DNA of 32,000 nucleotides from NCBI GenBank assembly GCA_016700015.1, contig CP064995.1:90001-122000 (forward strand), read 5' to 3'. This stretch comes from Candidatus Saccharimonadota bacterium. Its GTDB lineage: Bacteria; Patescibacteriota; Saccharimonadia; Saccharimonadales; Saccharimonadaceae. Below, in pieces: positions 1-32,000 of the stretch. The first letter of the stretch is position 1, and each line of letters starts with the position of its first letter. Both the position numbers and the translations under genes were made by a program. The notes under the pieces are model-generated. The model made no database searches. It saw nothing but the letters and a program-made list of their open reading frames with translations, and was not told the DNA's origin.

Positions 1-1
1 C

Positions 2-565
2 ACGAACACACTTTGGGATGGGGTTTTTGCGCAAAACAATTTGTCGTACATTCATCCAAAACTTGTGCTATTTCGCCAGGCTACGCAGTCGGGCTGCGGC
101 GTTGCCACAACACAGGTTGGACCGCATTTTTGCCCGAATGACAGCACGATCTACCTAGACGAAACATTCTTTGATGAACTTCATACTCGGTTTGGAGCTG
201 ACACTGGTGAAGTCGCTCAAGCTTACGTGATTGCTCACGAGGTTGGACATAATGTTCAGAATCAACTCGGAGCTTTTGATAATCGTGTCGCCCAGACTCA
301 GCAGGGTTCAGTGGCTATCGAACTACAAGCAGACTGTTATGCGGGGGTATGGGCGTATTCGATTGCAAAACAGGGTGTGTTTCAGGGTAATGAAATTGAG
401 CAGGCACTCGGCGCGGCTGCTGCTGTTGGTGATGATCATATCCAGCAAGTCGAAACGGGATATACCAACCCAGAAACTTGGACACATGGAAGTAGCGCTG
501 AGCGCGTAGCTGCTTTCACAAAAGGCTATACAACGGGCAAGCCTTCAACGTGTCAGGGCTTTTAG
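2..565 (+). CDS. Zn-dependent neutral metallopeptidase, YpfJ/PF04228-like (5' partial, runs off the window start)
   Basis: The frame is open from nt 2, and TNTLWDGVFAQNN precedes the listed Met. It has an HEVGH zinc motif (IAHEVGHNVQ) and GPHFCPNDSTIYLD and ELQADCYAG blocks typical of this family. Stop at 563-565. Confidence 0.8.
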   Translation, partial: TNTLWDGVFAQNNLSYIHPKLVLFRQATQSGCGVATTQVGPHFCPNDSTIYLDETFFDELHTRFGADTGEVAQAYVIAHEVGHNVQNQLGAFDNRVAQTQQGSVAIELQADCYAGVWAYSIAKQGVFQGNEIEQALGAAAAVGDDHIQQVETGYTNPETWTHGSSAERVAAFTKGYTTGKPSTCQGF

Positions 566-568
566 CGG

Positions 569-1165
569 CTACTCATTGTTATCATCAAGATTGACTTTGA
601 TTGTGACGTAGACAGGTGAAGCGCTTGATGGATTTTCAAGAGTTGCTGGCATGTCATTTGGTGTCGCGGTACCATAGATAATCGTATCTTGCCAGTCCTT
701 AGGGACTACCGAAACGCGCACGTATTCGTTCTGTGTATTTTTAAAGTGAAGCTGGCGAGCCATCCCACCATAGATATCTTCAAATTGGCTAAAACCTGCT
801 GCCTTAAGCTTGGTCGTAAGGTCGGCAAAGGTATTGGCGGTCGTATCATTATGCCCATATTCAACGGTCGAAGCGTAGGTTCGTGACTCGTCCCAACTAT
901 AAATACGCTTGTCACCAAATACATCAGACTTTGCGACACGATATTCATCGCCCAGCTTTAGACTGTTATATATGCGCTCAATCCTATCTAGTCGAGACTT
1001 GTTGGTGTATGCGACCGATATGTTATGTATTGTGTAGGCACTGAGGCTAACAAGAATGAATAAAATAAATACGATAAATGCATAAACGACAACACTTTTT
1101 CTTAATAAAATGTGAGTATCGTTTGCCGAAAAGTGTTTTTTGCGGGTTAATTTTTTCTTTGCCAT
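569..1165 (-). CDS. hypothetical membrane-anchored protein (basic N-terminus, one TM helix, extracytoplasmic domain)
   Basis: I chose the internal ATG at 1165 (MAKKKLTRKKHF...) because AAGGGGG lies about 10 nt upstream. A TM segment VVVYAFIVFILFILVSLSAY follows. No family recognised. Confidence 0.6.
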   Translation of the reverse strand: MAKKKLTRKKHFSANDTHILLRKSVVVYAFIVFILFILVSLSAYTIHNISVAYTNKSRLDRIERIYNSLKLGDEYRVAKSDVFGDKRIYSWDESRTYASTVEYGHNDTTANTFADLTTKLKAAGFSQFEDIYGGMARQLHFKNTQNEYVRVSVVPKDWQDTIIYGTATPNDMPATLENPSSASPVYVTIKVNLDDNNE

Positions 1166-1326
1166 GTAGCTATTTGCCCCCTTACTATTACCATAGTCGT
1201 TATGAAGGTAATATGCAACTGGTAGTTGTGCACAATGGGGCAATACCTCCACTTGTACCAATTTAGTGCAACGCACCAAGGACATTATGCACCACTATGG
1301 TATGATAGGGTGATATAACAGATTGG

Positions 1327-1419
1327 ATGAAAATGGCTAAACACCGCAACTGGCATAGTGCCGATATCAAGCGCAAATTGAAAAAGAAACTCAGAGCAAT
1401 TAAGAAGAAACGAGCCTAG
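1327..1419 (+). CDS. candidate 30-aa Lys/Arg-rich small protein (MKMAKHRNWHSADIKRKLKKKLRAIKKKRA)
   Basis: Read by hand, as it is below the ORF-track size cutoff. It lies in a 390-bp gap and is preceded by an extended -10-like TGGTATGAT at 1303-1311. There is no clear SD. The composition resembles tiny ribosome-associated proteins, but I recognise no homology. Confidence 0.25.
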   Translation: MKMAKHRNWHSADIKRKLKKKLRAIKKKRA

Positions 1420-1558
1420 CTGCTCATTTCTTATATGGCTACCAACGCACGTCGTCGGCCTAGACGTTTGGCGGAGAGGCTTCAAGGCTCCCGACTGGTA
1501 AAGTCGACATGTGTCGCAAGTGACATGCAAAACAGATGGAACCTGCTATGATTGAACT

Positions 1559-2608
1559 ATGGATAACAAAACTTTAACTGCCCTGAATGGTGTTCGTGTT
1601 GGACATGCAACACACCTAGACAAACTGACAGGCTGTACTGTAATTCTTTTTGATAAGCCATACCAAGTCGCTTACAAAGCCTACGGAGGAGCTGTCGGCG
1701 CATATGGAACAGAGGCAGTTAGGGCAGAGAAGACGAACTACGGTCAAGATGGCATTTTCATTGCTGGCGGCAGCAACACCGGCCTAATGTCGGCAAGCGA
1801 AATTATGGAGTGCCTACGCCGCGATCAAAAAGGCTCGCGCTCCGGCAAGGACAAGCAGATCTTCAACCCGTCGATAACAGGCGCAATTGTCTATGATCAG
1901 GGTATGAATGTAGCGCTATACGACCCCGTGTACGGACGCGAGGCATATGAAAACGCCGGCAAAGATCCAGTGCTAAGCGGTAATGTTGGTGCAGGTACTG
2001 GCACTTCGGTTGGTAAGTTTCGCTGGGTTGAGAATGGAACAAAAACTGGTGCTATGAAAGCAGGTGTTGGCTCGGCTCGTGTAGATCTGGGCAATGGCAT
2101 AATTGTTGTCGCACTATCGGTCGTTAATGCACTCGGCAATGTAATTGCGCCTAACGGCGAGGTTATTGCCGGTAATAGGGACGAAAACACCAGGTTTAAG
2201 CCATATGAGGATTTGATTGAGGTTGTAACTGGGGACATATCAAACACAACAATATCTGTCGTTGGCATAAATATAGACCTAGGCAGTAAATTACATTTGG
2301 AAAAAGTCGCACACCTTGCCTCTCACGGACAAGTTCGTGCCATAAATCCTGTACACACTTCGTCTGACGGCGACACTGTTTTTGTATTTAGTACTGGCGA
2401 ATTGAAAAATCCATTTAATGGTAAGTTGCAATATTTCCAAGAAACAGACGACAGCTTATATACTCAAGCTGATATTATTGGACACGCTGCTGCGCGTGCG
2501 GTGCAGGAAAGTATTTATGACGCTTGCCGTTCGGCGGAAACTGTACAGTTTGAGCAGGCGTATAAAGGCGTAATACCAGCGGCGAAAGATTATGACGGAA
2601 ATGACTAA
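1559..2608 (+). CDS. peptidase family S58 (DmpA/BapA-type L-aminopeptidase/D-esterase fold)
   Basis: The N-terminus GVRVGHATHLDKLTGCTVILF and the NTTISVVGINIDL self-processing/nucleophile block are characteristic of S58/P1 aminopeptidases. Confidence 0.8.
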   Translation: MDNKTLTALNGVRVGHATHLDKLTGCTVILFDKPYQVAYKAYGGAVGAYGTEAVRAEKTNYGQDGIFIAGGSNTGLMSASEIMECLRRDQKGSRSGKDKQIFNPSITGAIVYDQGMNVALYDPVYGREAYENAGKDPVLSGNVGAGTGTSVGKFRWVENGTKTGAMKAGVGSARVDLGNGIIVVALSVVNALGNVIAPNGEVIAGNRDENTRFKPYEDLIEVVTGDISNTTISVVGINIDLGSKLHLEKVAHLASHGQVRAINPVHTSSDGDTVFVFSTGELKNPFNGKLQYFQETDDSLYTQADIIGHAAARAVQESIYDACRSAETVQFEQAYKGVIPAAKDYDGND

Positions 2609-2942
2609 TTATACTGGTACAGATTTTTACTGTGATGTCGCTATTGCGGGCAAGCTTGAACTAGCTAAAGAATACGAGAGTAATAACGTACTTGCCTTTC
2701 ATCATACAAGACCATTTTGGCCTGTTCATATCGTAGTTGTACCGAAAAAACATATCGGTTCATTTACGACACTTTCGGAGCAAGATGAGGCAATTCTGCA
2801 AGAAATAATCTCTGCGTTGAAGTCTGTTGCCTCAAAAGTTGAACAAGAGTATCGCTCAGCAAGAATACTCACAAATCTAGGTAACTACCAAGACTCAAAG
2901 CATCTACATTTTCATATCAGCAGCGGTGAACAACTCCGCTAG
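2592..2942 (+). CDS. HIT-family (histidine triad) nucleotide hydrolase/transferase
   Basis: C-terminal HLHFHISSG histidine-triad motif. Size is 116 aa. It overlaps the upstream gene by 17 nt, consistent with an operon. Confidence 0.85.
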   Translation: MTEMTNYTGTDFYCDVAIAGKLELAKEYESNNVLAFHHTRPFWPVHIVVVPKKHIGSFTTLSEQDEAILQEIISALKSVASKVEQEYRSARILTNLGNYQDSKHLHFHISSGEQLR

Positions 2943-2944
2943 TT

Positions 2945-3021
2945 TGGTACCCCGGGCAGGGGTTGAACCTGCGACCTTAGGCTTAGAAGTCCTCTGCTCT
3001 ATCCAACTGAGCTACCGGGGC
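2945..3021 (-). tRNA. tRNA-Arg (anticodon TCT), CCA encoded
   Basis: Hand-folded cloverleaf: acceptor GCCCCGG/CCGGGGT, D arm GCTC..GAGC, anticodon loop CTTCTAA, T arm GCAGG-TTCAACC-CCTGC, then ACCA. The anticodon stem has only 3 Watson-Crick pairs (GAGGA/GCCTA), and position 1-72 is a G-U pair. Confidence 0.75.
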
Positions 3022-3100
3022 AAAAAAACGCTCAATACTCGATTTTACTTCAATTTCCATCAGTTGGATAGAGCAAGCTGCGCTATTTTTCGCTGACGGC

Positions 3101-3121
3101 TCCCCAACTGAGCTACCGGGG
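3101..3121 (-). pseudogene. orphan copy of the 5' 19-21 nt of tRNA-Arg(TCT) (acceptor plus D-arm start)
   Basis: CCAACTGAGCTACCGGGGC at 3103-3121 is identical to 3003-3021. An inverted 15-nt D-arm copy CAGTTGGATAGAGCA lies at 3061-3075. No complete cloverleaf can be folded. Confidence 0.6.
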
Positions 3122-3141
3122 CATACCATCAGTATAACTGA

Positions 3142-3186
3142 CCCATAGTAAAAATTCCTAGCTAAACTAGGAATTTTTACTATGGG
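3142..3186 (-). terminator. perfect 20-bp hairpin (5-nt loop) overlapping the 3' CCA end of tRNA-His
   Basis: CCCATAGTAAAAATTCCTAG-CTAAA-CTAGGAATTTTTACTATGGG. The right arm includes the complement of the discriminator and CCA of tRNA-His. There is no U-tract, so it may be a processing or stability element rather than a classical terminator. Confidence 0.6.
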
Positions 3187-3260
3187 GCGAATGATGGGGG
3201 TTGAACCCACGGCCTCCGGTGCCACAAACCAGCGCTCTAACCAACTGAGCTACATCCGCC
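3183..3260 (-). tRNA. tRNA-His (anticodon GTG) with encoded G-1 and CCA
   Basis: Acceptor GCGGATG/CATTCGC, extra 5' G opposite C73 (a His identity element), anticodon loop TTGTGGC, T arm GTGGG-TTCAACC-CCCAT. Confidence 0.9.
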
Positions 3261-3344
3261 ATACCCCGAGTACCGGGTGATGACTAAGGTATTGTATCAG
3301 ATATGTCCCTAGTTGTCAGCTACCAACTAGTCATAGGGATTGTA

Positions 3345-3740
3345 GTGTCGTGGGGTTGGCTCTTTGAATCGTGTTGGCACCGCAAGTCGGGTACTGCCTC
3401 GCGCATTAAGGCTCTGGCGTGTTGAACCTGTATCAACATGCCCTAGCGACGCCCGATTACCCGATCGTAATGGCGCGGTGTCCGCGCCATATGTCAGGTT
3501 CGCACCTTGGCGATTCACCGGCATTGCGGCTTTTGCTTCCATGCGGTAGCCGTGCAATACGCCAGCATTCCCGAAGCTTTGTATATGCTGGCGGTTATGT
3601 TCAGTATGGAGCCGTTGGCTGAATGTTTCAGTACTCGACGCACCAAAACTTGCCGTGTTGCCATCGGCAACTTTGGCAAACCCGCTCGAGTGGATGATGC
3701 CAGACTGTACGGCATTAAACTTGCTGCGCAAATCGCCCAT
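3345..3740 (-). ncRNA. rnpB: structured ncRNA, most likely RNase P RNA (bacterial type A); ends approximate
   Basis: The stretch is locally GC-rich and open in several frames on both strands, with many perfect hairpins. Read on the minus strand, it shows RNase P-like blocks in the correct order. These are a P3-like hairpin (AAUGCC..GGCAU), CGAGCGGGU (CR-I/P4 5' strand), GGCAACACGGCAAG, GGUGAAUCGCCAAGGUGCG, GGGUAAUCGGG..CUAGGGC and GGCAGUACCCGACUUGCGG (CR-V-like). CGAGCGGGU can pair with ACCCG(A)CUUG as P4. A -10-like TATACT sits about 7 nt upstream of the 5' GGGCG. Not verified with a covariance model. Confidence 0.55.
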
Positions 3741-3766
3741 GCTTATAGTATATCATCTGTCCATGG

Positions 3767-3796
3767 TTGATTGCCTTGGACATTCGGTGCTACAAT
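3767..3796 (+). promoter_or_regulatory. sigma70-like promoter for tRNA-Gly (TTGATT-18 nt-TACAAT)
   Basis: Hexamers at 3767-3772 and 3791-3796. The tRNA starts 14 nt after the -10. Confidence 0.45.
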
Positions 3797-3809
3797 ACGT
3801 GATGGTAAC

Positions 3810-3884
3810 GCGGGTGTAGTACAACGGTTAGTATACAAGTTTTCCAAACTTGGGACGGGAGTTCGATTCTCCCCACCCGCACCA
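3810..3884 (+). tRNA. tRNA-Gly (anticodon TCC), CCA encoded
   Basis: Acceptor GCGGGTG/CACCCGC, anticodon stem-loop CAAGT-TTTCCAA-ACTTG, T arm GGGAG-TTCGATT-CTCCC, then ACCA. Confidence 0.9.
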
Positions 3885-3885
3885 A

Positions 3886-3918
3886 ACTAAATAGCCGGCT
3901 TTATGTCGGCTCTTTAGT
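3886..3918. terminator. hairpin between convergent tRNA-Gly and murA
   Basis: ACTAAATAGCCG / CGGCTCTTTAGT, 11 of 12 positions paired, with a 9-nt loop. Confidence 0.45.
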
Positions 3919-3931
3919 ATACGGCGTTTCA

Positions 3932-5455
3932 TTACTCCCAGGTTGTTTCGATATCTGCACCAATTGAATTTAGGCGATTTGCGAAATCTTCGTACCCACG
4001 GTTAATGGAATACACATCGCGCAGCACCGACTTTCCTGGTGCAGCAAGCATAGCAAGCAGGACGACGACAGAAGGCCGTAGGGCAGGCGGGGCTACAACT
4101 TCGGCCGCTTTCCAACGGGTCGGGCCGTCGATGTATACGCGGTGAGGGTCAACCATCTCTATGCTCGCATTGAGCTTCGTTAGCTCGGTGAAATAGATGG
4201 CCCGGTTTTCGTAGCTCCAGTCGTGCACCAAAGTTCTTCCTTCGGCGACAGTGGCGATCAGCCCCAAAAAAGGCAGGTTGTCCATATTGACGCCAGGGAA
4301 GGGCATGCTATGCAATTTATCTTTTGGCGCGCGCAGTTTTGATTTTTTCAGTGTGATATCGACAAGCCTCGTGCGGCCGTTTCGCGCCGGGTATTCGTCG
4401 GTCATGTCGAACTTTAGTTTCATGCCGGCTAGAATTGCCATCTCTAGCTCCATAAATTCTATAGGTACGCGGCTAATTGTAATTTCGGAATTAGTAACAA
4501 CACCAGCTGCAACTAAACTCATGGCTTCGATCGGATCTTCGCTAGGGTAGTATTCAACCGTTTTGTTGATCGACTTCACTCCACGAATTTTGAGTGTAGT
4601 ACTGCCAATCCCTTCTATTTTCACCCCGAGCTTTTGCAAAAAAAAGCATACATCCTGCACCATATAGTTCGGACTGGCATTACGAATTATTACGTCGCCG
4701 TCATATAGTGCCGCCGCCATGATGACATTTTCTGTTACCGTGTCGCCGCGCTCAGTCAGCACAATGGCTTTTTCGACGCTCTTTTTATGACTAGTGGCGA
4801 CGTAGTTATTGCCGGTGGCAACAACGTGCAGCCCAAATGGCGCGAGGCCGGTCATGTGAGGCTCCACTGTGCGACTGCCGAGGCTACAGCCACCCGCGAA
4901 GGGTAGTGTAAAGTGATGGTATTGGTGAAGCAGGGGGCCGAGGAACATGATGACGGTGCGCGTTTTCATCGCGGCTTCGATATCCATTTCTTCCAGCTTC
5001 AGTCGTTTTGGTGGTGTCAACTCTAGGTCATTATCTTCGAGCCAGCGGCATTTCACCCCTATACTTTCGAGCACTTCGACAATCCGGTTCACTTCTTCTA
5101 TGCGAGCAACTCGTCGGAAGGTGGTTTTACCTTTATTTAAAAGCGCCGCACACAGTAGTCCCACGGCTGCATTTTTACTCGTTTTGACTTCAATAGTGCC
5201 CTTTAACTCGTGACCGCCATTGACGACAAAATTAGTTTTGCCACTTCTGTTTATACGTACAATTTCACTTGACAATACTTCACTAATACGGGCTATCATC
5301 TCAAGACTGATATTTTGGCCACCCTTCTCAATACGATTGACTGCACTTTGACTTGTGCCAAGCTCGGCGGCAAGTTCCGCCTGCGTTAAACCTCTCGCCT
5401 GGCGTGTTTCTTGGATAAGTGTGCCGATATTGCGTAAGTATTTTGCCGTACTCAT
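3932..5455 (-). CDS. murA: UDP-N-acetylglucosamine 1-carboxyvinyltransferase (MurA) with an N-terminal XRE/Cro-type helix-turn-helix domain
   Basis: Residues 1 to about 70 (IQETRQARGLTQAELAAELGTSQSAVNRIEKGGQNISLEMIARI) form a classic HTH_3 domain. The remainder aligns by eye with MurA: KTSKNAA (Lys22 region), LPFAGGCSLGSRTVEPH (catalytic Cys115 loop), FPGVNMDNLPF, LRPSVVVLLA and INRGYEDFANRLNSIGADIE. Confidence 0.9.
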   Translation of the reverse strand: MSTAKYLRNIGTLIQETRQARGLTQAELAAELGTSQSAVNRIEKGGQNISLEMIARISEVLSSEIVRINRSGKTNFVVNGGHELKGTIEVKTSKNAAVGLLCAALLNKGKTTFRRVARIEEVNRIVEVLESIGVKCRWLEDNDLELTPPKRLKLEEMDIEAAMKTRTVIMFLGPLLHQYHHFTLPFAGGCSLGSRTVEPHMTGLAPFGLHVVATGNNYVATSHKKSVEKAIVLTERGDTVTENVIMAAALYDGDVIIRNASPNYMVQDVCFFLQKLGVKIEGIGSTTLKIRGVKSINKTVEYYPSEDPIEAMSLVAAGVVTNSEITISRVPIEFMELEMAILAGMKLKFDMTDEYPARNGRTRLVDITLKKSKLRAPKDKLHSMPFPGVNMDNLPFLGLIATVAEGRTLVHDWSYENRAIYFTELTKLNASIEMVDPHRVYIDGPTRWKAAEVVAPPALRPSVVVLLAMLAAPGKSVLRDVYSINRGYEDFANRLNSIGADIETTWE

Positions 5456-5458
5456 GTC

Positions 5459-5521
5459 ATCATCGTATATCTAGTATGATATATTGTCAATGCATGGTAT
5501 ATGGTATAATCATCGTATGAT
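5459..5521. promoter_or_regulatory. two identical 10-nt boxes ATCATCGTAT (5459-5468 and 5509-5518) in the murA/glyA divergent region; candidate operator sites
   Basis: Exact direct repeat, 50 bp apart. Each box begins an ATCAT...ATGAT inverted repeat. The first abuts the HTH-murA start codon and the second overlaps the glyA -10. Confidence 0.35.
5484..5510 (+). promoter_or_regulatory. glyA promoter (TTGTCA, 15-nt spacer, extended -10 TGGTATAAT)
   Basis: Hexamers at 5484-5489 and 5505-5510, with TG at 5502-5503. Confidence 0.5.
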
Positions 5522-5576
5522 TTAACACCACTGCAACACCAGAAATTCACAGACAAATAAGCATGGAGATATGATT

Positions 5577-6842
5577 ATGAAAGATGATAGTGTTGCAGCA
5601 CTTATAACAGCTGAAGAGCAGCGTCAAAAAGAAGGCTTGGAGCTTATCCCAAGCGAAAATTATGTGAGTGACGATGTGCGAGCGGCACTCGGTAGTGTGT
5701 TTACAAATAAATACTCCGAAGGCTACCCCGGCAAGCGCTACTATGGTGGGCAGCAAAATACCGACCCACTAGAACAGCTGGCAATCGACCGTGCCAAGCA
5801 GCTGTTTCATGCAGACCATGCTAATGTGCAGCCACATAGTGGAGCGCCTGCCAATGAGGCCGTGTACAGCGCGTGGTGTGAACCTGGTGATAAGATACTA
5901 GCCATGGATCTAACGCACGGTGGTCACCTTACGCATGGTGCACCGGTGACTCGCAGCGCGCAGCTCTACAATTTTGTGCGCTATAAAATGAAAAACATTG
6001 CAACGGGTGAGCTAGACTACGGCGAAATCCGTCGACTTGCCCATGAGCACAAACCAAAAATTATTCTTGTTGGGTATAGCGCCTACCCGCGTGAGCCAGA
6101 CTTTGAAGCATTTGCTGCAATTGGCCGCGAAGTCGGCGCGCTTCTAATGGCAGACATGGCGCATGTTGCAGGGCTCATTGCGGGTGGCGTGGCTAAAAAC
6201 CCGCTTGACTACGGATTTCATGTTATGACAACTACTACTCACAAAACGCTTCGCGGCCCTCGTGGCGGTTTGATACTCAGCATGGGAGTAGTCGGTAGTC
6301 CTCTTAAAGCTCCGGAAAAGACGATCGAAAACATCCCCACGCTCATCGATAGAGCAGTCTTTCCGGGTATGCAAGGTGGGCCACATATGAACACGATTGC
6401 CGCAAAAGCAGTAGCATTTGGTGAAGCACTTCGTCCGGAATTTGCCGACTATGCAAAGCAAGTAGTTGCAAATGCCAAAGTACTAGCCGAAGAAATGAAA
6501 AAGCAAGGTTTCGATCTTGTCACCGGTGGCACAAGTAATCATCTTATTTTGGCCGATGTCTACAAAAGCTTTGGTATTGATGGTAAAACCGCTGAAGAAG
6601 CGATTGATAAAATTGGCCTCACACTCAATGCAAACGCCGTTCCGGACGAGCCGCTTACTATGTTCCGCCCAAGCGGTATTCGCCTCGGCACCCCCGCGCT
6701 TACGACCCGTGGCCTGAAAGAAGAGCATATGGCAAAAATTGCCAAGTGGCTACGACAGGCGATTGAATTACACGCAGAACAGTTGGAACTTATGTCAATA
6801 AAAGAAAATGTTTCGAACTTTTTGCGCAACATAGATCGCTAA
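5577..6842 (+). CDS. glyA: serine hydroxymethyltransferase
   Basis: Hallmarks: LELIPSENYVS, YSEGYPGKRYYGG, the PLP-lysine block TTTTHKTLRGPRGG, and VFPGMQGGPHMN. I preferred the start at 5577 (GGAGA 7 nt upstream) over the in-frame ATG at 5571. Confidence 0.95.
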   Translation: MKDDSVAALITAEEQRQKEGLELIPSENYVSDDVRAALGSVFTNKYSEGYPGKRYYGGQQNTDPLEQLAIDRAKQLFHADHANVQPHSGAPANEAVYSAWCEPGDKILAMDLTHGGHLTHGAPVTRSAQLYNFVRYKMKNIATGELDYGEIRRLAHEHKPKIILVGYSAYPREPDFEAFAAIGREVGALLMADMAHVAGLIAGGVAKNPLDYGFHVMTTTTHKTLRGPRGGLILSMGVVGSPLKAPEKTIENIPTLIDRAVFPGMQGGPHMNTIAAKAVAFGEALRPEFADYAKQVVANAKVLAEEMKKQGFDLVTGGTSNHLILADVYKSFGIDGKTAEEAIDKIGLTLNANAVPDEPLTMFRPSGIRLGTPALTTRGLKEEHMAKIAKWLRQAIELHAEQLELMSIKENVSNFLRNIDR

Positions 6843-6906
6843 TGCTTTGAATATGCATCATTTAGTAATACACTGCGAATGACTATCTGTTAAGTGGAGA
6901 TCATTC

Positions 6907-9900
6907 ATGAAACTCGCACGAGTATTTACTGCGATATTATTGGTTCTAGTGGTCGGCTTTGATTTCACCGCAAATGCGACAGTTACTACGCCCCCTATGG
7001 TAGATTGGAATGGCGATGTTTTCTATAAAAAAAGTGATGGGTCACCGAAGCCTGTCGAGTGCGAACAAAGAAAGGTTCGTATACGCCCACTGAAGAATAG
7101 GGTATATGCTGATATACCGATAACATCGGTACAAGATGTATGTGTTTATACTGCCGATGGTTACGAGTACGCCTGGTATATGAGATGTTACTACGAAGAC
7201 CCACATCATCCAGCCATAGGGTGTCTGGGTGAGGACGGAATAGCGTTCTCGGTGGCGGGTAATGACTTTGTCCCTGCACCCAACCTTACAGTGCGTGGTT
7301 CAAGTGATATATATTATCTCGGTCACACGAAGTCTTTCGTACATGTTAGGGGCAGGAACAGCCAGCTTATATTTTATAGAGATATACTCTCACATATGAG
7401 TGATCTTGGACAGGAGGGGTTGTATTTAGATGATAATGTCGATTTTGTGCTGACCGACGAAAGCAATACGCCTGTTAGCACAAATGGTTTAGGAATATCA
7501 ACGAATAAACAATGGATTTCATTTGCTGTACCGAATAGCGGTGTCATGGTAATGGATTTGGCAACACTTAAACCGCAGCGGCTAACTAATGACTACTCGG
7601 TCGATAGCATTATTAGTCCATCGGTATATTATGAAACTTCAGTTAGTAGTGATGGTAGCCATGTGCTAGTCAGTGGTAGTGGGCTCTCGACTATAATCAT
7701 ACGGCATTTCGATGGGTGCGGGGAGTATATATCAACAGTACAATATTCCGATGGGGGGAAGAATGCGCCAATCATAGGTAGTGAATGTCAGAAAGTGTAT
7801 CTTGATAGCCAATTGCGACAGCACGATTTTGTATTGAGGATGCCTGGAATGGCAATCAGTAATGCCAAGATATCAGGAAAAGGGGATTCCTTTTATTATT
7901 TTAATAATTACTACTGGTCAAATGTGTACGCGGCAAACTATAATCCAAGCACCTTAACCTATCTGGCCCTTGGTGATTCCTACGCGAGCGGCGAAGGGGA
8001 TTTGACGGACGATTATTTACCCTATACGAATATTTATGGGGACTATCGCATTGGGGTACCGCGCGAGATGTGTCATATAAGTCGAGGCTCATATCCGCTT
8101 CTCCTTGCTAAGGATATGGACTTGCAACAAGGCCTTGATATGCACTCAGTCGCATGCTCTGGGGCTGTATTGCGCGACGTCTTTTCCGCCGACAAACCAA
8201 TATATTTTATTGATACACAGTATGTTGGCCAGCCAACACAACTTCAGAAAGGTGTGGGCGATAGACTGGGCGGTCTCAGCAATCAGTTGGAGCTGCAGCA
8301 GGCAGCGCGTAGCAGCTTTATACCTGGCCGAGTGCAACAAATTGAATTTGTGCATGCTACCCAGCCGAGCACAGTCACCCTAATGATGGGCGGTAATGAC
8401 CTAGGTTTTGGTGGTATAATGGCGAGCTGCGCAAAAACCATTAAGCTCACCAATCTTGATCAAACATGCGACGAGTTGACTCCAGAAGGCAGGCTAGCGA
8501 ATGTACAAAAAATATATAGCATGTACCCAAGGCTTAGAGAGTTATACAAAGCGATAAAAGACCAGTACCTCATGCCAAACCCACGCATTTTTGTGATAGG
8601 CTACCCAAAGTTTTTTGACGGCTCGCTCTACTGTCCTGATATGTTGGCGCTGTATTCGCAGACCGAGCAACAATCAATTGTCGAACTGATCGACTATGCC
8701 AATGCTATGATACGTCAGGCTGCGCTCGATGAGGGGCTAAAGTTCATAGAAGTTGGTGATGCATTGACCGATATGTCTATGTGTGGGAAGAGCAACGGCA
8801 TGACATCCATTGATGATTTGTTCGTGAAGGGAATTTATACAGAACTCATGAAGTATCGTGAGGCAGCAGATGATAATATTCGCGGCTACGGTGCTATTAT
8901 GGGAACGGCCGTAAACCAAAACCCTCTTTTTATCACTGTGTATCTTGGGTACAGAGTCGTAGATAATGGTATGAATTTCGCCTATAGCCCATCGGCTGCT
9001 ATTGATGGCACGTTTCAGCAATTAGCGCATCCGAATAAAGTCGGGCACACTGCAATGAAGCAGGTGATGGCCGGTGGGCTTGGCTCCGACCTATTGTATA
9101 GTGATGCATGCAACGAAATCGTGGTGTGCCCAAGTGGTGTGGTGCTTGGCCACGCACCCGACCCGAGTACCTTTGTACAGGGGGTCGGTCTCGACGAGGC
9201 GGGTGAGAAAATTGTTCTAGAGGGCGACGGAATCGTATCGATTGCGAGTGGCGTGGATACGGCACTGCGCGATGATTCACTCCCCGTACTTCGCAAAGCG
9301 GCAAAACAAATCGTAGTAACACTCAGTAAAAATTACCTAGAAAAGTACACAAAAGCCACACTCTCACCGCGAATGTCGCTCCTTCTCCATTCTGATCCAG
9401 TTGATCTGGGCACGTTCACTTACAATGCAAACACCGATAACTTTGAAGTTGTGTTCGACATGCCCAATGTTATGCCTGGCTACCACAGATTACATATTGC
9501 TGGGTCCACCGAAGCGGGGCAACCGCTTGAAGTGGTCAAAAGGATATTCGTACTTGGGTTTGAGGGTGATATCGACGATGATGGTATAGACGATAGTCGC
9601 GATACTTGCGCATTTGGTAGCGCCAGTAATCGTGATATCGATCAAGATGGTATTGATGACGTGTGTGATCTATATGTCTCGTACAACCAGCGTGGTAGCA
9701 CAACTTATACGGCGACCGGTTCTCGGCTTTCCCTCATGGACGCACTTAATCAACAATTAGATGAGCAGTTTACTAACGAGCCTGTCGTACAAAGTGGCTT
9801 GATCGGCAAGGCTAATTTGGAAAAACCCGAGCAAGTCAAAACAGCTACGACCCGCAGTCAAAATCAAACCTTGTGGCCACTAGATATTGTGGTCGCGGCT

Positions 9901-9948
9901 GCTTTGGGTATACTTATAGCAATGTATATAAAGAGGCGTAGGACTTAG
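6907..9948 (+). CDS. large secreted/anchored SGNH (GDSL-like) hydrolase with acidic Ca-binding-type repeats and a C-terminal TM anchor
   Basis: Signal peptide MKLARVFTAILLVLVVGFDFTANA. SGNH blocks LALGDSYASGEG, MMGGNDLGF and QLAHPNKVGH. Asp-rich repeats DIDDDGIDDSRDTC and DIDQDGIDDVCD resemble thrombospondin type 3 repeats. C-terminal anchor LWPLDIVVAAALGILIAMYIKRRRT. Confidence 0.8.
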   Translation: MKLARVFTAILLVLVVGFDFTANATVTTPPMVDWNGDVFYKKSDGSPKPVECEQRKVRIRPLKNRVYADIPITSVQDVCVYTADGYEYAWYMRCYYEDPHHPAIGCLGEDGIAFSVAGNDFVPAPNLTVRGSSDIYYLGHTKSFVHVRGRNSQLIFYRDILSHMSDLGQEGLYLDDNVDFVLTDESNTPVSTNGLGISTNKQWISFAVPNSGVMVMDLATLKPQRLTNDYSVDSIISPSVYYETSVSSDGSHVLVSGSGLSTIIIRHFDGCGEYISTVQYSDGGKNAPIIGSECQKVYLDSQLRQHDFVLRMPGMAISNAKISGKGDSFYYFNNYYWSNVYAANYNPSTLTYLALGDSYASGEGDLTDDYLPYTNIYGDYRIGVPREMCHISRGSYPLLLAKDMDLQQGLDMHSVACSGAVLRDVFSADKPIYFIDTQYVGQPTQLQKGVGDRLGGLSNQLELQQAARSSFIPGRVQQIEFVHATQPSTVTLMMGGNDLGFGGIMASCAKTIKLTNLDQTCDELTPEGRLANVQKIYSMYPRLRELYKAIKDQYLMPNPRIFVIGYPKFFDGSLYCPDMLALYSQTEQQSIVELIDYANAMIRQAALDEGLKFIEVGDALTDMSMCGKSNGMTSIDDLFVKGIYTELMKYREAADDNIRGYGAIMGTAVNQNPLFITVYLGYRVVDNGMNFAYSPSAAIDGTFQQLAHPNKVGHTAMKQVMAGGLGSDLLYSDACNEIVVCPSGVVLGHAPDPSTFVQGVGLDEAGEKIVLEGDGIVSIASGVDTALRDDSLPVLRKAAKQIVVTLSKNYLEKYTKATLSPRMSLLLHSDPVDLGTFTYNANTDNFEVVFDMPNVMPGYHRLHIAGSTEAGQPLEVVKRIFVLGFEGDIDDDGIDDSRDTCAFGSASNRDIDQDGIDDVCDLYVSYNQRGSTTYTATGSRLSLMDALNQQLDEQFTNEPVVQSGLIGKANLEKPEQVKTATTRSQNQTLWPLDIVVAAALGILIAMYIKRRRT

Positions 9949-9950
9949 CG

Positions 9951-10418
9951 CTAACTACACGGGCTACCCGTAGCGCTGGCAATGTTTATATACTGGACCG
10001 CCTTGAGTGCGGGGCTATACCATTCAACTTGGGCGCCGATAGTACACTTGCGATATCCTACCTTTTTTTCGTTGCTCGGATCGGAGAGTGAACCATCAAG
10101 TAGGATAGTCGCTGCGTCGACAATTCTCGCTTCGGCTGGTCCGGTTTGTGTCAAATCTCCAGCGTTTACTTTGCCACTAGAAAGTTGGGCGTAGGTCGGG
10201 GTGTCGCCAAGCGCTGATTTCCAGGCCTCTGCTTTTTTTGCAACCATTTTTGCAGTATTACTTGCTTGCGAGTCGCGGGAACGCGTGTTGATACTAGTAG
10301 ATAACGTTAGTGTAATGGAAGTAATTATACCGATGATAGCAATCACTATGATTAGCTCAACTAGGCTGAACCCCGAAAACTTTCGATCAACTGATCTATC
10401 TTTTAGTCTTTTAATCAT
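9951..10418 (-). CDS. type IV pilin-like protein (prepilin N-terminal cleavage/methylation domain)
   Basis: MIKRLKDRSVDRKFSG|FSLVELIIVIAIIGIITSI. I chose the start at 10418 because AAGGGGG lies upstream. The listed ORF start at 10466 lacks an RBS. Confidence 0.8.
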   Translation of the reverse strand: MIKRLKDRSVDRKFSGFSLVELIIVIAIIGIITSITLTLSTSINTRSRDSQASNTAKMVAKKAEAWKSALGDTPTYAQLSSGKVNAGDLTQTGPAEARIVDAATILLDGSLSDPSNEKKVGYRKCTIGAQVEWYSPALKAVQYINIASATGSPCS

Positions 10419-10498
10419 GGCCCCCTTACTATTTATAAATGGCGTGATACTGGATGACAGTATCACGCCATGAAAATGCTAGAGCATTTAAACGATAT

Positions 10499-10963
10499 CT
10501 AACAGCCAGCACCAGCTTTAATGACAGCCTGAGCTGGAGTTGCTATAGAGTAATCCCAATACCAAACGTTAGCACCTGCAGCACATGCCCATACCGCAAC
10601 AACTGAACCATTCGAAGCGGTTGTGCCCGAGAGGCCACTGACAGTTGCACTTGTTGCCGCGACTACAGAGGCGGCGTTATCAACATTTGCTTCAGTTGAT
10701 ACAGGTGCCGCAGCAGCATAGGTATTAATGTTGGCCCCAGTCACACCCGCTGCGCTAGAATAATATGCGCCCTTAATCGCATTGAGCGCTTCAAACTTCT
10801 TTACAATACTATTTGCCGTTTGTTGACCAGCGGAGGTCTTTGCGCGGTTCTGGATACCATTGTACGCAACAATGGTAATTGCTGCCAAGATAGCAATAAT
10901 CACAACGACGATCAAAAGTTCGACGATCGTGAAGCCGCGTGTTTTAGTTTGTGTTAGAGTCAT
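10499..10963 (-). CDS. type IV major pilin candidate (PilA-like)
   Basis: MTLTQTKTRG|FTIVELLIVVVIIAILAAITIVAYNGIQNRA. C-terminal Cys pair (WACAAG...GAGC). Strong SD (TAGGGGG). Small Ala/Thr/Ser-rich body. Confidence 0.85.
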   Translation of the reverse strand: MTLTQTKTRGFTIVELLIVVVIIAILAAITIVAYNGIQNRAKTSAGQQTANSIVKKFEALNAIKGAYYSSAAGVTGANINTYAAAAPVSTEANVDNAASVVAATSATVSGLSGTTASNGSVVAVWACAAGANVWYWDYSIATPAQAVIKAGAGC

Positions 10964-11040
10964 TTAAATGCCCCCTAGTTAATTTATTACTTTATACTTG
11001 TATGTTAGCAAAGTACTTATGTATATGCAATAGGATTTTG

Positions 11041-13170
11041 CTATTGTTCGGCGAGGAATTTTATATTGTCCAGCGCAGTCCATCCATAGTTATTATTGAC
11101 ACAGATGATGTTGCCGTTAGGCTGCACATCAATTCGGCCAAAATTGGCGTACGAGTCGAGCAAGTATATCTGAGTTTCTTTTGGTCGATATCCAACGGGT
11201 AGAGTAGTGATTACTTCTCCGAGCGTACAGATACCCACCGTATTTCGTGTTATTAGTCCCTTTACCTGTACAATACCGTCGGATGCTTTTGTGTACTGCG
11301 GAGTTGCGTATGCGCCGCCATAGTGCACCCATGAATTCTGAAGTGTGAGGTTGAGCCATCCAGAGTATGAGCTGGGGTGCCACATGGTTTGGTTAGTTTC
11401 GTATGTGCCACCTAACGTTCCTTTTGCATGTAAGTTGCCGTCAGAAGCCTGGATGCCGTAACTATTGAATTCGTAGGTGCCACCGCCCTGCAGAGGGAAC
11501 GTAACTGTAGAGTTAGCATACGCAGGGAAGTGCAAGTCTTGGCCGGGTCGATACGCAGCGGGGACAAACCATATATTACAGCCAGTACACTGGTTACCTG
11601 GTGTAAGGAGTCCCTGTACCTGCGTACGACCAGACGCATCGGTAGCATATTGAACGGGTGCGAACGGACCACCATAAGTGGCAACATAGTTTGTCCAGCC
11701 ATTATTTAAGGTTGCATTTGTCCATGTGACCGCACCAGCGGCAACAAATTTTACTGCGTCGAGCGACACCCAGTTGACTGTGGGGTGGTAGATAATATCA
11801 ACCCCTCCGGCAACTCCCACGTCGACACGCGCAGGAACGCCATATGTTCCCGATGCATCCATCGTAGAAGTATGAATAAGGTGTGCACTAGGCCTCAATC
11901 CTTCTGGCAGAGTACAGACTCCGTAGGTTGGTGTACCGCTAGCCCCACCGGTCACTAGTCCTTTCATGACAACGATATTTGCACTAGTTATGGTGTATGC
12001 CGCTGTTGCGTATCCGTTTCCGGCTGGGCTGTAATTGACCCAAGGGCTTTTAAGCTCACAGTTGGTCCATAGAGGCCTTTGGTAGAGAAATTGCGCTTCT
12101 GCCGAATCACCGATATCATTCGAAGATATTACACCAACAGTGATAGTATCGAGGGGCCTCCCCGCAGACACGGTAAGCACATTGGTAAGAACATTCGAAT
12201 AGCTTGACCATGCACCACTATTTATTTTATATCGCGTCTTGTAGTAGCGCGCATTCTTAGCTTTATTCCAGGTAAAGCTGGATTTTAGCGGCTGGTTGTA
12301 AATGGATAGCGCGGCATTGTAGATTCGTATGTTTGCAGGGGTGTCGGGCGTATCATCGTAGGAAGTGTTTGTCCGCGTAGCGCGGGCGACACCAGAGTTT
12401 GTGATAGTCTCACCGGCCACAGTTTTGCTCTGGGTAACGACTGTACGAATTGATTTGGCGACTACGGGATTGGTGGTGGTTGAGCTACCTGTAGTGTAAT
12501 AGGTTGTGGTAATACTACTAACGTTATCTAAGATTAGCTCATCACGTGACTGGCAGTATGCGTTAAATGTGGCCGATAGAGAACACGAATTACGCTGCCA
12601 AGGTGTATCGCAAACGGCTGTTTGATCGCTAGCACTCAGCGACCAGGCTGGCACTATGGTACGTCGCCAGAGTGAACCACTTTTCAAGAAGTAGATTATT
12701 TTTACGGTAAGTGCAGGGTTAAGTATCGTGTTTGCTGCACCACAAGCATTGGGCTGACTTTTATAATAGACCACCTGTCTATTCACATTGAGTGGGCTGC
12801 TGGTTGTTGCGTACTGATTAACAATGAGGTCATTATTTGGGCTAGACGCGCTAAACGCTCCAGTCGTATCGTCACGCCCTTGTGGAGTATTGAGCATTGA
12901 GTAGCTGCTAAGAAAAACTGTCGCAAGACGAGCGTCTTGTTCGATCCTGTCGAGTGCGCTTTGGAGGTTGTATGCACTAATACTACGGTCGCGTGAAATA
13001 GTAGAATCACCAACCAAGTTGATCATGAGCGCGATGATACCGGCGATTACAAGCACGGCCACAGGAGCAATAACAAGTAGTTCAACTAGGGTAAACCCAG
13101 GTTCTTTTATTTGGCGGTTATGGTGTGACAGAAATCGCACGGATAACCTGCTTCGTATTAGGACTATCAT
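11041..13170 (-). CDS. giant pilin-like protein (~709 aa): prepilin-type N-terminus plus three tandem C-terminal beta-rich modules; candidate pilus tip adhesin
   Basis: The N-terminus ...NRQIKEPG|FTLVELLVIAPVAVLVIAGIIALM carries a prepilin-type cleavage site. The start is uncertain: ATG at 13170, or a GTG 10 codons downstream at 13140. The listed ORF start at 13257 would overlap the upstream gene by 140 nt. Confidence 0.7.
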   Translation of the reverse strand: MIVLIRSRLSVRFLSHHNRQIKEPGFTLVELLVIAPVAVLVIAGIIALMINLVGDSTISRDRSISAYNLQSALDRIEQDARLATVFLSSYSMLNTPQGRDDTTGAFSASSPNNDLIVNQYATTSSPLNVNRQVVYYKSQPNACGAANTILNPALTVKIIYFLKSGSLWRRTIVPAWSLSASDQTAVCDTPWQRNSCSLSATFNAYCQSRDELILDNVSSITTTYYTTGSSTTTNPVVAKSIRTVVTQSKTVAGETITNSGVARATRTNTSYDDTPDTPANIRIYNAALSIYNQPLKSSFTWNKAKNARYYKTRYKINSGAWSSYSNVLTNVLTVSAGRPLDTITVGVISSNDIGDSAEAQFLYQRPLWTNCELKSPWVNYSPAGNGYATAAYTITSANIVVMKGLVTGGASGTPTYGVCTLPEGLRPSAHLIHTSTMDASGTYGVPARVDVGVAGGVDIIYHPTVNWVSLDAVKFVAAGAVTWTNATLNNGWTNYVATYGGPFAPVQYATDASGRTQVQGLLTPGNQCTGCNIWFVPAAYRPGQDLHFPAYANSTVTFPLQGGGTYEFNSYGIQASDGNLHAKGTLGGTYETNQTMWHPSSYSGWLNLTLQNSWVHYGGAYATPQYTKASDGIVQVKGLITRNTVGICTLGEVITTLPVGYRPKETQIYLLDSYANFGRIDVQPNGNIICVNNNYGWTALDNIKFLAEQ
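11044..12075 (-). repeat. three tandem ~105-125-aa protein modules within the giant pilin-like gene
   Basis: Shared signature at the start of each module: SPWVNYSPAGNGYATAAYTITSANIVVMKGLV, NNGWTNYVATYGGPFAPVQYATDASGRTQVQGLL and QNSWVHYGGAYATPQYTKASDGIVQVKGLI. Modules 1 and 3 also share LP.G.RP...R.DV...G...W..LD..KF.A. Confidence 0.65.
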
Positions 13171-13519
13171 AGGAAACAGTAACTGTGATGAGTGTTGCGC
13201 TCGATGCCCGTAGGAGTACGCTATTTGCACCATATTCATTAAGAGGACAGGTTGCAACTACCGTAGCAGTAGCATTGGGCATGCTCGATGAAATTGAGGG
13301 CGTGAGTGTCCAGTTACTACAGGGCTTTGTGGCGTTTGCAGTATATTGTCGAAGCAGGTCGTAGGCGACATTCGATGCTTTTGCCTTGAGTTGCGTATTA
13401 CCAGAGTTATTGAGGATAACACTATACAACTGGTACGCCGACCCGAGCAAAAGTACTCCCACTACAATGGCGACAAGTAATTCTACGGCAGTAAATGCAA
13501 GATGGCGCCTGGTTGTCAT
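13118..13519 (-). CDS. minor pilin/pseudopilin
   Basis: MTTRRHLA|FTAVELLVAIVVGVLLLGSAYQLY. The start overlaps the upstream stop (ATGA-type coupling). Confidence 0.75.
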   Translation of the reverse strand: MTTRRHLAFTAVELLVAIVVGVLLLGSAYQLYSVILNNSGNTQLKAKASNVAYDLLRQYTANATKPCSNWTLTPSISSSMPNATATVVATCPLNEYGANSVLLRASSATLITVTVSYDSPNTKQVIRAISVTP

Positions 13520-14085
13520 TGGTGTTCACTCCGGATAGTCTGTAATGTCCCGTCTTTCTCGAGGCGATAGTAGAGATTGAAGCGGATGCAGCTTGTATTG
13601 ATGCATATATTTCCACCAGTGTCGATTGGTTCGTAATAGTATGTGTCTTTTGTGGTGGTGGCCGTAACCGCTCCTGTTTCTGCCGGCTGGCAAGATGCTG
13701 AGCAGAGTGGTGCAAATGCTGTTGTCGAAAGGCCGGGTGCAAGAAAGTTGTTTTTGCCCGTACCAGGTAGGCCGTCGGTGAGGTAGCCACCTGTCACCTG
13801 TGAGGGGGCAAACGTAGCTACAGACTGACCAAGCATATGCTGGATTTCATTTACACTTGGGTAGGAGCCGGGTGCGACATACGATGGTGAAGTTACCATG
13901 CCATTACCCTGACGATAGCGTGCCTCGATGCCACGAGCGATCGCGTCTGCGTCGGCCTTGCGCTCGGCGTCTCGTCCGTTCACTTGGTTACCCGTGAGGT
14001 TGATAACAGTCAGTGTTAGTAGGATTGCCATGATTACCATGACTATCACTACTTCAACAACAGTAAAACCCCTTGACCTAGGCAT
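13516..14085 (-). CDS. minor pilin/pseudopilin
   Basis: MPRSRG|FTVVEVVIVMVIMAILLTLTVINL, the canonical G|FT..E prepilin motif. Confidence 0.8.
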   Translation of the reverse strand: MPRSRGFTVVEVVIVMVIMAILLTLTVINLTGNQVNGRDAERKADADAIARGIEARYRQGNGMVTSPSYVAPGSYPSVNEIQHMLGQSVATFAPSQVTGGYLTDGLPGTGKNNFLAPGLSTTAFAPLCSASCQPAETGAVTATTTKDTYYYEPIDTGGNICINTSCIRFNLYYRLEKDGTLQTIRSEHQ

Positions 14086-14124
14086 AGTATTAGCATAAGT
14101 TTTTTTGCTTAACTACGCAAGTAG

Positions 14125-15150
14125 CTAAATGGGCATTTCAAGTGGCTCTTGTTCGATCTGAATACGGAATTTGTCGCGTACTGCCCCGATGATTTCGTCG
14201 CGAGCCGCCGCAAGATCGGCATAGCCCGTTGCCGATTGATTAATCAGTACTAATGCATTTTTGTCATGCACTTTTATGCCGTGGAGCACCTGGCCCTTGA
14301 GGCCTGTTTGCTCGATCAACCACCCGGTTGGTACTTTGTAGGTGTCATTCGGCATATCGTAGGTAGGCATATCGGGATAGTCTTTACGGAGGTCTTTGAG
14401 CTGCCAGTCCTCAATAATCGCATTTTTAAAGAATGAACCAGTGTTGGGCAGTAGGGCGGGGTCGGGGAGCTTATCGGTACGGATAGCAACAACGGCATCG
14501 CGGATGACCCGTGGAGTATAGATCGTGATATGATTGGCATCAAGATAATCTTGCACGGCTTTGTAAAAAGGCGGCTGCGGCGCGCTACGGTAAAGTCGCA
14601 GGGTAATCGTGAGTATGATATAGCGTCCTGCCTCGGTGTCGCGAAATATACTATTGCGATACGAAAAATGACACTGATCATTTGTGAGAGTGACTATTTC
14701 GTTTGCTTTCCGATCGTATGCCTGCAGTTCGACAAGCGTTTCAGATACCTCCTGGCCGTATGCACCGATATTCTGTACGGGCGCAGCGCCGGCAGTCCCG
14801 GGAATTGCTGATAGCGCTTCAATGCCTGTCAGGTTCATTTCTACACAGCGCTTCACGACGTCGTCCCAGTCTTCGCCGGCACCAATTTGTATGGTAGCGT
14901 CGCTTGCTGTCTGTGCAATCACGTGGAAGCCTGGTATACGGTTGCGGATGGCTAGCCCACTATAGCCTTCGTCTCTGACGAGCGTATTACTACCCCCGCC
15001 AAGCACATAGAGTGGTAGATTTTGCGTTTTAGCACGCTGACAAATGTCTGCCACTTCGGCTGGGCTATGAACATCTACCATGAACCTGGCATTTCCACCA
15101 ATGCGCATGGTTACATAATTTTTCAAGGGAATGTCGGTATGAATTTCCAT
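14125..15150 (-). CDS. murB: UDP-N-acetylenolpyruvoylglucosamine reductase
   Basis: LKNYVTMRIGGNARFMV at the N-terminus, an FAD-binding fold (LGGGSNTLV, IPGTAGAAPVQNIGAYG) and a C-terminal MurB domain (GSFFKN, PTGWLIEQTGLKG). Confidence 0.9.
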   Translation of the reverse strand: MEIHTDIPLKNYVTMRIGGNARFMVDVHSPAEVADICQRAKTQNLPLYVLGGGSNTLVRDEGYSGLAIRNRIPGFHVIAQTASDATIQIGAGEDWDDVVKRCVEMNLTGIEALSAIPGTAGAAPVQNIGAYGQEVSETLVELQAYDRKANEIVTLTNDQCHFSYRNSIFRDTEAGRYIILTITLRLYRSAPQPPFYKAVQDYLDANHITIYTPRVIRDAVVAIRTDKLPDPALLPNTGSFFKNAIIEDWQLKDLRKDYPDMPTYDMPNDTYKVPTGWLIEQTGLKGQVLHGIKVHDKNALVLINQSATGYADLAAARDEIIGAVRDKFRIQIEQEPLEMPI

Positions 15151-15175
15151 AAGTACCTTGTTTTAGTATAGCATT

Positions 15176-15252
15176 TGGTACCCCGCACAGGAGTTGAACC
15201 TGCAACCTTTGGTACCGGAAACCAACGCTCTATCCAATTGAGCTAACGGGGC
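15176..15252 (-). tRNA. tRNA-Arg (anticodon CCG), CCA encoded
   Basis: Acceptor GCCCCGT/GCGGGGT, anticodon stem-loop TTGGT-TTCCGGT-ACCAA, T arm GCAGG-TTCAACT-CCTGT, then ACCA. Confidence 0.9.
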
Positions 15253-15447
15253 ATAGCTATATTGTACGCTATATAGGACAATAAATTGCAGGTATGATAG
15301 GCAGGATATCGCTCATTTCACTCGCTCTTCCGCTCAGTCGCAAAAGAAAAGAACTTTTTTTGGCTTCCTTCGCTGCACCGAACTTACGACTACGATATTT
15401 TCCTACGGAAAATCTCTAGTCGTAGAACCGGACCCTGCGGAACGTAA

Positions 15448-15485
15448 CCAATTCAAAAACCCCTCTTGAGGGGCTCATGAATTGG
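15448..15485 (-). terminator. nested hairpin overlapping the CCA end of tRNA-Arg(TCG)
   Basis: Outer stem CCAATTCA/TGAATTGG (8 bp) and inner stem CCCCTC/GAGGGG. The right outer arm covers the complement of the tRNA CCA. Confidence 0.5.
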
Positions 15486-15559
15486 TACACCCGGCAGGAT
15501 TCGAACCTGCGACCACTTGGTTCGAAGCCAAGTACTCTAATCCGCTGAGCTACGGGTGC
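15483..15559 (-). tRNA. tRNA-Arg (anticodon TCG), CCA encoded
   Basis: Acceptor GCACCCG/CGGGTGT, anticodon stem-loop CTTGG-CTTCGAA-CCAAG, T arm GCAGG-TTCGAAT-CCTGC, then ACCA. Confidence 0.9.
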
Positions 15560-15603
15560 CTACTACCAGTTTATTATACCACTGTTAGTCCTGGGCTATA
15601 ACT

Positions 15604-15984
15604 TTAGTTGAGCGATAGGGCAGCAACAAGCAGCTGAAGTCCGAGTGATAGCCCATTCCCGACCATGTTGACACACCATAAAATTGCGGCAATCAGCCAC
15701 GCATTCTTTTTGCTCCGCGCGAAGTCGCGCAGCGGCTTGCCTTCGGCATCGGGCATGCTACCGGTCAAGATCATGATTTGATCGTATAGCGCCCAAATAC
15801 CAAGACCGCCAAACGTCAGTAACTTCACGACACCTTGCCATGTATACCCCAGGTAAAAACGGTCAACACCTAACCAGCCTAGAAATACACTTAACATAGC
15901 GCTTACCATGTAGTCTCGGCTGCTTTCCTGGGTCAGGTAGTTCGATGGCGGAGCGGGCTGAGTTTGGGGAGCTACGGTACTCAC
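15604..15984 (-). CDS. TM2 domain-containing membrane protein
   Basis: [45 protein letters not shown] is the TM2 (PF05154) signature. GTG start with AAAGGAG upstream. Overlaps the upstream stop by 1 nt. Confidence 0.8.
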   Translation of the reverse strand: MSTVAPQTQPAPPSNYLTQESSRDYMVSAMLSVFLGWLGVDRFYLGYTWQGVVKLLTFGGLGIWALYDQIMILTGSMPDAEGKPLRDFARSKKNAWLIAAILWCVNMVGNGLSLGLQLLVAALSLN

Positions 15985-16694
15985 TAGTTAGCTCCTTTTG
16001 TCGTAGAGTCGTACTCAGATTTTTCGGCTAATCGGTCATTTTCGAAGGTAAGGTAAATCGTCGATGAATTGTAAAAAATTGCATAGCGAGTGTAGCTACA
16101 ATCTTCAAATTTACCTGTCCTATCAGCGCGTTTCGTACAGGTAGGACTTTCATAGCCAGAACCGTCGAAAGCTTGTGCTACCTCGGCCTTTGTCATGCCG
16201 ACCGTTAATTTGTCGTATACATTAACATCGGGTGTGCGGGGTTTGGAATGTGAAGTAGAGTTTTTGAAAAAGTCCGGGTTTGTAGCAGCTTGATAAGCAA
16301 CAAAGCCGAGAAATGCCCCTACGGTCAGTAGGTTTAGCGTGCTGACGATATACACCACAATGACGGCGATGGTCATTGGTTTTTTATCGATCTGACGATC
16401 GGTGAGCTTACTACCATCGGCTGGCCCGAGCTTGCCGGTGAGAATAAGTATGCAGTCGATGAACGCCCAAATACCCAGCCCGCCAAACGTTAGAATTTTG
16501 GTTACGCCTAGCCCGGTATAGCCTAGGTAAAATCGGTCAAATCCAAATCCACCAAGGAAAAGGCTTAGTAGTACGGCTGTTGAAAATCGTTTTGGTTGTG
16601 TGGTGGTTTGCACTAAGCCTGGAGAGAGGGTGACCCTTGGTACTTCTGGCTGCTTGTGCTCCGTGTGGTGAGGGGTATGCTTATCGGCGCTCAT
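15984..16694 (-). CDS. TM2 domain-containing membrane protein with an extra TM helix and a small C-terminal globular domain
   Basis: [46 protein letters not shown]. The C-terminal [18 protein letters not shown] segment resembles SmpA/OmlA-like lipoprotein folds, which is a weak call. Confidence 0.8.
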
Positions 16695-16741
16695 AGTATT
16701 CCTTTGTCATAAGTATAGATGCAATCGGGGCAAAAGCACAA

Positions 16742-17617
16742 CTAGATACACGAATAATCATAGTCAAGATTGTTGGCAACAAATTGGACAAGTTCGATCT
16801 TTCCGGTAGTGCCAGCTAATGGTTGGTAGTCAGGGCTGTTATTGACACAAACCTTGTAGGCATTGTCAATAGTAAAGCCAGTTCCTATGGCATACCAGGT
16901 GGGAACGTTTTTGAGTGGACTGGTAACTGAAATATTTCCGGTTCCGACGATAGTTTTCCACTGGGGGTTGGTAGAATATATGCCAACCCGTGGGATGGCT
17001 GCACGCTGCGTGAAGTAGCTGGCATAGCCTTCAAGTGTTGCCACATTCTTCTTGTAACCGTCTTTTTCACGGCCGCTATGCCATGTATTGAGCGTTTCAA
17101 CATCCAGCCACCACATGTAGCCACTCGCGAGCGGACTTAGTCCGTCAATTGTTGTCGCAGTTTGCGTGAAATAACCGACCACCTCCTGAGCACGCTCCCA
17201 TCCGTACTGGCGAGCACACGCGATACTGTTGTTACCGGTACAGCCAAACCCAGTGTTATAGCCGCTTGGGTCTATGCTGTCTTTGGGCCAATTGGCAACA
17301 AGCTTGGTATTCTTATAGTAATTTCCGGGGCTGGCAGTATTCACGTACAGCTGTACCTTAGGCTGGCTAGCAACGACACCACTAGATTGCGCAGCCCATA
17401 CGAGCTGATCCTTTAAACACAGATTTATATTGCTTGCCTTGCCGCCATTGACATTCACAATACCAAATGCCGGAGCCGATGGCAGTGTACTACCACACTG
17501 AGGATAGCCGACATCAATACCGAGAGTGTTTTGATCAAGTGCGTGGGCAGTATTACCTGCTAACGTGAGGGCTACCCATACTATGGTTCCACCCATAATT
17601 TTTTTCATACTAATCAT
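16742..17617 (-). CDS. secreted glycoside-hydrolase-like protein (GH25/DUF1906-type TIM barrel, putative muramidase)
   Basis: Signal peptide (MKKIMGGTIVWVALTLAGNTAHA). The GIDVGYPQCG start and the WWLDVE (D-x-E) block recall GH25 lysozymes. The functional call is tentative. The start could be 17617 or 17608. Confidence 0.6.
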   Translation of the reverse strand: MISMKKIMGGTIVWVALTLAGNTAHALDQNTLGIDVGYPQCGSTLPSAPAFGIVNVNGGKASNINLCLKDQLVWAAQSSGVVASQPKVQLYVNTASPGNYYKNTKLVANWPKDSIDPSGYNTGFGCTGNNSIACARQYGWERAQEVVGYFTQTATTIDGLSPLASGYMWWLDVETLNTWHSGREKDGYKKNVATLEGYASYFTQRAAIPRVGIYSTNPQWKTIVGTGNISVTSPLKNVPTWYAIGTGFTIDNAYKVCVNNSPDYQPLAGTTGKIELVQFVANNLDYDYSCI

Positions 17618-17696
17618 AAGTTTCTATTGTATCAGATTTGACTCATCTTTACATGCTGGCCCCTGTTTGCTACAATGTACCGGTACTTTATAGGTA

Positions 17697-17723
17697 TGGG
17701 CCAATAGCTAGAGCTGGTTAGAG
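17697..17723 (+). pseudogene. partial tRNA-Lys-like 5' fragment (acceptor plus D arm), continued at 17811-17820 after the inserted RNA element
   Basis: GGGCCAATAGCTAGAGCTGGTTAGAG compared with the intact GGGCCAGTAGCTCAGCTGGTTAGAG. After the element, CCTGCCTCTT matches the anticodon stem and loop 5' side of tRNA-Lys(CTT). No 3' half is present. Confidence 0.7.
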
Positions 17724-17810
17724 TGAGAACTGCCAGTTGGCAGTTCGCAAGGCGATGTCACAAATGAACTATGTTCATTTGCCTGACTCGCGGGGTCGCG
17801 CTGGTGTGAC
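17724..17810 (+). ncRNA. unclassified ~87-nt structured RNA element, copy L (three-hairpin fold)
   Basis: TGAGA-P1(ACTGCC/GGCAGT)-TCGCAAG-P2(GCGA.GTCA.CAAATGAAC-TAT-GTTCATTTG.TGAC.TCGC)-GGGG-P3(TCGC/GTGA). It is homologous to the copies at 23806, 29392 and 29699, with compensatory substitutions. Confidence 0.7.
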
Positions 17811-17873
17811 CCTGCCTCTTCCGAGCTTTGCTCGGCTGCGTGCACGCGTACCTTCCGGTATACTACAACTCAT

Positions 17874-17950
17874 GGGCCAGTAGCTCAGCTGGTTAGAGCA
17901 CCTGCCTCTTAAGCAGGGTGTCGAGAGTTCAAGTCTCTCCTGGCCCTCCA
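17874..17950 (+). tRNA. tRNA-Lys (anticodon CTT), CCA encoded
   Basis: Acceptor GGGCCAG/CTGGCCC, anticodon stem-loop CCTGC-CTCTTAA-GCAGG, T arm GAGAG-TTCAAGT-CTCTC, then T73 and CCA. Confidence 0.9.
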
Positions 17951-17993
17951 AGTAAAAATAGTCTCGTTGCAAAATGAGGCTATTTTTACTTGG
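17948..17993 (+). terminator. 18-bp hairpin starting at the CCA of tRNA-Lys
   Basis: CCAAGTAAAAATAGTCTC-(10-nt loop)-GAGGCTATTTTTACTTGG, with one G-U pair. No U-tract. Confidence 0.55.
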
Positions 17994-18006
17994 CCAAGGT
18001 TAGAGA

Positions 18007-18130
18007 TGAGACTTGTACTCTCGACTTTTTGCGAAGCAAAAATAGTCGAGAGGTCGCAAAGCGCAGCGAAATTCTGGAAAAGCTTGCTTTTGGCAGAATG
18101 AGCAAGCGGAGGAGCGAAGCGATAGTCTCT
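18007..18130 (+). repeat. divergent, enlarged relative of the structured RNA element, preceded by a GGCCAAGGTTAGAG tRNA-Lys-like remnant
   Basis: TGAGA, then a long P1 (CTCTCGACT...AGTCGAGAG), then GTCGCAAAG (compare TCGCAAG), then an ATTCTG..CAGAAT hairpin, then GCGGAGG. The 5' GAGACT can pair with the 3' AGTCTC. The match to the family is partial. Confidence 0.4.
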
Positions 18131-18148
18131 CTTAGCCCTTCCCACAAT

Positions 18149-18178
18149 AAAATGCCGACTTGCGACAGTCGGCATTTT
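18149..18178. terminator. bidirectional intrinsic terminator
   Basis: AAAATGCCGACT-TGCGAC-AGTCGGCATTTT. A GC-rich core stem is flanked by A- and T-tracts, and it lies between + strand RNAs and the minus-strand operon ending at 18197. Confidence 0.75.
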
Positions 18179-18196
18179 GCACAATGCGTATTGAAC

Positions 18197-18484
18197 CTAC
18201 ATACTATTCAATTCTTGCTCGAGTGCGGTGAGGTCAGCATCACTGAGGCTATCGACACTGGCGGTATCGAGGGCACTGAGCGCGGCATCAAGGTCTTTTG
18301 CTGTTTTTACGTCAGCAACGGTCGAGTTCTCGGCGGCAATAGATTTTCCGGCGCTCGGGTTGTTAACCGCCACTTCGGCCTTCGAGGTGATGAGATACGT
18401 GTACCCCAGCGCTCCGACGAGCACCACGAATACAACAACCACTAGTCCAAATATAGCTGCATGTCCTTGGTTATAATTCTTCAT
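18197..18484 (-). CDS. small membrane-anchored hypothetical protein
   Basis: N-terminal TM helix (AAIFGLVVVVFVVLVGALGYTYLI). The start overlaps the stop of the upstream gene (TAATG). Confidence 0.6.
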   Translation of the reverse strand: MKNYNQGHAAIFGLVVVVFVVLVGALGYTYLITSKAEVAVNNPSAGKSIAAENSTVADVKTAKDLDAALSALDTASVDSLSDADLTALEQELNSM

Positions 18485-19116
18485 TACCGCACTTCCTCAC
18501 TCGTATTAGTTGTTGATGAGGCGCCTGCTGCTTTTTTGACCAGCACAATGAGTGCGCGCACTTTGTCTTTGTAGGCTTTCAGTTGGGCAATTTCATTCTT
18601 TTTTGCAGCTTTGAAATCGGTCATCGCTTGCTTTGGATTCTCACCATTACAGGTCCAGGAGTTGCCAGTTGTGGTTGTCGAGCTTACGGCACTCGAAGCG
18701 CTGGTATAGGCGGCATCTACTTCACCAACAAGCGCAGCGTAGCCTGGGTCACTCAATTTTTTATCAGTGTAGAATTGCTTAGTTTTGTCGGCAATTTTTT
18801 TAAACACCTCAAGCTGCTTGGTACCGCGACTACTTACTTTTTCGATCATGCTCTTTATCTGTTCCTGTCGTTTTTCACAGACCCGAAGCTTGTTGGCCTC
18901 AAAGCGCTCTTTACGCACTTCCACGGTGACTTTTTCGCGATTGTCAGCAGTGCTATGCTCAGTTTCATTCTCTGTTTCATTTTCCATCTCGTTCTCTTGC
19001 TCACGAGCAATGTTTTCTTGACTATCGCGCGCATACGCAACAGACGAAGCAAAAGTTATCGGTACCGCCACGAGTAGCGCGGCCAGGACCAACGGTACAA
19101 GTATTCGTTTTGACAT
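18484..19116 (-). CDS. secreted helical hypothetical protein (acidic ENE repeats near the N-terminus)
   Basis: I chose the start at 19116 (MSKRILVPLVLAALLVAVPITFASSVAYA) because GAGGAG lies 10 nt upstream. Signal peptide present. No family recognised. Confidence 0.7.
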   Translation of the reverse strand: MSKRILVPLVLAALLVAVPITFASSVAYARDSQENIAREQENEMENETENETEHSTADNREKVTVEVRKERFEANKLRVCEKRQEQIKSMIEKVSSRGTKQLEVFKKIADKTKQFYTDKKLSDPGYAALVGEVDAAYTSASSAVSSTTTTGNSWTCNGENPKQAMTDFKAAKKNEIAQLKAYKDKVRALIVLVKKAAGASSTTNTSEEVR

Positions 19117-19243
19117 AAATGCTATACTCCTCATGTTAATAGCTAATGGTTAGTATAGCTTATGCCTATAGTCGATGGAAAGAATTGATTGATGAATCAT
19201 ACCTATCTCATCTGGTGTGTATGTTGTATAATACGCGTCAGTT

Positions 19244-20062
19244 ATGAAACGGGAACTAAATGGCCGCGAGCTTCAGGATTTTATAAAAGTACGCCAGCTA
19301 CGGCAAGTGCGTCATTTGCGCCAGGGTTTCGGTCTTATTCCTAAACTGTTGATTATCCAAAGTGCCACCGCTTCACCCATAATCGCTACCTATGTTCGAA
19401 TGAAGCAAGCTTACGCAGGTGATGTTTTGATAGAGGTTGAAGTAGCAGCTATGACTCAAAATCGTATGCCTGATGCTATTCGCGCAGCCAATGCTGATGC
19501 ATCGGTACATGGTATTATTGTGCAACTACCGCTTGATGATCCAGGTGAAACCGATGCTATTTGCAATCAAATTGCCGCTGAAAAAGATGTCGATGGGCTT
19601 GGTAAAGACGCTGTATTCCCCAGCGCTACTGCCGAAGCAATCGATTGGCTGTTGGCCGGCTACAATATTGAACTTTCCGACAAGCGGGTGACACTATTGG
19701 GGAATGGCAAATTGGTTGGCGCGCCGCTCGCTAAATTATGGGGCGACCATGGTTACCACGTTACGGTGATTGATGAAACATCGACGGCGATTGACGAAAC
19801 GCTGCTTGACAGTGATGTTATTGTCAGCGCAACTGGTGTACCTCGATTGCTGACGAGCGACCGTGTGCCTACGGGTTCGGTAGTCGTCGATGCGGGCACG
19901 GCAAGTGAAAATGGCCAGATTGTTGGTGATGTTGACCCGTTTGTTCGTACCCGCGAAGATGTGACAATAACACCCATAAAAGGTGGCGTGGGACCACTGA
20001 CGATTGCGGTACTATTTGACCACGTTATACAGGCCGCACTCAAACAAGCCGGCCAACTTTGA
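19244..20062 (+). CDS. folD: bifunctional methylenetetrahydrofolate dehydrogenase/methenyl-THF cyclohydrolase
   Basis: YVRMKQAYAGDVLIEVE, HGIIVQLPL, DVDGL, GNGKLVGAPLAKLW, VVVDAG and PIKGGVGPLTIAVLFDHV match FolD blocks. Confidence 0.9.
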   Translation: MKRELNGRELQDFIKVRQLRQVRHLRQGFGLIPKLLIIQSATASPIIATYVRMKQAYAGDVLIEVEVAAMTQNRMPDAIRAANADASVHGIIVQLPLDDPGETDAICNQIAAEKDVDGLGKDAVFPSATAEAIDWLLAGYNIELSDKRVTLLGNGKLVGAPLAKLWGDHGYHVTVIDETSTAIDETLLDSDVIVSATGVPRLLTSDRVPTGSVVVDAGTASENGQIVGDVDPFVRTREDVTITPIKGGVGPLTIAVLFDHVIQAALKQAGQL

Positions 20063-20063
20063 T

Positions 20064-20438
20064 TTATTTCGATAAGCCAAGCGCGTCTTTAACGCGGCCG
20101 ACAACCTGACTTGGGGTGAGCTCTGCCTTGACGATATAGCTATGAATACCAAGCTGACGCAAAGTCTTAGGTGCCTCTTCTTCACCCAGATTGGTCAGAA
20201 TGATAACTGGTGTATGAGCACCCCAGTCGGATTTACGAATGAGTTCGAGTGCCTCAGCACCACCCATTCGGGGCATCTGAAGATCGAGCAATATGATATC
20301 TGGCCTGAACTTGGCTGCCGCGGCAACACCAGATTCGCCGTCGCTGGCGGTGGCGACTACAAAGCCAGCCGCTTCAAATTTCATACGATACATCTGATTG
20401 ATGACTTGATCGTCTTCGATAATAGCAATTTTGGTCAT
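20064..20438 (-). CDS. single-domain response regulator (CheY-like receiver only)
   Basis: MTKIAIIEDD...DIILLDLQMPRMGG...PVIILTNLG...YIVKA carries the receiver signature residues. I chose the start at 20438 because AAGGGA lies upstream. There is no output domain. Confidence 0.85.
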   Translation of the reverse strand: MTKIAIIEDDQVINQMYRMKFEAAGFVVATASDGESGVAAAAKFRPDIILLDLQMPRMGGAEALELIRKSDWGAHTPVIILTNLGEEEAPKTLRQLGIHSYIVKAELTPSQVVGRVKDALGLSK

Positions 20439-20487
20439 TTCCCTTATAATAGCAAGCGTAAGCATAAAAATAAATGGGCCTCTACTG

Positions 20488-21477
20488 GTGGGAAATACCA
20501 AACCAAAACGTTATCGCCTCACAATTGTTTCCACGCGCCGAGTAGCTGGTGTGCCGGTGACGCGTGTCTTGACGCAGGATCAGTATTACCACGGCCGCCG
20601 TTACCGACTTGAGCGAACGCTGGTACGAACGTTTACGAATTTTTTACAGTGGTACCTCGAGCGACACCCTGGTATGCCGTTTACGGCTCGTGGCAATTTG
20701 GCTCGTCACCTAGTTTACATGCCGGCCGGTATGCGGGCTTGGAGAGCGTATATGCCCGGTGGTTTTGCGACCTATCACGTGCATGATCCGCGGCGCGCAC
20801 ACATGCAAAACGGCAAAAAGCTCGATGCTATTACGCGTGCATTCTTCCGCCACACCTATGACGCCGTCAATTTGCGCTCTCGTGCCTACATTATGGACTG
20901 GCTAGCGAGCACGCCACTCATGGCAGCGCACGGGTCTCGGTGTCGGTGGGTGAGCTTGGCGGGCGGCAGTGGCCAGCCGGTATTCGATGTTTTTAATGAA
21001 TTGCCTAAACATATTCGCGATTCAAGTTCTCTTATCATCACCGACAGCGATTCGGAAGTGCTACGGTTTGCGAAAATGGTTTATGAAAAGCACAATCTTC
21101 CAATTCACCATGTTGGTTATGAACAACTTGATGTGCTAGAAACTTCAGTGCTCAGCACTTTTTTCAAACGTCACCACCCCGACATTATTGATGCGATGGG
21201 ATTGTTTGAATACCTGAGTGACGAGCAAAGTGTGCGGCTACTAAATGATGTGTATCAATCGCTTCCAAAGGGCGGGGTATTTATATTTTCAAATATGTGG
21301 TCGAAGCGGCCACACCTCGATGTTCACCAGCGCGCCCTTGGCTGGCCGGGAGTAATTCAGCGCACAATTCATGAAGTAGTGGCACTGCTTGCTAAGGCAG
21401 ACGTTCCTTTAGAAGCACAGTCAGTTTACCATGATGACGACAATGTGTACTGTGTGTATAGGGTAGTCAAACAATGA
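20488..21477 (+). CDS. class I SAM-dependent methyltransferase-like protein
   Basis: Rossmann-type motif I VSLAGGSGQP, an acidic motif II ITDSDSEV, DIIDAMGLFEYL and LPKGGVFIFSN. The start is uncertain (GTG at 20488 proposed), because the listed ATG at 20431 overlaps the divergent receiver gene. The stop overlaps the kinase start (ATGA). Confidence 0.6.
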   Translation: MGNTKPKRYRLTIVSTRRVAGVPVTRVLTQDQYYHGRRYRLERTLVRTFTNFLQWYLERHPGMPFTARGNLARHLVYMPAGMRAWRAYMPGGFATYHVHDPRRAHMQNGKKLDAITRAFFRHTYDAVNLRSRAYIMDWLASTPLMAAHGSRCRWVSLAGGSGQPVFDVFNELPKHIRDSSSLIITDSDSEVLRFAKMVYEKHNLPIHHVGYEQLDVLETSVLSTFFKRHHPDIIDAMGLFEYLSDEQSVRLLNDVYQSLPKGGVFIFSNMWSKRPHLDVHQRALGWPGVIQRTIHEVVALLAKADVPLEAQSVYHDDDNVYCVYRVVKQ

Positions 21478-23681
21478 ACAGTATTCTTGCTACAGTTCTA
21501 CTCGTTGTCGGTATGGTCAATATTATTACCGCCGTTAGTGTGTTTGCCCATGCCTCACGCGATCGAGGTCGTTGGGCATTCCTGGTTCTTATCGTATGCA
21601 CGGCGCTATGGGCGTGGGGTGTTGGGCTGTTTTTGGTGGCTGGCACTGTACCGCACGGGCAATTCTATGTCAACACATACTACTGTGCAGCAATGGCTAT
21701 CGCGGGAGGGCTCATAGCATTTGGCGCTGCCAGCCGTGGGCAGTTATGGTGGCGACGTATCGCAGTAGGGTTCGTGCCGACCATTGGCCTGATTGTCGCC
21801 ATGCTATATGACCCACGCTGGCTCGTAGAAGTTGTGAGTGTTACTGGTGCGCTGAGTGATCGTGTTCATATCCACGTATGGCGTTACTCAGCGTACGCGT
21901 TAGTATTTGTAGTGGTGTTCGCTTATGCGTGGTGGTGCATGAAGACGGACGCTCACCAGCAACAGCGGCGTCTTCGCCAGCGCAAAATTGTCAATGCGGG
22001 CGTACTAGTATCTGGTGGGATGGGTATACTTTTCAACCTTATATTACCCTGGATCGGTAACTACGAACTTATTGCAATTGGCCCGATATTCACCCTGTTA
22101 TTCACCTTTAGCATCGCTTATGCCAGTGTTAAATACAGTATGTTTGATTTACGCCGTACCTTTGCTGTGTCACTGGCCTATATTTTCGCTAGCTCAATAG
22201 CCGCACTTATCTATATTGGAGCGGTTTGGACGGTAAGCAATATGATTGCTGAAGGTGTGACGAGTCGGCTAGTACTCGGTGTTGTTTATACTATGTTGGC
22301 GCTATTGGTAGCGACAACTATAACTCCACTCAAAACATCATTTGACAAGCTAACAGCAAGTTTATTCCTGCGCGAGCGATACAATCCCGAGGAAGCCCTT
22401 GATAGTTTCGGTGATGCGATTCTTGATGACATCGAGGTATCATCGATTGCAACTAAAGCCGGAGAAGTGATGGCAAATGTCATGCATCCGGAATATTCTG
22501 CGATTGTACTACTCGAAAGGGGTTCGCTGGTAAAAGCGCATGCTGTCTACGGTGCTTCATCAAAGGGTGATAAGATTGCTGAATGTACCGACGAGCTGGA
22601 CACAGTAACACGAATGAATCAAGTAATAACTATTGACGGAGTTAACACTGTCCCGCAGACGACAGTTCGACCTTTGTTACGGCTGGGTATTGCGGTTGTA
22701 GCACGCATGCAGGTGAAAGACCAGACGGTTGGGTACATCGTCGTCGGCGAAAAACGCAGCGGTGATATATATAGTTCGTCAGAGCGGTTGATGATTGCGA
22801 CCATGGCTAATGAAATGGCACTTGCAATCCTCAACACTCAGCGCTTTGACGAAATCCAGTCATTTAATGCCAGGCTCAAAAGAGAAATCGACAGCGCCAC
22901 TAGGGAACTGCGGGCATCGAACAAAAAGCTACTCGACATGGATGCCACAAAAGACGAATTTGTCAGTATGGCAAGCCATCAACTGCGAACGCCACTCACT
23001 AGCGTGAAAGGTTACATAAGCATGGTGCTAGAAGGCGACGCAGGCAAAATCTCTCCTTCCCAGCGTCAGCTACTAGAAGAAGCCTACACCAGTAGTGAGC
23101 GGATGGTGCACCTTATTGGTGACTTTTTAAACGTGTCTCGCCTACAAACAGGGAAGTTTATGATTGATCGGCGGCAGGTTGATATTGCAAAAATTGTTGA
23201 GCAAGAAGTCGACTCTATTCGGCAAATCGCAGCAACACACAATATGTCTATTATCTACAAGAAGCCCCAGCGAATACCGCAGCTATACTTGGATGAAGGA
23301 AAGTTGCGCCAAGTCATTATGAATTTTATTGACAATGCTATCTATTATTCACCTGAAAGCACATCAATTGTTGTAAAGCTTGGGTGTGAAGAGGGCAATG
23401 TGGTACTGCGAGTCATCGACAAAGGCATGGGAGTCCCCGATGACGTGAAAGACCGATTATTTAGCCGCTTCTTTAGGGCGGACAATGCCCGCAAACAGCG
23501 ACCCGATGGTACCGGGATTGGCCTGTACCTCGCTAAAAAGATCATTGATGGCCATCATGGGACGCTGGTGTTTGAATCGACGCTGGGCAAGGGGAGCACC
23601 TTTGGGTTTCGTTTGCCCATCAAGCGCCTATCGGCAGCTCCGCCTCCGAGCGATGACCTGCAACCAAAAACCACTCCCTAG
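21474..23681 (+). CDS. sensor histidine kinase with an N-terminal ~7-TM domain, a central GAF-like region, HisKA and HATPase_c
   Basis: Multiple N-terminal hydrophobic helices. H-box FVSMASHQLRTPLTSVKGY, N-box NFIDNAIYYSP, G-boxes IDKGMGVP and GTGIGLYLAKKII. Confidence 0.9.
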   Translation: MNSILATVLLVVGMVNIITAVSVFAHASRDRGRWAFLVLIVCTALWAWGVGLFLVAGTVPHGQFYVNTYYCAAMAIAGGLIAFGAASRGQLWWRRIAVGFVPTIGLIVAMLYDPRWLVEVVSVTGALSDRVHIHVWRYSAYALVFVVVFAYAWWCMKTDAHQQQRRLRQRKIVNAGVLVSGGMGILFNLILPWIGNYELIAIGPIFTLLFTFSIAYASVKYSMFDLRRTFAVSLAYIFASSIAALIYIGAVWTVSNMIAEGVTSRLVLGVVYTMLALLVATTITPLKTSFDKLTASLFLRERYNPEEALDSFGDAILDDIEVSSIATKAGEVMANVMHPEYSAIVLLERGSLVKAHAVYGASSKGDKIAECTDELDTVTRMNQVITIDGVNTVPQTTVRPLLRLGIAVVARMQVKDQTVGYIVVGEKRSGDIYSSSERLMIATMANEMALAILNTQRFDEIQSFNARLKREIDSATRELRASNKKLLDMDATKDEFVSMASHQLRTPLTSVKGYISMVLEGDAGKISPSQRQLLEEAYTSSERMVHLIGDFLNVSRLQTGKFMIDRRQVDIAKIVEQEVDSIRQIAATHNMSIIYKKPQRIPQLYLDEGKLRQVIMNFIDNAIYYSPESTSIVVKLGCEEGNVVLRVIDKGMGVPDDVKDRLFSRFFRADNARKQRPDGTGIGLYLAKKIIDGHHGTLVFESTLGKGSTFGFRLPIKRLSAAPPPSDDLQPKTTP

Positions 23682-23694
23682 AGAGTGGTTTTGG
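23664..23694 (+). terminator. hairpin overlapping the kinase stop codon
   Basis: AAAACCACTC-CCTAGA-GAGTGGTTTT (10 bp) with a T-run in the 3' arm. Confidence 0.6.
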
Positions 23695-23805
23695 TATGGG
23701 TTCTGAAACTGACGCTTCAGATAATCATCGGCACTTGCGCGCCATCCCTCCCTCTTTAGGGGGAGGAAGATTGCATTCGAATTCACTTCGAATCAAGCTG
23801 GAGGG

Positions 23806-23891
23806 TGAGGGCTGCCCGTCGGCAGGCCGCAAGGAAGTCTGCCGGATAAGCTATGCTTATCACGAGCAGCTTCGGGGCCGCGGGACGTGGC
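23806..23891 (+). ncRNA. unclassified ~86-nt structured RNA element, copy E5
   Basis: TGAGG-P1(CTGCC/GGCAG)-CCGCAAG-P2(GAAG.CTGC.GATAAGC-TAT-GCTTATC.GCAG.CTTC)-GGGG-P3(CCGCG-GGA-CGTGG). The flanks GGAGGG/CCCTCC can form a closing stem. It lies between convergent genes. Confidence 0.7.
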
Positions 23892-23925
23892 GTGGTCCCT
23901 CCTATAAAGGAGCGGTCAGTCTCGA

Positions 23926-25521
23926 TTAGTTTTGCGTGAGCTTGCGGCTTGCTATGTAATAGCTTACTGCAGCTGCTAGTGAGCTAAGTCCAAGGATGTT
24001 CATAACACCATCTACAATACCGGTGTGCGGAAGCTCATTCGGAGTAGTTGTAGTGGTCTTACAGTCAGGACTATTTTTTGGCAGAGATTCTTTACCAGGA
24101 ACCGTACAGTATTCGACTGGTTTGTCACACTTGCTCTTGTCGAGCGTGTAGTGGACATTGTCAATCTTTGACTTCTCAACTGTCTCGATTTTCTTTGTAT
24201 CAAGGTTACAAGCCTCTACCATTTCTGGCTTTGCTGCACACTTTGACAAATCTTTCGAGTACTTGGTGCTGTCAAATGTTGTTTCATCGATACGAACAAT
24301 CTTTTTGTCGCTCAGGCGGCAAACGTCGATCATAACTACTGGTGGATGGCAGTTAGCGGTATCTTTCGAGTACTTGCTAGTGTCAAAATCTTTTTCGTCA
24401 ATACGAACTATTTTCCAGTCGCTGAGTCGACAAACGTCGATGAGCTTTGGCTCAACACAGGTTTTGGTCGCTACTACATTGGCAGTATCAGACTTGTTAC
24501 CAGAGTTGGTCGTTGCAGTCGCAGTGTTGACAAGGGTGTTTTCACCACATTTGTCGAGCTGGTCGTTGGCTTTTACCTTGGCGGCAAATTTGATGTACAC
24601 GTCACCCTGTGGCAGGTAGCTGCCCATGGTCATACCACCAACAGTTACGCCGTCGGCAACCTTGCGGGTGCCAAGTGAATCGTGGACGTAGGTAGTGCCA
24701 GGAACGTATTCCATGTCGGCAGGGAGTACGTCTTTGATGGTGACATTGGTTTGGTTGGTACCACCAGTATTTTTGAAGTACAGTTGGTACTCAACAGTGT
24801 CGCCAGGGTTAGCAGCGACACTTTCGGTGAATGCACCGGTGCTGCCTTTGCGAACTGTTTTGACAAGGTTGAAGTCAGTTGTGGTGGCTTTGACCTTGAG
24901 GTAGACGACACCACTGTACTGGAAACAACCAGGGATGTTGCCATCCATTGCGTTGTAGCCAAGCTTTGCACCGCCGCTGACAATACTATCAGCTACGGGC
25001 GTGCCACTGGTGAATACTGCATTTTTGTAGAATGCAGAACCGGCGACGTAGCTTAGGTTAAATTTGGTACCGTTGGCACCATGGAATACGGCCTGGTCCC
25101 ACACGCTGGTAGGGTTGGCGTTGCTTGCATTTACATAGCCGTCGATCTGAATACGATCAGCGGTTTGGGTTGGTACGTTTAGCTTTGCTACCACGTCCCG
25201 AGCCACAAGGTTCAGGTTGCTAGCAGCATTGTTGTGTACATAAATGCGCACACTGTATTCTTTTCCGTTTTCTACGGTTACGTCGTCGGTATATTTGCCG
25301 TCGGCTCCCTGGATCATAACGAAGTTTCGTTCGTCACCATAGTTGGTAGCATCGGTAATACTGTTGAATGTTATGTATGGCGCAGGATTGGCCATGGTAA
25401 ATGTTGGGCGACTAGGTCCCCATGCGAGCAAGCCCGCGGGTACAGCGACTACAGCGAATGCCAGGGCGGCAACGGCTGCAGCGCGTGTGTTGACCTTGCG
25501 CACTAGTTGTGCAAATGTCAT
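23926..25521 (-). CDS. sortase-anchored surface protein (LPHTG sorting signal) with a DUF11-like repeat domain and Cys-containing tandem repeats
   Basis: Signal/TM at the N-terminus. PGDTVEYQLYFKNTGGTNQTNVTIKDVLPADMEYVPGT is DUF11-like. The C-terminus is ELPHTG, then a hydrophobic stretch, then SRKLTQN. Confidence 0.85.
   Translation of the reverse strand: MTFAQLVRKVNTRAAAVAALAFAVVAVPAGLLAWGPSRPTFTMANPAPYITFNSITDATNYGDERNFVMIQGADGKYTDDVTVENGKEYSVRIYVHNNAASNLNLVARDVVAKLNVPTQTADRIQIDGYVNASNANPTSVWDQAVFHGANGTKFNLSYVAGSAFYKNAVFTSGTPVADSIVSGGAKLGYNAMDGNIPGCFQYSGVVYLKVKATTTDFNLVKTVRKGSTGAFTESVAANPGDTVEYQLYFKNTGGTNQTNVTIKDVLPADMEYVPGTTYVHDSLGTRKVADGVTVGGMTMGSYLPQGDVYIKFAAKVKANDQLDKCGENTLVNTATATTNSGNKSDTANVVATKTCVEPKLIDVCRLSDWKIVRIDEKDFDTSKYSKDTANCHPPVVMIDVCRLSDKKIVRIDETTFDSTKYSKDLSKCAAKPEMVEACNLDTKKIETVEKSKIDNVHYTLDKSKCDKPVEYCTVPGKESLPKNSPDCKTTTTTPNELPHTGIVDGVMNILGLSSLAAAVSYYIASRKLTQN
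24112..24444 (-). repeat. three tandem 111-nt (37-aa) repeats inside the surface-protein gene
   Basis: The units are LIDVCRLSDWKIVRIDEKDFDTSKYSKDTANC, MIDVCRLSDKKIVRIDETTFDSTKYSKDLSKC and MVEACNLDTKKIETVEKSKIDNVHYTLDKSKC. They start at 24444, 24333 and 24222. Confidence 0.8.
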
Positions 25522-25763
25522 ATTGCGTATCTCCTTCCATATAAATGGATTGGTTAGTTAGGGGTATCTGCTTCATGAATGTTCGTACGGCTCGTCCCCG
25601 GTTGCGGGGGCGAGTAATGTTACACGCAAAACTAATTGTGAATGTACGGTCATACATGGAGCGTATGCCAATCAGACTATGCCTTATGGTGCTAAAGTGT
25701 GTGCCCGGGGGCACCCATCCGCCAGTTGGCGGACAGGTGCCCCACGGTGGTAGTAGGAACTTA

Positions 25764-27491
25764 TTAGTTGCCGCCCCAGATGTCGTCGCCACCCTGGTTG
25801 CCACCGTCGCCGGTGGGTGAGCCAGAGGATTGGCCGCCAGAGTTTCCACCCTGGCCACTGTCGGTGCTAGCACCGCCAGTGGACTGGTTGGCTTGCTCCT
25901 CGGCGGCCTTGGCGTCAGCCGCGGCCTTGTCGGCAGCGGCCTTGGCATCGGCAGCTGGGTCATTCTGCAGACCCCGGCTGTCGGTGGCGCCATTGTTGCC
26001 ATTGACGCCTCCGCTGCCGCCTTCACCCGGGTTGAGACCCAGGTCGCTGCCCATCTTGGAGCAGTTGCCTGCCGAGTTCGGCTTCGGGTACTTGCCGGCT
26101 TCGGTGGGCAGGACCCAGATGATCTTGGTCCCGTCGAGGGTGCACACGGGCACCTTCTTCGGCAGCGGGTGCTTGTTCCAGCACCCGTTGGCAATCGGCT
26201 GACTGGCACGGTCACTTCCCACGGGGCACACCTTGGGGGTGTGGCCCACCGGGTAGGGCGTCACGCTGGTGTGCGGGTTTCGACACGCCGCACGGGTGGA
26301 CGCCGCCATGTAAACGGTACCGTCCGGGCCAACCGGGGTCCACCAGACGTCACCGACGTCGTGGCACACCTCGTGGTCAACTTGGACAGACTTGCCGTCC
26401 ACCAGCGACCAGTTGCCGATCGTACACGACTTCTCCATCGCCTGCCAGGGGACAAGCCCCTTGCCACTCAGGAAGCGGTCGTGTAGCTCGGTCGGCGTGC
26501 GGTCGAGCAGGTTTTGCCGTGCCGCAGCCCCAGCGGGCGAGTTGATGTACTCGACCCACATGGTCTGCGAGCGCAGCGTCTGCTGTCCGAACGCACCCGC
26601 GTAGCGCTGGTTGGCACCTGGAAGTGTCCAATCGACGTTGTTGCCGATGCGGACGTTGGTGTAGCCCGCCTTCGCGAAGGCGTCCGCCAGGGCCTTGGCC
26701 ATGGCGTCGGTGTCCGCGTCAGCAGGGATAGCCACCACACCAGCCTTGAGCATTGCTGCCCACTGCTTGGTGTCGGAGCTCTGCAGGGCCGTGATGGTCT
26801 TGTCCTGCTCGGCGTTTTTCTGCTCAAGGGCGTCGATCTTCGCGCAGGGCAGCGAGTTGGCCGGGATGGCGCAATACGCAGCCCAGCTGTCCGGGTTGAG
26901 CTTCATCCCGTCCAGCTCGGTCTTGATCTTCGCCTCGAGCGCATCCGTGTAGGCCTTCGCCTGAGCGTTGGCCTGCTCGATGGCAGCGGTCACGCCGAGT
27001 CGATCTTGGATGGTTCGACCATCGATCGTGTTGACGGCGACCGTCGCGCCTGCGAGCAGGGCGACGAGCGTGCCGGCAGCGAACCATCGGTAGCCTCGCA
27101 CTCGGTTGACCTGCAACCGCCGCTGCTGGGCACTGAACATCAGCGCCAGCAGGACACCCACCGCGACAAGCGCGAGGGCAGTCCAGCTGAAGCCGAGCAG
27201 CAGCCAGAGCAGCCACGTGAAGCTGAGCACTCCGAGTGCCGACCAGCGACTCGAGCCGGTGCTGATGCCTGCACCGATGAAGGCGAAGGTCAGCACCGCG
27301 GCCACGAGCGGCCAGTTGGCGCTCAGCGTGATCGGCGGCAGGACGAACCCAGTCACCTGGGCCCATCCCACGAAGCCGATGCCCGCTGCGCCGAGCAGCG
27401 CAAAGATCACGCGCTCGGGGGTAGACGATGTTGCACGAATAGCGGCGACCAACAGGCCAACCGCCATGAGCAGGATGATGACGTTGGTCAT
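25764..27491 (-). CDS. hypothetical polytopic membrane protein with a coiled-coil, a Cys-rich extracytoplasmic domain and a Gly/Ser/Asn-rich tail (GC-rich island)
   Basis: I chose this frame for its G/C-rich third positions and the AAGGAG 6 nt upstream of the ATG at 27491. It has 4-5 N-terminal TM helices, an Ala/Lys-rich helical region, and multiple Cys in the distal domain. No family recognised. Confidence 0.7.
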   Translation of the reverse strand: MTNVIILLMAVGLLVAAIRATSSTPERVIFALLGAAGIGFVGWAQVTGFVLPPITLSANWPLVAAVLTFAFIGAGISTGSSRWSALGVLSFTWLLWLLLGFSWTALALVAVGVLLALMFSAQQRRLQVNRVRGYRWFAAGTLVALLAGATVAVNTIDGRTIQDRLGVTAAIEQANAQAKAYTDALEAKIKTELDGMKLNPDSWAAYCAIPANSLPCAKIDALEQKNAEQDKTITALQSSDTKQWAAMLKAGVVAIPADADTDAMAKALADAFAKAGYTNVRIGNNVDWTLPGANQRYAGAFGQQTLRSQTMWVEYINSPAGAAARQNLLDRTPTELHDRFLSGKGLVPWQAMEKSCTIGNWSLVDGKSVQVDHEVCHDVGDVWWTPVGPDGTVYMAASTRAACRNPHTSVTPYPVGHTPKVCPVGSDRASQPIANGCWNKHPLPKKVPVCTLDGTKIIWVLPTEAGKYPKPNSAGNCSKMGSDLGLNPGEGGSGGVNGNNGATDSRGLQNDPAADAKAAADKAAADAKAAEEQANQSTGGASTDSGQGGNSGGQSSGSPTGDGGNQGGDDIWGGN

Positions 27492-27522
27492 CTTTGTCTC
27501 CTTTTTGGCTGGTAGTTGTTGG

Positions 27523-28008
27523 TCAGCGGCCGTTCATGAACCGAACGAACCGCTTCACGGCACCGTCGCCGCGGGAGCGGCTGGGGGCCTTGAGCTGGTC
27601 GACGTCGGCGCGCAGTTCTCCGAGCGCCGTCCCGAGCGACCTGACCATTCCCACGTTTGCGGGAGCGGAGAGATCCGGGGGCGCGTCGAATGGACTGCCG
27701 GTCGACGAGGTTGCCGGCGGCGGAGTGGTGCCGAACGCGGCCTCGTACTCGTCGTAGGACGGGAAGTCCGGCGACAAGGCCGGCGCCAAGCAAGTGCTGG
27801 CGCTGTGGCGCGCGACGCTGTCCACCTTGGCTGCCAGCAAGTCCTTCTCGGGACTGGCCGGCAGGCCGGCGAGGTCGTCGTACACCTGCTTGAGCAGGCG
27901 CGTTCCGCGCCCGGCCCAAGCGATGGTGGTACCATCGGGGTAGAGTTGCTGCCCGCCATGCGAGAGCATAGCGTTCCAGCTGTCGAGGCTGGTGATGGAC
28001 TGGGTCAT
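27523..28008 (-). CDS. hypothetical protein (GC-rich island), probably co-transcribed with the 575-aa membrane protein
   Basis: The frame is GC3-rich. I preferred the start at 28008 (MTQSITSLDSW) because of the GAAGGGAAG SD. The listed start is 28023. Pro/Ala/Ser-rich linker. No family recognised. Confidence 0.6.
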   Translation of the reverse strand: MTQSITSLDSWNAMLSHGGQQLYPDGTTIAWAGRGTRLLKQVYDDLAGLPASPEKDLLAAKVDSVARHSASTCLAPALSPDFPSYDEYEAAFGTTPPPATSSTGSPFDAPPDLSAPANVGMVRSLGTALGELRADVDQLKAPSRSRGDGAVKRFVRFMNGR

Positions 28009-28524
28009 GGTTCTTCCCTTCATAGTTGCTGGGCGCGCACGATGCGCGCTCCATGGATGGAGCGCGCGAACGCGCCTGCCGTACGACTATTTCTGCAGTT
28101 GATAGTCGGCCGGTTGCACACGTAAATACGCGTACTCCTTGCCAACTACCAACACCGAGAAGCCGCACGGGTGAAGGGGATTCAAATAGTTCCATACTAC
28201 CTATGCTGCAAATGCAGCTATAGAGCCTTGACTGTCGCCGCTTCAAGACTCTGTAGCTACACTTGCAGATTTAGCAATAAGGTATAGCCTGATTGTCAAT
28301 GATCCCATTTCGGATGAGTGGCTTCCACCTCACTCACCGTGACTTACACAGTTTATCACAAAACACTAAAAAAGTCAATATATATCACCATAAAAAACAT
28401 AAACATTACAATAGTTGCCAACAGGGGTAGCATGTGAATTATATTACTGTTTTTGTACAATTTGTGTTAATCTAGCATAGTATCGTACTTTTCACTACCC
28501 AATTTCTGCAATCAGGAGGCGGCT

Positions 28525-29277
28525 TTGGCATCACGGAAGCTCCACCTTGATCCATGGGTGTACGGTGACGACGAAACGCGGCGCGTAGGGGTGGTACCAA
28601 GTCGAATACTTCGAGAGCGCATCCTGATGCGTCAGGTTACGCTGGAAGAACTGTTTGTGAATGGCCGTAATGAGCACATACCGGGTGAGTATCTGGAGCG
28701 GATGCGGGCCAGAGCACGCTACCGGATTGTACGAGCGTTTGCCGACGCAGTTGATGAGCGGCAGCGCCCCACTGACAACTTCATCACAGGGAGCTTTAGC
28801 GCTGGCTATCCTCGTCGCTGGGCGCCAGTAGGCGACAGTCTGGACGAGCTATGGCGAGCGGTGTGCCGGATTACGCGGCGAATGCGTCCCGTGGTGCAGC
28901 CCGATCACTTGCCGGAGCCCTACCGGTCGCTTGAAGATCACTGGCGAGACGCCGTGTGTCAGCAGGCAAGTTACATGCTGGGCACACAGGAACTCACGGA
29001 GCTTTTGGCACACGAGCGACGCACGGAGGATGGTCGGCAAGATCATGCCGAGCGCACCCTGTGGTACCACGCAGGTGATGGCACCTGGCAGGCCAGCCAG
29101 TCGCTGATTGACCAGACTGACGAACTGCGACGGCGGAGCGCCAACCGCTCCCAGCCGCGCCCACGCCAGTCTGGCAAGCAAGACCAGCGCAATTGGCATG
29201 GTCGTCCCTCGAAGCAGGGTCGACGCCGTGCCAAGCAGGCAGGTAACCCCGGATCATCGATTGGTGGTGTGCGGTAG
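28525..29277 (+). CDS. hypothetical Arg-rich protein with a strongly basic C-terminal tail (GC-rich island)
   Basis: TTG start with AGGAGG 6 nt upstream, followed by a strong terminator. No family recognised. The C-terminus is RRSANRSQPRPRQSGKQDQRNWHGRPSKQGRRRAKQ. Confidence 0.6.
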   Translation: MASRKLHLDPWVYGDDETRRVGVVPSRILRERILMRQVTLEELFVNGRNEHIPGEYLERMRARARYRIVRAFADAVDERQRPTDNFITGSFSAGYPRRWAPVGDSLDELWRAVCRITRRMRPVVQPDHLPEPYRSLEDHWRDAVCQQASYMLGTQELTELLAHERRTEDGRQDHAERTLWYHAGDGTWQASQSLIDQTDELRRRSANRSQPRPRQSGKQDQRNWHGRPSKQGRRRAKQAGNPGSSIGGVR

Positions 29278-29287
29278 TGAAGTAATG

Positions 29288-29325
29288 GGGGTGGAGTGTG
29301 ACGTAAGTTACACTCCACCCCTTTT
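29288..29325 (+). terminator. intrinsic terminator at the right edge of the island
   Basis: GGGGTGGAGTGT-(10-nt loop)-ACACTCCACCCC, followed by TTTT. Confidence 0.8.
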
Positions 29326-29350
29326 CAAATGCCAACAATATTGGTATAAT
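29322..29350 (+). promoter_or_regulatory. promoter reading into the tRNA-Glu fragment and RNA element (TTTTCA-17 nt-TATAAT with TG extension)
   Basis: Consensus TATAAT at 29345-29350 with TG at 29342-29343. The fragment starts 25 nt downstream of the -10. Confidence 0.5.
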
Positions 29351-29374
29351 CGGCGAAGCTCTTTTAATTTATAC

Positions 29375-29391
29375 GGTCCCATCGTCTAACG
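29375..29391 (+). pseudogene. partial tRNA-Glu 5' fragment, continued at 29479-29496 after the inserted RNA element
   Basis: GGTCCCATCGTCTAACG is identical to the first 17 nt of the intact tRNA-Glu. After the element, TAGGATACCAGGCTGTCC corresponds to TAGGACACCAGGTTTTCA in the intact gene. No anticodon-stem closure or 3' half is present. Confidence 0.75.
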
Positions 29392-29478
29392 TGAGAGCCG
29401 CCAGTGGCGGGTCGCAAGGGAGTCCACTCTTGAAAGCTATGCTTTCAAAGATGTGGCGACGGGGTCGCGGAACGTGAC
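29392..29478 (+). ncRNA. unclassified ~87-nt structured RNA element, copy G1 (in the D-loop of the tRNA-Glu fragment)
   Basis: TGAGA-P1(CCGCC/GGCGG)-TCGCAAG-P2(GGAG.CCAC.TCTTGAAAGC-TAT-GCTTTCAAAGA.GTGG.CGAC)-GGGG-P3(TCGCG-GAA-CGTGA). Confidence 0.7.
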
Positions 29479-29547
29479 TAGGATACCAGGCTGTCCGTCG
29501 CTCTTGCTCTACAAATACACGCACCTTTCGTTTACACTAATCTATAT

Positions 29548-29622
29548 GGTCCCATCGTCTAACGGTTAGGACACCAGGTTTTCATCCTGGCAATCCGGGT
29601 TCGATTCCCGGTGGGATCACCA
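29548..29622 (+). tRNA. tRNA-Glu (anticodon TTC), CCA encoded
   Basis: Acceptor GGTCCCA/TGGGATC, anticodon stem-loop CCAGG-TTTTCAT-CCTGG, T arm CCGGG-TTCGATT-CCCGG, then ACCA. Confidence 0.9.
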
Positions 29623-29663
29623 CGTAAGCGCCCCTGTTTTTACAGGGGTGTTTGCGTGGTGAT
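29616..29663 (+). terminator. two-tier hairpin incorporating the acceptor 3' strand and CCA of tRNA-Glu
   Basis: Outer stem ATCACCACG/CGTGGTGAT (9 bp) and inner stem CCCCTGT/ACAGGGG (7 bp) around a TTTT loop. Confidence 0.55.
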
Positions 29664-29689
29664 ACTTTCTGGTAATTGCCCGGATTGCC

Positions 29690-29797
29690 CAATCCGGGTG
29701 AGAAGTGACGGGCGTCACTTCGCAAGGCGATGCCGCACGTGAGCTATGCTCACGAGACCGGCTCGCGGGGTCGCCAGAGGTGACCGATTCCCGGTGG
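29690..29797 (+). pseudogene. partial tRNA-Glu 3' fragment (variable region plus T arm) split in the T-loop by RNA element copy G2
   Basis: CAATCCGGG (29690-29698) and CGATTCCCGGTGG (29785-29797) together reproduce CAATCCGGGTTCGATTCCCGGTGG of the intact gene, minus the two T-loop Ts. Confidence 0.7.
29699..29784 (+). ncRNA. unclassified ~86-nt structured RNA element, copy G2
   Basis: TGAGA-P1(AGTGAC/GTCACT)-TCGCAAG-P2(GCGA.GCCG.CGTGAGC-TAT-GCTCACG.CGGC.TCGC)-GGGG-P3(TCGCC-AGA-GGTGA). Confidence 0.7.
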
Positions 29798-29896
29798 TTT
29801 ATAAAATCAGATTTTTCGCCTCTGTTAAGGATCAGATCTTTCGTTTTTGTGCATACGGTGGGAGTGGAGCACAGATGATTACTTAAAGTTATAAAT

Positions 29897-29924
29897 TTGA
29901 CAAAGTAAAATAAAAGTTTATAAT
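29897..29924 (+). promoter_or_regulatory. consensus sigma70 promoter TTGACA-16 nt-TATAAT directly upstream of the GNAT gene
   Basis: Perfect hexamers at 29897-29902 and 29919-29924. The ATG at 29933 lies only 8 nt after the -10, which implies a leaderless or near-leaderless mRNA. Confidence 0.6.
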
Positions 29925-29932
29925 TATGACTA

Positions 29933-30790
29933 ATGAAGCCTAAAAAAATTGCCAAAAGGGCCGCTAAAAAAGCTGCTCACAAAATAAAGCGCGGTATGGA
30001 AACAGCCGCTGACGTGGTGTTACTGCCAGTAGTTCCTTTTAAGCTGACGCGCTCACTTGCTGCGGCGGCGCTTGATATGGCTGCATTTGGCTCAGAGACG
30101 GTTATACGCGTGCTTCCAAACGGCCTTCGCGAAACGATTGTAGAAGCATTCCCAACCGTCGATGCCAACGAACTATATGTTAGGGTGCTGGACCGAATAC
30201 AGAGTTACGCAAGGCGGGGTGATACCGAAAGTAGCACCGACCCTTATGAGCGTATTAAGACGTCTGTCCAAACATTTGAACTCGAAACAGGGAAAACAGT
30301 GACAATGCGAGCGCCGCAAGAATCTGACCGATTGGCACTTGAATCGCTGTACTTAACTATGAGCGATGATGACAGGTACACTCGATTTTTTGGCGGTATG
30401 TCACCACAGTCGGCACGTGATAGCGGTATGAAATGCTCATCGCTGACGGATCCAAACTGTGCGAGCGATATTGTGATTGTCGATGGAGATGGAACGGTAG
30501 GCGGTCATGCCGGGTATGTAATTTATGATGACGGACTAGCATCGCTACATATTGTGGTTCGTCCCGAATACCGTAAAGCCACGCAGACGGGCGGCAGGAT
30601 GCCACAGATTATGTTCGAACAGGTAATCGCAACTGCTATGCTCGATGAGCGTACATGCAAAATTGTTGCCGAAACCTTATTCCAAAATAATGGCATCAAT
30701 AAACTTGTTGGCGCGACGATGGGTACGCATGAAGGCTTTCAGCGCTCAAGTGAGTACGGCTATCTGGAAAACGAGCTTCCTGTTCGATAG
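29933..30790 (+). CDS. GNAT-family N-acetyltransferase with a ~110-aa N-terminal extension (basic, then hydrophobic)
   Basis: The C-terminal half has a GNAT-like layout (RAPQESDRLALESLYLTMSDDDRYTRFFG ... LHIVVRPEYRKATQTGGRM). The start is uncertain, as an internal Met is possible. Confidence 0.65.
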   Translation: MKPKKIAKRAAKKAAHKIKRGMETAADVVLLPVVPFKLTRSLAAAALDMAAFGSETVIRVLPNGLRETIVEAFPTVDANELYVRVLDRIQSYARRGDTESSTDPYERIKTSVQTFELETGKTVTMRAPQESDRLALESLYLTMSDDDRYTRFFGGMSPQSARDSGMKCSSLTDPNCASDIVIVDGDGTVGGHAGYVIYDDGLASLHIVVRPEYRKATQTGGRMPQIMFEQVIATAMLDERTCKIVAETLFQNNGINKLVGATMGTHEGFQRSSEYGYLENELPVR

Positions 30791-30804
30791 ATTTCAAAAA
30801 AAAT

Positions 30805-30830
30805 CGCACCCTATTTATAGATAGGGTGCG
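30805..30830. terminator. 10-bp hairpin between convergent genes, with an A-tract on the + strand (U-tract for the minus-strand gene)
   Basis: AAAAAAAA-T-CGCACCCTAT-TTATAG-ATAGGGTGCG. Confidence 0.7.
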
Positions 30831-30851
30831 AGCGGGCAAAAGCCTGGAGTT

Positions 30852-32000
30852 CTAGTCGCCTTGCTTGCGTGGCTGTGCAAAGTAGACAGCGCCATAGGTG
30901 GCAATAGCCGCAATGAGTGCGACGAGCAGGCCGCTGCCAGTGCTACCGGTGTGGGGTAGTTCTACGGGTGTTGGCAGAATTGTTACAGGTGGTACGTAGC
31001 CGCCGCAGCCATTGGCAGCGCTGATGGTTTTTGATTCCTCAAATGACGGGACCGACCAGTAGAGGGAGCCCATTTCGGCATCGAAGTACCAGTATTCATA
31101 GGCGCGGATAGTGTAGGTACCGATTGCAAGAACGGTTGTACGACTTTCGAGTGGGGTTTCTTCACCACCATCTTTGCTAATGGTATACATATACTTCTCG
31201 CTATCGTAAATGACTGTAACTGACTGGGTTTGATCGAGACAGGTCGGAAGCTTCCAGGTAACGGTAGGCATCTCACAAGGCTCGGTAGACTCTTCAAATG
31301 TCCATGTAATCTCAGACGCTTGATCTTCTCCGAAACTATATCCTTCATCAGCAATCGCCGAAACAGTATAGCTGACAGTGCCGTCATCATGGTATGTTGT
31401 ATCGACGTATCCATAGTGGAAGTGGGCATTTGATGGGTCTTTAATAGTAGGAATTTCGATTGTATCGTTTGGTGCGAGTCCGCAGACTGGATTAATAGTC
31501 GGTGCTTCTGGCGCACAGAGAACTCTACTGTCGGGAGCGGTACCGTAGTTGTGGGTCGCCTTGCCATCAGTAAATAGGCTTCCATGAGCAGTTGCGATGA
31601 GCTCGCCGTTGACGATTTCCCAGGTAATTTCCGAAGAGTCTTGCGGCATAATCCAGCTGGCGTTATCTGCACCACATGGGTCGGTAACCTTAGGAGTTTG
31701 TGGAATGTCGATACACGAGAGAAGTGGTATTTCGTACGTCATGGAAGAAATGAGCGTATCGTTGACAATGCCACTACGATACAGTTTTACAACCACGGTC
31801 GAGCCCTGAAGAATACCACCTGCGGTTTCACCCATTTCATAGGTAGTAGTTTGGGCGCCAATCGTGACTGTGTAGTAGTAGCTGAAGCCGTCGTTTGGAT
31901 CACTGATCGTTACGCTGCCCGGCGTGCTACAAGATGGTTGCGTAAGGTTTGGCGCAGGGCAGGTAACTCCGCTATCTTCGGCAAGACCAAAGTCATGTTC
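30852..32000 (-). CDS. sortase-anchored surface protein (LPHTG), N-terminus beyond the window
   Basis: I translated the frame by hand to nt 32000 and it stays open upstream of the listed Met. The C-terminus is VELPHTGSTGSGLLVALIAAIATYGAVYFAQPRKQGD, a sorting signal plus TM helix plus basic tail. Confidence 0.8.
   Translation of the reverse strand, partial: EHDFGLAEDSGVTCPAPNLTQPSCSTPGSVTISDPNDGFSYYYTVTIGAQTTTYEMGETAGGILQGSTVVVKLYRSGIVNDTLISSMTYEIPLLSCIDIPQTPKVTDPCGADNASWIMPQDSSEITWEIVNGELIATAHGSLFTDGKATHNYGTAPDSRVLCAPEAPTINPVCGLAPNDTIEIPTIKDPSNAHFHYGYVDTTYHDDGTVSYTVSAIADEGYSFGEDQASEITWTFEESTEPCEMPTVTWKLPTCLDQTQSVTVIYDSEKYMYTISKDGGEETPLESRTTVLAIGTYTIRAYEYWYFDAEMGSLYWSVPSFEESKTISAANGCGGYVPPVTILPTPVELPHTGSTGSGLLVALIAAIATYGAVYFAQPRKQGD

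Follow-up and report, generated by a model that had tools for sequence, protein, structure and literature searches.

In this stretch of a genome from the Saccharibacteria (TM7), which belong to the candidate phyla radiation, the intact tRNA-Lys(CTT) gene lies between two partial, non-functional copies of itself, called 'decoys' below. The upstream decoy harbours E1, which is a real structured RNA family, large and specific to Saccharibacteria; the downstream one harbours an insert of another structured family, E2. This layout at tRNA genes is repeated in more than 90 related genomes. We propose, with a probability of about one half, that E1 is a small non-coding insertion element for tRNA-shaped sequence, which survives in dispensable decoys and is co-transcribed with the tRNA.

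The window, i.e. the whole stretch of 32,000 nucleotides that was analysed, encodes MurB, FolD, TM2-domain proteins and a type IV pilin-like protein. It contains seven tRNA genes and no other RNA according to ARAGORN and to Rfam at gathering thresholds, Rfam 15 returning no family but tRNA (7 tRNAs) over its full length. Saccharibacteria genomes are about 1 Mb in size and their tRNA genes are single-copy. The decoy units are missed by standard annotation, which gives the tRNA and spurious ORFs.

The tRNA-Lys locus and its partial copies

The features of the locus are as follows, in window positions:

17648-17676, + strand: promoter-like site TTTACA-17-TACAAT with TG, 5' of the decoy unit (promoter scan)
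17698-17723, + strand: upstream decoy, sense copy of tRNA-Lys nt 1-25 (acceptor 5' strand and D arm), GGGCCAATAGCTAGAGCTGGTTAGAG (alignment)
17723-17810, + strand: E1 copy with three hairpins, in place of tRNA-Lys nt 26-27 (covariance model)
17811-17820, + strand: resumption of the decoy, CCTGCCTCTT, tRNA-Lys nt 28-37 (sequence identity)
17821-17835, + strand: hairpin CCGAGC-TTT-GCTCGG, end of the upstream unit, with no T-tract after it (sequence)
17874-17950, + strand: intact tRNA-Lys(CTT), CCA encoded (ARAGORN, Rfam)
17951-17991, + strand: terminator-type palindrome directly 3' of CCA, centre of the first inverted repeat (sequence, comparison with locus L086)
17991-18025, + strand: diverged antisense copy of the tRNA-Lys 3' part (TGG, acceptor, T arm), including GGCCAAGGTTAGAG (orthologous unit of L086)
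18045-18052, + strand: sense T-stem 5' piece GTCGAGAG, tRNA-Lys nt 46-53 (alignment)
18053-18123, + strand: E2 insert of 71 nt in the decoy T-loop, from a structured family distinct from E1 (alignment)
18124-18139, + strand: sense 3' piece AGTCTCTCTTAGCCCT, degenerate copy of tRNA-Lys nt 59-74 (alignment)

A sequence-only reading had described, upstream of the gene, a tRNA-Lys 5' look-alike running into a structured element, after which the tRNA-like sequence resumed and ended in a hairpin. This description is borne out. The look-alike at 17698-17723 corresponds to nt 1-25 and the element, E1, follows from 17723 with a covariance-model score of 77 bits (E ~2e-17); CCTGCCTCTT then matches nt 28-37 and the hairpin occupies 17821-17835. 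The tRNA similarity also holds against a statistical control, nt 1-25 being recovered at -176 to -150 relative to the gene by a flank self-similarity scan that gave 8 matches in 296 shuffled flanks. The site at 17648-17676 is the sole consensus-like promoter within 17550-18250. A permissive Rfam search of 17500-18300 yielded, besides tRNA-Lys, chance-level matches only.

Downstream of the gene, the string GGCCAAGGTTAGAG is present at 17992-18005 and the best stretch of the antisense copy is GAGACTTGTACTCTCGAC (18008-18025), the T-arm antisense of nt 47-64. The string GGCCAAGG most likely represents the antisense of the acceptor 3' strand, to judge from the orthologous unit of L086, where this is clear. 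A small hairpin separates the antisense copy from the sense T-stem piece. The remnant on this side had been thought to carry a copy of the same element, in a 'divergent, larger version', at the same place after GGTTAGAG as in the other, independent remnant. Neither point holds: the E1 model finds no match in the region 17990-18140, at E up to 10 with filters off, and the insert was reassigned to E2, lodged in the T-loop of a 3' fragment that follows an antisense copy.

The architecture as a whole, in which the intact tRNA is followed by an inverted partial copy and then by a direct partial copy with an insert, was absent from the sequence-only reading. The ORFs 17909-18184 (- strand) and 17990-18445 (+ strand), dismissed there as artefacts, match no Pfam family and lie partly over the tRNA and the RNA features, which is consistent with that dismissal.

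The tRNA-Lys of locus L086 is identical to that of the window and is followed by a similar antisense segment, TGGGCCAAGTGAGATTGAATTCTCGAC. Its downstream unit has a canonical E1 in the T-loop, then a perfect copy of nt 57-77 and the terminator. The scaffold downstream of tRNA-Lys in the window thus has a matching antisense segment, but its insert is E2, not E1. This E2 aligns well with the T-loop decoy inserts of tRNA-Ser(GCT) in L050 and of tRNA-Leu(CAG) in L085, and compensatory changes are found in both E2 hairpins within this close subset. It also aligns with the insert of a tRNA-Arg(TCG) decoy at about 15300-15450 (- strand) in the same window. No consensus structure could be obtained for E2 from 8 sequences, a set that is too heterogeneous, the close subset alone aligning well.

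The other units of the window are the following:

15300-15450, - strand: tRNA-Arg(TCG) downstream decoy, with antisense copy, sense T-stem piece, E2-type insert after TTCG, and ATCCTGCC
23805-23891, + strand: E1 without a nearby tRNA, in a T-arm-like GGAGG...CCCTCC context (covariance model)
29322-29350, + strand: promoter-like site upstream of the tRNA-Glu decoy (promoter scan)
29375-29500, + strand: tRNA-Glu upstream decoy, with nt 1-17, E1 (29391-29478) in the D-loop, and nt 20-31 (covariance model, alignment)
29548-29622, + strand: intact tRNA-Glu (tRNA search)
29655-29800, + strand: tRNA-Glu downstream decoy, with antisense piece, sense T-stem piece, E1 (29698-29784) in the T-loop, and nt 55-67

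Within the window, tRNA-Glu has E1 units on both sides and tRNA-Lys has E1 upstream and E2 downstream. An anticodon-like hairpin is conserved at the orphan E1 locus at 23805. Upstream of tRNA-Arg(TCT) lies a sense-antisense hairpin with a 28-nt filler.

Structure and distribution of E1

The comparative sample comes from a pattern scan with one genome per species, which gave at least 120 loci among the matches listed, almost exclusively from Saccharibacteria assemblies. A check of P1 pairing was passed by 99 of the listed matches, corresponding to 93 loci (this window included), nearly all of them from Saccharibacteria. Thirteen matches on viral contigs raised the question of a viral origin; they are GC-rich, all fail the P1 pairing test and were taken as chance.

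E1 is 88 nt long in the Lys unit of the window and 85-114 nt long in the family. It consists of hairpin P1, a long P2/P3 hairpin and P4 with a triloop, linked by the conserved strings GUGAG, CGCAAGG and CGGGGUCGC...GUGAC (CGGGGYCGC...GYGRC in consensus form). The covariance model was built from 95 copies. In these, standard pairs fill 95.2% of the cells, versus 72% after shuffling and 29-45% when the partners are slid, and 551 cells of the alignment are compensatory. A G.U pair of P4, conserved in 91 of the 95 copies, shows that the structure is strand-specific, which points to RNA or possibly to single-stranded DNA. The window contains exactly four copies, all on the + strand (17723-17810, 23805-23891, 29391-29478 and 29698-29784), which score 77-88 bits each, the rest of the window staying at or below 12 bits. 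They are 61-75% identical to one another, and therefore do not result from a recent burst in this genome.

Readings as a T-box-like RNA, a riboswitch, a known small ribozyme, a retron, a guide-RNA scaffold (TnpB/IscB/IS110) or a Y-RNA were considered, and none is backed by an Rfam match or by a defining feature. A search for an autonomous E1, with its halves split by an ORF, found none. Cross-pairs between the two flanks, counted as signs of a closing helix around E1, cannot be told apart in number from those of shuffled controls, since the T-stem already provides pairing on either side of the insert.

The covariance model detects 116 E1 copies in the 93 loci, among the matches listed, and all of them lie within tRNA-like sequence or within another E1 copy. 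Nearly every E1 has as its host a partial duplicate of the intact tRNA next to it and runs in the same direction as that tRNA. A same-strand tRNA is found within 135 nt of 82 copies (50 downstream and 32 upstream), and two copies are on the strand opposite to the tRNA, the orientation tally being 114 to 2. The remaining copies are mostly second tandem units, copies at contig edges or copies in tRNA-like fragments without an intact tRNA nearby. The same loci, which were sampled for the presence of E1, contain 148 tRNA genes. E1 lies within 135 nt of 84 of these, a fraction that overstates the genome-wide share because the loci were chosen for containing E1; many tRNAs of the sampled loci have no unit at all. 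Flanks similar to the tRNA itself were found upstream of 58 and downstream of 79 of the 148 tRNAs, versus 8 in 296 shuffled flanks.

The upstream units successively comprise a promoter, the sense nt 1 to N of the tRNA, E1, about 10 tRNA nt, a hairpin or antisense stretch and, after a gap of 36-75 nt, the intact tRNA; N is 15-25, 37, 46, 51-55 or, in long tRNAs, 64. In the downstream units, the tRNA is followed by a terminator palindrome, the antisense of nt 77 to about 44, the sense nt 44-54, E1 in the T-loop, and nt 57-77 including CCA. These units often end in an exact repeat of the terminator, finishing at its T-tract. Their offsets recur at many tRNAs, with the antisense piece at +43 to +75, sense nt 44-55 at +66 to +85 and sense nt 57-77 at +160 to +197. 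A mirror image of this sense-antisense-sense arrangement is seen upstream of tRNAs. Scaffolds without an insert, or with other small inserts, exist upstream of some tRNAs; every downstream 3' fragment examined has an insert.

Insertion sites and proposed origin of the units

Comparison with the adjacent intact tRNA shows that E1 (TGAG...GTGAC) follows a G and replaces about 2 nt (range 1-3). The dinucleotide lost is TT at T-loop sites, C25-R26 in other copies, and GT where E1 lies in the D-loop, in the variable loop or at the edge of the T-stem; the sites are loop or hinge positions of the tRNA. E1 is nested in E1 at four loci (L025, L042, L106 and L117), at CGG/GGT/CGC, a string similar to the place in tRNAs where variable loop and T-stem meet; at these four loci the inner copy has neither a duplication nor an antisense piece around it. 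The ends of E1, GTGAGA... and ...CGTGAC, are not inverted repeats, and the junction mapping, with 1-3 nt replaced, reveals no target-site duplication. No known transposition chemistry fits an element that lacks both. No transposase, reverse transcriptase or integrase could be linked to E1. Two origins had been suggested by the sequence-only reading. The part that stands is site-specific insertion into tRNA-like sequence, with 116 copies in 93 loci, defined junctions and about 2 nt replaced; the other, duplication of an already interrupted gene, does not fit, since excision of E1 in silico almost never restores a full tRNA.

A comparison of the tRNA-Lys locus across relatives for empty and filled sites had been recommended, and it does reveal both. 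L021 has no unit at its tRNA-Lys(CTT), L058 has an upstream E1 after nt 54, the window has one after nt 25, and five species have a downstream E1 (L009, L030, L031, L086 and L096). In L058, the ancestral promoter region is still with the decoy, which is therefore the original 5' end, the intact gene lying behind it. For 3 of 53 copies the most similar E1 lay in the same tRNA context, a proportion at the chance level (chance rate 3%), and E1 copies with as much as 95% identity are found at different tRNAs from one species to the next. E1 thus behaves as mobile elements generally do: it is multi-copy, variable in occupancy, nested, and its similarity is decoupled from location.

The mechanism we favour would involve a protein-less, Saccharibacteria-specific element integrating in tRNA sense into tRNA-shaped sequence. 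Its targets would be the D-loop, the hinge between the D-stem and position 26, the anticodon loop, the variable loop and above all the T-loop, as well as the T-arm-like CGGGGUCGC of other E1 copies, each integration replacing about two nt after a G. The bare target (G, two nt, usually C) is too degenerate to account for the strict confinement of E1 to tRNA-like sequence, and a structural or homology-based recognition must therefore be assumed. E1 would persist only in dispensable duplicates beside the gene because a hit in a single essential tRNA would presumably be lethal. The sense-antisense-sense geometry of the decoys may have arisen by template switching at the tRNA hairpins and the terminator. 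Partial inverted-tandem duplication would have come first, and insertion into the dispensable copy later. This is the simplest order because scaffolds without E1 or with other inserts occur, but the presence of an insert in every downstream 3' fragment examined weakens the case for it. From its place behind the tRNA promoter or in the trailer, E1 would form part of the tRNA transcript, as a compact RNA of several helices.

Certain decoy units seem to be under selection rather than junk, which goes against insertion. An example is the unit upstream of tRNA-Gly(GCC), common to eight species: its tRNA-like 5' part changes together with the genuine tRNA from species to species, its E1 stems are kept intact by compensatory change, and its pseudo-anticodon hairpin CTTGCCAGGCCAAGG (the real loop and 5 nt) is invariant beside a saturated, unalignable spacer. 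The 5' and 3' parts of decoys co-vary with the real tRNA of each species, and complementarity between the downstream antisense piece and the sense T-stem piece is maintained from one species to another (CCACGAC/GTCGTGG versus CACGCC/GGCCGTGG). The units fold far better than shuffles (z = -5.5 and -6.6) and are nearly always in tRNA sense. Consensus promoters precede the decoys: the best ones in the intervals scanned at the Lys and Glu loci are those at 17648-17676 and 29322-29350, upstream of the decoys, and no promoter was found in these intervals immediately upstream of tRNA-Lys or tRNA-Glu. All this would suit units acting as cis-linked leader or trailer RNAs of the pre-tRNA, selected by the host, in which the tRNA-derived scaffold is a stem and E1 or E2 the functional domain. 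E1 and E2 might bind a protein or ligand and tune the folding, processing or stability of the neighbouring tRNA, and the insertion-like features would then reflect history or gene conversion. Since promoters precede them, the decoys are predicted to be made with every tRNA transcript. Such a host function is kept alive by the signs of constraint, which could also reflect rapid turnover and gene conversion; it is considered less likely than insertion overall, but far from negligible. Against it, a given tRNA may have its insert or lack it, and have it at one position or another, depending on the species; numerous tRNAs are without a unit, one kind of scaffold can house inserts of different families, and E1 similarity ignores the host tRNA. 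Moreover, nested E1-in-E1 copies have no obvious function and the antisense copy shows decay in its outer part.

The decoys might also be the remains of tRNA genes with a spliceable intron, either miniature and group II/III-like or processed by an endonuclease, whose intact neighbours would be intron-less replacements obtained by duplication or by reverse transcription of the spliced tRNA. The GUGAG start and AC end of E1 may recall the group II boundaries (GUGYG...AY), its loop and hinge sites are like those of archaeal non-canonical introns, a few nearly full-length interrupted tRNAs exist (Arg-CCT in L004, and L100), and the orphan locus at 23805 retains its anticodon-like hairpin. Excision in silico, with 864 boundary combinations for each of 99 copies, however gave a junction-spanning tRNA in ARAGORN for some excision in 17 copies, and most of these calls are the intact downstream tRNA. 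Nearly full-length decoys are few (L004, L100 and L093); for the orphan locus in L093, ARAGORN called a tRNA-Stop(tta) with a weak cloverleaf after excision of E1, which would make it a possible suppressor tRNA. Most copies thus give no tRNA, and the decoys are not interrupted genes; E1 as a spliceable intron in a needed tRNA was rejected on these grounds. One and the same tRNA has its insert at different positions in different species, and some loci are empty, which indicates gains rather than ancestral introns. Rfam searches returned no group I or group II family, 88 nt is far under the known self-splicing sizes, and nested copies lie outside any tRNA. An intron origin appears quite improbable in the light of these data. 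A still weaker candidate, which we regard as highly improbable, is that the partial tRNA copies are att-site scars of integrase-driven elements targeting tRNA loops, E1 and E2 being residual ends. Integrases use T-loop and anticodon-loop sublocations of tRNA genes and leave duplicated 3' fragments, and at several loci direct repeats of nt 57-77 with the terminator surround about 120 nt, as in a single-crossover layout. Against this, the 'islands' are gene-free and only about 180 nt long, and tRNA sequence is found on both sides of E1, inside a loop and not at an att boundary. The 5' fragments with promoters, which integrase scars do not produce, are as frequent as a mirror process predicts, and a scan of ten ORFs in the neighbourhood of the Lys locus gave no match to an integrase family.

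A wider formulation can be put forward more tentatively than the insertion of E1 itself. Either E1, E2 and the smaller inserts are all tRNA-loop-specific mobile RNA modules, or the decoys are lineage-wide tRNA-linked regulatory RNAs. The modules would be protein-less, and their movement might involve RNA or else single-stranded DNA in a tRNA-like fold; in the other case, Saccharibacteria would provide many of their tRNA genes with a structured RNA of their own, a cognate leader or trailer derived from the sequence of the tRNA itself. Mobility of E1, if real, would illustrate a new selfish lifestyle in a streamlined genome, combining specificity for tRNA shape with residence in decoys, and would point to a novel insertion chemistry. 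If the units are functional, they would add a new layer to the control of tRNA biogenesis in the candidate phyla radiation. In both cases E1 is well defined as a structured RNA; an alignment and a covariance model are available for it, and it lends itself to direct tests.

Comparison with known systems

Structured RNA at tRNA loops is known from the tRNA group I introns of bacteria and from the bulge-helix-bulge introns and split tRNAs of archaea, and many different positions are used by the tRNA introns of Thermoproteales, as is the case with E1. The hosts of E1 are, in contrast, truncated decoys beside an intact tRNA and not genes that need splicing, and a complete host tRNA is lacking in most copies, which sets them apart from archaeal-type spliced introns. 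Group I and group II introns differ further: the E1 of the window is 88 nt long and bears no Rfam signature, and across the family copies measure 85-114 nt, short of the roughly 200 nt or more expected of such introns, no intron family is found in Rfam and excision mostly fails. The nesting of E1 in its own copies is reminiscent of 'twintron'-like insertions.

MITEs, REP/BIME and the Rickettsia palindromic elements share with E1 a short, structured, protein-less nature, multiple copies and variable occupancy. Unlike MITEs and DNA transposons, E1 has no terminal inverted repeats and no fixed target-site duplication, and replaces about 2 nt. It is moreover restricted to tRNA-shaped sequence, tied to one strand (114 to 2) and marked by a G.U pair conserved at the RNA level. 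As for the scars of integrative elements, the units of about 180 nt have no ORF, and mirror-image 5' units exist.

The use of tRNA genes as a safe haven in gene-dense genomes is described for the Dictyostelium TRE elements and yeast Ty (PMC5006619). The common traits are a compact genome, mobile elements clustered within about 100-200 nt of tRNA genes, and genes left intact. TRE and Ty are however protein-coding retrotransposons that recognise the Pol III machinery, whereas E1 is bacterial, non-coding, 88 nt long and located inside partial tRNA duplicates.

Tandem inversion duplications generated by template switching at quasi-palindromes have been described in Salmonella. The layout reported here has their three copies with the middle one inverted, in sense-antisense-sense order, and their palindromic junctions, placed at hairpins (terminator, T arm, anticodon arm). 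It differs in involving tens of nt and not kilobases, many tRNA genes, persistence across species and an insert in the distal copy. Neither E1 nor this layout is described in Rfam or in the openly accessible full-text literature searched. Each of the nearest analogies shares one aspect with the combination of E1 and decoys and departs from it in defining features.

Nested, tandem and inverted copies of E1

The structured RNA element E1 was also found inside other copies of itself and in tandemly repeated decoy units (a decoy being a partial copy of the adjacent intact tRNA), in the following related loci:

L025 7103-7263, E1 nested in E1
L042 248-407, E1 nested in E1
L106 1711-1885, E1 nested in E1
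L117 158-316, E1 nested in E1
L029 4740-5010, tandem downstream units
L118 5917-6260, tandem downstream units
L024 4118-4205, E1 on the opposite strand
L059 189-275, E1 on the opposite strand

Nesting has occurred four times independently, always at the identical point of hairpin P4, CGG|GGT|CGC. In L029 and L118, the entire downstream unit, made up of an antisense piece, E1, a 3' fragment and a terminator, recurs in tandem roughly every 184 nt. Only two of the E1 copies found lie on the opposite strand. Each occupies the variable-loop position in a downstream tRNA-Phe(GAA) decoy, and these copies are apparently orthologous.

Other inserts of the decoys

In a second insert family, E2, the core GCAGCGAAAT..CTGG precedes a hairpin whose loop reads GYTTRC, and ATGAGCAAGCGGAGGAGC comes last. 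In downstream decoys E2 separates nt 57 from nt 58 of the T-loop, following TTCG. Further members occur in L050, L085, L096, L078, L023 and L097, and reversed copies in L019 and L092. In the window, E2 and an upstream unit devoid of E1 are located as follows:

15300-15450, minus strand, E2
18053-18123, plus strand, E2
3040-3123, minus strand, tRNA-Arg(TCT) upstream unit without E1

This last unit consists of an exact copy of nt 1-19, a 28-nt filler and the antisense of nt 27-12, the copy and the antisense piece forming a hairpin. A comparable unit precedes tRNA-Arg(TCT) in L118, as does an antisense piece in L071. In upstream decoys of tRNA-Lys and tRNA-Pro (L030, L077 and L067), additional small inserts take the place of the D-loop region following nt 18, and one of them resembles E1 P1 at its start before diverging. 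This suggests a broader variety of insert types.

An E1 locus without adjacent tRNA

One E1 copy has no tRNA nearby, and its surroundings are conserved across four species:

23805-23891, plus strand, E1 (locus 23700-23930)
L111 5880-6140, counterpart
L093 7700-7960, minus strand, counterpart
L015 3128-3390, counterpart

E1 is housed in a T-arm-like GGAGG/CCCTCC stem, 3' of a covarying hairpin with a 7-nt anticodon-like loop, AUUYAYU, reading UCA or UUA at the anticodon position. Once E1 was excised from L093, ARAGORN returned a weak tRNA-Stop(tta) call. This locus may represent a stand-alone tRNA-like RNA carrying E1.

The DUF11-domain ORF (23926-25521, minus strand) contains two 81-nt direct repeats (24250-24441, 79% identical), probably an internal protein repeat.

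Promoter-like sites upstream of decoy units

The best sigma-70-like promoters in the intervals scanned around the tRNA-Lys and tRNA-Glu loci both lie 5' of decoy units:

17648-17676, promoter-like site
29322-29350, promoter-like site

None was found immediately 5' of tRNA-Lys or tRNA-Glu in these intervals. Transcription of both tRNAs may thus run through their decoys.

Follow-up and report, generated by a model that had tools for sequence, protein, structure and literature searches.

Background

The R2 and R1 non-LTR retrotransposons target conserved structural-RNA genes and are co-transcribed with the host gene; the structured ends of their RNA are read by the enzyme, and non-autonomous copies exist. 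To our knowledge they have no bacterial counterpart. During target-primed reverse transcription an upstream cut of the second strand leads to a fixed target-site deletion, with a proposed length of 2 bp in the case of Bombyx R2 in vitro and 9 bp in that of R1 (PMC2718515). The small element described here, designated E, resembles R2 and R1 in its tRNA gene targets, its putative co-transcription, its predicted structured RNA, its apparently non-autonomous copies and its fixed target-site deletion, whereas R2 and R1 are eukaryotic, are kilobases long, encode a reverse transcriptase-endonuclease and occupy one fixed site in working multicopy genes.

In archaea with transposed tRNA introns and split tRNA genes (Thermoproteales, Nanoarchaeum), short related inserts are found at many non-canonical positions, D- and T-loops among them; the presence of similar sequences in different tRNA genes suggests movement, and fragments of tRNA genes occur in the genome. 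E likewise consists of short related inserts at many tRNA positions and is accompanied by tRNA fragments. The archaeal introns, however, lie in working genes; a bulge-helix-bulge motif marks their boundaries, and the splicing endonuclease excises them. E, in contrast, is bacterial, occupies incomplete host copies, has constant ends and removes 2 nt.

Class C group II introns (inserted after terminators) and IS1397 (inserted in REP loops) use stem-loop targets and insert in one orientation in dispensable intergenic hairpins. E shares the hairpin targets, the oriented insertion and the dispensable hosts, but those elements measure 0.7-2 kb, encode a reverse transcriptase or transposase or derive from elements that do, and show exact insertion or target duplication rather than a 2-nt loss. 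MITEs, REP/BIME sequences, Rickettsia palindromic elements and integron attC sites are about 100 nt long, ORF-less and multicopy. E is like them in size and lack of an ORF, in the conservation of structure over sequence and in being able to sit in RNA genes; unlike them it has neither terminal inverted repeats nor a target duplication, keeps one orientation relative to the host tRNA, and forms a junction of three hairpins in which unpaired bases are conserved and covariation is extensive.

Structure and covariation of the element

The window, that is, the whole stretch of DNA analysed, comprises 32,000 nt of a Candidatus Saccharimonadota bacterium (contig CP064995.1, positions 90,001 to 122,000). 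Four copies of E with a three-hairpin fold in common were located in it, all on the + strand. Scores are those of the covariance model (CM) and, here and below, slashes within a motif mark junctions.

17724..17810, + strand: E copy L (subfamily III), CM 93.9 bits; replaces CA (positions 26-27)
23806..23891, + strand: E copy X, CM 100.4 bits; in the loop of the hairpin GGAGGG...CCCTCC
29392..29478, + strand: E copy G1 (subfamily II), CM 86.0 bits; replaces GT of the D-loop
29699..29784, + strand: E copy G2, CM 101.5 bits; replaces TT (positions 54-55) of a T-loop copy

The covariance model, built from these four copies, scored them at 86-101.5 bits (E-values of 1e-15 to 1e-18), and the best further match in the window reached only 16 bits. 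The score of G2 was identical (101.5 bits) at the matching position in contigs L125 and L126. The order of parts is TGAG(A/G), P1, YCGCAAGG, a long P2, GGGG, P3 and GTG(A/G)C. P2 contains one bulged pyrimidine and is capped by a small loop, UAU in all four window copies; P3 is fully paired and the last base is C. The length ranged from 81 to 90 nt among 119 copies, and its two termini (TGAG... and ...GTGAC) do not form inverted repeats. An earlier first-pass annotation, made from the letters of the window, had proposed these four copies, and both model and alignment bore out their coordinates, strand and architecture. The fifth, "divergent" copy that it placed at 18007-18130 was missed by the model and belongs instead to a separate family, F (see below).

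RNAalifold placed compensatory changes in 18 of 31 pairs of the four window copies. Among the 90 copies that came from other genomes, 97.0% of the pair cells were paired and 25 of 30 pairs were changed on both sides (583 doubly changed cells), in agreement with the earlier claim that the helices vary and yet stay paired; the covariation thus held with the larger set of copies, and its level was reached by none of 500 shuffles, while slid controls were only 30-52% paired. One G.U pair was conserved in 89 of the 90 copies, and at the other pair positions G.U outnumbered A.C by 26 to 12. The compact junction contains this pair together with an A.G mismatch that is also conserved and with unpaired purines (AAG, GGG) that do not vary, although the sequence invariance arises in part from collecting the copies with an exact pattern. 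The E family is a real, previously unrecorded, strongly covarying structured element, and its fold is under selection on one strand.

Distribution and database searches

E was found in at least 113 loci of Saccharibacteria genomes. More than 120 stretches matched the element, nearly all from Saccharibacteria MAGs, and the covariance model gave 90 matches from 81 sources. There was no match in IMG/VR, leaving a phage origin without support, and full-text literature searches yielded no description of the element.

Rfam 15 was scanned with the gathering score, at which only tRNA passed in the window and no family corresponded to E or F, and then with relaxed thresholds (E<=10 for 29300-29850, E<=5 for 17690-18160), at which the E and F copies had no convincing match. 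Over all scans (window, E and F regions, orphan loci) only tRNA, RNase P and lysM-TM7 were obtained. The classes covered comprised hammerhead, twister, twister-sister, pistol, hatchet, HDV-like and hairpin ribozymes, group I and group II introns, Y RNA, SRP RNA and riboswitches, and the scans rule out known ribozyme classes only. To this extent the initial impression that E matches no known motif is confirmed, at the gathering score as at E<=10. SRP RNA, considered as the host of E in loci L022 and L096, had no Rfam support.

The neighbourhood of E was surveyed by all-against-all clustering of 1085 ORFs from 113 loci. No protein family recurred near E in more than 11 of the 113 loci, and the top clusters, a histidine kinase and a response regulator, are there by synteny. 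A recombinase, transposase or reverse transcriptase recurring by E was not found in this clustering, nor was a reverse transcriptase-endonuclease found within 8 kb of E copies; a search for an autonomous parent, in which E halves would enclose an ORF, was likewise negative.

Insertion sites and hosts

About half of the tRNA genes in the window are flanked by E or F units. The parts of the units around the four E copies are as follows.

17648..17676, + strand: promoter-like site into the L unit, TTTACA-17-TACAAT with TG
17698..17723, + strand: tRNA-Lys positions 1-25, diverged sense copy
17811..17835, + strand: tRNA-Lys positions 28-37, sense copy, then hairpin CCGAGC-TTT-GCTCGG
17874..17950, + strand: tRNA-Lys(CUU), intact
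23723..23908, + strand: hairpin-rich segment with T-arm-like sense and antisense pieces, host of copy X
29322..29350, + strand: sigma-70-like promoter into the G1 unit, TTTTCA-17-TATAAT with TG (sequence match)
29375..29391, + strand: tRNA-Glu positions 1-17, sense copy, 5' flank of G1, last base G
29479..29490, + strand: tRNA-Glu positions 20-31, sense copy with one mismatch, then a short fold-back (TGTCC)
29548..29622, + strand: tRNA-Glu(UUC), intact
29617..29662, + strand: terminator-like hairpin whose 3' arm extends into the complement of the tRNA 3' end (TGGTGAT)
29679..29698, + strand: CCCGGATTG-CC-CAATCCGGG, antisense and sense copy of tRNA-Glu positions 44-52, 5' flank of G2
29785..29797, + strand: tRNA-Glu positions 55-67, sense copy, 3' flank of G2

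The contexts read in the first-pass annotation were recovered for G1 (between tRNA-Glu positions 1-17 and 20-31), for G2 (between tRNA-Glu positions 44-52 and 55-67) and for L (between tRNA-Lys positions 1-25 and 28-37), as was the promoter-like site reading into G1. The 3' flank of copy L (17811..17835) is also found in L123. Transcription of E units is plausible, since promoter-like sites lie upstream and terminator-like hairpins follow the units of type A (those downstream of the tRNA gene; type B units lie upstream).

The hosts of E are sense-strand partial copies of the neighbouring intact tRNA, and 90 of the 119 copies lay within 300 nt of an intact tRNA on the same strand (median distance 71 nt). 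E is tied to tRNA loops. The base before the element was G in 116 of 119 copies (97%) and the base after it was C in 99 (83%); positions -2 to -4 vary, so that only the G at -1 is fixed. Exactly 2 nt were replaced in 60 of 65 informative cases, which span six tRNA positions and six different dinucleotides. A target deletion of fixed length, as in target-primed retroelements, is therefore seen in E, with copy X (+85 nt) as a deviating case.

Replacing E in silico by the two missing nucleotides restored a complete tRNA spanning the junction, as called by ARAGORN, for just 5 of the 119 copies; the inspected loci among these five have an intact tRNA gene alongside. E is therefore not an intron of working tRNA genes, and the "intron-like" interpretation offered earlier, in which such genes are interrupted, has to be given up. 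The same count speaks against an archaeal-type tRNA intron; as to a bulge-helix-bulge at its boundaries, both ends of E lie within the covarying helices P1 and P3, which would leave no obvious 3-nt bulges.

Copies of E also occur within one another and in other contexts. Nesting of E in E at GGG/GT/CGC was observed in six loci, two copies lie within a single pseudo-tRNA in L118 and in L102, one copy lies inside an antisense tRNA-Phe fragment, and a chimera in L116 combines the junctions 25/ and /57. The subfamilies are spread across different tRNA types, nearest neighbours agreed in site label in 1 of 60 cases, and orthologous Gly-GCC and Lys-CUU sites hold E of different subfamilies. The tRNA-Lys gene of L124 has no E match, and tRNA-His(GUG) has no unit in the window and has units in six other loci.

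Seventeen type A T-loop units retained an antisense version of their site with 4 mismatches or fewer in 16 (mean of the shuffled-query control, 7.4), and the complement of the replaced dinucleotide was retained in 18 of 18 antisense matches, one type B unit included. Read-through transcripts are predicted to form long alternative structures (z about -8 to -9). Self-primed extension of the terminated pre-tRNA and template-switch replication, considered as sources of these fold-back antisense segments, each account for parts only. Mobility alone leaves both the always-partial tRNA hosts and the type A antisense copy of the uninterrupted target unaccounted for.

Many E units look old and stable, which speaks against mobility; the Gly-GCC unit, for instance, retains the same peculiar flank in 11 loci. 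In an orthologous unit of L006 and L018 the direct repeats of 63-64 nt are 100% identical within each species and differ between species, and retention of this unit despite the repeats argues for selection, i.e. for a host function.

Strain-level variation and family F

Copy X is polymorphic among close relatives. Contigs L121 and L122 lack it and differ from the window at 3 sites in about 200 flanking nt; they contain the host segment (23723..23908) without E, and the segment is missing from L129 and L124, which represent a third allele. The filled allele reads E + GTGGT and the empty allele GTGGGC, a net difference of 85 nt that is not a clean 2-nt replacement. Since L129 and L124 lack the whole host segment, the polarity is not settled, and the difference may be a gain or a loss. 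The L121 contig ends inside G1, so that the assembly breaks at an E copy.

The sequence earlier taken for a divergent copy of E belongs to family F, which has its own homologues in other genomes (found by BLAST and regular expressions) and is represented twice in the window.

15307..15378, - strand: F element in a T-loop copy (GTTCG/AA/TCC) downstream of tRNA-Arg(UCG)
18057..18124, + strand: F element in a T-arm copy 3' of tRNA-Lys

Judged by its insertion pattern, F appears to be a small, ORF-less, non-autonomous mobile element that is unrelated to E and confined to Saccharibacteria. In the copies read it follows G57 and replaces AA, the same pattern as in E. The two families have no terminal sequences in common, so one enzyme acting on both would need to read shape and not ends. 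E, F and small hairpin insertions all use similar sites.

Comparison with known element classes

Several described classes were compared with E and set aside. A group I intron has a P3-P9 core of about 200 nt or more, and is expected to follow a 5' exon U and to end in G, whereas E has 81-90 nt, is preceded by G (116/119), ends in C and has incomplete hosts. Together with its flanking G, E reads GUGAG...AC, which is a mere resemblance to the ends of group II/III introns (GUGYG, AY), and the nested copies recall group II/III twintrons; E, however, lacks domains V and VI (its P3 is paired throughout), has no Rfam match and has incomplete hosts. A MITE or DDE-transposon derivative does not fit ends that are not inverted repeats and a target that loses 2 nt without duplication. 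For an IS200/IS605-derived PATE there are hairpins near both ends, yet only the G at -1 is fixed and 2 nt are lost. The boxes of integron attC sites (RYYYAAC ... GTTRRRY) are not in the E consensus and a cassette ORF is lacking, the likeness being limited to the "after G" junction; a serine-recombinase or integron-type crossover would keep the core dinucleotide at both junctions. Guide RNAs of the IS110 bridge or TIGR type were rejected because both flanks of E are tRNA-sense and no neighbouring gene recurs, and an H/ACA-like or bridge-RNA-like guide likewise because both flanks are sense. The TIGR guide RNAs are 36 nt long with box C/D-like repeats (PMC12045711). A K-turn formed from the two ends of E was discarded, P1 and P3 covarying instead.

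Proposed origin and rival explanations

E probably represents a new type of small mobile element. That it is, more specifically, an ORF-less, non-autonomous element of about 86 nt, confined to Saccharibacteria and moved in trans via a structured single strand, we hold to be about evenly balanced between true and false. Of the three candidate interpretations in the first-pass annotation, an ORF-less mobile RNA targeting tRNA loops fits best, given the polymorphism of copy X, the nesting and doubling, and the differing subfamilies of orthologous sites. The active form would be single-stranded, have tRNA-sense polarity and most likely consist of RNA, with three hairpins around the conserved junction, and this fold would either be a handle for a factor encoded elsewhere or itself be catalytic. 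New copies would be set directly 3' of a G, with a C mostly on the other side; the sites would be the exposed loops or stem ends of hairpins, mainly of the T-arm-like kind. The exact loss of two target nucleotides in old copies, bounded by a G on each strand, could reflect two nicks staggered by 2 nt, whose target 3'-OH ends would be joined to the element or would prime it. Insertion in a working single-copy tRNA gene would be lethal, and by such counter-selection E would persist only in dispensable targets, namely partial tRNA copies by an intact gene, other E copies and stray hairpins. Units transcribed from their own or the tRNA promoter might be the source of the mobile RNA.

In its most far-reaching form, which we put forward only tentatively and consider rather unlikely, E and F would be the RNA part of a novel bacterial copy-and-paste system that writes small structured RNA into DNA at G/NN/C hairpin sites. 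The actor would be a trans-acting reverse transcriptase-nuclease, analogous to the target-primed enzymes, or the RNA's own catalysis, and partial tRNA copies would serve as safe landing pads. A point against the mobile-element reading is that the survey linked E to neither a reverse transcriptase nor a nuclease.

The chief competing explanation, a minority possibility that nonetheless deserves weight, is that the units are domesticated, host-beneficial parts of tRNA loci, type B acting as leader RNAs and type A as trailer RNAs. The interrupted sense piece of tRNA would cage the antisense copy or compete with it, the unit could tune folding, processing or decay of the tRNA precursor, and E would be a protein or ligand sensor. 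Such a role is consistent with units of E or F at about half of the window tRNA genes, with the persistence of orthologous units across many species, with flanks and second terminators that match the adjacent tRNA and terminator within each species, with the 17 antisense site copies and their 18/18 dinucleotide complements, and with the predicted long alternative folds and the promoter-like and terminator-like signals. It accords poorly with nesting, which destroys the host E, with the strain-variable copy X in a non-tRNA context, with the presence or absence of a unit at the same tRNA according to species (His-GUG here versus six loci; Lys-CUU in L124), with insertion positions that vary widely, and with the use of similar sites by the unrelated E, F and small hairpin insertions. 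Catalysis by E itself, as a self-cleaving and self-ligating or self-inserting ribozyme cutting at the G/U junction and the 3' end, appears improbable; in RNA loops that are exposed, E would then take the place of a dinucleotide, and a host reverse transcriptase would fix the products in DNA. The compact junction with its invariant unpaired purines, A.G mismatch and G.U pair, the fixed 2-nt replacement in loops, the invariant G/U junction with precise ends in the pattern-selected copies, and tandem E arrays with a period of about 190 nt, reminiscent of rolling-circle products, point in that direction. E resembles none of the known Rfam ribozyme classes even at E<=10, however; the invariance is partly due to exact-pattern collection, E lies in an antisense tRNA fragment, and F obeys the same insertion rule with a different sequence.

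Quite improbable is a process at the DNA level, with E as a structured repeat whose folded top strand is a single-stranded substrate read by a tyrosine or HUH enzyme, on the model of integron attC sites, IS200/IS605-derived PATEs or REP-type elements. It would dispense with reverse transcriptase and would suit the strand-specific structure with conserved helix bases, the insertion into hairpin loops on either strand (antisense tRNA fragment included) and the break of assemblies at copies (L121 ends within G1), but junctions of three hairpins that conserve unpaired purines and a G.U pair are seen more typically in RNA. In addition, terminal inverted repeats, a target duplication and a fixed 4-5-nt target are all lacking in E, the 2-nt target loss is foreign to those families, and no tyrosine or HUH enzyme gene lies by any copy. 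We give hardly any credence to the last candidate, namely that the E copies derive from a recombination system that brought in the block of genes lying between X and G1, either as its RNA parts or as relics of its att sites. The two copies do bracket 23926-29277, and tRNA-Glu is a strain-level breakpoint; yet L121 has the block and the start of G1 without X, no integrase or recombinase was found within the block, and E occurs at more than 100 tRNA loci without islands. The first-pass suggestion of an RNA component of a recombination system is contradicted by L121 in the same way, and by the lack of a recurrent recombinase near E.

Saccharibacteria have streamlined genomes of about 1 Mb, and E or F units flank about half of the window tRNA genes despite this. 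If E is mobile with a 2-nt replacement rule, it would represent a new class of bacterial mobile element and would point to a novel enzyme or ribozyme writing RNA-shaped sequence into hairpins, of interest for genome engineering; it would also account for assembly breaks, such as that of L121 inside G1, and for pseudo-tRNA fragments in the lineage. If the units are functional instead, they would form a new layer of tRNA gene organisation. On either reading the family merits a covariance model in public libraries, and the questions of what moves E, whether there is an RNA intermediate, why only decoys are occupied and where the decoys come from become testable.

Locus L047 contains two E copies, 99% identical and 1.5 kb apart; a composite transposon was considered there and rejected in favour of a segmental repeat of 235 nt that lies around two small genes for membrane proteins.

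Structure and copies in the window

Element E, a structured element of about 86 nt without an ORF, was reported by the first-pass annotation in four copies in the window, which has seven tRNA genes. A covariance model built from these copies recovered all of them on the + strand at 86-101.5 bits, and the next match in the window scored 16 bits:

17724-17810, + strand, copy L (covariance model), between tRNA-Lys 1-25 and 28-37
23806-23891, + strand, copy X (covariance model)
29392-29478, + strand, copy G1 (covariance model), between tRNA-Glu 1-17 and 20-31
29699-29784, + strand, copy G2 (covariance model), between tRNA-Glu 44-52 and 55-67

The host contexts of L, G1 and G2 are as that annotation described them, and promoter-like sites point into G1, where one had been claimed, and into L. 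The Rfam scan that it had proposed left E unmatched at gathering scores and at E<=10.

Helices P1, P3 and a long P2 were predicted from the four copies using RNAalifold, and 18 of 31 pairs stay paired through two-sided changes. A covariation check bore this out with 90 model-aligned copies, in which 97.0% of pair cells are standard and two-sided changes occur at 25 of 30 pairs (583 cells). These values were matched by 0 of 500 shuffles, and pairing fell to 30-52% when partners were slid by 1-3 columns. Since one P3 G.U pair is retained in 89 of 90 copies and G.U outnumbers A.C at the other pairs (26 vs 12), the structure under selection is that of the tRNA-sense strand. That TGAG, CGCAAGG, GGGGYCGC and GTGRC do not vary is partly built in, as these bases belonged to the search pattern.

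Occurrence and tRNA context

The exact conserved-joint pattern was found in >120 stretches among the matches listed from a one-genome-per-species collection, nearly all of them in Saccharibacteria or Saccharimonadales MAGs; IMG/VR gave no matches. Seven listed matches were excluded as chance, five being GC-rich, from other phyla and undetected by the model, and two being rejected by eye. The counts below rest on the 119 copies accepted among the matches listed. A same-strand intact tRNA lies within 300 nt of 90 (median 71 nt), an opposite-strand tRNA adjoins 3, 10 have no tRNA nearby, and 16 are too near a locus end to judge.

The sequence flanking E consists of sense copies of that same adjacent tRNA. 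Type B units, upstream of the intact tRNA, begin with a promoter and the tRNA 5' part, continue through E, some further tRNA bases and in many cases a fold-back, and end in the intact tRNA, with a -10 box ahead of the tRNA in many spacers. Type A units, downstream of it, start from the intact tRNA and its terminator. The tRNA 3' part follows as an antisense copy (typically beginning directly past the terminator's 3' arm), then a sense T-stem and E, and after E come tRNA 56-76, CCA included, and in most units another terminator-like hairpin. Type A T-loop units often preserve the antisense piece well, 17 of them with no more than 4 mismatches in 16 (shuffled-query control mean 7.4), and AA is kept opposite the replaced TT in 18 of 18 well-matched cases, one being type B. 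Across 113 loci, protein families recur in 11 at most, the most recurrent being a syntenic kinase and regulator, and no E halves enclosing an ORF were found.

Whole type A units repeat in tandem every 186-195 nt or so at L075:5813-6134, L114:36-316 and L052:1276-1549. Upstream of tRNA-Cys, E occupies the tip of a CGGGG / CCCCG hairpin (L022:1697-1783, L096:2415-2501) within a structured region that is conserved, is not a tRNA and has CTTAAACCC...GGGGGTTTAAG as its closing sequences, for which Rfam gave no match. An orphan copy adjoins a lysM-TM7 RNA (RF03005, 88 bits; L071:5587-5735). A motif, GCACCTTYCG or ACGCGTACCTTCCG, closely precedes the -10 box in intact tRNA genes and is a possible tRNA promoter element specific to the lineage:

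window ~29523-29535 and ~17848-17860, L123:8582-8596, L050 spacer; strand not given; GCACCTTYCG, common motif

Insertion and signs of mobility

In 60 of the 65 cases with both flanks assignable to the neighbouring tRNA, E replaces exactly two tRNA nucleotides, at positions 17|20, 22|25, 25|28, 38|41, 46|49 and 54|57. At least two exceptions (L003, L088) arose because the regex began at an upstream TGAG, and in another, L116, two sites have been fused into a chimera. The dinucleotides replaced are TT (37), CG (9), GT (8), GA, AG and CA; the preceding base is G in 116 of 119 accepted copies and the following base C in 99 of 119.

Subfamilies of E, defined by P2, are spread across tRNA types and species, and the closest relative occupies the same kind of site for 1 of 60 copies. 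E is nested in another E at GGG|GT|CGC of the host P3 (six loci), occurs twice in a single pseudo-tRNA (L118, L102), and is also hosted by an antisense tRNA-Phe fragment. Ten of eleven aligned orthologous Gly-GCC 25|28 loci have the odd flank CCTTGCCAGGCCAAGG in common, yet these loci bear differing subfamilies. At the orthologous tRNA-Lys site, L123 has an X-like copy and the window one of subfamily III; the tRNA-Lys gene of L124 has no E match.

Copy X provides the most direct evidence of mobility. A GC-rich hairpin that does not adjoin a tRNA bears it in its loop, in a host segment of about 100 nt built of T-arm-like sense and antisense pieces. Over about 200 bases around it, contigs L121 and L122 (FolD 99% identical) show 3 differences from the window, and they have CTGGAGGGGTGGGCCCCTCC at the place of CTGGAGGG, E, GTGGTCCCTCC in the window, a net difference of +85 nt that is not a clean 2-nt replacement and whose direction, gain or loss, is not polarisable. 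A third allele, in L129 (identical histidine kinase), is without the entire hairpin-rich segment, which is itself an insertion/deletion polymorphism (window 23723-23908 vs L129:3687-3810 and L124:14378-14500), so that three allelic states exist among contigs with nearly identical flanks. These alleles show that E is gained or lost as one unit on a strain time scale.

Nature of the element

The best-supported reading of these comparisons is that E would be an ORF-less, non-autonomous mobile element. A mobilising activity would recognise its single-stranded, probably RNA, fold; two nicks staggered by two nucleotides would provide 3'-OH ends that receive E, giving a fixed loss of two target nucleotides between G and C. 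Copies would survive only at harmless sites, which would explain why E is found in broken tRNA copies, within further copies of itself and in stray hairpins. Staggered nicks explain the fixed-length target-site deletions of the R1 and R2 retrotransposons (PMC2718515), a likeness of working and not of membership; no reverse transcriptase or nuclease was tied to E among the neighbour protein families of 113 loci. The mobile-element reading does not explain the origin of partial copies, the antisense fold-backs or long retention.

Retention bears on an alternative, that E units may have a domesticated leader or trailer function, for which their persistence despite flanking direct repeats is the main argument. 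L006 and L018 have an orthologous type A unit whose 63-64-nt direct repeats (tRNA 56 to terminator end) are 100% identical within and different between species, a pattern of concerted evolution rather than of recent origin. Both the Lys locus and the Arg locus have equal length in two other contigs with an identical neighbouring protein, and the model score of G2 is unchanged in L125 and L126. Less probably, E may be a catalytic RNA or a substrate folded at the DNA level. Two earlier suggestions fared worse: an RNA part of the island-recombination system is contradicted by L121, and an intron of working tRNA genes is rejected because exchanging E in silico for the missing bases completes the tRNA in only 5 of 119 accepted copies.

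Every defining feature tested of group I and II introns, archaeal tRNA introns, MITEs, PATEs, attC sites, and bridge and TIGR RNAs fails for E. Full-text literature searches turned up no description of E and Rfam lacks a model for it, so E appears to be a new kind of element.

The tRNA-Glu gene is also a strain-level breakpoint (L125:1960-2700 vs window 28900-29630): downstream, L125 encodes an identical 285-aa protein; upstream, its sequence is unrelated and G1 is missing. Its tRNA-Glu acceptor stem has a compensatory C4-to-T and G-to-A change.

Family F and other inserts

The supposed divergent copy of E at 18007-18130 was reassigned, its core belonging to a second structured family, F:

window 18057-18124, + strand, F core, Lys locus
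window 15307-15378, - strand, F
L025:3660-3748, strand not given, F
L028:264-350, strand not given, F
L051:330-410, - strand, F

Its architecture is GCAGCGAAAUNCUGG, a hairpin, CCAGNAUGAGCAAGCGRAGGAG and, in most copies, GAGCGAUA. The Lys-locus copy has no match in Rfam. The T-loop copies that host F lie downstream of intact tRNAs, and the three clearest F copies follow G57 with AA replaced. In these, F obeys the "after G, minus two" rule of E; the two sequences are unrelated.

Upstream of tRNA-Arg(UCU), window 3061-3122 (- strand) has a copy of the first 19 nt of that tRNA, a 33-nt F-like remnant and an antisense D-arm copy, and looks like a decayed type B unit. The RNase P RNA at L087:341-871 (class A, 237 bits) has about 209 nt in place of 46 in the model, including the F-like words GAGCAAGC and GAGCGGAAAGGAGCG. 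Hairpins of 17-27 nt occur in the D-loop or T-loop of E-bearing pseudo-tRNAs (L016:4393-4410, L087:3098-3125).
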